From Ophelia neglecta (lineage: Eukaryota), in NCBI GenBank assembly GCA_965285935.1, contig OZ260666.1, positions 54,498,001-54,562,000 of the forward strand: a DNA stretch of 64,000 bases, read 5' to 3'. Within the stretch, counting starts at the first letter, position 1; each line of letters opens with the position of its first letter. The position numbers and the translations under genes were made by a program. Below are positions 1 through 64,000 of the stretch, one piece after another. The notes under the pieces are model-generated. The model worked only from the letters and a program-made list of their open reading frames with translations, ran no database searches and was not told the origin of the DNA.

Positions 1-1589
1 AGCTACGTTATATTATGATGTTAGGTAATATAATAGAAATCCAAGCGAAACCAACATTGATAATAATGCTTTAACAGTGAATTTGCCTGTCAAAGACAAA
101 AATTGTTAAAAAGTATTGACAAGAGTGTGCATAATTGCATGCAGATACAAACTTCATCGGAATAACTTTGAATGGTATTGTCAGTGTTGCCAAACGTTTT
201 AGATAACATAAGAAAGCTGTCTTTAAAAGTGATTTTAATGCATTAATTTTTATACTGGCTACTTTCAGGCCTATCCCAGGATGATGGTATCTATTGCTTC
301 AAGTTAAATCAGATTAATTTTACATTAAGGTAAACATTCTAAGAATGTGACATATAGATGAAATTATCCATGAGCCGCAAACTGCAACAAATGATTACCG
401 AGCAGAATTAAATTGTTAATAGCACTTGCCTCAATAACAAGTCATGGTTTAATTAGTGCAATGAAATGTTACTAGATTAATTGATAGCCATATTGTATAC
501 TGTTGTATTTTGCCTTTGAATGTCCTTGATGTTATTTACAACATCTAGATCTAGAGATTACATTACAAACTTAGCAAATGTGTTTTTATCTCCTCCTAGG
601 AGACATATTGAATTATTTCAAACGAAACGAAATGCCTTAGAAACCGTAACCCCTATTACCTTTATATAACACAATCAGATAGCAGCAGACAAGTTCACGT
701 GAGAATGAAGAACTAGAATATATATGTCGGCCAAACACATTACTTATACACCAATTCACCCAGCTAGAGACATGTTGATTTTAATTTAAATTCTGTGTTA
801 GATTTCCATATTATTTCCATTTACTTGCCATGGCGATAAAAGGTATTCATAACGAATGATCGATCATTGCGACTACATTAAGACAATAAATTCTGGAAAC
901 AAATCCTTGTTACAGACATCATAAACACATTTCCGTTGTGTCATAGAAACGTGCGTTCCAAAGTTAAAGTATTCACTTACATACAATGGGAATTTGACAA
1001 TGTTCTTACCAATTGCGTATCCCAGAGTCGAGTTATATAGATTAGAATATGTTAAGGCAACTTCCTATACGAGGGGGGTAAAGCACAAAAACTTTTCTAA
1101 CAGACAGCTACATACAAAAAGCAAAGGTGTTGGAATTTCTTTATGTTATAAATATAAAGAGAATTTCAACCCCCTGGCTTGTGATTAACAGGTGTGTCAG
1201 CACGCGTAAAGACTTACGATCTTCTTTCGGACTAAAGCAATTAACGCACTAAAATTAAGTTACCGGAATTTATAAGACTTAAAAGAACGTCATTTGGATA
1301 ATAGAAAACAAGCAATATGCATTCATTGTCTACCACATATCATAGTCAAGGAATAGTTGCTGTTTATGTTCCGACTGATGCAACAAATCATGTACGAAGG
1401 TCAACACCTCACTCTCAATCGGTTAATTAGAAGGAACACTCCTGAGTTTCAATATTGCTGGTTGTAGATAAGATATTTAACGAAGCATGCTATCAGAGCA
1501 ATGACAGAACGACATTCCCAAATTGACAGTCAACACAGGACCGATGACACTCTTTTCGACTGTCCATGGTAGGATCTAATTGCCTTTGT

Positions 1590-2103
1590 TTTAAGAGTTG
1601 GCCCATGTAAGAGTTGGCCCATGTGTTTTAAGAGTTGGCCCATGTAAGAAATATGTGGTGAAAGAATGAAAGTGTCGTTGATTGTATGAATATTGTGTAA
1701 GATTGTATGCACTTTTATTAAAACTCAATAGCATAAGTGTTCTTTTACCTAGCTGAACGTTTATAAATTGTTGTAACCCTTTCATTAGAGCTGTACAGCA
1801 TAGGTGTTCTTTTAACCTGCTGTATGTATATAGATAGTTGTACACACTTTTAATGGAACTCCACAACATAAGTGTTCTTTTAGCTTGTTGTTTGTATAAA
1901 AATAGTTGTAACACTTTTATAAAAACGCTTTAACATAAATGTTCTTTTAACTTTGTATGTGTTCTTTTAACGTTGTATGTATGTAAATCGAAATCGAGCG
2001 AATGTGTGCAGAGTGTTTGTGTAATTGTGTTTTATACTGTATGGATGCGAATATCAGTTATGAGTCAGTGATGACTCCAATAAACAAATAAACTAAAAAA
2101 ACT
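1590..2103 (+). mobile_element. 3' end of a non-LTR retrotransposon (CR1/L2-like 3' UTR) with internal tandem repeats
   Basis: Three copies of taagagttggcccatg (1592-1644) and four diverged 67-68-bp units (starts 1710, 1777, 1845, 1912). It ends in tccaataaacaaataaactaaaaaaact, a typical LINE tail. Confidence 0.6.
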
Positions 2104-2364
2104 TTAACACCTACGCAGTAAAAACTGCAATTGACTTTGAGTGATCTATTTTGCTCATTCTAGTGTTAGGCGCCTTGTGCATCTGCTTAACTATATGGCC
2201 TAAGTTGACCATTGACCCGCTTATTTGTGCTCTAATTCGCATTTTTTCTTTGCCCATTTATTTACTGTTTGTAGCCGGGGATTGAAGGACATAGGTCTGT
2301 GGCTGCTAATTAGCGGTAAATTGCAACCGATTTAATGCCTTTTTTCTTCAAGTTCGATTTTTGT

Positions 2365-2470
2365 TTGACTGCGCGGTATCGACTCCCGAGTCGGTCGCTG
2401 GTAATCAAAGGACAGAAGGGCATTTTGCCCTTGGACGGTCTATGTTGGACTCTCTCATCAGCTCGTGATG
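2365..2470 (+). mobile_element. Decayed tRNA-derived SINE fragment
   Basis: B-box-like ggtatcgactccc (~2375-2387); downstream ctctcatcagc reads as a broken antisense hammerhead core (CTGATGAG without GAAA). Confidence 0.35.
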
Positions 2471-2599
2471 CTAAGACCTTTCTCAATACACACGGCTAGA
2501 TAACAATATAAACGGTTCATGAAAGGGTTATTAGTTTCCTCCATAGTGCAATAGAATTGTTATATCTTTCTATCAATAATATCGCATTGAATCGGTCTG

Positions 2600-2861
2600 A
2601 AGACAACTGCTGCAGGAGACAACTGCTGCAGGGAAAGTGCTGCAGGAGACAACTGCTGCAGTTGTCTCGCAGGAGACAAGTGCTGCAGGAGACAGTGCTG
2701 CAGGAGACAAGTGCTGCAGGAGACAACTGCTGCAGGAGACAACTGCTGCAGGAGACAACTGCTGCAGGAGACAACTGCTGCAGGAGACAACTGCTGCAGA
2801 CAACTGCTGCAGGAGACAACTGCTGCAGGAGACAACTGCTGCAGGAGACAACTGCTGCAGG
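2600..2861. repeat. 16-bp minisatellite (GGAGACAACTGCTGCA)n, about 16 units
   Basis: Directly visible. The unit has no stop codon in any frame, which explains the six overlapping ORFs at 2517-3024. Confidence 0.97.
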
Positions 2862-3433
2862 TACCCAGATCCCCAACAATCGAAAAGCAGAAGCATATAT
2901 ACACATAGCGCCTAGCTCTAGGATGAATGGAATATATCGTTCAAAGCCGTCGAATGATTACATCCCGAACCTGTTTATGAACAGCCTTAAAGAGAGTCGT
3001 CGATTGTATATTGACTCACTTTAATCCTGAAGGAATCCTAAATATGATACCACAAATACTCTAAGCGCGTGTTTATTTCTTAGAATAATGGTGGAATATC
3101 TATCGGTGAATTTGAAAAAATGTCCATTTTACGTCTATGGTGGCCCAAGCTTTCTTCTCATATTGAGACCAGAAATGAATTGTCTCAATAAACAGAGACC
3201 AGATTAAGGCCAGAGATAGATGTTAATAATAAACAATGATAGGCTAATGGGTATAAGCACGGACTACTGGTCAAACAAGAGGGCGCGTTTTTGACAACAG
3301 GTGCGGTTGTGATGCAAGACAAACGCACAATGGCTGTATGGCTAAGAACATTGAATTTACAGACTAATGGCATAGATGTGAGTTACCGTGCATTGAATGT
3401 TCATAATAATGACTCACTGACTATGGTAATCAG

Positions 3434-3559
3434 CACAGGGCCTTTTAAAACTGAAATCTCCCATATATAGTCACTATATAGGCCTACTATATAAAAGTTA
3501 TTTTTATATTAGTATTTAGTGACTATATATGGGAGATTTCAGTTTTAAAAGGCCCTGTG
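3434..3559. mobile_element. 126-bp MITE with 43-bp perfect TIRs and 8-bp TSD (P- or hAT-type)
   Basis: TIR cacagggccttttaaaactgaaatctcccatatatagtcacta (3434-3476) and its exact reverse complement (3517-3559). TSD gtaatcag at 3426-3433 and 3560-3567. Confidence 0.93.
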
Positions 3560-4379
3560 GTAATCAGCATGGACATTCTAACTGCATGATTAACATTGGC
3601 CCAAGTACGTCTATCAACCACTAGTTTGCGTCTTCATGCACTTTATAATGGTTTCCGAAAGAAAACACACATTATTATACTAAATTTACATTAGTAATTG
3701 GAAAAGACCATTAGGTATGTGAAACGGGTTTTTTTTTACCACCAGTCGTACCCTTCACATGCGTACGCAGCTTTTGTTCATATTGACATATGCGGAAACC
3801 GCATCCTAACAAGTTTCCTTGTCGACGGTATTTATCTCAGTCATTGGTAAATTAATTGACAGTAGATATGCAGTTGGCTACTATCAAAGTGCCACCAAAA
3901 TCTGCAATACATCACTATTATATCATTATACCCTCGTTGAACTTGTTGAACTTGTTGAACTTATACATATCGTCAATACCGTTATAGTTTCTTTGGTAAT
4001 ATATATATATACAACGCGATGAATGTAGTTAAAACAAGTTTTTCCAAAGTAACTATAAACGGTAAAACGTTAAAGCGATATGCAAATCAATGACAGGCAA
4101 TTTTCCACGAATGACGCTGAGAGTTAATCATCAGTGATATATTTTACAGCTGAGTTTGTCAGTTGAATGATTAAAGGCATCTGCAAGTGGAAGGCGGCGA
4201 TGCCACGTTGCTAGTAGAAATTACGAACTGATTATAAGTATGGTTCCATGAGGCAAGCTCTTCTATTTTGTTTCTCCTTTTTAGAAAAGTCTTTTCATAT
4301 TATTCATTTTGCTTGTTTTCTTTATTAGTTCGGCTTACTATTACTTTGACGTGTTTCAGAATGAATATACAAAAGCACG

Positions 4380-4450
4380 CGGGACTCAAAGAGAATCGAA
4401 TCCTGGTTGCTCAGCTTCGCCTGTCAGTTACCTGACACTTTCCTTCTCAG
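4380..4450 (-). mobile_element. tRNA-derived SINE head relic
   Basis: The minus strand reads ...ctgacaggcgaagctgagcaaccaggattcgattctctttgagtccc, which resembles a B box and tRNA 3' half. Confidence 0.3.
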
Positions 4451-7400
4451 AGCTGTAAAATACATTCCCCAAACTATATACTATTGGCGGCAGGAAAGCC
4501 GTTCACTTTGATGCTACAACAACGCAGTGTTTGAATGCTTGTAATTAGTCGAGACAAGACTGGAGGAGTACAAACCAGGGTACTTATGTACAAGCTTTAT
4601 AGGAATACGCGGCAAACAAAACCCATTGGCAACAGGTTATATACAAGATTATTTTAGAGTAATTGTTTTTGCCACTTTGTCACAAATAATGTTCAGTGTG
4701 CACTTTGGATGGGCCATGAACAGGGACCTTTTCACAGCCGGTGTAAGCAATGCAATATTATGCTATAGGTGCTCCGTATCGTGTATGTTCGTAATAGTAG
4801 AAAAGATGATGTTTTGTTTTTACAAATGAATGCGGCAATGTGACAAATATTAGTTGTATTTCGCTTACATGTATGCTAGCAAAGCTGATTGTGTTACACA
4901 ATGTAATTAGTTACAAACTTGGGAGTTACAGGAAGCGATAATGAAACTAAATCGTTTGAACAAAACGCAGAAATAATAAGTACGATACTCTACCTATAGC
5001 TATATAGTGGACATACAAATAATATATTGCAATGAGGTAAATATAGGCCTACCTTGTTAAATCAAGTGTCGCGCTAATTAATAAAAGAGTTCTATTTTAG
5101 CTTTTATTTATCTGACAAGGTTAGTTCAATAAATGTTATATGTTTTCTACATTATGTTGTTTAGAGAAAACACATTTATCACCCTCGGTTTTTAGTGATG
5201 CGCAAAGTATAACTGTTGATGAACATTTAAAACTAAGGTTTTGGCATGAGAGTTAGTTTGGAAAACTAATTTTATACTGACACCTCCAGCTACACGTCAC
5301 TCATCCGATAAATAAAAAGACGTTAAGACTTAGTTTTTTCTCTTGTAAAACGGTATCTTTGGAAAACTACCTAGCCCAGACCACACTTCGAAACTCAGAG
5401 AAAAAGTGAAGTTAGCTCGGTGATAAATAAACCCTTGAAACGAACAGCAAGGTAAAGTTTACTGCCAGTTCTCAATTAATTATGTTGCGTTTAGGGGACC
5501 ATATTAACTGTTAGTTCCTGATTTAAGCTATATGGGACCATGGGGTCAATTGGAAAATTTGAACAATAGAGCTGGATTTTTTCTAAAAGAGTTTTTGCTT
5601 AGAATTTCGAGTTATGTATTAGTGAACATGGCATGTGCTTTAAAAGCCGGAAAATTAATCAACAGCAGCTCGTAGCTTATTGGGCAGCTTCCAATGAAAA
5701 CAATGATCCGTAGTGTAGTGTTATGTTACCTGGACCATTTATTCCATATCTCATTTAGCCTTTCACCCGAGTAAGGGGTACAACACCCTGAGTGGCATTC
5801 TCCAATAACTTATCTTGTTATTGAGATTCGCCATGGTAATTAATTAACATTTTAAACTTTCCACTTTCACTAAAAATCTGAATGTGAAAATCTGCTTATG
5901 ATTATTCAAACTGGATAAAAGTTGTGTGTGCGATAATGCATATATTTGAGTTATTATGAGTCACCAGAAGGTACAGATTTAGATGAATCATCATTCGAAT
6001 TTCCAGTTGAAAGTGAAATTCGTATTAACATGTTTATAAATAGACACCTACTCGTATGTATGTAATTAATATGCGTCAGCGTGATAGTAAAAATGCTGCT
6101 TTGCTTGAATAACCAACTAGCAACTAGAATTTTCTAATAACTTCTTATTCTATTCTATCAATTGAAATGTCTACTGGCAGTTGGTTCTGTCGGTTGACTT
6201 CATCTAGATTTATCTTGTTGGAAATTGCAACAAGCAACTAAATTGGCCTTACCGAAAGAAATAAACACGCTGTTGTAGGGGTCTCATCTCGTTTTATAAT
6301 TTGATCTCCTTGCGGAATGTGCAAGAATTAAAACAGATTGAAGAGCTATGTCTGCAAATAAAACAAACTAAAGTAATATCAATCAAGCAAGAATGGTGAC
6401 TCATTTAAATAGCAGTCATGGAAGCTATATAGGGAATGCTTACACTATATTCACTGGACGTCATATGACTAACTAAAACTATTCAAATAGTATCAATACT
6501 TATTATGACATTTGTATACATTGCAGCACAAAAGCCGTCAGGAAATTGTCTGTAATAGTATAACTATTGATTTTTTCCACTTCGCGTGCGTATCAGTCCC
6601 ATCATTACTGTTGCAGTAATATATGCTCAATGAAACTCAAGCATTAAACTTCATACATTAATTCTTCAAACTTTAATTTTTTAAACAATTCTCTTGAAGC
6701 AGAGGAAAGTTTCTAATACTTGAGACCTAGGATGTTGTTTACCCCTTCAGGGGGGGGGGGGGGAACTATATTATCACATCACTTGAATGTGATTTGTGTG
6801 CCAATTTCATTATGTGAAAATCACGAACACCCAGTTGAGGGGCACTAGAAAGAGGTAAAACTGACAATTGCGTTGACAATAAGGGAAATATGACTTCCGT
6901 TAAAAGATCGAGTGGAAAGAAGAAAAGACCTTTTATTATAATGCCTTTAAACTATTTGAATTAATGAAAACACTTATAAATACTTTAGGCCTATAACTGG
7001 ATGTTTTATAATAGTGTCCGCATTTGTAAGTATAGAATAAGATGGTATATCAATTTTTTTTCCTGGTAACACAAGAAGTGACTCCGCCGAGAATGGCAGG
7101 ACATATGTAAGGCCGGATGATATGTTTTGTGTGTAAATATATTGCTGACAAGCAGGTAAATTGTGATTGGATTCCAGTGGTATTTTAAGTACCACCACAG
7201 AATGAGTCAGAACAGGAGTGGTGGTCAGCCACAGGTGAGCAATGCACACCTGTACTGGGAATCCCCAGAGATTAAAAGGACAAGACGGCCATATGTAGAG
7301 AAACGCCATATTCTAGCGTCCCTGTTTATCATCACGTAGGTTGTATCAAACATCTGGGCAAGTGATTTAGGCTTGAACGCAGATTGAAGGATAATCTCCG

Positions 7401-10400
7401 TATAATAAGGAGAGATAGAAATCCCAATAATCATCCGATTGGCATGTCGACACTTTGAAGCTATCAATTAATTCACAGATTTCCTACTCGATGTTTTAAA
7501 CTAGTGAGGCGTACGTGAATGAAGCCATTCAGAAATCACAGGCTGATCTGTCCGCTGAATTCTCTGATTACGTCATAGGTTTTGAAAGCCATTGCCTCTG
7601 TCTGTCTGGGAAATTCCCGCTTAGGATCGTTCTTTGTGTAAGAGAAATGGATTGTCAAAGTTATAATAGAGATCCAGCTGTGCAGCCTCCGCACATCGCA
7701 TAATTGAGTAATAAGCAATTTCTAAATCAGAAGCACTTTAACTGGATTATAATGGTTATTTGATAACTCTTTCAAATGGGCAAGCATTGAAAATACTAGA
7801 TTTAGATCATTGAGATGGGTGAGGAGGGGCGGGCGGACGGGGAAGGGGGGGGGGGGGTCCTATGGCAAGGACTCAGTGCATGGTTCAATCAAGTGTCTCA
7901 ATCGCACACCTATAAAAGATGAATTCTGGTTTTAATTTATCTACTTATTATACATTAATTTCATTATATCACTATAGGTCTACAGATCAATTGTATGCAT
8001 CTTATGTTTCAACTGCGCCAGGTGATATGACCAATTTCAGGTGATTAACAGTATAGTGTCCCGTAATGACGTCATTTGTATTATTAGACTGATCAATATT
8101 AGTTTCTACCGATCATTACCAGATTCATCATTAAATATCTAAGGCGTTCCCCTCTAGGAACATCGTTATTGATTTTATGCTGATCGTGGTAGTCAGCATA
8201 TTTCTAACTGCTAGCTGCACGCGCTCGTTTTGGGTCGGATTTTGGTTGACATGGAGATATTCAATGAAGTGAAATCGGCTCGTAAAGTCTTCACGAGAAA
8301 TAATTCCGATGTAGGGTTTAAGCCAATAGGCCCAACTGGTACTTGTCACAGATAGAAAAGACAAAAAATTGAATAAGGGGGTGGACGAATCCGAAAATGA
8401 ATGACAGTAAAATCTGTTACAATTCATTATGGTTGAAGCCTTCTGGGCAATTATTCTGACGTGTAGGACACCCGTTGCGTCGAGGGAAGAATATTTGTGA
8501 GGGACAATGCATCCTCCGACAAAATGTCTGGCGGATAGTCACTACGGTTAAAATATGTCCGTGGCAGAATACATCCTAAATACCCATAATAATCAGAAGT
8601 TTGTCCTTAACAAATACAGTGGCCAGTAGGTTTTTCCGAGGACAATTTGTAATAAATTTTCCTCTGTTAATTGGGGGAAACATTTACAAAGACATACTTT
8701 CCTTTGGCGTTATGTGTTCAAAAGTAATTATCACCTTGTACGCCTGTTCATCCGTTCAGTAAACAGAATACTCGTTATTTTTCAGCGGATAACTGATCGT
8801 AAACAAGTATAAAGCATGCTACGTATAACTCGTCTCGATCATGGACACATTTGACTACAAATATATCCGTTCTTGCGAGTATAATTTGGTAAATTACCTC
8901 TTAACTAACCTTCTATGATTACCAAATGTTATAACCACAAATTAGGGCAATTTCTATTAGTCCCCTATTTGCATGGTTCATGAAAGTACTGTGTGGCATA
9001 TGTGTGTTGATGAACATTAATTAAGGCGGTGCGTGACTCAAAGAGTCGACAACCGATTCTAACATCACTGGTCAATGGTACAGGAAGTGGTCGGCGCAGA
9101 GCTGCGGGCCCGGTTAAGTATATAATTAGCTTCATGGACAGTGTCAAGTCTGGCAGCTGAAACATACCAAGTGGGCTAGCACAAATTGAAAATTGCCAAA
9201 ATGACAGCAAATTTGTTGGTTTATTGTGAAGAGTCTTACTCATTGGCACAAGGCCGCCCTCTTCTACAATGAATCACCAGCAGCTCTGCTGAGAGTGAGA
9301 CAAACTCGATACCTAACGCCTCCAAATTAGTTATCAGTTATCCTGGACCATCCATGAATCCTGTGACACTGAATCATTTCTTCGGATGAAACTAATTTAA
9401 AGCTGATGCATTAATGGACTAAATGCGAGAGGAATCCTCTGTTTTGATATCCTTTTTTGATATATTTACATGATGACATATACTGTATCCTTTCGTCTGA
9501 TGTCATTGCCAGATTAAGAACTGTATCTTAATATTACCATCTGACTCTATTGACATCGATTAGCAATACTAGGTTGATAACCTCGGATGTTGAGTCTACT
9601 TTCAATATGAGAATGTCTAGTCAGTCTTCTTCCATCCCTTGGCTTAACCGTTGCTATAAACCATCAGAAGACCCAATCATTGGCCGATATTTTGCTACTT
9701 ATTCACATGCTGGATACCAATAAGATTCTGCCAAATCACTGCATTCAATCAATAACGACAGAAGATTAAGGTTAATGTGTGAGGTTTTGCCATAGAACTC
9801 GGTTTATATGCAACAATAGACGAAAGGCCATTATTGTGAGTAATGCCATGTGTCATGCCGGCATGAAACAATAGGCCTATATACATCGGTTAGGAGCGTA
9901 TATTTATTTATTCAGGCGAAAAAACTTGTGATACTCAACGACTCGTTTAGTCATTTGTCACATTACGCGTCACTGATATCATCATAAACTTCGGGGGCAG
10001 ACCGATAAAGACTGATGTATGGCTGCTGACCTCGTTGGCATTTAACTGAATCGAGGCCTATTTGGATAATTGGAGCCAGGTCTGACACTTTTGTCTCGTG
10101 TTTTGCCATCCCCTATAGTGTCTAAAGTGGCAAACATGTGTAGTAAGTCAACGGAATGCAGTGATGGGAAGGTAGAGCAAAACCATAGTGCGGCATAAAT
10201 TTGCGAGAACCCTACAGATGACATTCAAGGTGATGGTCACTCCAGGAAATATATGTAAGTTATAAGTTTCTTTTCCACGGTGAATTGATAAATATAATTA
10301 TCAACCTAGAAATGAATGCAGCAACAAGATATGTATAAATTTGATTCAGACCATGGATCCGACTCTGCTTAGACGTCTGCCCAGGGATAAGGGATAGGAC

Positions 10401-11464
10401 AGATTTGAATTGACTCAATATAAAATCAGCTAGGTCTACCATCAATTTGTTGTAATTTCTTAAAATGTCACTTTTAATACCATAATTATATTATAAAGGG
10501 TGTACGTCTGGAAACCGATCATATATTGTTATTCAAATGTTCTTGGATTGTATCTCAATGCATTGGCGCAGTAACAATGATTTGGGAGTACAATGTATTT
10601 TTCGCTTCGAATGAACATCAATTTGCCTCGAACAAAACTGGGGCTGTGTGAGGTCCTAAAACACACTGTGGACCACACAGTTTATCATTGCTACGCGGTT
10701 TGATATGTATTCCTGTAAACATTCAAACAGAGTATTTACAGGTAAAAATCTATCCTTAAACAAACGTATTATTTTCTCGTCTGAAGCCTTTTTTTACACC
10801 GCCGTCCTGGCTTAATGAAGATATTATTAATATAGAAATCTAAATTCATAAATTCGGCCTGACGTCTAATATATTATGTCATAAATGTAAAAGTTCTTCG
10901 TAATTCCACCAAGCCTGTTATATAGGTGAGATTGTGATTATATTGTGGCCGGTGGTTCAGTTAAACTAAACCTACAAGGAGCCTCACAATCAAGTTCGAA
11001 AAATATGTCGTTATTTTTATCGGGTATCTCTTACGACTTTCTAAGGTAGGATTTGTCTGACGTTAAGCATGAAAATAATTAAAATATTAAGTCATAAGTC
11101 AGTGATTACTCCGCCTTAATAGGATCTCACTCAATGCTTCCCAGTGTCACTACACGTACTAATAGTTTAATATATAACCTACCAGCAAACATATCACATC
11201 CGATCAATGTTCATTACAAGGTTAACCTTATCTATTAACCTGTAATTATTGGCAAGAGTTTGTGATCTTTGCGCCCAGTTAAGACCTCGATATCGGGGCT
11301 TAATTCGGCTTTCAGCGGTCCTTAGGGCCTTCTCGCCATACATATGATTAGTGTGCTATCGAATACATCGAACAAGAAAACACAGGTAAGCTGATTCTGA
11401 GCTAAGACACGTTTGTAATATCATCAGAACGTAGATTTTCTGCCTTAAAGGGTATGGGACGGGA

Positions 11465-11903
11465 CAGTGGCGTAGGAAGCGGGGTGGGGGGGGGGGGGGT
11501 GCCATGCCCCCCCACACTTAAAAAAGTGGGGGGGGGGCATCATATGTTTAGGCCCCCCTCCCACTATTTAATGATGACCCTCTCACTTTTTTGCCCTCTC
11601 AAAATGGTGCACATGCAGCAGTGGTCAGAAGCATATGTCCCCAGTTGGCTTGACCATAATCATATAGTTACTTGTGGGCAGGTTATTTACAAACCCATTA
11701 CACAGCCAATAATTGAATTTATTCAATGTTCTTTGGCATGTACAGATCAATGTACAGTGCCGTAGAAAGTGGGGGGGGGGGCAGGGGGCATGTCCCCCCC
11801 TTAAATAAGTGGGGGGCCAATAAATGTTTTGGCCCCCCCCCACTTTTTATGCCGCTAATGTTAAGTTGGCCCCCTCACTTTCATTTTCCTTCCTACGCCT
11901 CTG
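11465..11903. mobile_element. Poly-G/poly-C MITE (hAT-like termini) with 5-bp TSD and a duplicated internal left end
   Basis: TIRs cagtggcgtaggaag and cttcctacgcctctg (14/15). TSD cggga at 11460-64 and 11904-08. A second left-end copy, cagtgccgtagaaagtggggg, lies at ~11755. Confidence 0.8.
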
Positions 11904-12882
11904 CGGGACCTTTGGCTTTGAGAAAAGCACGATAACTTTATTTGCGTTTTTATTAATAGACACAGGTGCATATTACCTAGATATAGCAGTAGGAAACCCT
12001 TCATTGTCTCATGCTTGATAAAATAACGTCACCTCCCCTTTCTTCAACATTTTAAATGCCCGGTCCCTAAACGAACAGTATACAATAAGGCGATTTTTTT
12101 CCAACTTGTAACTCTGGAGGTGATATACTTATCACAGGGATGAAAATACTAAAGACTAGTGGCACTTATGAAGGCGCAATCAATTACTTTTTATTAGAAT
12201 GCTTCTGTGATTATGTGACACTCACCACAAGTAAATGTGTGTTCATATCACAAAAACCTAGTTTCGACGAGCTGTGGTTGCTATATTGAAGGCTACTTGT
12301 GAGTCGAGAAATGATAACAAGGCGAAAACTAGGTTATTACACGATTACGTTACCACGAAGCAGAGGAATGTGTCCTCTGTACTATTCACTGATGTGTTTC
12401 TATTGCCATTCAAAGCCACACATATTAATTTGTGATGAATAAATCTGATATGTCTGTTAGTGTTTATGCGACCATCATTTAAATATTTACCACAAGGGTA
12501 GCAGTAAGTCACAATGAATGAATTAAAACACTTTTGTTTAAATTCTTTATGCAGAAAAAACATTTCTTTGCAGCTTCATTTTATAACCTTGTTCTAATAT
12601 GTCTTTAGAAATCACTTTTTAATGAGATCTATTTAGAAAAACAGTTTAGTTATGCTAATAATTAATGCTGTCTAAATTGCTACCCCTTAACACGCTGGAA
12701 ATTCTCATTTATTAAATCTAGTAAAAATTGTAATGGCGCGCTGCTGGCTATATACTTATACAAGCACTATATGAATCTGTTCGTCTATTGCAATGGGTTT
12801 TTATATCATCGTTCTGATGGCGGATTGATATAACAATGTGTACGGGAGTAATGATCCCATAATTACTTCACACAAATTGTAC

Positions 12883-13360
12883 CAGGCGGTGCCTCAAGGG
12901 CGTGGATGGGTGTCCCCACCCTTTCGGGGTATGGGGCCCATACCCTACTGCTCAGAGGCGGAATGGAGGCACCTGGCCGCCCCTGGCCAGCGCCTTCGAG
13001 CTCGTAGATAGATGCCCCCGACCAGTGAGTGTCTGGGGCCCATACCCTACGGGCCAGGGGCGTATTGGAGGCCTCTAGTCGTGCACGACCCCAACCACCG
13101 TCCTCGATGGGTTTCGTTGCCCAGTGGGTGGATTGGGGCTATTTCTTCACTGTCTAGGGGCGAAATGCATATCCCTTATCTCAACCATAAGTGTACCCGC
13201 CCATTGGCGGAATTTGGGGCCAATTCAGGGGCGGACTGGTAGTCCCTTACCGCCCCTGACCTTGAAGGAACCATGACCACATGACCACACCCTACTTCTT
13301 GTCCAGGGTCGGAATGCAGACCCCCCCCCCCTCCCCCGCCACTTGTCAGGGACGACCCCT
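12883..13360. repeat. GC-rich cluster of diverged CAG(G/T)GGCGG motifs and ~33-bp mini-palindromes
   Basis: Motif copies at 12953, 13055, 13122, 13155, 13202, 13226 and 13304; ggggcccataccctac is repeated at 12933 and 13035. Confidence 0.7.
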
Positions 13361-13681
13361 AACGACCGTCTTGCGATAGGACACTCATCCCCCATCATGC
13401 AGCCCAAGATATGGTCGATTCTTTGATACAAGCGTACCATCCCGTCGACCGCTGGCGAGAACCTAACAGCGTATTATCATGATATACAACCATTTCACCA
13501 CAAATAACTCGCCCGTTACATTTCCGTAGCTAAATCGCGTCAGCTATTTGGCAAAGTAGTTTTATATCATATTACCATCATTAAAGAATATTTCACTCTA
13601 ATTCTTCCACAGCACGATTTTTTCACATCATATCTTTTACCACAAAGCATGTCTGTACATACTAATGGGTTGTTTTCCCAG

Positions 13682-13721
13682 GTAGAGTCCAACCTGCTTT
13701 GAAAAGAGCCACTTTCTACCG
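13682..13721 (+). other. Candidate 40-nt non-coding 5' UTR exon of the Cys-rich gene
   Basis: Branch-like actaat (13661), acceptor ttgttttcccag and perfect donor ccg|gtaagt. The ATG-bearing exon at 17462 has its own acceptor, so upstream UTR exons are expected. Confidence 0.45.
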
Positions 13722-16700
13722 GTAAGTGGCACTGATACGTTCAATCATAGTGGTGAACATCGGTGGAAAATTTCACGTAGCAATTCCTAAGTGAATGTGA
13801 TTGCTAAGTTTTTACAGATTTGCTAAAATATAAGTCTACTCCAACCGGTAAATATCAGTTATAGGCAATATATGTGAGGTCGAGACAGGTCGGCGATCTC
13901 CGACTAACTGCTGGAAAGCCTGTTATTTTTTCGTCTTGTCAACGATTCGCATGCTATGTGTTCATGTATTATCAATTACCTGTCGCTTTGATAACCAACA
14001 ATTTACAGACCCGATACACATTTGTGCAGGTTAGTTGCATATTTTAGTTTTCATCAGTATGTCATTATGTTTTCTTTGTCGGTTTTCAACTTCTCGCAAT
14101 GCTACACTATGAAAAGCAAGCCGCAATCTTTGACTAATTATCTTGGCTTCTCTTGAAACTTTAAATAGTCCATCAGATACCTTAAATATAAAACCAAATT
14201 CAAACAGTGTTCATCCATCAACAGAAAACCAAATATGTGGTAAAGTGCGAGATTGATACCTTTCTTCAATCACCTTGCCAATGCATATATCTCAGACCTA
14301 AAAAATGACTCTGTCGGGTACATTTTTGTACATTTTCAACACATGCTAGTCGTTTCCCGCCTTTTCACACCTACATTTCAGCATGTTACCAACTGATAAT
14401 CTAATACACCTGCGGAATACGATATGGCTTAGCGATCATTTCCTCTCACACGTATGTTTAGTTCAGGGCCACTGAAGCTGGGATGACAGCACTTTCTAAT
14501 TCCAGTCATTATTTGTAGTTTATGCGAAGGTCTAGTTCCATTCTCATCCCCTTAGAGTTTTACTGTGATACGCGGAGAATGGATTGATTCCTACTTTGTG
14601 AGAGATAGGCCTCACTAGCATGCTCAAATTTTGATTGATTTAACACATTTAACATGCAGTATAGCATAAACGGTTATGCTAAAGGTAAGTTTGGGAACAA
14701 TTTTAGTCCAGATTACCTCTCAACCTGGTCCTTATATCACCTAATATTTTATTCACTGTACTGGTTGTCACGTCGTTTTTTTTTCAGTTTTAATGATGTG
14801 TTATGGCGAATTGAATAGATTTTTAATCGTAATATAAGCATTGCTGTCAATGATAGCAATATGATTGGGGATTTATTGTTATCGCCTTTGCAAGCTTCAA
14901 ATATGGGGTATTATTCTAAAACAGGGCAGTTTATCGTTTGCATTGTTATAGCATCAGTATCAAATTGTGATAACGTGTAGTTAAATTGGTATATAGAATG
15001 CAATCTGTACCCGTACATAACATTATTTTTTGTTCGCAAGAAAATGAAAAAAGGAAAAGCACTCCATTGAATGTTCATGTATTGACAGATACAGGGTACA
15101 TATATATGTATGGCAATTCACCTCCTCCGACTGTTTCACGACAGTACCTTTGTTCGGGAAGTCTTTCAGCTTTTTCAGCCACTTGACCCCCTAGTTTCCT
15201 CCTGACGCTTTTCATCACTGTTTTATGTTTGTTGTTAAGCAGATATATAGTTCAGAACATCTTCATTGTTTGACAACCCCCTGAAGTGTCTCCTGCTGCC
15301 TAGCCTTACCTCGGTTACATTTTAAAAGAGTTAACACGTGATGGTTCAGGGGAAAACAAAGAAAAGGTAGCTCTATGGAACACATTCTGAAGATGATAAG
15401 CATTACATACCTTAATAGGTAGATATAATAAAAACCTTTTTTTTCATGACATTACAAGATTTTATACTTTCATTGTTCCAAAGGTGATTATTTTATTCGT
15501 GGTGGATGCAAGGAAAACAATTTTGCCCCTAAATTACCCAATGACTTCGCCGAATGGTATGCGAATTCATTCAAATCGAGTAATAATGTTGTACAATAAA
15601 ACAAATTGAGAAGACTGCCGAGGGGGGAAGGAACAAATAAAGAAAGAAAGACAGACTTTTGGAATGTCTGGGTCTGTAACTTGTTCCCCTGTAACGAATA
15701 GTTTTGATTTTTGTGATGAAGGTATAACGACCTAATGAGATTCGCAATCTTTGCACTCACTGGTTCTTTAATGTGTTAACCATCGGTTTAAATAAGGAAA
15801 GACTATTCGCTGCTACCTGCAACGTCTTGTTGTTGCTTGCAATGTTCAATAATGTTTTCGAATGACATTGCTAACAAGTTATTTGTATCTTAATCGCCTA
15901 CAACCGCTACTTTTTTTTCTTTGAACCTCAGATTAAAAATGATTTCTTCCTTGTAAACTGTACCATTTAGATTCAGAACTGCCCATGTGCCTCACGATTT
16001 GTGTTGCTCTGCTGAACTGTGGATTGCACAGGTCAAAGACAGTTAACGTATTTGTATTTAAGCCAGCTTAGGGCAAAAAAAGTGTCTAAGTCATTTACAT
16101 ATTGTCAACTCCGCCATGCAGATTGTTTTGTGCATGCCGTTTGCTCTGTTTCTGTTTCAAATGCACTGATTAGCACAAAAGTTTTGTCCTCAAGGATTCT
16201 AACTCCGCAGTGGGGAGGAGCTACTTAGTTTTGGTCAAGTATATAGGAATATCTAGGGCCCCTTATATGAAAACAGGGTAGCGTGTTCATCAGTATCTAA
16301 GGGGCCCTTTTCTGTACTGGCAAGAGTACCAGTTATAGTTATATCTGCTATATCTAGTGACCAGCTCTCACAAAGTGGCATAAGTTTTATGCATTCCATA
16401 TCCCAGTGTATAAACCATGAATATGAATATTATGGGTTTAACAACATTTTAATATATTTTGTTGTTTTAACTCGTCTATTACAGAGCATTAAGCTGATGA
16501 AATGCGATTCTTCTAATGAAAATCACAGACTGCATGTTAAGTAATTGAGGATTTTATTTTAAGATGATAATTGAGGGTAGTAGTTTTGTTAATCCTGTAA
16601 TAGCCAGGTGTTTTGTTCGAGTTGGCTTCAGTTACCCCTCTCCTGCTTTAGGCCTTAGCAGGGCTCTCTACCATCCTCATTAGAAGTAGGAAAAAGACTA

Positions 16701-17133
16701 TCTTTGGCACAATGTTTAACCGTTTCTCCTTCAATTTTCACTTCAGAAGTAAGATATCACCATAGCATAGAACACATACATTATGTCAAAGTTTCTATCG
16801 ATTTCTTCATATATTATTCCCCCCAAAAAACTTCGGGAAACAAATTTACGGTGTTGTTAGTTTTACGCCTTAAAAAGCCTTGAAGGAAGGAATTTGATAT
16901 GCGGGCTGAAAAGCCCTATAAGCCCTTTCGCGTCGTTCGATCTTTATTTATCACGCAGTTCCTTCTCAATATTGTATGCAATGGATAATTGTTCGTCTAG
17001 CACATTACATCACCGCCTGGATGCTATTGTTATTTAATGAAAGAAATCCTTAGACTGGGACGAACAGGCCTATCATATTCTCGTCCTCCTCGCATTGTTT
17101 CTTGTTGTAGAAACATTTAGATGATATAACTAT

Positions 17134-17364
17134 ACGGGGCGATCTAGGAACGCTTTCTAGCTGAGGGTGGGGGGGGGGGGGGTGACACGAGGGGGTGAAT
17201 TTTACTTTTAATGGGTGCGATGGGAGCCTTCTAGAGGGATGGTTGTAGCCCCCAAACCCCCTCAAGGAAGGAAATTTACATCCTCATTCTTGAGAAGTCG
17301 CCTGTAACAATTTATGGGTACAAGGGTACCCAGAGCACGGTGCCTCCCCTCTAAATCCGCACGT
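17134..17364. mobile_element. Decayed poly-G MITE
   Basis: Ends acggggcgatctag and ctaaatccgcacgt are imperfect inverted repeats; internal G and C runs as in the element at 11465. Confidence 0.45.
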
Positions 17365-17520
17365 TAACAGTGTTTCAGCAAAATCGTGGCTGAGAAAGGA
17401 GAACCATCTGTACACAGAATTCTTCTCCACCTTTCTGAACCATGCTAATTTTTGCTTACAGTACCTGGGTGAAACGTTATCGAATTAGTTTAGCAGACGT
17501 GGGAAGTACAAATTGATTAC

Positions 17521-17638
17521 ATGTGGTTTTCAAAACCTGTCCCGGGAATTCCAAGTATTCAAGCGAGCAGCCAGACCAAACATATATCATATTTTTATAT
17601 ATGTTACTTGGCATTTGATTTGCTGCTTATTTTTCAAG
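17521..17638 (+). CDS. Probable first coding exon (signal peptide MWFSKPVPGIPSIQASSQTKHISYFYICYLAFDLLLIFQ|G)
   Basis: The exon has an acceptor ctaat..tttttgcttacag (AG 17460-61) and an in-frame upstream stop (TAG 17491). ATG is at 17521, followed by a hydrophobic stretch and a strong donor caag|gtgagt. The donor is phase 1, as the exon at 40605 requires, giving ...LLLIFQGLKA/S. Confidence 0.62.
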
Positions 17639-20600
17639 GTGAGTGAAAACGAATTGTGCTGTGTAATACAATATTAAGGTACAGTATTGGGAATTTTTGT
17701 ACAATGGATCAGGTTTGACTTAACTGGTAGAATTTGGAATACTTAATACGCACGAGGGACGGAGGTCAGGAAAACCTTTAACTCGTTCCGCACGTGTGTG
17801 TGGCGTTAATTTAAGCCCACAATTAACAGGACCAAAACTGACTGGACGAGAAAAAGGGGACGACTGTGGGGCAGGTATAGCAGCTCGTTATCCGCCGGTT
17901 ATCAGATAGACAAATAGTTGTATAATCCTTTAGCTTATCATGGCTATGGAGTGAGATAAGGCTATGGCTAGCCCTCACTATAACTATATGACTTTTACGA
18001 ATATGTGACACTTCAGGATAAGTAAACATACTTGTACAATTGGCCTTCCATACTCTGATGTGAAAATAGGATAGCTATCATGGGCCGAATCCATCAAGTA
18101 AGATGTATAGTTATTTTGGTGTTGTGTTGAAATATATTGCATTGTAATTAGTCAACAGTCCCTGAATACGGCTGGAGTATAGGCGATAGGTATACACGCG
18201 ATAGGTAAGTAGCGCACATCGAGCCCGAAAAATATCAACTCTTCTTTCTTATTTTTATCAATATTTCGTTGGAAGTGTCAAGCTCGGAGTATTACCTTGT
18301 TCCGTTGTGAAGGCTAAGTGACAGGTCGATAGGTCTTTGAAGATATGCCGTGTTCATGATCTAAGACAGTATTATTGGTCGTAAACACAGTCCTTAATTC
18401 ACGTTTGCTATTGTTGAAGACCCGTCAATATGGTTTCTCGGTGTTAACTACTGCAGATGAAACTAGGATATGAAGGTATGTGAACTATGATATCTATAAG
18501 AAGTCAAATAAGTTTTGACACATTTCTAATCAAAAGTTATTTATCGTTCATATAAAACTTTAGCTTCTACATTATCACACAAACCATCGAAGATCACCAT
18601 GATATAGCACGCTTCTATGTGGCCACATTCTACATTAGAAACTGTGGCACATGAAAAATATGTCCCAACTAATTGGAAGACCCTCTTAGCAAATTCCAAC
18701 TGTCAGAATGATTGTCTGAATCGCATTTGTAAAGTTAGTACTCGACATTTTCACTAGATCATTTTCGCTGGACAAATTAGAGGATCCAAGGAACATTATT
18801 GTAAATCAAGTTTTCGTTTCCTTCGTGTCAGACGGGTAAACAGTTTGGTCAATGGCAGGCAGACCGGTTGTAGACTTGCTTCTGGAAAGCTATTTAAGCA
18901 TTGTTCTTCATTTTTAAAAGCTTTGTGTTATCGTGAAAGAGTAGCACGTACGTTCGTTCGTACAACCACAAGAAATGAGAGACTGCAAGCCGACATGACG
19001 AATTATATTCATCGATGCCTGTATTCACATCAATAGTAGACACAAACACAAGGGAGGTTCTAATGTTATTTATATTTTGTTTGTTAGTTGCTGCCGTACG
19101 TCGTCGGTTTCCTGCTGGTTGGCTATTGAATAACATTTCCTCCTGATAAAGTAAGGTTAATAGATTTGAATTAGACATATAGCGGGGTTATTAAATGTGT
19201 TCAGTGGAAAACATTGTTGTTTGCTTTCAAAGGAAGATTTCCAACTATTTACATGTTGAGATTTCGAAAAAAAAACAAACACAAATGAGGAAAAAGATTG
19301 TAAAGGGGTACGGCACAAATAATGAAACCCTTATTTTGTTAGTTTACTTGCTTCTTGATGTTGTTAGCTCATGGTATTCCGAAGGGACAATAAGACAATC
19401 TACCGAAACAGTAGTTTGAAATACCATTGGTTGTATCCCGTTTAAGCCGGAGGAAAACGATGTACACCATACAGTAAAATACATGACTCTATGTGCCTTT
19501 TATAATAAGTGTCGTCTTATAAGATGGTCAACATTAATACCTTGTGAAATATTTTTTAGCTGAAAGGAGTTTCATTGTGACTTTTTTTCGGGGACTCCTG
19601 CTGAAAGTATAGGAAAACATACATCTCACTTGTACATGATTATGTTTTTATTAAAAACATTTAACTTCTTCCTGCATGATTTGAATCGGGCCAGTTCAAG
19701 GCAATTTTCGACTGAAAGTAGGCGAGACACTCTCCATATCGTTAAGATGGAAGTTATTAGAATTAAATTAATTTGTGCAAAACCCCGCCCAATATATCTA
19801 CTTGAACCTTATTTACACGTTGAAGTCAAATCTGATCAGAAAAAAGCAATGGCCGGGTTAAATACTTACATCCCTCTCCATATCCACTAAAACGCCAAAA
19901 GTTTTAAAAAATAGTCTGAAAATGTAAAGGCAAGACTCAAATTGGCAATAAAGTGCTTGAAATATTGCATTTTGTCGTGTTCAACATCTCCTTGACTCCC
20001 GAGTGGTCATGATCGGGAACTCACATAATAACATCTAACTACGTGACAAGCTGCTTTAAAAAGTTAATATCGCGTAGCCCGTTGTCAGAAAGGATTTTGA
20101 AATTTCATTGCCAACAATTCAACGAAGATTCAACTTGAGAATCCAAGTGACTTGTGCCAGTGTCGTCATAGATGTATCAAATAGTTAGTTATTGTGGTTC
20201 ACATGCATATTTGCAAATATAATAGGAATGCATATGACTTGAGTTCGTCAGCAAGCCAAACATATCTACACGTTTGCTGTTATGGTAAACACATGCATAA
20301 GAAGAAGAACGGAACGCTTGTTATCGTTACCTAAACAAATTTGATTTTTATCGAGTTAGCCTAGTTTTGTATTAGTTTATTCTAACCTTATTGTATTCCT
20401 GCGGCTGACAGTTCAGGGAATTCTTTTTAACTGCCCTTTTTGTATTGAGCTCGAGACACTTTTATCAATATCACTGATAGCCCCAAAAATTGTTCAGTTT
20501 TTGACTTTAAATTTTATTTGTACAAGAGACGAACATCGCGTTTTAAGCTATCACGTCTTTATGACGAAAATGATCCTTTTGCTTTTCCAGAAACTTCTGA

Positions 20601-23600
20601 TTACTTGATAGCAATTCTATTTCTCCAGCATAAGGGCTGTACACTTCGAAATTTATGGCTTTAAAAGGTTTGTAGGAGTTTGTGGAGTAATTTCTAATTT
20701 TAACATAATACACGAAGTCATGGTTACTGACCTAAGTTAAAACGAGCAATTCCCAATACAGATAAACATTCCATCAATTCATCCCAGTAAAACACATGCC
20801 TTGAAGAATGGCGAATAGCATAAGGGTCAGGCTTAAGCAGAGTCAATATACCACCAATGACTCTTGGATTATGCATGTGTCCTATTTGCAATTTTTGCAC
20901 ATACGCAGTAAAAAAACCGCAATGCCTTCGAGTTCTCTGTTCGCTCACCATCGGGCTAGGGGCAAAGTGCGTCTGTCTCATGCTTATATAACATCTCATG
21001 TTGCAAATGCATGTGTTTAGTTGCAGTAAAATAGTTCCTTGTTCACTTTCCATGGTTAAACGTTATATTGCCCTGTCGAGTTGATTCAATATCTCTCCTC
21101 TTTAGTGTGCAGTGATCCCCCCCCTCGTTGGTTTTGTGATTATTGAGACAATTTCATCATTATTTTCTAAAATTAGAAGAGAGATTAATTCACCATATAT
21201 TCTGCTGGGTTTCATTCGGCCTCTATTCTACGAAAACCACTGACTCGTTTGTTTTGTGCTTTGTCTCTCTTCATGGCAACTATTGAATACTTCTCATTGC
21301 TAGAGATGTCGATTTTATATTTTCCTTCTTTTTTATTTGTATAACAATATTAGCACATGTGTGCTCCTTTATCTCTCACATATATTTGCATTGAGACACT
21401 ATTATAAGAAAATTTTCCATCATCATTATTTTTATGTCACATGCCAGTCTGTTGACACGAATTATATTCCTGTCCATCACATTTCGTTTGTATCTTAACA
21501 ATATAGATATATCTAGGCATTGGTTGGAACTTAGTTATACTGACATTCCTCCACAGCAAATCTAAAATGACTTCCCTGGATGAAATATTACAAAAGATGG
21601 TTACTAAATTAAACACATTGAAGTAAACTAATGATATGAGAAGTGGCTGCACTTAAAGACTTGTCATTTATTGTTGCGATGGTAAGTTTTCTCTCAAAAC
21701 ACAATTGAATGCAGTTTTATGACATAGAAAATACCATTAAATGACAATTATTGCAGGTGTAATGTGTATTCTCGTTTCAGCTTTGTTTTTGAAAGATGTC
21801 GTTTAGGGAAGGAATTTGAACAGATGTCTCGTTTTTTCCGTGATATGGCTATTTTTTATTTGTCTTTTAAATATCAGTGCCCTATATGCCTAGGCCCAAT
21901 ATGTCCCTGGATAAAAACCCCAATGTGGTGTACCTTTGTACGTTCACGTATGCACCTCTGACGCCTGCCATTGTGCCACATCCGGGGTAAGATAAATCAA
22001 ATATGTTTTTCCTCTGCTTGTTGGTTGATTGTTGTGGGGAGATTTTTCCCACATATACAAGCTTGTTTCCCAATAACAGTCGTCAAAGTAACCAGCAAGC
22101 ATAAGATTCCCTTTACAATCAGTAATATAACTAAGCCCTTATCGTATCTAGGGTTCCTAGGCCTAAATTAATATTGTATTCTTATAAAACTAAACAAATA
22201 GAAACAATAGAAACCGTGGTTTTACTCCATCCTTCTCAAAACAACCCTCCAGATTATGCTTAAATAAATTCAAACAGAAACTCAGTGCATATACATCAGA
22301 ATATTTCCGAAATGGTTCAAATGCTGTCATGCAAGTTTCTATCTTTATTTTATTCACACTTAATTTAAAGATTGTTGGTTTGTAAACTGTAACATGTTTA
22401 TTAAAAACGATACGATGACTATTTTTGTAGAGATCAGATGGGCTTGGTGCCAGCTGTCAGTCTGGTGAGATAAAGTGCCTGCACCATCCAGGGGCATGGG
22501 TAATCTTTGCATTGTAATAGTTTTGATGTTATTACATCAACCAGGAATGTGATGTTTTCTTTCTTGGTGGTAACATGCACTAAATATGTGGCATTTTGTT
22601 TTCATGTTGGCAGTTTGCATTGTTTATTTGTCTTAAAAAAAGAACGATCCCACTTTAATGGTTTGCGAAAAACACGATATATGAATAGACCTTAAAACTT
22701 GAGGCATTTGTCAGATAGGGTATGTCTACAAGGTTGTCTGGGTTAATAAGATACGTGTCCAATTTAATTTTATTTGGCTAGCTAAATATATACATCACCT
22801 ATAATATGATGTATTGCGTTTTAGCTTTGCAATTCCCAGAGTTTCGGTTACTTCAAATAGTTTGGCTTTGTAACTTACAACAGGTGAATAATTATACTAT
22901 AACCTTGATGGAGGGTGCCATAACGGCTATGGATAATTGAATCATATCATTTGCGCTATATCGGTACACAAACACCCCAAAACATATAGGAAAATATTAG
23001 ATTATATCGAGGTAGATTTGATACCATTTCCTCCTTAGTATTCAGGGATATTTTTTCATCCGTCTTTGGTCTTACGTTTACTGAGACATTTTCATATATA
23101 GTCTTAATATTATGAGAAGGCTTACACCATCATAGCCTCTTTTTGGGCATATTCACCTCTGTCCTACTTTGACCACTGACTCGTTTTTTGTGATCTGACG
23201 TGCATCATGGAAAAATGACTGCTCCTTATTTTAATTAATTGATGTTAATGTTTTGTATTGAACTGTTTTTATTTTCTTGTAATTTCGATTGCTCGCAGGA
23301 GCGTATAATTTCGACCATACCCCATATACTTACCTTGGTGTTCTCTTTTCATGGCGGTAAAGTACGTGATAGCAATATTCCGAGTTTTCCAGCAAACGGG
23401 GCGTTCTCTTCGAACCTTTAGAAAATGTTTTTCTGTCCAATTTGAACACAAAATATGAAGCCCTGATGTCCAGGTTACTGACTCCGGGTTATGAACTCCT
23501 TTCATTAGGAATATTCATAGATAAATATTCCACTCTGGTTTTATTTATAATTAAGCATAAAACACGATTGAAGAATCTGTTAAGGATTCTAGTCTATACC

Positions 23601-26600
23601 AAGAGTCTATATACAATCGACGACTCCTTTAGATTGTATGTTTCTATGATTTGGTTGGCACTGTTTTAGCCCCTTCCATGCAATGATTTGAGTGATCTGT
23701 TTCCATCATCATATGACTAGGGATTATATTGATATTTCTATATTGATTTACCATTTTAGTTTGCAGATGCACAGGTTCAATCACAATAAAAGCGTGATCT
23801 TACCCAGTTCTTAAATTTGTACTAACAAGGAGATATAATACAAATTTTCATCCATAGATGACCTTGTGTTTATCGTGTCAAAGTCTAGAAAATTATGCTC
23901 TGACTCTTACTATGAACAACTTTTATCTATTTAACTATCTCTCATAGGCGAGGCTTTTATGTGATACGAGCCTTCTACAGTGCGAAAGCTGAAAAGGAGT
24001 ACTGGGTATAGCAACTTTCATTCCATAGGGGCCTCCAATGGTACTGGCTATTTCAACAAACTGGATATTTTAATTAGAAACAATACCAACCAGACCTTAA
24101 ACATCAACAATCCAGGAATCATCGATTGTGTATTTACTCTCGGTAAGTCTGATGGAGTCCTTAATAGATTCCACATTCGTGTGTTATACTAAGCTAAACT
24201 GATGGAAAATTTATCTAGCCTCCTCATACGAAGTGATATCAAATTAGATATTTGCAGTTATTATCATTGTAGGCACCTGAATATAATTACAGTACTTATA
24301 CTATTTGAGCTTTCGCAGTGTAGAAATTTCGCATTAAATTACAGCCTCTAATAAAATGTCTGCAATGATGGCGATGATCCTTGTGGTAGCCCGAAAAACA
24401 CATTTCAGGTGCCAATCTATATTTGTTCTTTAATGCCGAATGATTTAGTTTATGCTGTTTCAATTCATCTCTTACTGAACTATAAAGGTGTTTATACCAA
24501 AGATTGAAATTGTTTCGAAGTGTCTGTGCTGTGAAGATATATTTGGAGATAATCAATCTGAATCGTGCGCGGTTCGGTGGTTATATACAGACCTAAATGG
24601 ATACATAACTCACCATTCATAGTCTCGTCTTACTGCTATCCTAATGAAGCGAGAGGGGCAGACGACATTGTGGCCCCTACATAACCCCCACGCCCCGGGC
24701 GGTAATTTATGAACATTGGGCCGCAGTCATCATCCCACCCACACATAACCTTTCATGGATTAGCTATCATGGGACCAGAATCATTGTGTCAGGCTGTTGG
24801 TGTTCGCCCGTATTTTGATCTTTCATTCCAATAGAAATCTCTGGCTCTGTCGTTGTCCACTGTCTTCTTTGTAATGTAGTTTGCCGTACATGGAATCCAA
24901 AGGTCATTTTTTTCGGTACATCCTAGGGTATTATTTCCCTTCATTTAGAAACTAATGAATTATATACATAAACTCAGTTATATTTTGTGATTGTACGTGT
25001 TGAATTTCTAGCTCCAATGGTAGTCACATGTGGCCTGCTTCATGTTTGACGTTTTAATAGCTTGGTTTGTTTTCCACAAGTGCGAATTTCTATATATATG
25101 TATTTATATATATATGTATGTATTTTATAATGCGGTAATGACACGTTTCATTCCGAAGACAATATTAGTCAGCTTCACGGTGCTTCCAGGACTTGTCCGA
25201 AAGATATTCAGAATAACCATGCAATTGCTGTTTTCTCACGGTGGTGTCTCTGGATCATACAACAGCTGTCCACATTTCCGCTCAATTAGATGGACATGAG
25301 ATAGAGTCATCAGCCGCTAGCCATCCGTCAGTTGCCTCTGTCCCCACTTTGACACCCTCCGCCCATTTTAGGCAGAAAACACACTAGATAAGGCCAAACC
25401 ATTGTGGGCCTTAATCACCCGATTACTCACATCCAGGTAACTTTCACTGGTAAATGCAGGTGCTATTCAAGTTTGATCTGAATGACATAGGTTCAGACAG
25501 GGGGAAACAATATGGCAGACGATGGAGAAAAATTGTCTTGACCTTGTAACCGTTTTGTGACACTTCTTTAGTCCGATGAAAGTGAGGCTAAGATTGTTGC
25601 TCATTAGAAGTAATTTGACATGAATGTTCATGATTCAAGTTAATTTTTCGGCATAGTTTGGATTGATTCCTAGTTACGCATTAATTAATATATCAGAACT
25701 GACGAGACAAGTTACAATAATACCATAGATTTGTTACTTTTGGCCATTCTAGTTACGTAAATGATGATGGTACAAACTTCATCTGATTTTAGGATTCAGT
25801 AAAGAATTCGGGTTTAAGTTTGAAAAATAGCAATGTCGTAATTGAGATAACATTAAAGTAATACCTGAATTGGACGATATCACAATCCGCATTTTCAATC
25901 AATTAGGCTAATTAGAAAGGTTGTGCTGTAAGTGGTTTTAGTCATATTATAAATCATGCCACCTTCCATACGGATCATTCATTCGCCTCCTACTGTAAAT
26001 TGGTGGCACGACGTGACCCTATGAACGGGCAGGTTATAACATTTGTGTCAACCCTTCTTGGTTTGACATAATGCTATTTCATGAACAGTTATTTTCTCAT
26101 GCGCCAATCCTAACATACTCTTATATGATAACAACACGATTGGGCTAACCTGCAGGGCACAGCACAAAAAATGTTAAAGTGTTTCTGTTGACCATCCGAC
26201 CGCTTTTTACTGTAGATTAATTGTATGGGAAAAATGCAGTTTTTATGAACTTGTCCATTGTTGAATAGTAAAGGATAAATTTGGAATTCTACGGAAAATT
26301 TATCTAAAGTTAACAGGAACTTCTCTTTTATTCAAGTAACCAATGTTAGGATGCAGAGACAACGTCGACTTAATACACTCATTTTCGCCCATAGCCAACC
26401 ATTCGTAGAGAAAAGTTGTTTTTTAATGGAAAAAATGTATAACTTACGATACCTTCAGTCTGTTTGTTGCAATAAAAGAGAACATCTCATATTAATTCAT
26501 ACTAACTTTCCATTGAACGCGAGGTTAATGGTCTAGATGTTAACCATTACTTGGCTTTTAGATACTTTGACTTATACATTGAGTTCCTAATGGGGTAAAT

Positions 26601-29600
26601 AGAAAAGGAACAATTATAAATACTTAATAAGTTCCTATATATCATTTTGGAAAGACCTGATGATTAAGCTACTGCCATTTAATAGGATCGGTGTCTCCTA
26701 CCATCTTACACAATTGTTCGAGACCTCTGGCAGATGCTATGGGATTTTTTCATGAACCCTGAGAACATGTTAATTATATTTATGGAAACTATATAATTGT
26801 GATATATGATATCATTAAAGTACTTGACAAACATGTGCTAATTTTGTAATTACACGTGATTAATCATTTCAAACTGGAAGGGATTAATTACTGACAATAT
26901 TATGTTTGCTGTCACATAACATCTGCACTTTCGAAATATTTGTCTACACTCACCATAAAACGTCCACAGTACCTATATAAAATTCAACGACTTTAAAGAT
27001 TTCTGTCAAATTCCTTATTAATGCATGGAGTACTTTCACTTGTCCACTCGTGTCTTGCTGTCTGCGTTTCAATGGTGAACAATGCCATTGGACAAAGGGC
27101 TCAAATTATTATATATGCAAGCAGGTCCTCGTGTATGAAGTGTGTCGTGACCAGACATTGAAAACAAAACGCTTGGTTTGAAAATATCAATGTACATATT
27201 GAAGAGAGAAGGATGGTATGTACAGTCCCAAGGCTTTTAATAAGTGCGAAAGTTTGGGATTATCTATTTCTAAGTATATAAGACCAAACAGACAAAAGTA
27301 TGACAATTTTGTTATGTCCCTGCCCATTGTTTAACAGCACAATTCTTAATTTTCCTATATCTCAAAACATTCCTATTGCAGCTGTGTATATGACATTTGT
27401 GGGGAGTTTCAATCTGATGAAAACCGTAATATGTTTTGATATTCAGTGCTAGCCGGTAAACGATATGAAAGTTTGGTGTGATATAAATTAATGTGTTGAC
27501 TCAGCTGGACATGTCTTTATGGTTTCAAATTAAATGAAACATATACATGATTCAATCGGCAAAAGAATATTGGTTCTTTATTTTCAAATTCGCCATGTTA
27601 CCATATTGATAATTGTATTTTTAGCTAAACAGTGTTTGGGTTAATAATAGATAACTACCAAATGCCATTGCCAATATATCTTCATTTTTTTCTGAATACG
27701 TAACGTAGGTCGTCTGAGATATGTTGATCACGAGATGGAATATAATAATTCTTTTCCTTTGGACAGGTTCCTTGTTAGTGAAGCAATTCAATGAAGGTTT
27801 AAGGCTGAACATTTGAACCGTGCATTTAAACTCACCTGTACTTGTCAAAAGGGATGGTCTTGCCATGAGCTTCTAATTTGTCTACCCTTTTGAAACAAAT
27901 TCGGGATAAATGCCATTAGCTCATAATTATGTCTTGTCAAGCGGAATCGGAAATAGGATGAAACTAGAATAAAGCATGCGCAATGGTTAAATGAACCCGA
28001 TATAGGATTTAAATCAGATGGTTTTTTGTCTCTTGTATCGTCTCAACCAATTTGAGGTGACAGACCGTGAGCGAGATATTCATTTAAAAAGGTTAAGCTT
28101 AAAATACTCTGTTATAATTCTCAAATTGCAGGTATCGATAACACCCCCCCCCCTCCGCCACCCATCCTACTTACCTGTCTTGAGCCGTGCATGAAAATTT
28201 CATTTGCTAAATCGTGAATATATTTCAAATGTCCTTCTTTACCCATGTCATAAAAGACCAGTATCTGGGTGATTGAACGGACTAATACTATATAAATGAC
28301 CTTTTGGCAAAGCCTTTTCTTCCTTCATTACCCATTGAGACGGTCGTCGAAAGTTAAATGTGGAAGGGTTCTATTCTTTTTAGTTGCTGAAAGATGTTGT
28401 CAGACAAGAAAATTTAAAGTTGGGCTTTGATAAAGTTGTACAGGCATAAGGATCATTGAAACCAAGCGAAATATACCGCAACAGGACCAAGTAATATGTC
28501 TGAGGTCAACTTTTGTTGATTGTGTTCTTTTAAATCGTGATTAAGAGTTCAGCAGTGAGACCCATTGTCATATCATATGGGTTTCTTTGATAGCAGATCT
28601 TTTGGGGACCCTAGACACTACTGAACGAGCAACCACTCGAGACTAGTCATTGTGGATGGTGATACATTGCAACCCATAATCTAGCAGCCAACTAGGGATT
28701 TATTGACATTTGAAGAAGACAGCATTGTCTAGAGTCATTATAAATGGCACAATGAAGAGAGCTAATTGTAGCCTTCAAAATGCCGTTGCCTGGATTAGTA
28801 AGAGGACTCTAACTGTCCTATTCATTAAAGAAAATGAACAAAGCTTAACTATACAGTACCAGTTTCACTAGGGTTGCCTGATGTTATCTCTGTAGTTTCT
28901 GGTGGATGGCGTGATTAATTTTAGCCAGACATCAACAAGTGTGTAAAAAACTGCGTCAAACTTGTGATAAATGAGGACATTATTCAAGGAATATGGGAGA
29001 GATCCCTCTATTTCGGGTATATGTTAAGGTTTAGCTTTGGGCGTCGCATTGAGTACCATACTGTGCAGGGGCAGTTCAAGAGTGAATGTCAAACAACCAC
29101 CAGTGTCCCCTAGGACATTAACTTCAGGTTGATATCTGTACGTCGTCGACAACATGACGTGTCTTCTTAGTTTTGTCCCCTTGAATTTGTTTTCAACAGC
29201 CCTACTAGTCAAACATGCACACCTTTTTCTACAACAGCGCCCAGGGGTATTTTCCTCATCGAATTCACTAGAAACAGTAATAAATTTGGTGGCTACATTT
29301 TGCATTTTATGCTTGGGAAATGGTAAAACAAGACTTCTCAAGCATGCTTTCATTGTGATTTTTAGATCCGTCGATAGCTTGGACTACGTGTTAGGAGGCG
29401 GAAGGGAGGGTTATAATTTGGTGTTTTTCATTGGAAGTTTATATAAAAATTTCAACGGTGTCAGAAGGGCAACCTCAGCAGAAAGTATAACCAAATGACT
29501 CACGTAAGATTAATATCTCGAAAACAATGAAAGACGGTGGTTTGCAAAACTATTAGAGGAGCCCAGAAACCATGCATGATTGTTATTAACAATCTTATCT

Positions 29601-32600
29601 GTATGTGCCATTACAGGGGCCCTTGGCATTGGTGTCTTATTATGTACATTCCATTCCTTTGAATAAGTCTAAGAAAATAACGAAGAACGTTCATTTCAGA
29701 ATACGCACAATTCGAAATTAATCTGGCAACTGCAAAGAGCAGAGCTTTTCAACCCTTTGCACTTGGTAGTTTGTTTAAAGGCATAATTTATAAAGGTCCG
29801 TGTTTCTATACTTCTTCCTAGGTTATGTGATCAATTGGGTAGTGGGCTTTGCGGGAAATAAATAAGCGAAGCCTGCCTATGTAAGCCTCAAAACAAAACG
29901 AGGAGCACATATACCCAGTAGGCTGTTTCAGCTACTCTCTAATTTCTGTATTAAGTTGTCTCTTGCCTGCTTAAGTAAGAGCATTCACCGAGCGCAGGCG
30001 GCTCGCGCCTGGCCTGTTATGTCGAGGCGCAGGGGCCACTCTGTGCGTGTCGCCACGCCGTATAAAACCAATGCTGATATCCTGAAGCCTTCATTCCGCG
30101 TGGTCCCCGCTGAAGACGTTGGTCCGACAATGTTAATAGTGGGTGATCTCAACGCATTAAGCACATAGTGTGGTCAATGAAGTTGCGAATAGAGTGCTTA
30201 ACCGGAGGTTGTTAATGGAATAGCTGGAGTCATCAGTCAGGTATGTGTGTTATTACCAAGACGTCTGGGCCTGAATGTACTGTCAGATAGGTAGCTGGTG
30301 AACCACGAGAGTTCGTTACCTTAATAGATGTATATTTGTAGGCAATTGCTGATGCGCCCAATTCTTTTGGTATGTTACCAGGGCAAATGATAAAATAAGA
30401 AACTGGTATGGGCATTTTGCCATCTAGTCACTTTGAATGTGGTACAATATAGGAGTAGAAAATACTTGAAAGTTCAAGACATGGGCCTGCATATGAACTA
30501 TCACACGTACCCTCTCGTCTCATCAAGACAACATTCCTCCGGTTAAGTGACCTTTAGTCGAGAGTCCAACTGCTCCGGGCTTTTGTTCGTCTTGAAGGAA
30601 TAATGAAAAAACGTCATTGAGCTTCGGGTGCAAATCAAGCCCAAGTAGGTACACATATTTCACTCGTCGAGGCCTTCCTTATCAGGTTATGTCTTCATGT
30701 AGGTTGTGCCATATATAGGAACATGGTTCATAACGTAAAACGAGTCCCAAATTCTAACGCAGATGGCCGCTCCGTGGGGCTGTTGGTAATTTATAAACAA
30801 TGTGGGTATTAACAATCCAAACAAACGTTTCTTCCAAATCTATTCGTTCGGTTATTCATGAATAGGGGGTAGCCTATAGGTGAGAGCGATGTTTCCTGTA
30901 TACCGTGATACTCACACCAATCTTGCCTTGTTGTCCTTTTAAAACCTACCTGTCGAAAACAGTCGACGAAAGCTCAGGCAGAAAGCTGTGGCCGAGGGTG
31001 TATCGAGTGTTATGGAGAAAGGCACGATGAGAATAGATAACTATGTGGCTTGTATTACTCTAACTATGTACACAGCTAAACGGAAATCTGTTCTACGATC
31101 AAGAAACACAACCCCTCTTCAATCGGACGGAAATGTGTTTTACAACAAAAGGTACACGACCTCTCCTCTATCGGTCTTCACTTGGTTGGTACTGTAGGTA
31201 AATATAAATAAGAGGGGGGAGATTTACACCTTGTTCACTTTGGTTTAATTGGCAGACAGACTATGAGAACCATTCTCAAGAGAGGAACTAGGCTGGAAAC
31301 CCTATATATCCCTACCAAATACGTCTATAAACACCACTCTGTTAAATTGTGTATTTCCTCTCTGACAGGCAAATGACATAATAATATTATTCTCAATTTA
31401 TCAGTTGTAGCTAGCAGTAATCGCATTCATTGTATTTTATCCTAACATTCTGAGTTAGTAAAGCTGCAATATTTGTTAGCTTGTTATCCCGTAGGCCATC
31501 CAGCGCTTTTGAAACCAAGTTGAGGGACGGTGGTTCATTAATCGTCCCAGATTAATTAATCTTGATCTACTAATTCATGGCCTCCCCCGGATTTATTATA
31601 CCACCTTTTTAGTTCGAGAAATGCTAATCAACCGGACAACAGATCAGACGCACAGCATTGTAGCCGTGTTGCCACTGGCTTCCGGAAATGTTTATCTTTA
31701 GGGCTACCAATTCGCTCCATACTTTCTCCAGTGGGTCTGGAAGTGCGAAAAACTTGTCGCACATAATCAACTGGAAACAGATAGATTATTAGGTAGGCAT
31801 GGATGATGTGCTGTTGAAACTGACTTGTAATCATTTGTGCCTCAAAGTGTATTTAAAACTGTATCCATCTTGGATGAGGTCGATGTTCCTTTTTTTTGGT
31901 TCTCGACTGTGTTTTGTCACTGCACGATCGTCGGATATTTGCTCAGCTTGCAAAATATATTTCAGCACTTCATGCTTTGTTCCAGGCAAGCTTGTCAGGC
32001 TTATTTTTGTCGTTTAAGTTAAATTCTGAAACTTTAAGTTTTTGGATTCAGATTTGCGCTTTATCTTTAATTGACACATCAAGAGTCCCAATTGACAGCA
32101 GGAACCTTGCGTTCCATTTTATAGTACTTTGACATTTTTGGTTATCCGATACATCATATCCATCTGATCTGCAGAGTGCTTTGAGTCAGTTTAAGTTTTG
32201 AATTGCATCTCCCAATACTAGGCCTATATAAAGCGGTGTATTTGTATACTTGAGTCTACTCGTGTGTATGTGTGTGCTAGGAGGGATTCGGGGAGAGGGA
32301 TTCAGTCTTGTTCAATGTCCATTTCCCTTTCTCCCTAGCTCATTTCCAAAAGGGTAAAATTCTTCCTACGAACGACCTGATACACTACAGAGAAACCTGT
32401 CTAATCTGGCCAGTCAAGGGATTGGAATAAGTGCCCACATAATTCATGTGACCATAATAGGGGGTCAATTAAAATAGCACAGATGTGAAAGAGGCCATTA
32501 TTTAGTTGCCTTGGTGGACAGGGAACCGTAATACACAGGTGACCACTAACACAGGTTTCACTGAAACTTGAAAAGTACCTGATGATCACCCGCGTAATGA

Positions 32601-35600
32601 ACCATCGTGGCCGTCACTAACCGCAACCAGCTGGAATTACTCCCAATTAACTTTTATTAGACCTTTTCGAGATGGTAGGCCAACCTCTTCACTGATTATC
32701 TAGTATTTATTTAGCCATTTTTCGCAGACTATACATAAGGTGTACCATAAAATTAATCACATAATGACTACTTGTCATATGTCAAATAGGTCAAAGGTTA
32801 AACACGTGCTAATCAGGACGGGATGTGGACTGGTGATTGCTCGATTTGGCCTTAACTTGTAGATTTGGCAAAATGAAGCCTCGCATGATTTTATTATTTT
32901 CTTGAATCGTTTTTATCTCAACGGAGGATACCGAGAGGTGGGGCGGGCCCGAGGGTGCGGGAAAGGTTGTCGGGACCCTTGACCCGCCTCCCCCTCTTCG
33001 TCGTATTTCTTTCTGAGTGGAGCATAATAAATGCATATTCAGTAGCTTTAGTCTTCCCTCCTTCCTTATATGTAGGGGACAATATCAGCCCCCCCCCCTC
33101 CCTCCAAGGTTGAGTGAAATTCCCCGATTATCCGCTAAATGGGTAAAGGTGTCATACACGCGCTGTCTATGAGTTATCAGTAGGTCTACTTAGGGTTCAG
33201 TGTTCACCTGCAAATTATTAAGCAGACGGTCCGGTATCACTGAAGTAGGCACTCCTGAAACACCAAACATTTACCTGTTAATACAGCTGATTAGATTATC
33301 TCTGCCCTACCGGATTCGCCTCTGTACCAACGAAAATCAACGGACATCGTTAAAAAGCCATGTAAAGTCCTACTTATAATGGTATGAAAAAAAGCGCACC
33401 GATAATCACGTGAAATAAGGCTGAGCCAGGGACATTTTATTATCTCTATTTTGGTTAAACTATTTAACATCGGAATAGTTATTTTGAATTTTGAATTTTG
33501 AATTGGTCACTATATATTAGTTTCTACTCCAGCTTTTTATCAGATTCTGGAAATGGAATAAGCACTATTATCAAGTCACCCAACTCCAGTACTTTGCTTA
33601 TCTTTTTGTTTTCTTCACCTGTAAGATGTATCGTGTAAATATCAAGAAGCTATGTCTTATCAGCCAATTAAAGCATTAGGTTTAGTTTATAACTATTACT
33701 GGCCGGTCCGTCTTACCTTTCCAAGCGAGTCCTCTGCATATTCACCTCTACTTGTCTTAACATGAAAATAGATTACCGCCGTCTTATTGGGGCATCATTA
33801 ATTAAGTGTGTTTTGTTAGTTTATTGGTGAATTTCTTCACTAACTTTGTTAACGTTTCCTCGCTAACCGCCACCCTCGCCCGGTACCATGTTCTGTGAAC
33901 GCAATCTGATTATCGGTTTCATCCATCACAATGGCCACGATTTTACATGGAGTTGAGTGTATTAAATAATGTCCTCCTGGTTATATTTTACATATAAGAA
34001 TATCTATCCTTCTCTCTGTTATACGTTCTCGGTTTGGAGATAGAATAGTCTCCGGGGAAAAAACCGTCAGAATAATTATGACGTGAGTATGTATCAGTGG
34101 GCTGATCGAATAGTTTTAATTCCGGAAGTTTAAATACATTAATATTGTATTGGTTCAATTTGTCTGAACCTCTAATTGTGGTCGAATTGACCAATTTCTT
34201 TTAATTCTTAAATATTTAATCTCCGTAAAGCCACCTATATCTGAAATCAGTAATATATTACGCGGCAGGTATATAACAATGTAAATTGCTAACACTACCT
34301 CAAGGCGACAAAGCCTACATATCCGAACAATCAAGTTTGTTCTGGATAGTTCGGTACTAGAGACAGGCTTGAACAAAACAAGACCTACAGATAATTCAAA
34401 TCACCCTTTTTTCATGGCTGAGTGGAAAATTTACTTTTTTCTTGTTTCGCATTGAATTTTCTCACAATTAGAGGAGAGAAATCCATAAATTTGCTATAAT
34501 TCATCTCAGCCTGTGTCCGGTCTCTACGCTGGATGCTAAGTGTTTCTGAGGTGAAACAGAAAGGAAATATGTGCCACAGTTACAGACAATCGGAGTGTTA
34601 AGCGGATGTGAGACGACTTTCCCACTGGTTTAATTTATATTGGTGTTTTAGTCTCCGAACCAAATACCTGGTGGCGGAACAGAATCACCTGGCAGCCCTC
34701 AGTGTGGCAATGAGCGTGATAAGGTTATCATACAAGGGTAGGCTATCAAACAGGCAGGTGACATTGGGCAGAGAAAAGCACCCCCTCTTAAGATCTTGTA
34801 ACGGTATCCTCCCACCTGCTTCCTGTCATCTACGCTAATTAACGACAAGAAATAACGAACAACATTTCATACCAAAGACGCTAGTCTTGACTTAAAGCCA
34901 ACACTTTTTTCTGATAGTATTTCGTATAAGAGCATTAGCTCGAACATTGCCTGGCGGAAAGGTTCGTTCATGCACATAACCGCGATACATAAAAATCATT
35001 GACGGAGAAAACAGGGCGTTGTCATTTACATTTTGTCGTATGTACCCCTTTTTCTAGATCCTTTTTTCATTATATGAGAGGTTTTCCTTTTTGGAATACT
35101 TGGAGGCGATTAATTTAAGAGATGGCTGGCATCGTACAACATGTATTAATGGATAAAATTTAGCAATTTTCGTTGTTTCCGCTAGTTTGAGGGTGCATGG
35201 CTTCTTAGAATTCGCCTTATCCACATGCGTTGGCAAAGGTTCAACATTATCACCTTAAGATATGAGACTATCCTCCAAATTATGGAAGCCTCCGACAGTC
35301 TTAAGCATGCCAAGGCTGTTGCCTCTTTTTCCTTTTGCTTTCACATTCTCTAACGCGACTGGCCATGGCTCCCTCGGCCAATCACACCATAAATGGAACA
35401 TACCTGAATTATAAGTTACGATGCGATAGGTATAATCTGCTTCCTTTGATATTGCTCTTAATGATTATTGTTCTGAGTGTTCTCAGAGGATAACGTGATA
35501 AGCTCATTATAATTGACAAACATTATCTCTACAGGATTATTCACCCTGATGACCGGATAACGGCCCGATTGGTCAATGGATCATCACATTAAAGGATTTA

Positions 35601-38600
35601 CAACGACTTTACGTATCTACGAAAATACGAATATCGAGAAAGAGCCGACGCGGGAGGATTAGATTGTAAGACAATTGGATAGCAACTTTAGTGAACATTC
35701 AAAAGACTTGTGAAGTGTAGTATGCCGTAAGTGAACACAGATAGACCCGGTATATCATATGTCAACACGTAGTAAGTTTAAAAGGAGAGGAGCATAAAAC
35801 AGACATCCATACTTGCCTTTCTATTCGCATAAATACAAAGGACAAATTTGTTTGATCAAACACATAGCCTATGGCCTAGATTGCCTCTCGATCACACATT
35901 TGTGAATGTGCTAGGCCCCGTAGCTACCGGAACCAGACGGCTACTCTCGTGCCCTAAGGTATCGTATAGGTAGATGGTATTGATAACCTCGACCCCTATC
36001 AAAGACACGCCGCCTTGTGATAGGAACCCGTACCTTTGACAATCGTAAGTATTACATTACAGTGCATAAACTCGTACTTGATTATAGTAGTCAGCTTCTG
36101 TGTACACTGTCACTGACCGTAATATACCACCGAACGGTAATGTCATGACTGTACCAAACCTCGTTATTTGCTACAACGGGGTGAGGTGTGGAAAACTTAA
36201 TGGGATCAATTCCCAGGGGAATACGGTATCCGATTTGACAATAAGGTACCCTAGTTTGATTAATGGTGTACCCCAATCAGTGCAGTTGTTGTGTTTTCGA
36301 CGCATATGCACTACCGCTTTAAACTTTGAGTAAAAAAAAGTGCAAATATCCTCTTTTAATTGAACCTACAGACATATATTTTAATTCAAGCACAAAAAAG
36401 ACTTCTTACGGGCGTATAAAACACCCACTTGCCAAATAAATTGCTTATACTTACTTTACACCCGTCATAACCTACCAGGGCAATAAATGTGCCCTTTCCA
36501 TATAAGGCTACCCACGTGCCCTCATTTGTAAGACAAATCAGCGAGAAAATGTCCAATGTTAACGATGAAATAAATTCGCTGAAGATACAAGTTGTAAACT
36601 TGGCTGTAGGGTTAAAATGATATAACCTAAACTATGCAGATTCTTCCAAAGTAGTTAGTATGAATATGGCAAGTTTTAATCGTAGATCAATATTGTGCTG
36701 AAGAGATGAGTGTTATGTTTTGGTCACCTAGTGAAATTTTGCTCTGAATGTTCTCATACGTACATTGTTTTTATTGATTATGAAAGTCGAGGGATCTGAT
36801 GAGGATATGTATGAACTTTTTGTACACGTTCTCTGAATATTTGACGTTGCCCTTTGTTTGTTCTAGGTGTGCCAACATACCACATCTAGATATATCAGGA
36901 TAGTTACCGCACCTCGAGATGACCAATTCAACCAGAGTGGTAGGCCTAATTTGGACATTGGCGGTGCCTTTGATCATTTGTTTGGCTATCTCTCCAGGTG
37001 AGATGATTATGATCTTCATTATCTCCTTAACGGAAGGGCTCTAAACGGTTTTTATGGCGGTCGTTAACACGTCTCTCGTTTACATTTGTGTACATAGACT
37101 GAACGTTTAGGAACCCCATCGAGAAAATTTAATGTATTATTAGTTGGAAATTCCTTTTGGAGACATTCTGATAAACAATATCCAACGTTGATTAATAGTT
37201 ATGTTGAACATTTGAGGTATGAGCTTTTTGAAGTGCAAATGTTAAAACGTACAGTGCTTCATGACTTATGTGACAGGGACGCGTGAAATACACGTGTTTT
37301 CATTAATGACACATACAGCCAAGAGCGGCTTGTTTGTTACAATTCATGCCTCGCGTAATTCATGCCCCTCGTATATTACTCACATCTGCTTGTAGCCTAG
37401 GGCTGCTCGTTGTTTCAGAATCTCTTTTTGAATAAATTAGAGAACGTGTTTCAGTTCAATTTGTTCAGTGATTTATCACCTGTCCTACTGTAATATTTAT
37501 CAAAGAGTGGGAGGGGGTGGGGGGTGGGGGGGTGGGGTGGATGTTTGTTCTTTTACTATTACTTCATCGTATATAGCATGTATGCTTGAGTTGAAATAAA
37601 GTATACATGTTTAGTACAACTAATAAATTTCCCCTGATTTGGCATCATGATAACATTAGAGTGATGGAGACGGTAATTTAGATAAGCGATGCGTCCCAAA
37701 ATGAAATTTGAAAATGCTATATTGGAATTTGAAATAATTACGAAACGTGGGAAAGGATAGAAATATGATATATGCGTGAACTTTGTATACATTAGGCCTA
37801 CCTATAAATACATTTTATTCAGTCACATTTAAGTTGATATTAGAATGTGTGACAACATGGGCGAAGTTCCGTTATATATGTATCGTGGACTTATTATGTA
37901 ATTATGCCAAATGAAAGAAAACGAAGATTCAATTGTTAATTTTGCCGTTGGTATACATATCCCAGTTCGGTCCAGACCTGGCAGTTAAACGATCTTGAAC
38001 AAGTAGGACTTTAATAGTGCAAGCAAACACAGTCCCCTTATATATATAGAACTTTGGGGTTTACACCGTCTTAAATATCTTTCTATACATATGTATGTTG
38101 GTTTGCGCGACTTTATGGTTACTAGATCTAGGCTCTATAAATGGGTACACTTATCATCTTTCTTACACAGTTTTCCTATTGCGGCACAATAAAATAAAAA
38201 TTCAGCCATGTTTACTGGTTCAAGATACCTTCAAGTGAATATCGCTGATGTGTTCGCAATGACTGTCAGTGACTATTCTAGGCAGCCGATTGCATAGTTG
38301 TGGTTTTACAGACTGCGTTTAAGCAGGACTGTGTCTATATAAAGTCTTCAGGTGGTTTAGGATCATGTGGACCGGTCGCCAGTGAGTCGTGCCCCGGCTA
38401 TATACTCCTGGATTAACACAATTTGTTGAGACAACAGCGAGAAGCAGTCTGGAATGCGAGGGAAGTCTGCCGCATGACCCGGGACAAAGTGCACGGGGGC
38501 TGCGATATGCACACGTGCTCATAAGACAATCAGGGGCAGCAGATATTCCCAACAGATACAGTTAGGGCTACATATATATGCTATCCATTAATCTTAACTT

Positions 38601-41600
38601 ATAGCACACTATTTGCATACAAATACGTAATCGTTGTATAAAGTATTTTCACCAGGCCAGATTGAGAATCATCGGCCCCATGGCTCACTGCTGAACCTCG
38701 AAAACAATAGAGCCCAGATCTAGATTATAAGACCTATCTTTTGGTTCACATTTACCGCCAAATTTCCAAAGATGGTTTGAACGGCAAGTGGACACCATAC
38801 CTGTAGCGTGTAACTTGTATTTTTGTATAGGTCAACCCTCCCCCCGAAAAAGGTAGGCATTCGGCGTGTGCCTGGCGTCGGCTTTCTTTGATATGTCGTC
38901 TCCGAACAGGTAATCAGACATAAGCTGTTTGTTACATAGCAATATATAGGTCCACTGGAAGCCCACCTCTGGTTACCTGAGTTTACACACCCAGCTGACA
39001 GTGTCTGTGTCAGAACGTCCTTCAGTCCGCCTCGATATCACGTACGTGTAACAAAGATAACCGCACTTTTATATGGCCTTTAACAATGTACAAGTTATCG
39101 GTCGAATTGAACTACCGGTGTAAACCCACGGCGCTTATATGTGTGTCATTTGAATGGCTAAAATGCCCTAGTAACTCAAGATAAAGTTGTTATTCATCTT
39201 TTAGCCATTATTTCTGAAAATGGCTTTATTTGGGCAAATGTCCGGTAATGATAAATGCGTTTATAAAAGATAGGGGTGGGTTGTCTAAAGTTAAATGCCT
39301 GTATGATCAAGTGTTGGAGCCTATTATACGCTTGACGAATTCAAGTTGCCAAGGAGATCAAGATTGAAGCTTACCTGCCGCAAATCAAGCAAAACTATAA
39401 TCAAATCAATTTACTCCGTTGCCAAGGAAATACAATTCAGATTATTTACAGCAGGAATTGTCTATCTATGTTCATTTAAACTACCACTGTTCATTGGTGT
39501 ATCTTTTCCCAATTGCCCGAACAAGGTAAACTTTTGCTGCATGTTCTCCTTGTGGGCCGTAGAAACCATTTTGGTATTACCTATATTAACTCCCCGTTAG
39601 ACAAGATAAAATTGAATAACAAGAAGAAATAGTCAATTTTGTCCAAATGCACAAGGAAACGTCTACTGCAGACAGAGAAACGCGTGTTCAAAATTTGTCA
39701 CCGGAGGCACATCGGGTTATTTTCATGTAAATAAATGGAAAGAAAGCCACTTGACAAGTCCAGTTATCTAAAAGTATGCAGGACAAGCTCTGGCTATTAA
39801 GATCTTGCATAATGCAGCAATTTCCGCACACTACATTTGAAGGAATCATCATGGCACCATAAAGACTAGCTTTTATTTTACAAATAAACTTGATGTTTAC
39901 CAAAGTTATCTTGTTGACTAGTGTAGTGTCGCAAACGACAGCGAGGAACTTCTCACAGCATTCCTCTATAAAAGGTCTGCAAACATCAAACAATCGTCAA
40001 CGAAAGCTAAGCTAACAAAAGTGGCCCGAGGCTCAGGGGTCTATTGATTGAGATATTAGGGTCTCTCTGCTGCTGTTTCTTAGAGTCAGAACTTTTGTTG
40101 TCCGGTTGACTTGGTGCTGACACGATAACAATGAGTTACAGTGATAACATCTCACACTTTTCAATAATGTCATTCGTTCGTTTACCAAACATGTCTCTCA
40201 TCGAATCTAAGTTGAAGCAGCAATCGCTCTCCGACATTACATCATCTCCTGCAAGTTTCTTCCTGTATGCGCTGTTCGTTTAAGACCCTCGAAGGGTTTT
40301 CTATTATATAGGTAAATTAGCTAGTTGTTACTAAACACTCGTCGGTTGCTTTTTAATTGAAATTTCGCGCATGATAGCGTTGATACAAGCGAAATTCTCA
40401 TTACACCACATCCAACAAATGTACTTAAATGTTTCTAAGATTTGATGAAATACTAATAAACGTAATAATAAGTTAACGTCAAATAAACAATATTTGAATC
40501 TACTTGATTAAATTTGATAAATAAATAAGGATATCAACCAGGCAAAGTGCGTTTATATGTGGCATGTCCGGTTTATTACAGGAGTTCTATGATTTTAATT
40601 GCAGGGTTAAAAGCCTCGAAGATAACTAGCGAATGTGATGTGTTCAGCAGTGAAGCGATTGCAGACTGTCTGGCTGAGGGAGACAAGTTTATATCAGCCT
40701 ACGTCAAAAAGAGGCTCGAGAAAAGACGTGGGAGAAAGTCTAAGAGCTACCACACGTGCAGGTTGATGTCTTAATTGTCATAGCTATTAATGCATATGTT
40801 AATCATCGACGCAATTATTTTTGTTCTCCATCATCTAAGTAATATTTCCATGGGGATTTAATGGAAATTGTCTTTCCCCTAAAGTTGTTTGAACTTTTCG
40901 ACTACTGTTGACAACATTTTAATTCTTTTGGGTTGCACATTGATGTTTTTTATACTAAAAGCTAATGCATTGCCATTTATATGTCACGTCACCCCATGCC
41001 GTCCGATTGAAAAATTGTCAAACAGACCTTTTATTCTTGGCATTCGAAATGTACGTTTAATGAACCCACTCTGTCGACACATGGTTCAAATACAAAAAAG
41101 GTAATAAAATATGCTACCAATTAACTTGCTATAACTTTTACAACTGGTAAGGTCATTTTTTTCGGAAATTCTTTTCGAATAACTTTTCTTCATAAGTGTT
41201 AGAGACATACTGGCACCTCATTAATACTCTTGAACTATCCGTTCATTGGGGCAATTTGTCTTTCCTTGAGAAGTACCAAGGACACCAACAAAACCGTAAT
41301 GCGTGTGTCACAATCTAATCTGAAACCAAGCACAATTTGAGAGAATGACGAAAACATGAGCATGAATTTAAGAAATGCAAAGAACCTGCTTTACTCTTGA
41401 TATTTCTCCCTCAGTTTTATTTCCTTGCACCATTATGCTTCCTTGCCTTCTGCTATTTACCGTCCTTGCTTATGTTTTTAACCAGGGACATATATGAAAA
41501 CGCCTCATTGCCCGAAAAATTCTACAAATGTGAATTTTATGTTTACAGGTCCTTCCAGAAGTTTGAAGAATGTATCAAACCGATCATTGATGGATGTCAA

Positions 41601-43766
41601 GAAGTAAAGCATGATTTAAGCCACCATTGGCAGCCTGTCATTGACACGATGACGTCATATTGCGGGGATGATGTATCTAAAACGGAAAGTGAGCCAAAAA
41701 TCCTTGAATTTGCTTATTTTGCACAACCTAATCCACTGGAATTTAAAAAAAAGTGTAATTAAATTTCGACCCTAATTAATTTTCCTATAGATTACTTCAT
41801 AAACGCCATTGCAGATTCTATCAAAGCTGTGAATTGCACCGAAGAAGAATATGATTCCGTCTTCTCCTACCAGTGTGACCAATATTATGATTTCAACATC
41901 CAACAGGGAACCAGGCATATATGCCAGTGAGTTTATTTTCCTCACATTGTAATAGTTATCTTTTAATTTAATTTTAGATATTGGTGATAATTTATGCGTC
42001 GCACGATTAATTATTTTATATTATATTGCAGTTTCGTCCACGAGAACCTCCATTGTAAGGAGGCTTTAGTAGCGTCCGCCTGCGGTACGGAAGCTGGTTT
42101 ATTCTCCTTCCATCTTCTCAAACTGCACTCCGATCAAAATCTCGCAGAAATGGGAATTTCGAAATGTCACGTAACAAAAGACGTCAACTATAAAGGTCTG
42201 AGATATGACAAACACAATTGTCCACGTGATATGGTAGGACAAATAGACCGGTGTTCAAACCTGTATCTAACAGACGACATGATTGTAGACTTCCGACAAG
42301 AAAGTGACGTCATCATACAAAAGGAGGATCGAAGAAAACTGACGAAAGCTTGCAGGTATAAAGATGATTTATGTTTTATGTTTCGGTGTTCGCAGTCTGA
42401 GTTATTCAAAATGTATGACTAAATATAAATGCGCTTGCAATATCACGTATGTTTACTCTTTGTGGATGACTGTTACAGTGCCAGAGCTGAGTACAACATA
42501 TGTATCAAATCCATAAAAGAAGCTTGTCCACATGGTGCAAAGACAATATTTGACTATGCAGAACCATTAAAGAAATATCTCTTAAAGATGGATATGATTT
42601 GTCAACATAGTACACTTGAAGGTAAGTTTCTTGCACACTTTAGATTCAAAATTAATAAGTTACCCGTGCACCTTTCTCAAAAAAACACTATCAAATGTAA
42701 TATTATGACTGACCTGCATTGTTTTCTTTGTAGTTTACCAAAAGAATGTGAAGTGTATGAATAATGAGGTGCTGGACAATAACGCTCTTAGTCAGTGTGA
42801 TCACCTTTGGCAGGAGCTAGCTAAAGTTAAGAGGAACGTGACATCTTTCCAGTTCTACTGCGATGCCACTCACCAAAGCGCACGCGCACTCATGAGGTAA
42901 TGTTTATGATCCTGATTAACTCATAAGTAATGGTTTTAAATCGTTTGGCGGCTCTCCATGCCCGTTTTGTAAATTCGTTCATTAAAATGTGAAGGATGGT
43001 CACTCGTCTTTAAGTATTTTACTGCTTCTGGTATGAATTCGATATATTTTTAACTCGTATCTATCAACCGAATCTTTTTCAGAGCTGATTTTGGATTTTC
43101 AGTCTAACATAGGCATATTGTATATCGAATATCCCTTATCATTGTAGTGAGCTGCACAACCTTAGGTCCTGTTACAGGGGAGTATTCGAAGCAACGTGTC
43201 CGGGGACAGGGGATCTTATCGAGAAGTTGTTGCAGAGAGTTTTCCAGGACCCGGTGTACCTCAGGTAAATAGTGATTGTTCTAACGTATCGGTTGCTTCC
43301 TTATTATATTAATTTCATTAACAACCGAATACGAAATTCTTTTATTATTTTTAATTTGGCAGTTTTATTTTTCATATATCCATAGTTTTAATTGCCTTAT
43401 CGCTACAGGTTTAACTTCAAACCCGACTGTGTCTTACACCGAATGGGTCCAGACGCCACAATGAACGATGCCGAAATGCCCAACGATGATGCGAATTCAA
43501 AATCAACACCTACTGTTCCGTCTCCAACGTACACATATCATGGCTCCGAGAAAATACCCTATCGGACTTCGACTAGAAAACCTTCTCCCACGTACAGGGA
43601 GCGCGACAAAGTGGGTTTAAAACCAGGATCGAAGAGGGAACAGAGTACCAATGCAAAATCACTCTCAGTCTCAAGTCAAAGCTCAATCAGCTATGTATCA
43701 GGAACGGTCTTTTTTTGTACCTTATCGTTGAGCATATGGTTATCGCGTTCAATACAGGCTTTATGA
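17521..43766 (+). CDS. Multi-exon gene for a secreted, probably GPI-anchored Cys-rich protein of 551 aa (2 x 12-Cys DUF19-like domains = 4 x 6-Cys neuritin/RGM_N-like modules); join(17521..17638,40605..40761,41549..41688,41791..41926,42032..42355,42479..42621,42734..42896,43148..43264,43409..43766)
   Basis: All 8 introns are GT..AG and the phases match (1,2,1,2,2,1,2,2). The joined length is 1656 nt = 551 aa + stop, with no internal stop. It has 24 regularly spaced Cys in the four modules, N-glycosylation sequons NCT and NVT, an S/T/P-rich stalk and a hydrophobic C-terminus. Exons 2-9 are secure; exon 1 is less certain. Confidence 0.85.
18850..19180 (-). mobile_element. Possible Tc1/mariner transposase N-terminal relic
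   Basis: GNRRRTAATNKQNINNIRTSL resembles the GRPR..T.ENI..VR segment of mariner-like transposases; heavily decayed. Confidence 0.25.
20720..21050 (-). mobile_element. Possible CR1/L2 LINE ORF2 linker relic
   Basis: Frameshifted DGERTENSKA..FFTAYVQKLQ resembles the IAN.F..FF..IG.KL segment that precedes the RT domain. Confidence 0.25.
21065..23230 (+). repeat. Diverged ~230-bp direct duplication (21065-21300 vs 22995-23230)
   Basis: Colinear shared blocks tgagaca.tttcat, caccat, cctct...ctac, accactgactcgttt and tcatgg.aa. Confidence 0.75.
23500..24235. repeat. Diverged ~170-bp inverted repeat (arms 23500-23670 and 24075-24235); old foldback element
   Basis: The left arm acacgattgaagaatctgttaaggattc..acaatcgacgactcct..tggttggcactgttt aligns with the reverse complement of the right arm acacgaatgtggaatctattaaggactc..acaatcgatgattcct..tggttggtattgttt. 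Also tagataaatattcca vs tagataaattttcca. Confidence 0.8.
29100..29350 (-). mobile_element. Possible Gypsy LTR-retrotransposon integrase C-terminal relic
   Basis: Frameshifted ..PLGAVVEKG...G..LRRHV..RRRTD resembles the WIPGVVVEK...G..WRRHVDQLRRR motif. Confidence 0.3.
30030..30200 (+). mobile_element. LINE AP-endonuclease relic
   Basis: MLIVGDLNALST*CG starting at 30130 matches the GD(F/L)NA motif; in-frame stops follow. Confidence 0.45.
32388..32563. mobile_element. Tc1/mariner (pogo/Tigger-type) MITE, ~176 bp
   Basis: Left TA+cagagaaacctgtctaa and right taacacaggtttcactg are imperfect TIRs; the right TSD has mutated. Confidence 0.65.
34080..34430 (-). mobile_element. L2/CR1-type LINE ORF2 C-terminal relic
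   Basis: The minus strand gives KRVI*IICRS (the QKR.IRII motif) and, ~270 nt on, LPELK (the WN.LP..IK motif). Confidence 0.45.
36100..36300 (+). mobile_element. LINE AP-endonuclease C-terminal relic
   Basis: DRNIPPNGNVM..NLVICYNG...G.....SQGNTVSDLTI resembles N.NG..L...NL.I.NG...T...G.S.IDY.I. Confidence 0.35.
39290..40020 (-). mobile_element. RTE-type LINE reverse-transcriptase relic
   Basis: Decayed motifs in the correct order on the minus strand: LAFVD, RGML*EV, LVN.I, a VRQGCI-like segment, SAVDVSL (the ADD motif), GVNIGNTKMV, KFT and ISLAT. Confidence 0.55.
40605..40761 (+). CDS. Coding exon 2 (GLKASKITSECDVFSSEAIADCLAEGDKFISAYVKKRLEKRRGRKSKSYHTC)
   Basis: Acceptor ttttaattgcag|gg, donor tgcag|gttgat; phase 1 in, phase 2 out. 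Confidence 0.85.
41549..41688 (+). CDS. Coding exon 3 (RSFQKFEECIKPIIDGCQEVKHDLSHHWQPVIDTMTSYCGDDVSKTE)
   Basis: Acceptor ttttatgtttacag, donor gaaa|gtgagc; phase 2 in, phase 1 out. Confidence 0.92.
41791..41926 (+). CDS. Coding exon 4 (NYFINAIADSIKAVNCTEEEYDSVFSYQCDQYYDFNIQQGTRHIC), absent from the ORF track
   Basis: Acceptor ctaattaattttcctatag, donor tgcca|gtgagt; phase 1 in, phase 2 out; open frame. Confidence 0.92.
42032..42355 (+). CDS. Coding exon 5 (HFVHENLHCKEALVASACGTEAG...EDRRKLTKAC)
   Basis: Acceptor ttatattgcag, donor tgcag|gtataa; phase 2 in and out; 107 open codons. Confidence 0.92.
42479..42621 (+). CDS. Coding exon 6 (SARAEYNICIKSIKEACPHG...MICQHSTLE)
   Basis: Acceptor tgttacag, donor gaag|gtaagt; phase 2 in, phase 1 out. 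Confidence 0.92.
42734..42896 (+). CDS. Coding exon 7 (VYQKNVKCMNNEVLDNNALSQCDHLWQELAKVKRNVTSFQFYCDATHQSARALM)
   Basis: Acceptor ctgac..gttttctttgtag, donor atgag|gtaatg; phase 1 in, phase 2 out. Confidence 0.9.
43148..43264 (+). CDS. Coding exon 8 (SELHNLRSCYRGVFEATCPGTGDLIEKLLQRVFQDPVYL)
   Basis: Acceptor cccttatcattgtag, donor ctcag|gtaaat; phase 2 in and out. Confidence 0.9.
43409..43766 (+). CDS. Terminal coding exon: last module Cys, S/T/P-rich stalk and hydrophobic GPI-signal-like tail
   Basis: Acceptor ccttatcgctacag, phase 2. Ends ...SSQSSISYVSGTVFFCTLSLSIWLSRSIQAL-TGA. Confidence 0.9.
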
Positions 43767-45030
43767 AAGACTCGAAGGCATTTCTTGGACCATTGATACA
43801 TAACTGTGTCTCGTGTGATTGTGTGTGCGTGTGTGTATGAACATTGACGATGAAATGAACTCAAGAGTACCGAACTTTTATTGTTCTTGCTGTCTACAGG
43901 TTGTGGAGGCATCGATGGCATTTAAGGGATCATGAGGCATTTTGGATAATTTGATGGCATGTGTGGACCTTCATGTGTAACTATTAAAACAGTTTGGTGC
44001 TATAATACTCATCGGTCCTTGTGTTGATGGATTATCACTTGAATTGACACATTTACAACTAGGAAAGTTGTCAAGTGTTTGAAAGTGTATTTGTTTGTTT
44101 TTCGTTGAATTCTGCAGTACACGTGTTAATTAGATTATATTAAGGATGGTTAAAGCATACACAGTGGGGTTATACTTGTCTTTAAGTTCCACAACGGTAA
44201 GCTCAAACAGGACGTGTCAAATGCCCAATGTACAAAGGCAGGTGTATCATTTGAACAGACCAATCAGAAGCAGTAACTCTGAGTTAAATAAGGTATCAAT
44301 TTCGCTGACAGTTTGGAATGCTATTTTATGCTTATAATCAAAATGCTGAAAAGTGCTATAGCAGTCTTTTATATATGCCAAGGAATTTTTTGTTTGTGAT
44401 ATGTGTCCATTTATACTGATATACTCTGGAGAGCGATTCTTTAGACATCTTTAATTTTCGGTTGCTGCCTTTGATTTATAAAAAAAAAAAAACATTCCCT
44501 CTTGGGTGTTCTCTAATAAGTTTGATTCCCCCTTTTCCAACTTTTTTTTTTCACATTACTGGTACCCATTGCTACCTAGTCGTGATACTTATCAATTCTT
44601 CGTTATTTTACATCAACACGAAATTCACAGACTTCAGAAAGGCTTGTAATACAAACCTTTGTAATACAAACCTTTTATAATATAGTATTCTCACTATAAT
44701 CACTGTTGATTCCTGATTTATTTCCCTCAAATTAAACAGGTATCTACCTACTATATAATTAAATGTCTTAGATTCCCAGAGTAAAAGTGACCTATGTGGA
44801 AAACTCTATATTTAATTAAGACTAATTTTTCCCTTTCTTTTTGAGCCAAGGTGCTTACCTATATTTTGTGCTTTGTATATGCAGTCGAAAAGGCTATTAG
44901 TTTTAAAAAAATGAAAATATTAAGCACCCGACATAATACATCTTACTCACATTCCATTGTTGAAAACGGAAAGTTAAAGTGTACTTTAAAAGTAAATTTA
45001 AAAGTATTTAAATTCATATTTTTATATAGA

Positions 45031-45036
45031 AATAAA
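45031..45036 (+). promoter_or_regulatory. Candidate polyadenylation signal (AATAAA) of the Cys-rich gene
   Basis: First clear AATAAA I found after the stop codon (~1.27 kb 3' UTR), with GT-rich sequence downstream. Alternatives are ATTAAA at 43983 and AATAAA near 45222 and 45243. Confidence 0.35.
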
Positions 45037-45416
45037 GTATTGTAAACATTGACGTCGTCGTTTGAATAATTCATTTCAATTATGATTCCACTGATAAATT
45101 ATAGAATTCTGTTTGATGAACTCCAATGAATCCCATTTTCCTGGCCTCCGCCTGTTCTTTTCTCTATTTTATTTATTTTTTGTCTGTATCATCGCAGTAA
45201 AATCTCTAAACTCCCCTGAAGAATAAATACTTTCTATTATCGAATAAAACTCACAGATAATCTCTTGGGAGCTTCAGATTAATTTATTAATGTTTGTTGG
45301 GCAGTGGCTGCTGGTTCCTGGTGATTTTGGACCGGTTTAACGGACTATTCTCGACTACTGATGTGCCTTTGTCTTCCGGGTATTCACACACGTTTTTTAA
45401 CTTTCACAAACACCAG

Positions 45417-45636
45417 GGCCCGGTTTCTGGAAGCGGTCTTAACACTAAACTTGGATTAAAATCAGGATTTTAACTCACTAATCGAGGTTTCTGGAAGCTG
45501 GATTAGGTCTTAAACCAAGCCATTTTGGTCTTAAACTTCATCCTGGTCAGTGGAAACACTGCTTAACATGGCCTCAGCTAATCGGTCTTAGGCTAATCTA
45601 ATCCCAAAGCGTAAGACCCCTTCCAGAAACTGGCCC
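45417..45636. mobile_element. 220-bp PIF/Harbinger MITE with CAG TSD
   Basis: TIRs ggcccggtttctggaagcggtctta and taagaccccttccagaaactggccc. 3-bp TSD cag at 45414-16 and 45637-39. An internal copy of ggtttctggaagc lies at ~45486. Confidence 0.88.
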
Positions 45637-46695
45637 CAGATTATTCAGTTCAAATAAGCATTGAATACAAACATACGATATGTATATACATATATATATA
45701 TATATAATATAAAAAAATATATATGATACCATAACCATTAATAGCATTAATAACAAGGATTTTAGAACTCAAGACAATTGGTATGAGAACTTGATGGGTC
45801 GGTTGGAAGCTAGAAATGTATGTTAGAAGCCCCTCCTTCCAGGGGTGGGGGTGGGGGTCGGTGTGTGTGTGTGTGTGGGGGGGGGGGTGGACTTAAACAA
45901 CCATTGGTTGGCTCAAACATGCATAGGAGAATCTTAAACAAGAAAGTATGGCTACGCCGTTATATGAATACATTATAGCATAGATATTGGGTCCATAACA
46001 ACACTAATGAGGTTGAACTAGGCTATGTATAGCTTGGGAAGTGTCGTTAGCGTTATCACGTGTTATATTCGTGTGGTTCAAGTGCCGGTTACCTCATGCG
46101 AAGACACGTACCAGTCAATACACTATCAACTAAACATATAAGAAATAACACTCTCCAAGGTTCCGAATCAATTACATCTCCAATTCCGGGCACAATCCAG
46201 AAAAAGGAAGCATTTAAGACTAGTTAAGAGGGCCTCACGCTTGTTGAAACAATTTGCTGTTATCTGAGGATATTTGAGTCTTCCAATTAACCAGCATAAA
46301 ATAACGAATGAGACTAAGAGCAGTAATCTTCTATGTATTTGTTAAACAAGTCATCTTAAACTTAAGGGTATGATTGTAAGTAGGAGCGATCAAACCTGAG
46401 ATAATTGTTAACCCCAATTTTATTTTGGCCAAATGATATAGTTGCAGCGAATGCAACCTTGTTAATATCACTGTATCATAGAGTCATAGAGTACAGACAG
46501 GAAATCAATTGCATTGCTTTTAGTGGCTCTAATATATATAGATATATTATTTCATTAAAAAGACAACAAAGCTGAGACGTACCGTACAAGGGACATTGTC
46601 CCTTAAAAATACTTGGTGTCCTGTACATGTGTTCCTGCGATATATCATAAACCCATTAACCACCTTTATAACGGTAAGTAGGAATCTATCTGCTT

Positions 46696-46870
46696 TCAGA
46701 CTTGCTTGACATATCGGGCGTCATCCCCACGTCTTAAATTAATATTAATGTGTGGTGCATTATTGAGCTCCTGTGGGAATGTCGTTATACCTACACCATA
46801 TTTACTATGGAATGTCTCATGCATTTGTACGAATATATCCTCATCGTGTAGGACCATGAGTCGTGGCAAC
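46696..46870 (-). mobile_element. Integrase H2C2 zinc-binding domain relic (Gypsy/Ginger type)
   Basis: VLHDEDIFVQMHETFHSKYGVGITTFPQEL...NLRRGDDARYVKQV resembles I...H....H.G...T...L.....MR.DV..YVK.C, with the Zn ligands partly lost. Confidence 0.38.
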
Positions 46871-49137
46871 GGACGGGTTTCTAATATTGGTGTAATTAGC
46901 ATATTTCAAGGCTGTTAGGACATTATATCAAAACGATCTTAATAATGGCGTCAGAAAATAACTTTTTTTAAATGAACTTGGCAAAAAGACGGCTCATTCA
47001 TACATGTGGGACTTGTGATTTATTAACGCTGCATTGTTGATAGTCTTACTCTCACAAGCATATTTTGCATGTCTGCCTGGTTAAACTAGTTTGCTATTGA
47101 TTTCACTGTGTATATTTATTCTAATTCATTGAGAGAATAAATATTATGCGTACCACCCCAAGCTACCCACAACGGAAATTGTTTTAATGTTTTCAACAAC
47201 TTTCGCGTAGCGAATTCAATCGAAAGAAAAAAAATTGTCGGCATTGATATTTATATAGAATTAATATCAAACTGATGCTTGGCTGCATCTTACTTATTGA
47301 CCGCGTTTTTACATTATATTATGCTCAATGAATCAAACACGAATTGGAAAGTCAATGTTTTTTTCTTCTTCAAATAACCATTTGAAATACAACATGAGAA
47401 AAAAAAATTCTCATTGTTTTTCTAACCTTTAGCCAACTTCTGATATTTGTCGTTATCAGACAATCATTTTATTTATTCAATCGAGGGGGGAAACTCTCAG
47501 CGGGTGAATTATTAAGTATAGTTATTGTTTTATCTTTAAATAAGTCAAGTGCATTATCTCCCTTGTAAAGTGATATGGTTATGAAAAGTCGCCTGTGTTC
47601 GGCAAGTACACGTTCAGTCCCGTTACATCGATCCCAATTTGGCGATAACAACTTTGCATCATGTGTCCAAAACGCAGTTACTGGGATTCTCAACTAAAAT
47701 CAAAGAAAATAATGCACGTCACCCTATTAAGGAATGCATAGTCATTTGGTGGATTCTTTTAAGCAAATTATGAAACAAATCCTACAAAAAGCCCAAAGAA
47801 CGATTCTATGAGAGTAACGAAAAACACCATAAGGTCCCTCTGCACATCTATTGCAATTACAAAGTATCAGTGAATCATTACTGTTGAATTACATCAATCG
47901 GAGCAAACTCCTTTATCGATATTGCTTTGCATTAAGAACATAACACATTTTTTTCATATAAAACGATCTTTTTTTCAAAATTTCTTGGAGCATCACATGG
48001 TATTGTACTCTATGTTAGATTGTTTTGCCTCAAAATCTGTTTACAATAAAAATTATGATTTTTAACATTGCAAAAACTTTAAAGACCTCTCATGTGCCAT
48101 GCATCTTAACCAGAAAGCATATGATTATTAATCCTAGGTTCTTGCAAGTGAATATGATAATTATAAGGAGCGCAACATGGTTGGTTTATTAAACTCCTTT
48201 TCTGTATGGTTCCTGCTGACTTCGGTATGATTAAATAGAGTATTCTTGCTTGATGGTTTGGTTTGTCTGCCGGGTATCCTCAGCCAAATTTTACCCTTCA
48301 TTAGGTAACTTACCAGGTATGGGTATTGCAAACACATGAATAACTCAAGAAGAATAAATAGCTTTTGCTCATTTATTTCGCCGATCAGATTAGTCCTCGT
48401 GTATTTAGCCTGTAAACGAAAAGTTGTCTTACATTCCCAGGGGTAAATTCCCGTCGCTTTGATGAGCCACACACATGACCCTCTGTGTTTGAAACAAGGC
48501 ACCCATGTTAAGACTTAATGACGTTAGATATCCAGCTACTTAGGTTAGTAATATCATACTCGTTTTGTTTTTACGAGTTGGACGAGTACTATAAGTGCTG
48601 TATGGCTAATAGTCATGACCAAACTCCTAACCAGGCGAGGACTTATTTCGGTTTATCGTTCATTAACTGTTGTGAAGTGTCGATTGATCCAGCTCGGGAC
48701 TAACGACTTTAACATTACATTGATTACACATTACAATTGACCTTTAGATAATTTACCCTTGAGAGAGCCTCTTTAATGCGGAGAAAATTATATAGTCCTA
48801 TAAATTAAATTTGACAAAATGATAGAAACATGCTTCTTCACTCCATTATAGGTATTGCTTTGCTCAAGCAGGACTTATTTATTTGAATAAATTTATGTGT
48901 ACATCGAATGTATCTTAGATATAAATTGCAGACAACCAGGCTTCGCCCTAAAGTTTGTTTAAATTCAAATTAGGACGTAACATATTTCTCATTTATTTTG
49001 TTAACCAATGAAACACAATTGATAAGTTGATAATATGATTATACCATTTTGTTATCTTTAATTTAACCTATCAGTTTACATTCTAAAAGGTAAAATAAAC
49101 CAATACGTTGATTTGTCCACTTTCGTTTGAAATATTT

Positions 49138-49303
49138 NNNNNNNNNNNNNNNNNNNNNNNNNNNNNNNNNNNNNNNNNNNNNNNNNNNNNNNNNNNNNNN
49201 NNNNNNNNNNNNNNNNNNNNNNNNNNNNNNNNNNNNNNNNNNNNNNNNNNNNNNNNNNNNNNNNNNNNNNNNNNNNNNNNNNNNNNNNNNNNNNNNNNNN
49301 NNN
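49138..49303. other. Assembly gap (166 N)
   Basis: Run of N. Confidence 1.
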
Positions 49304-52180
49304 TGTCCTTAGTCATAATCGCTTAAAAGATACCGTTAACCCTGTCTTAAGGCTTGGTAAATTATGATCGTCCATTAAGGTTACATAACCCGGGAGAGAA
49401 ACACTCTGAGACTGAAAACTATATATGTACAGATGGATCAAGAAGTTAGCAATGAAATACAACATCTTGTATCACAAACTGGTGATATAGTAAACGTGTT
49501 GGCGCTATTTGTCAGTACAATGCATACTTATATGTAAACAAATGTCTTAGACCCCCCCCCCCCCCGCACCTCCCCTACAACACACGCAAATCTCTCTTCG
49601 TCTCGTCATCGCCTGTTAATTCCGTTCAAGTGAAATCTATGTGATAGGACAGTCATTGTCGACAGATAACCACACAAAGAACACTTATAGCGCGTCTTTG
49701 CCTTCTAGTTATTACAAGTCCCATCCTCTATTCTGTCTGCTTTACTCCACACCATCGTCCATTTAAGGAACCCTTTGGAAGAGCGCAAGAATGGATTCCT
49801 CCTGTCAAATGCATATTAATCAAGTTAGACATCAAATAAAGAATTAAAATAGTATTTATCCTGTTAGAGGAAAGTCGGGATTGTATATATCAGATTGTTA
49901 AATTGTGTTGTTTTCCTTCACTGTTTAGCGTGGGCAGGAGAGGGCTCTATTCACGTTAGATAAATAGACAGGTACATTGCTTTGTCAAGCCAGATGGGAG
50001 ACTTCTGTCGACATAAACCAGTTACACTGGGCTTTCTTGCTGTCAACAACATTATTCTTCATACTAATTTTCTGGGCAAGTGTCGAGGAAAGTCTACCAA
50101 AGGCGCTTAGAAAGAAAACACCCAGCTATTTTGATGGAACCTGACAACATGTAGAACAAACTATAGACTAAAAAGCCTTAATGGAGCTCCCAATTTTAAT
50201 CAATAATTGCGTGGTAATGAATGCCTGTGAATGGTATAATTTATGTCACCGAATGATAATGGCGTCTCATCAAGGCGACAACTTAGGTGGTAATTGTGTT
50301 CAATTTGCTGCAGTTCTTTTACAAGACCCAGTGGATAATAATTTTGTTTGAAGCCCTATTCATTAGACCATCGTACCTAGACCAGAAACATGTGTTCTAG
50401 CAGACCATTATAATTTATTACCTTATCCATTAGGCCGTATTCCTTTGCTCTTGTCTACTTGTCTAACTATTGACGAGTAATAAGTCTTATAGTTTACTTT
50501 TGGCTCTTAATATGTTGTAATTAAATAATACTATGTTCATTTATCTTCCACAACTCATTTTGGAAGTACGTGTATGTTTTATAATGTTCTTGTCATCATA
50601 GCCTGATTTATACCAAATATGGTCAGCGATCACTCACGCAAACCAACAAGCAACCACTCTTAATATTCATATAGTTATGTCCAGAGAATGACATGATATT
50701 TGTTGTAGTGCCTTCTCGCAGCATTTCTCATTCAGTTTGTGTAAAACGTGGTAGGAGTGACTCGATGTTACACAGATCACCTTAAAGTCGGCAAGAGATT
50801 ATTGTTGACAACACTCACTATCACCGTCAAATTTCCAACTTAAGAACACAAAGTATTTATTTTTTAAAAATCACGATCTACCCTTTGGTATTATATAAAT
50901 TATGAGAGTGTTGAGCTGCATTATATAACTCTTCTTGTTGTGAGAATACTAAAGAAAATAGTTATGTCCTGAATTACATATTTCTCGCCATGCCTGTGAT
51001 GTTCTGGTGACAATTATCCTTCTCGAGTTCCATAACATTGTGCAGTATCTGTGCTCTAACTTCATCTTTAAAGGGTAAACTTGGTAGATGGGAACACCTG
51101 CATTAACCCAGGTATCCGGGATTTGCGTAGATGGGAACACCTTCAGTGAACTAAATATCAGAATCTATTATTGACCAAGTTAGCAGCAAAACGTGATGAG
51201 CTCCCTTTTTCCGTCCAAAATATGGTCGACTGGGTTTATGATATATACCAAAATGACACAAAGAGAGGTCTTGCAGTGGGTAGAATTTTACCATATATTC
51301 ATGTTTAAAAACAGGAATCCATAAAAGTTAGATTTCAAAGACATCCTAAAACGGGATAATATGAGTGTCATATTAATCGGTAAGTTAATTCTATGTTGAA
51401 CATTTGAAATCATTAATACAACAAAATGTATAATTACATGACATGGATATTACTAAGACGACACATTTTGATGCGAATTTAAGGATTGAAGCGATTGGAA
51501 TAATTAAATTAATTAAAGAGGATGTGTATTGACGTTCTTTGTTACTTTATCCTCCTTGATACAATAGAATTTATTTTAGGGACAGGTTCCAGTATGATCT
51601 ATACAGGATAATTATTAAGTAGGTAGCCAAGCTAGAATGCAATACAAGAATGTGTATTAATAAGTGGACTTTCTTTCAATAGTATGTTGGTTATTTTAAA
51701 ATCAGACAATCATTATACATCATAACTACACGGATATCTTTTCCTACTTAATACAGTTTGTTAATATGTAGAATATAATAACCTCTAATTTTATTTTACC
51801 TTTGAATGGAGTTATTGTGTTTGCAGAAGGCGAGCGAGTGTAGTACCGTCAGTAACATGTTGTGATGTATTACAAGGCTGGGACAGTGCGGGAATTATAA
51901 TGTATTTAGAACCCGGACAGGATGAAACTCGACAATATGCCCTTATATATTCATCTTAATTAACAATTGGTTTATCGTGTCTCTATTTTAAAAAAATGCA
52001 ACTGAAGTACTCATAAACGATGCGTTTGTAAGTGTTCCGTACCGAGTCGTGTATTCTTGTTTTCGACCACCAAATCATACCAAATCTGGGCAAGCTCTCA
52101 TAGCTAGACAAACAACACGTTTCCAAAAGTAATTTGTGTCTCGCAGTAAGACGGGTTGAATCATTTTATCCGCTAATGAT

Positions 52181-52950
52181 ATGCGAAGAATGCGATCGGT
52201 TTTCTTCAGTGGTAGATTAACCGCGGGTTATATTTTATATGTTGACTCACAAGTAGGTGTTTGTATACAAAGTTCATTAGGCAAACAAGAAACCCTTAAG
52301 TTCGAACAACTCGATGTTGCAATAGTCAATAACTTGACAAGAATGGTACACAAAAATTTGGATTTCGATTTTAAAGGTCGCGCCGTGCATTCTGGTGATA
52401 TCCACATAGCTCTTACAAGAATGACGGGCGTGACACACTCACATTGGGAGTGAATTAAATCTGTCCATCAGTGAGCGAAATTAGTGTGCAATGCGCAATT
52501 TTACGAATCTACATACCGCCCATAAGACAATTTATTCCCCCCCCCCCCCATTCTAAAGACAGGGGTCTTCCGATCAAGCATTCCTACGTCAAAAAGCATT
52601 TGTTCAATTTGATATAATCGCTGTAAGCCATGATGTTATCAACTTTGTACCAACATGGATTTTTTGTTTAGTTAACCTTAAACTGCGAAAATTGTGCAGC
52701 TTGAACTGATTTTGTTTTAAGTGACGACCTATCAAATGGACATGGTTAATGCGTGCATTTGTAAATCAGTATTACACTGAAGTGTTTCTGGAGAAATTCG
52801 ACCCGCTTTCCATCACATTTGTCGACAAACAACTATCGCTAACAGTTTTGTTCTTGATTAACCAACGAGAAGATCTTTTAAGATGTGTTGTGCCAAGGGA
52901 TTCAATCAAACACAGACCAATTTCACACTGTTGTTCTACCGGCAAAGTGC
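52181..52950 (+). mobile_element. CR1/L2 LINE ORF2 relic (endonuclease plus linker)
   Basis: GYILY...VGVCIQSSL...FEQLDVAI...GDIHIAL is APE-like, followed by FLEKFDPL...V.....LINQREDLLR, which resembles the LDK.APL...LI..RD.L linker. Confidence 0.42.
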
Positions 52951-55900
52951 GAAGAAAAGCCCATTCAAATTATTCAATATTGTCCTTAGTCCGCCTCAGT
53001 TAACTTGATTAATCGACATTAAATGAAGCATAAGTCGGTTCATTCATTAAGACTTACAAACATCGCACGACATCTTATAAGGTATCAAGTATATAAATAT
53101 TTGATTAGGAGATATGCAAGTACCTACATAAAGGTCCCATCTTTTAACGTATGTGCCGTGTCTTTCAATATCTGTAGCGAGTTCCAACATTTTTATGTGT
53201 ATACCGATATTCATATGTTCCCCAAATGTTCCTCAAACCCTCCACATACTTTTACCGATAAAGACAATTTTTTAAAGTGACCTTAACTTTTGTGGCTTCT
53301 CTCCTGGAGGGACTTAAACTTTAGAAGGAAGCCGTTCTACTATTGCCCTCAAGTGTTGGTATTTCTGCAGGTGAGAGATCAAAGAGACTTCATGTGACCA
53401 CTCGATGCCCTAGTCAAACAGTAGGAACTACCCCGCGGCTTAACTCTTGTTGAATGAATATTGCTACCGCCATAATTTATGCACTAAGCGACACACCATT
53501 GTCTTTTTTCCACATCGGACAGCTAAGACAAAATGGTTCTTACCCTCGTAAAGTATAATAAACATTTTATTTAATGTACTGACAGATCAGAACTCGCTGA
53601 TTACTGGTGGAACAAACTTCTAAATATCGCCCGCACTTCACTTCTTAAAGCCTTACTATAGCCAGCATCATGATCCCGTATTTCAACTAGTACTTTATCG
53701 ATAAAAAAACCTTTTATTTTGATTAAGAATGGCTTTAAACTTTAATAGTAATCGTCAGGTTATCGTACACTGATCTTTTAGAAAAACTGCACAATATCTC
53801 GTACTTAAATTTTGAAGTTCAATATTATGTGAGATGACAATGCAACATTTCGGATACGACAGATCTGGCAGTTCGGTTTTACTCTGAATTGCCTGCGTCT
53901 AAAATGGTACAGAAATAGACCATGAACGGGAATTCTGTACCCTGTAGTGGACTGAATTATGGATATTTTGTACGGACGCACAGTCATTGATACTTCTCAT
54001 AGTTTTTGCTAAACAGTTCGTTTTCTAGATCAGCTTTACCGATTTAGCACTGCAAAATTAAAATAAGCAACTTAGAGCCCTGTCGGTGCCAGTAGCCAAC
54101 GCAAATGTATATGACTTAATTGCAACTAATTCAATTATCCGGACTGTGTATGACACAAGTCAGACTGAGTTCTATTATAGGTTTCATAGGCTAATTGATT
54201 ATGGTTGCTTATAAAACCTGGACATAACATTTAATTAACACAATATCATTAATTATTTCAATGAAAAATATGCAGGTTTTTTCGAAAGAAAATTTGAAGT
54301 TAGTATTGTGTTGGTTCTAAAGGAAACTCATTAGTTGACATATGGTCAAATATAAGGACAAGGTCATGCCAAAAGCTTTCTATATCATTCTAACATATTT
54401 TACAGTTCTTAAAATAGAGTTGACAGTTTAATGGTGTTCTCTTTAGTATAAAAGAAATGTTCCTTGCAAGTGTTTTGTATCTTTTACAGTCGGCATTATC
54501 AAACTGATGATGTTTTTACTTAAAAGACCTGGCGACTGACTTCCTATCCCTTATTGTCCATATCGTCTCAGTTTTAAACCACACAAACATTTCTTCAATA
54601 TGTTGTCACAATACTTAATTGTATAATTAATCGTGGGGCTAAACTCATTAGCAGTGCCAGACAACATCAAGGTCGTTCCTTTAAGGTACCTATCGTAATT
54701 GCGCGCTCGTAATGATTAATATTTATCACTTCTCGCATTTGGTGCCAGATTTCACACCAAAGATAAGTATATTGATGGCTGTTGGACATGGTTTGTGGCA
54801 CTCCCTTTCAAAATATGTGGGAAAACCAGAAGTTGTTTATGGCACGGTATCAGTTTAACCAAGTTAGACGTATCAATCTTAATTAAGTGATTATACCGAT
54901 ATTTTATAAAAGCAGTTGGCTAAGCCAAGGTCTTTGCCAGCATAAAATTTAAATAGAAAACACTGTTACAAGTTAATGGCTATTTATAAGTTCTGTTTGT
55001 TAATAAACACGGACAGTACTTGATTCAGTTTGTAATGTTGGTTCTCGAATATTCGACTTTCATGGCTAATAAGAAATTAATAGTTACTTGCTATAGAAAT
55101 CACCAAATTACAAAGATATGTAAAGATAAACAAAAATATCCTTTAATTTATTTTCAGATCGCCATGTATTCCTTGTGTTTATGTTGAGAAAAAGTTTCCA
55201 AATGATCCTGCAGCAAAGTTTGTTATATACATTGGTGGGGTAAGGGTGTTGTGGGGGTGGGGCTTGAGGGAGGGGGGTTGGGGGTTTGGGTATCGTTGAG
55301 ACTTTGGTTAGTAGCGCTCCCGTCGGTCTTCCCACACCGTTCATGAATGTCGCATTGACACTGTAGTTCTGCTTTAATGTGGGTTATTAAAACGATTAAT
55401 GGTGAACGATATTTTCTCAATTTCATTTTGCAACATTGATATCAGGTCTTTATTACACTAACTAAAGGTGGCACGTGGGTTTTTCAGCTAAGTAAGTTCT
55501 AATAGGCATCGTATTTATGTGTTATAAACGTGTTAACAAATCAGCACAAATGTACCTTTAATCTTCTCTTTGAATTCTAAAACACTGGGCAAATTGTGAG
55601 GTGTAATAGCATAGGTAGGTGTAGGCTAAATGAGTTCCCTAGACCCGGATGTATGGTTCCTCCGGTCAAAAAATCACTAGACACATTGTTTTGATGGACA
55701 TGATAAACCAGAATATCCAGGCAAGGACAACATAGGCCTATCATACTAAATTAAAACAATTAACCTGACTTCAATACAGAGTTGTATGGTTTAGGGGAGG
55801 ATGGGCAACACCCCCCCCCCCCTCCCCTCCAGGAACATAACCAAATTTCGGTATCATAACTGACACCGATAACCAAATGTAGGGATATTTTTTAAGAATA

Positions 55901-58900
55901 CTATGTGCTGCACAAAAATATCGACAAGCTGTAACACTGTTTGCTTAATCGGCATACATTTTCCCCTACAAATTACGCGTGTTGGCTCCTAAAGGGGGCA
56001 AGACGAACACCCCCTGATAGCATGAAACGCACCTATGTTTATTGTACAATAAATAAATAAATATATACCCATGCCGGTACGTAGGGTACATGCCTTGCGC
56101 GCCCTCGGTTAAAAGAGTCGTACTCATCTGCATGATGTACATACATTTTAAAACAAATAAGAAACGCCATGCACATGCTCTGAGAAGTTATCGTGAAGGA
56201 CAAGAGCTAGTTCAACATAAAAAACTAGGTTTATGCCAGAGCATAGGTTAGACATAAGTGCTTGAGCTGGAGACAGGCCGTCACGCCTGTGTGCATTGTT
56301 TGTGTCACTTTAGTTGCTACGTGAGAAATTATCCCTTGGCCCTGTTTGGGCTTCGGGGCCTAGCCTTCGCCCCATATGCTCTTGTTGGACTTAGCTCTGC
56401 ATTTATACAAGACACTTGAAAACAATCATTAGCATGCTACTAAAATAAAAGATAAGATACGTTCAGATCGATAGAAATATTGGCCATACATCTGCCATAA
56501 ATAGCACCCTTCTTTTCCATATCAAAAAGGTCGTAGCCTACCCTCCAAAAAATGATACCCCTGACGCTAGTTGACCTTCCTATCCCCATGACGTCAACAA
56601 CTGAAAATATTAACTGACCGCTGAAGAAAAGTGGCAGGAAACTCCTTTGCCCCCCCCTCTCTCCCCCCGCCCGGCGCGTCTTGCTTCATCTTCCCAAACG
56701 AGACCCCTAGCCGGGAATTTACAAAAACAAACTTCAAATAAAAACTCATTATAAGTTATGAATAATAATTCTGTTAAGTCCATTGACAATGGGTAAGAGC
56801 GGGTATACACTATTCACCTTCAACAATGAACAAACGACCAATTACTTAACGACAGGCTAAAGGGCCTCGCTGCGCCAAGGATATACATGTAGGCCTAATA
56901 TCGATGTAAACAGTTTTTATACTATTGATATTTAAATGAACAACTTATCACGTCTGAGCAGAGTGAAAAAGTGATGAGTTCTGTTAATACTCTGCATGAC
57001 ATGAGTATTAAATTTTGAGGAATACGCCGAAGCCTGAACATGAGCAGTGTATTTCATAAAAAAAGGGGAGGAGGAGGGGTCTTCGGTCTGGATGGGTCGA
57101 CCGCGGACATTCTAAAACTCGGTCGAATAGACCGCCATTATTCATTAAGTGTATGAAGATAATTCACTTTCTACATGTTACAGTGAAAGACATTAAAAGG
57201 CTTTTAATACCCTTCGATTAAAGTGAAACAACTAAAGATGGGAAAAAGAAAACTATTAGCCACGGCAGCACGAATGTTCGCCATTTTAAAAAATACTGAA
57301 CTTTGTTTTTAATTATAAATTGAGATAACAAGATTGACAGAAAACGAATAAATATCTGAATATAATAAGAAATCTTTAATCATATCGAATAAATCCAGAT
57401 TATAATTATACCACTCAATGTCAAAACACTCGCTCTCCACAGCGGCTGGCCCCGAGCAGACGGCTAAAGTAAATACATTTTACAGTGCCCTGGATATAGC
57501 ACCTTAACCTATTTAATTTTTATATTACCGCATGAATAAATTAGACCTGAAGTTTGATTGTCCTCGAGGTCACAATCGATATCACAAGTGACGAGAATGT
57601 GATTTTTATAATATAGTTATAATATAGGTTATGAATTAGAAGTTATTCTTTCGACTGAGTAGTATTCGCCGAACATTTCAAAACTATTACACTATTTTAT
57701 CCATCTTTTGTTTAGGCCTAATAATAGTTCACACACATGTGTTTTAATGAAAGTTCATACTTTGATGTACACTTTATCAATAAACTGTTACAGTTCAGAC
57801 GCTGGTTATATTTATTGGAGTCAAACTTCCACATTCCCCTCATTGACCAACCGCCTCTGACTTCTTACTGACCTTGTTAGTTTCAATTGGAACATTTCCT
57901 TTTAATTAATTCATGATTTAGTATAAAACTGTGTGACTAAAACCCTAAATAGCTCTTTAGTCGTTCAAAATGAGCAACCGAAAGATGAAAGAATAAACGT
58001 TTACAATATTACAGCCTCGCGTGGCTTTCGAGACAAGCACACATGAATGGGTTTTTGTGTGTGAGGATCTTTAGAACTCTTATTAAGTTGTTTTATCTAA
58101 AGCAATTTTGATACTAAATATGTACATGCATATTAATCACAAGCTGATAGGAAGTTTTGTTAATAATTTTTTTCTTACACCAATATTGACCTTATACTGA
58201 AAAGAAGGTTATATGAATGGTAATGTAGTGTGTATTTAAAACTCGATTTGTTTGTCAATTGTCTGGGGAATGTCACAGCAAAATAGTAAATTAATCGAGG
58301 AATAGACGCGGTCGTTTATCGTTGTTGACACAGTCGCAGGTTCTTTGGAGACATCTAAGCAGAGTATTCCGCATGTTGGTTTAGTAAATCTTGCTTAAAA
58401 CATTAACATTCCAGCACATTGCCTGTGGCTTTACTCGTGTTTGATTAGCCCGGAAGAAAGGTTTAACTCGTATCAGCCGAAACCCATTTCAACGGGAAGA
58501 TATCAAGGGAATCACACCAATTAATTAAAAGTAGAACATGCTTGGGCAAGATAGTTAAAGTCCTTAAAGTGCAGTTTGTATTTCAAACTCAAAATGATCA
58601 GCTATTATTTGATGTGAACATTGTCACCCGAGACGCCTCGAATCCTAACTGAATTGAAATGGAGAAATCGTTGAATGTATATGTGTTCTTCTCTTTAAAA
58701 GGCTCGTGTAGTGTTTACTCTTGTTTGTAGCAAGCCACTTCTATAATTCCTGATTACTATCATTGGTTTCTGTTCATAAATTTCACCCCATCATTACTGT
58801 TCTTCAATTACACATTGAACTACCCCTATCTTTGCCTAGCACATGTTAGAGGGCGTTAGATGTCACACATACTTGGTATGATATTCTGGGACTATTTCCA

Positions 58901-58949
58901 ATCCGTCAAAACACAAACAACTCGCGGGCCTGTGGTGATAGACATGTTC

Positions 58950-59140
58950 TTTTAAGTGTGATTGTCGAGCGCTTCTACGTGGCATACAAAGGCCAAAGTG
59001 ACTTCCCGCAGATTTCAGAATGTGGTTGAATGTCAGTAAAGGGTTTTGTTGATAGTAGGTGATTTCAATGCCAGGGCCCGCTGTAGTTGAAGAATTACGA
59101 TGGTTTTGTCAGGTGAATCTAGTTGTGCTTCTCGAGCAGA
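58950..59140 (+). mobile_element. RTE-type LINE AP-endonuclease relic
   Basis: VLLIVGDFNAR at 59043-59075, preceded by FQNVV and followed by frameshifted GF.QVN...LLE. Confidence 0.6.
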
Positions 59141-62100
59141 CGGCGGCCACCCAGCCATAGTGTGTTGATAGGTATGTTTGCTTTATATATAACGTGAAGA
59201 TAATTTAAGTATTCATAGATCTCACTACACATTATATATCGAAACATAGGGATTCTTAAACAGCAGAGAAGGGGAAGGGAGGGATGGGTAGGGTTGGTGT
59301 GGGGTGTTGTTTTACAGGATTGGGGTACCAATAGGTCTGTATAGGGAATATACTTATTGAATTGAATCAATGCAAAAACAATAATTGGTAAGTTGTTTGG
59401 GCAATTTGCCATCTATAATACAGGTAGACGATTTCTTAGTAGTATGCACAATATAGTCAAGACATACACACATGAAGGGACATTGACGCTGGGAGGACAA
59501 TCCATCTCAAAGTGGTATGTTCTTTATACATTGATTTATAAAGCCATATACATCAAATGTATGTAGACTAGTAAGCTTCCCTGGAAGCTCTCCGCAGGCT
59601 TATCAGCTCGAAAACAGGATGTAGACTAGCGCTAGATTGAATTCGTCTGTATTAACATGCAAATGAAGATGTATTCTGGTGGTAACAGCCGTATCCAAGG
59701 TGTACAGTAATAAAAAAGTTAAAGGTACACCAGTTCAATTCAAGAACAATACAATCATAACATTCGAACACAGTCCTATATGTGTTTGTGTATGATGTAG
59801 TGAGTTTGTGTGTGATGTAGTGAGAGACTAGACCGTCTAAGGCACATTTGACTGCCTGCAGCCACCTGTTGGGAGATTATAGCTAGCCTACCTGTGATTA
59901 ATAAGATGTTAGGTCACAAGTACGAGGATGGCAGTCGCAGACCTTATGCACTGAATACTAGCTCATCTTTATAAATGATGTGCAAATATAAATCTCGTAC
60001 CCATCACATCACATTATGCTATTCTCACATTTTGAAAGTAATCAACGATGAAACTTCATTCATACATCATTAATTAATTAGAGTCAAATTAAATCCCCCT
60101 TAACATACAGCACACTGGTGTTGTAAATACTGGTCCTGTGTAGGAGGTGTTAAGTCGACGAAGTCACCGTGGACTAGTCAGAATAATGAGTCATCGGCCG
60201 GGTCTCAGGACTTGACAGTAATAGGGTCTAAGCCTGAAGCTTGCTAACATGTGTATTTAAAGTATGCAGATCTCTTCCGTGTATTGTCCTATTTACCTCT
60301 CTTATATTCTCCCTGACTTTTTACGTAAGGTTGCATTTTCATCTCAAGAACTGAACTGGTAAATTTAGACACTTTGTTGAAATTCGACCTAAAGCCATGC
60401 TAATTTACCTTGATTTCAATAGGAACAAGCTGTTGTTAGTATCCCTTTGTATTTTTTTCTATGATTTCTACAGTAAGTATGGCTCCACATACTTGGTGTT
60501 AGCCTCGACGTGATAATGCTTGCCTAATTCATTTCCATCGAGAGATGCCTTATTTCTGATGCATACATATTTGCACGACAGATAGCTTTTCTGTAATCTC
60601 GACCACGAATAATTATACCCCCACCACTGTCATCATGACATTGTATGCATTGTCAATTCGTCCTCCTTGAATATCGGCCCTTGAAAAAATACAAGGTGAT
60701 TAACATAATAAATATACGCAAAAAGGAAATTGTAAACCAAGACCAAACTGTCTCTGTAAATATTTGACGCCCAGGCACGGGATACATTTATTTTAGATAA
60801 AGAGCCCGTGTAGAGTTGAAATATACCAGTTCATAATGTAACTTCACATGAGGCGAAATTAATAAGAATATCAATAATTACAGTACAATTTACATGCCAG
60901 ATGGCAGGTCCCCATGTTAACAGTTTGAACAGAAGTAAACGCACCATCCACATTGACATATTTTTGATGAGTAATTACAAAACGGTGGTTCAAGGGGTCA
61001 GTTTTCACGAGGAGGTAGTGGGAAGGGTATCTTCTCCCAGAGCCTGTCTTACAGGAGGGGTGGGGTTGGGGTGAGGTTGGGGTGAGGGTTTTGCCCTCAT
61101 CAATATCGAAGGGAAGGGTTGAGACATTCCACACTCCGAATAGTGGAACACCCAAGCTAAACACATAAGGGGATGCTATAAAGGGTCGTGGGTCAAAATA
61201 CTTCAGACCATTTGCCATCCAAGACTTACTCACCATTATTAAACTCAACAAACATTTAAATTGTGCTTATTTATCATGACCTTCAAACTCTTCCCCGTTC
61301 GAACACCTTTGAGTTTATCGTTCATTGCCATTACGGTATGATGCCCGTGACATTTAACATTGTTTGAAAAGTCAACTCCCGATTGCTATGGCTCCAGTAT
61401 TGCTTGACTTTTGTTGATGTAATTAGTTTTTATTTCGAAATAAATTAACATTGCAACGTTTACCTTGAAGAATACATGGCACTTCATGCATATACAAAGA
61501 GTACTTGAGCTTTGTTGGTTTATATCTCCAAGCATGGCTTCTGCCAGCCACACCGGTGACATCCACATCCTGACCCGGATTTAGAGTGGGGAGGCGAGGG
61601 TCAGGAGCCATTTGTCACTGTAGATACGGTGCTAAGGATGTCGTCTCCAGAGTGGTGATGTGCATAGTGTCTGGACCTTCGTCTGAGATGAGGCAAGAAT
61701 ACCAAGTAAAAGACCCTAGATCCGTGTAGGCACCTCATACGACTGACACTTTTTGTCTCTTAGAGAGGAGTCAGAAATTGACAGGTAGCTCTCAAACACG
61801 CAACGATCCTTTCATCAAAATTGAAGTTTGAACGAATAGCTAAACATATATATTATTGTAGACAGGTCCGCCACAGGCGTTGCAAATTTAGCAAACATGA
61901 AAAACGTTTTATTTCAATGTAACGGACATCAAAACTAAGGGTATGCTATTAGGGGTGGGAACACCTGGTCTTGTTAATTCCTCGAGGGCACGCGTGTGGA
62001 AGATGTTTTAGAGGTTTAGAAGGCACACAACACTTTATGATAATTTGACAACGGCATTTCCTCAGTTTTTTTTCTAGCGGTAGGGGTTTGTTATTTCTAA

Positions 62101-63241
62101 TTACTTAGGGAAGTTATCATATATCTTTTTGTAGTTGTTTGAATTTGGAGCTACAAATAAAGGTTACTGTATGTTAGCAGCAGATAACTCCATGTCTATG
62201 TAAATAAAGCCCCTCATATCAAGAATATAAATGATGGACGATTGTTGGCATACACTCAACTTCTTTAAACATATACAATTAGGTTGAGCCACTTTAACAT
62301 TGTCGTATCTACAATAAACTTGAATACGGCTATGTACATTCTTGTAGGTCTTATTTTTAACATTATTCTTTAGTTTGTTTTGGCCCTTCAGGGATACTTC
62401 GCATAGCGTAAGTCTTATATTTTATATCTATATTATCCAATTCATAAGGCCTTTTTAGCCTTTTCAAATGTATAGATGAGGGCTTTGTTGTCCGGTAACC
62501 TGTCCCTCGCAAAATCCTTCACTTTATTTTTTCTACTGTTACACGATACTTTGAGAACTGAAAAAAAGGAACATTTTACTAACCAATTATCTTAAAGAAA
62601 CAGATTTCATCATTTGAACAATTGTTTTCATTCTCAAACACATAAGTTATTAAAAGAAGTTAAACAGGTCTGATATATAAATATTTGAAACTGTAAGTTA
62701 GAATTCAAAACAAAGGTTGCCGTGTACAACATTGGATGAATTGAGATCAATCTTACCCCTCCTTTTTGGTACCTTTCACCTGATTTTCAAGTACACTTAC
62801 AAGTTATAGAACTTCATAGACGTAAAACACTTGTAATGTTGACCTCGCCAGTATCTGCATTATACAAATATAGGACCTATATTATCATAGATGATGGACA
62901 TCAACCAGACGAACTAGGCTATCTGAAGTTGACACTTCTAGACATTCAAGCAGTCATCTTCTGACCTGCCTGATAATATTAAATCTGGACTCGTATGCAT
63001 ATGACCCCGATGCGTTCTAACGTACCATATTCTGTCTTAAAATATTCGGACATTTTCTAACACGTTAGCCTGTTAAAACGAGGCCATAGAAAGAAAAATA
63101 AAATACCAAAACACAGTGCTAACCAAAGGCGGTTCTTATTCCACGAGGATACGTAATGGGGTTTGATCGTCTGTCCCCATGGGCGGTGTAACCCTCCCCC
63201 CCTCCCACCACCACATTTTGCTGCTACCTGCACCATCGGCA

Positions 63242-63275
63242 TATAAAGCCAAGCGGATCGGAGCTTGCTTCAGTC
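63242..63275 (+). promoter_or_regulatory. TATA box plus initiator core promoter candidate
   Basis: TATAAA begins at 63242, and TCAGTC has its A at 63272, exactly 30 nt later. An ATG in good context (atcATGG) follows at 63307. Confidence 0.45.
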
Positions 63276-63787
63276 GCATTTCATCAAGTCTGAGGACTAG
63301 TGCATCATGGCTGGCAGACGAAGTACCAGAAGAACAGGAAGAATCCTCCAGTGAGTGAGCAGGCACAACGACCTCCCCAGGCAGAGGAAGAGGGTCAAGA
63401 GGTAGAAGAAGAGGGACCATCCCTGGCAGAGCTGACAGTACCCCCCCCCAAGATGGCCGTGGTAAGGGACGTGGACAAAAGGGCAAGGCAAGGGACAAGA
63501 GTTGAATGAGTGCAACGGGATTAAGCTTTGCTTGGCTCTTAAAATTGTCAAATAATCCCATAAATTAAAATCTTTTTGGGGTTGGCCTGGGTGATGGGGA
63601 TTTTTGGGGTTTGGCCGGGGGGTGGGGGTGGGTCTCATATTTCCAGGGTGATGGCAGCATTTATCATTTGTCACATTTTCCCTATGTTTCAGGTTATAAT
63701 GAATAATTTCACTTTCATGTTAATCCTTGCTGCTTTACCAAATTTTGTTTAAAACTGTTTCTTTTCAGATTCCCATAAAGAAAGTGA

Positions 63788-63885
63788 TGCGGATCAGTTC
63801 CGTATAATACGTATCCTGCGGATGAGTTTACGTATGTTACCTATGGGTTACGTATTTTACGTATTGGTTACGTATTTTACGTATG
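63788..63885. repeat. Short array of TACGTA-containing tandem repeats
   Basis: TACGTA at 63808, 63829, 63849, 63858, 63869 and 63878; ggttacgtattttacgtat is repeated with a 20-bp period. Confidence 0.8.
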
Positions 63886-64000
63886 GCTAAGTGTGGCATA
63901 CAGCAGATGCGTGGATGGTATATATGCAGACAGTGTGATCAGGATTTGTTTCTTCCCCTTGTATAACAAAACTACTATTATCTATCATTGGTCTTCTTGG

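What the first reader, a model, noticed from the sequence alone, without database searches (positions are those of the whole stretch)
40605..43766. Tetrameric neuritin/RGM_N-like GPI-anchored surface protein in a probable invertebrate
Seen: four tandem 6-Cys modules. Module 1 is CDVFSSEAIADCLAEGDKFISAY...CRSFQKFEECIKPIIDGCQEVKHDLSHHWQPVIDTMTSYC. Recalled from memory, to verify: human neuritin NRN1 reads [22 protein letters not shown]...[24 protein letters not shown]. It shares CD..., DCL..GD....Y, the C-x8-C-x7-C spacing, CQE...D and the GPI anchor. The BMP-binding RGM N-terminal domain also has C-x8-C-x7-C followed by DLAYH (here DLSHH). Module 3 (CSARAEYNICIKSIKEACP) keeps C-x8-C-x7-C. Modules 2 and 4 look like the second half of nematode 12-Cys DUF19 domains. 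Inference: an uncharacterised multivalent cell-surface protein that may link neuritin (usually treated as vertebrate-specific), RGM_N and DUF19 in one helical-bundle superfamily, possibly acting as a ligand-binding co-receptor or neurotrophic factor.
Basis: partly seen in the sequence, partly recalled or inferred. Interest (0 to 1): 0.8.

Follow-up and report, generated by a model that had tools for sequence, protein, structure and literature searches.

The report
Annelid four-module cysteine-rich surface protein
This is a real, intact worm (annelid) gene for a secreted, probably lipid-anchored surface protein built from four small disulfide-stapled helical modules; its fold looks most like the uncharacterised CPG4/DUF19 domains of nematodes and arthropods, and its resemblance to neuritin and to the BMP-binding RGM domain is recurrent but too weak to count as proven.

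Summary
Eight exons at 40605-43766 (+) have canonical splice sites and consistent phases. They give 511 codons without a stop and 24 ectodomain cysteines in four 6-Cys modules. A likely signal-peptide exon lies at 36919-36997. The tail is an S/T/P-rich stalk ending in a short hydrophobic stretch, which looks like a GPI signal.

Homologues are unnamed annelid proteins from Capitella and Paralvinella. The genome holds two more intact paralogues and one decayed copy.

No Pfam family reaches its cut-off, and the window's own exons hit nothing. In homologues and paralogues, modules 1 and 3 give recurring sub-threshold hits. RGM_N reaches 22.3 bits against a 24.2 cut-off (E 1.5e-4 to 0.5). NRN1 reaches E 0.003, CPG4 0.24 and DUF1397 0.006.

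Verdict: this is a divergent CPG4/DUF19-like double domain in an annelid. The neuritin/RGM_N link is plausible but unproven, and the function is untested. The same stretch was noted once more in this scan (s1-734240).

The parts
36919..36997 (+). Candidate first coding exon: start codon, 26 codons plus 1 base, signal peptide with a hydrophobic core of about 18 residues, donor CAG|gtgaga, phase 1, matching the phase needed by exon A
   Evidence: Scan of all ATG-to-donor segments upstream, read by eye. Homologues also carry the signal peptide on a separate first exon of 25-29 codons. There is no RNA support.
40605..40761 (+). Exon A: module 1, Cys 1-3. It ends directly after Cys 3 (phase 2).
41549..41688 (+). 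Exon B: module 1, Cys 4-6 (the C-x8-C-x7-C-x21-C core together with Cys 3 of exon A)
41791..41926 (+). Exon C: module 2, Cys 1-3, with an N-glycosylation sequon NCT. It ends directly after Cys 3 (phase 2). An alternative acceptor at 41815 has the same phase; the longer form matches paralogue 1.
42032..42355 (+). Exon D: module 2 Cys 4-6, a linker, and module 3 Cys 1-3. It ends directly after Cys 3 (phase 2). This is a fusion of two exons that are separate in Paralvinella and in paralogue 2.
42479..42621 (+). Exon E: module 3 Cys 4-6 (C-x8-C-x7-C-x24-C with the Cys at the end of exon D). This is the region that is RGM_N/NRN1-like in homologues.
42734..42896 (+). Exon F: module 4 Cys 1-3, with a conserved NVT sequon
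43148..43264 (+). Exon G: module 4 Cys 4-5
43409..43766 (+). Exon H: the last Cys of module 4, an 85-residue stalk with 40% S/T/P, small residues (a candidate omega site), a hydrophobic tail of about 13 residues, then the TGA stop at 43764-43766
   Evidence: Homologues and paralogue 2 end the same way.

Best explanation
This is an intact nine-exon annelid gene. It encodes a protein of about 538 residues.

Proposed path of the protein:
- A signal peptide takes it into the secretory pathway.
- Twenty-four cysteines staple four helical modules together.
- The modules pack as two tandem 12-Cys domains (modules 1+2 and modules 3+4). These arose by internal duplication.
- Each 12-Cys domain has the fold of the uncharacterised CPG4/DUF19-like domains of nematodes and arthropods.
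- The first sub-module of each domain carries the C-x8-C-x7-C signature that is also found in RGM_N and neuritin.
- An O-glycosylatable S/T/P-rich stalk and a short C-terminal hydrophobic tail most likely direct GPI anchoring, so the helical domains sit on the outer cell surface.

The most likely role is binding of an extracellular ligand or matrix partner through the helical faces, as a co-receptor or adhesion-type protein.

Shown: the gene structure, its conservation in annelids, the helical fold prediction, and the internal duplication.

Inferred: the disulfide pairing, the GPI anchor, homology with CPG4/DUF19, and any function.
For: Gene model:
- Canonical splice sites, consistent phases and no stops.
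- Collinear alignment with full-length proteins from Capitella, Paralvinella and a JGI sample.
- One homologue is an uninterrupted ORF on a 2.65-kb contig, probably a transcript.
- Intron positions are shared with the Paralvinella gene.

Duplication:
- Half 1 against half 2 of the Capitella protein gives BLASTP E 5e-7.
- A phase-2 intron lies directly after Cys 3 in modules 1, 2 and 3.

Fold:
- The AF2 models of the two halves have pLDDT 88.5 and 83.0 and pTM 0.78 and 0.75, and are all-helical.
- The Atlas fold search of half 2 ranks a nematode CPG4-domain cluster first, with TM 0.57 and 174 aligned residues.
- PLM features of both halves, searched separately, are nearest to CPG4 and DUF19 clusters (scores 0.88-0.89, 188-190 shared features). 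The Atlas's own model matches an arthropod cluster (TM 0.56) and an arthropod 'putative DUF19' cluster (TM 0.46).
- Pfam gives CPG4 at E 0.24 and DUF1397 at E 0.006.

Surface anchoring: the hydrophobic C-terminus without a cytoplasmic tail is conserved in four family members.
Against: - No Pfam family passes its cut-off. DUF19 gives no sequence hit at all.
- PLM scores below 0.9 are leads only by the tool's own calibration.
- Both fold comparisons are between predicted models, and they were made on the Capitella homologue, not on the window's own spliced protein.
- PDB searches give nothing specific.
- The GPI anchor and the signal peptide were judged by eye, without a predictor.
- There is no expression evidence for this gene.
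Confidence: 0.6

Rival explanations
1. The 6-Cys sub-module is a true homologue of neuritin (NRN1) and of the RGM N-terminal domain. On this view the family belongs to one superfamily with them and may bind BMP/GDF-type ligands as RGM_N does.
For: - RGM_N appears in all three full-length homologues, always on module 1 or module 3 (E 0.018-0.48).
- NRN1 scores E 0.0027 on module 3 of the Capitella protein.
- The RGM_N model run over the whole 762-Mb genome puts exon E of paralogue 2 second, right after the true RGM gene. Scanned alone, that exon scores 22.3 bits against a cut-off of 24.2, E 1.5e-4.
- The worm's own RGM_N has the same last spacings as module 1: 8-7-21.
- hhalign of the module 1/3 profile against the worm's RGM_N gives E 0.009.
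- Foldseek gives RGMC its highest probability in the list (0.51, TM by target 0.59).
- A neuritin cluster ranks third in the Atlas fold search.
- RGM_N is a three-helix bundle with three disulfides (PMC7354924).
Against: - All scores are below their cut-offs. The hhalign probability is only 4%.
- The window's own exons give no hit.
- NRN1 appears in only one of three homologues and nowhere in the genome.
- A profile of the C-x8-C-x7-C cores finds no RGM chain in the PDB.
- No RGM match appears for half 2.
- The best Pfam score used an ORF whose first residues are intron read-through; these happen to recreate the real upstream Cys.
Confidence: 0.3
2. This is an annelid-restricted orphan. Its disulfide-stapled helical repeats resemble CPG4, DUF19, RGM_N and neuritin only by convergence, through similar Cys spacing on common three-helix bundles.
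For: - Named relatives are annelid only.
- Word-based searches find nothing else.
- There are no significant Pfam or PDB sequence hits.
- Three-helix bundles are among the commonest arrangements.
- hhalign finds no similarity between module types 1/3 and 2/4.
Against: - Several unrelated methods converge on the same few families: an HMM scan, a genome-wide HMM ranking, a fold search and PLM features.
- The match to the CPG4-domain protein covers a nine-helix, two-module unit at TM 0.57, which is harder to reach by chance than a single bundle.
Confidence: 0.25
3. The protein is not GPI-anchored. It is either a single-pass membrane protein with a very short cytoplasmic tail, or it is secreted.
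For: The hydrophobic stretch of about 13 residues is followed by seven partly polar residues. No GPI predictor was run.
Against: The hydrophobic run is too short for a typical membrane helix. Small residues lie just upstream. All homologues end within a few residues of the hydrophobic run.
Confidence: 0.15

Closest known systems
CPG4 (PF15481) and DUF19 (PF01579, T20D4.11-like) domains of nematodes and arthropods
   Same: Both are extracellular, all-helical domains with about 12 Cys, sometimes in tandem. They are the top fold match (TM 0.57, 174 residues) and the nearest PLM-feature clusters for both halves. CPG4 gives a weak Pfam hit.
   Different: Sequence scores are far below the cut-offs, and DUF19 gives none. 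The phylum is different (Annelida). This protein adds a mucin-like stalk and a GPI-like tail. The function of the known families is itself unknown.
RGM N-terminal domain (PF06535; PDB 4UI1, 6Z3M)
   Same: Both have six Cys and the spacing C-x8-C-x7-C-x21-C, which is identical to the worm's own RGM_N in module 1. Both are three helices with three expected disulfides. There are near-threshold HMM hits on modules 1 and 3, and both proteins are GPI-linked (PMC7354924).
   Different: Scores are below the cut-off. There is no RGM C-terminal part with the GDPH autocleavage site. The true RGM gene is elsewhere, at C8:29.96 Mb. There are four modules instead of one. The structural similarity is not specific.
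Neuritin / CPG15 (PF15056 NRN1)
   Same: Both are small helical 6-Cys modules with a GPI-type C-terminus. NRN1 scores E 0.0027 on module 3 of the Capitella homologue. A neuritin cluster ranks third in the fold search (TM 0.46 by the neuritin model, 103 residues).
   Different: Neuritin has one module of about 90 residues; this protein has four. The hit is seen in one of three homologues only, not in the window's exons and nowhere in the genome. Orthology is very unlikely.
DUF1397 (PF07165, insect proteins)
   Same: It gives a weak Pfam hit on module 1 (E 0.006) and recurs among the PLM-feature neighbours of both halves.
   Different: It is below the cut-off and was not followed further.

Membership tests
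NRN1 (neuritin, PF15056) | Pfam score at or above the 27-bit cut-off | tested here: not met
   The best score is 18.3 bits, on the Capitella homologue. The window's exons give none. The model finds nothing in the whole genome.
NRN1 (neuritin, PF15056) | A single 6-Cys domain of about 90 residues followed by a GPI signal | tested here: not met
   There are four modules and 24 Cys in about 400 residues before the stalk.
RGM_N (PF06535) | Pfam score at or above the 24.2-bit cut-off | tested here: not met
   Scores are 22.3 bits for exon E of paralogue 2 and 11-16 bits for the homologues. The window's exons give none. The worm's own RGM scores 36.4 bits as a positive control.
RGM_N (PF06535) | Three-helix bundle with three disulfides | tested here: inconclusive
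RGM family (whole protein) | C-terminal domain with the GDPH autocleavage site | tested here: not met
   It is absent from the exons and from the homologues. It is present in the true RGM gene at C8:29.96 Mb.
CPG4 (PF15481) / DUF19 (PF01579) | Pfam score at or above the cut-off (32.7 and 23.2 bits) | tested here: not met
   CPG4 scores 12.4 bits on the Capitella homologue. DUF19 gives no hit. Neither model hits this locus in the genome.
CPG4 (PF15481) / DUF19 (PF01579) | A helical extracellular domain of about 12 Cys | tested here: met
   There are two units of 12 Cys. Each is modelled as one compact helical domain with pTM 0.75-0.78.
CPG4 (PF15481) / DUF19 (PF01579) | Same fold as family members | tested here: inconclusive
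   TM 0.57 (174 residues, rmsd 4.9) to a CPG4-domain cluster. TM 0.46 to an arthropod 'putative DUF19' cluster. PLM scores are 0.84-0.89. All comparisons are between predicted models, and no alignment was available for inspection.
GPI-anchored proteins | N-terminal signal peptide plus a C-terminal omega site, spacer and hydrophobic tail | tested here: inconclusive
   Both features are seen by eye. No SignalP or NetGPI was available, and the joined protein was not submitted to any tool.

The most novel reading that the evidence does not exclude
The 6-Cys, three-helix sub-module with C-x8-C-x7-C is the ancestral unit shared by vertebrate neuritin, the BMP-binding RGM_N domain and the protostome CPG4/DUF19/DUF1397 domains. 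On this reading the annelid family is an intermediate showing that neuritin is not a vertebrate invention, and that a whole class of orphan protostome surface proteins may be ligands or co-receptors of the RGM/neuritin type.
Probability: 0.25. Interest if true: 0.65.

Novelty: new variant of a known kind. Interest (0 to 1): 0.4.

Why it matters
Neuritin is treated as vertebrate-specific. The CPG4, DUF19 and DUF1397 domains are large protostome families with no known function. An annelid family that gives signals to all of these and to RGM_N, from independent methods, offers a concrete and testable bridge between them. If the link holds, the known ligand-binding mode of RGM_N, which binds BMP/GDF fingers, becomes a working hypothesis for many orphan invertebrate surface proteins. 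If it fails, this remains an ordinary lineage-restricted Cys-rich surface glycoprotein that current databases list only as 'hypothetical protein'.

Tried and rejected
- Pfam on each window exon found nothing even at E 10.
- The word-based protein search found nothing or only the query itself, with exon D, with the Capitella protein and with a three-sequence profile.
- The PDB sequence search found nothing relevant, with the full-length profile and with a profile of the C-x8-C-x7-C cores.
- Foldseek and VIA against the PDB gave no specific fold match for either half.
- The RGM_N structural hit was downgraded after the unbiased search.
- The NRN1, DUF19 and CPG4 models found nothing at this locus in the worm's own genome.
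- hhalign found no similarity between module types 1/3 and 2/4, or between modules 2/4 and RGM_N.
- RNA evidence is lacking: the only runs holding the stretch cover introns too, so they are DNA.
- Four literature searches found no paper linking these families.
- GFR-alpha/GAS1-type domains were considered from memory and dropped, because no tool pointed to them.
- One MAFFT alignment with short exon fragments misplaced exon A and was not used.
- One hmmscan call failed on a frame slip in a paralogue reference and was corrected.
- The work was done exon by exon and on database homologues. One script walked the codons across the exons only to count Cys, sequons and stops, and printed no joined sequence.
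Full report
**What is there**

The window has about 37% G+C and no long ORFs, which suits an animal genome. Between 40605 and 43766 on the + strand I defined eight exons:
- A 40605-40761
- B 41549-41688
- C 41791-41926
- D 42032-42355
- E 42479-42621
- F 42734-42896
- G 43148-43264
- H 43409-43766

Each has an AG acceptor after a pyrimidine-rich tract and a GT donor, and the phases fit one another. Walking the codons across the exons gives 511 residues without a stop.

Exon A starts in phase 1, so a further exon must lie upstream. The best candidate by far is 36919-36997. It has an ATG with a purine at -3, 26 codons with a hydrophobic core of about 18 residues, and the donor CAG|gtgaga in the required phase. 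The homologous genes in Capitella and Paralvinella also carry the signal peptide on a separate first exon of 25-29 codons. With that exon the protein has about 538 residues.

No RNA run holds the stretch. The three runs that do hold it also cover the introns, so they are DNA. Exon 1 and the choice between the two in-phase acceptors of exon C (41791 or 41815) therefore rest on sequence alone. Paralogue 1 has coding sequence that matches the longer form.

**The modules**

The ectodomain has 24 Cys in four groups of six:

| Module | Cys spacing |
|---|---|
| 1 | 10-29-8-7-21 |
| 2 | 12-15-8-8-27 |
| 3 | 10-32-8-7-24 |
| 4 | 13-20-19-8-28 |

Modules 1 and 3 are one type, with C-x8-C-x7-C. Modules 2 and 4 are a second type.

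In the Capitella homologue, half 1 (modules 1+2) aligns with half 2 (modules 3+4) at BLASTP E 5e-7. The last duplication was therefore of a two-module unit.

hhalign sees no sequence similarity between the two module types. The gene structure still hints at an older duplication. A phase-2 intron lies directly after the third Cys of modules 1, 2 and 3, and phase-1 introns lie at the 1|2 and 3|4 borders. The Paralvinella gene has the same positions. This agrees in part with the other first-stage note on this stretch (s1-734240). Its further claim about the neuritin gene's introns could not be tested here.

Exon D of the window is a fusion of two exons that are separate in Paralvinella and in paralogue 2.

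**The tail**

After the last Cys of module 4 comes an 85-residue stretch with 40% Ser, Thr and Pro. It is followed by small residues, then a hydrophobic run of about 13 residues, then seven more residues and the stop. Capitella, Paralvinella, the JGI homologue and paralogue 2 all end in the same way, with no cytoplasmic domain. This is the usual look of a GPI-attachment signal below a mucin-like stalk. I could not run a predictor, so the GPI anchor is an inference. There are two N-glycosylation sequons. One of them, in module 4, is conserved in most homologues.

**Relatives**

- The word-based search with exon D found nothing.
- The exhaustive search with exon D found 17 proteins at E up to 0.001.
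- Three of them are full length: Capitella teleta R7UX68 (493 aa, E 8.8e-17), Paralvinella palmiformis KAK2157323 (536 aa), and a JGI protein of 510 aa. All are named 'hypothetical'.
- The other hits are single-exon fragments from unnamed assemblies.
- The JGI protein is an uninterrupted ORF on a 2.65-kb contig, so it is probably a transcript.
- The window's exons align collinearly with these proteins, and all Cys are conserved. This confirms the exon joins.

The genome (762 Mb) is therefore very probably an annelid's. It holds two more intact paralogues on the same chromosome, at C9:39.915-39.924 Mb and C9:54.821-54.825 Mb. A compact decayed copy with stops lies 4-6.5 kb beyond the end of the window.

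**Family tests by sequence**

- The window's exons hit no Pfam family, even at E 10.
- The full-length homologues give only sub-threshold hits, but these fall on a narrow set of families. RGM_N appears in all three (E 0.018-0.48), always on module 1 or 3. NRN1 appears in one (E 0.0027, module 3). CPG4 appears in one (E 0.24).
- Scanned module by module, modules 2 and 4 hit nothing. Module 1 of the Capitella protein hits DUF1397 (E 0.006). Module 3 hits NRN1 and RGM_N.
- The RGM_N model, run over the six-frame translation of the whole genome, puts the true RFM-type gene, the worm's RGM, first (C8:29.96 Mb, 35 bits, with the GDPH site). Exon E of paralogue 2 comes second. Scanned alone, that exon scores 22.3 bits against a 24.2 cut-off, E 1.5e-4. 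One caveat applies: the first residues of that ORF are intron read-through, and they happen to recreate the Cys that the upstream exon supplies.
- The worm's own RGM_N has Cys spacing 4-34-8-7-21. Its last three intervals are identical to those of module 1.
- hhalign of the module 1/3 profile against the worm's RGM_N gives E 0.009 but only 4% probability.
- The NRN1 and DUF19 models find nothing in the genome, and CPG4 finds nothing near this locus.
- Profiles of the family find no RGM chain among PDB sequences.
It is not conserved in the family, which keeps H-x-H-W.

**Family tests by structure**

The joined window protein may not be submitted to the tools. I therefore folded the two halves of the Capitella homologue, using alignments that include the window's exons as rows. 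Both models are confident and all-helical:
- Half 2: pLDDT 88.5, pTM 0.78.
- Half 1: pLDDT 83.0, pTM 0.75.

Against the PDB:
- Foldseek gives nothing significant for either half.
- For half 1, the RGMC N-domain is the one Foldseek row with a sensible superposition: probability 0.51, TM by target 0.59, rmsd 4.1, 19% identity.
- Half 2 shows no RGM match at all.

RGM_N is described as a three-helix bundle with three disulfides that binds the fingers of BMP2 and GDF5 (PMC7354924). The sub-modules here are compatible with that description. Geometry alone does not show kinship.

Against predicted structures the picture is clearer:
- The Atlas fold search of half 2 ranks a nematode 'CPG4 domain-containing' cluster first (TM 0.57 by the query, 174 residues). 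A neuritin cluster ranks third (TM 0.46 by the neuritin model, 103 residues).
- Language-model features of each half, searched separately, are nearest to DUF19 and CPG4 clusters, with scores of 0.88-0.89 and 188-190 shared features.
- The Atlas's own model of the protein matches arthropod clusters, one of them named 'putative DUF19'.
- These scores are leads by the tools' own calibration. Even so, they agree with each other and with the weak Pfam CPG4 hit.

**Reading**

The best-supported statement has three parts:
- This is a conserved annelid family of surface glycoproteins.
- Each protein has two tandem 12-Cys helical domains of the CPG4/DUF19 kind.
- The first sub-module of each domain carries an RGM_N/neuritin-like cysteine signature.

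Common descent with RGM_N and neuritin is plausible; I put it at about 0.25-0.3. It is not shown. Orthology to neuritin is very unlikely. I give convergence in an orphan family about 0.25.

The mechanism I commit to is as follows. The protein is exported to the ER and forms twelve disulfides. It is O-glycosylated on the stalk and N-glycosylated on the modules. A GPI anchor is attached near the small residues upstream of the tail. The two helical domains are then displayed as a binding platform for an extracellular partner. Everything after 'export' is inference. No function has been tested for this family or for CPG4/DUF19.

**Novelty and score**

The proteins are already in public databases as hypothetical proteins, and the fold class is known. 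What is new is a variant: an annelid double domain with a GPI-type tail that no Pfam model captures, which gives repeated weak signals to neuritin and RGM_N. That earns moderate interest (0.4). It would rise if profile-profile searches and disulfide-connectivity tests confirm the superfamily link.

Noticed in passing
L006:4341-6483 (G000:C9:54566341-54568483, 4.3-6.5 kb beyond the window's end): A compact, decayed tandem copy of the gene. Pieces like exons A, B, C, F, G and H lie in order on the + strand within 2.1 kb. Exon D is missing, and the exon F-like part contains one TGA and one TAG stop.
   Followed up: partly
G000:C9:39914800-39923800 (L004, L008) and G000:C9:54821000-54824400 (L005): Two intact paralogues lie on the minus strand of the same chromosome, with the same exon order. 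Paralogue 2 ends in a similar hydrophobic tail. Paralogue 1 has a clear signal-peptide ORF at L008:4650-4814 (-).
   Followed up: partly
L007:1515-2162 (-) = G000:C8:29.96 Mb: This is the worm's true RGM gene. One exon carries the RGM_N domain (36.4 bits) and the GDPH autocleavage motif. Unlike the modules studied here, its RGM_N has no intron after the third Cys.
   Followed up: partly
window 42032-42355: Exon D equals two exons of the Paralvinella gene and of paralogue 2, so an intron between modules 2 and 3 was lost in this copy. The Capitella gene has lost more introns.
   Followed up: yes
window 41661 and 41791-41835: Homologues and paralogue 1 carry an extra pair of Cys at the module 1 / module 2 border, giving 14 Cys in half 1. 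The window's gene lacks both.
   Followed up: partly
window 2517-3024: Long ORFs on both strands come from a short tandem repeat whose translation repeats a Cys/Ser/Leu/Gln-rich unit. This looks like a minisatellite, not a gene.
   Followed up: no
window 49138-49303: A run of 166 N (gap or masked stretch).
   Followed up: no
L011:360-1892: The JGI homologue P0002 is an uninterrupted 510-codon ORF with 359 nt upstream and 760 nt downstream on a 2.65-kb contig. It is probably an assembled transcript from an environmental or host-associated sample. That would show a family member is expressed.
   Followed up: partly
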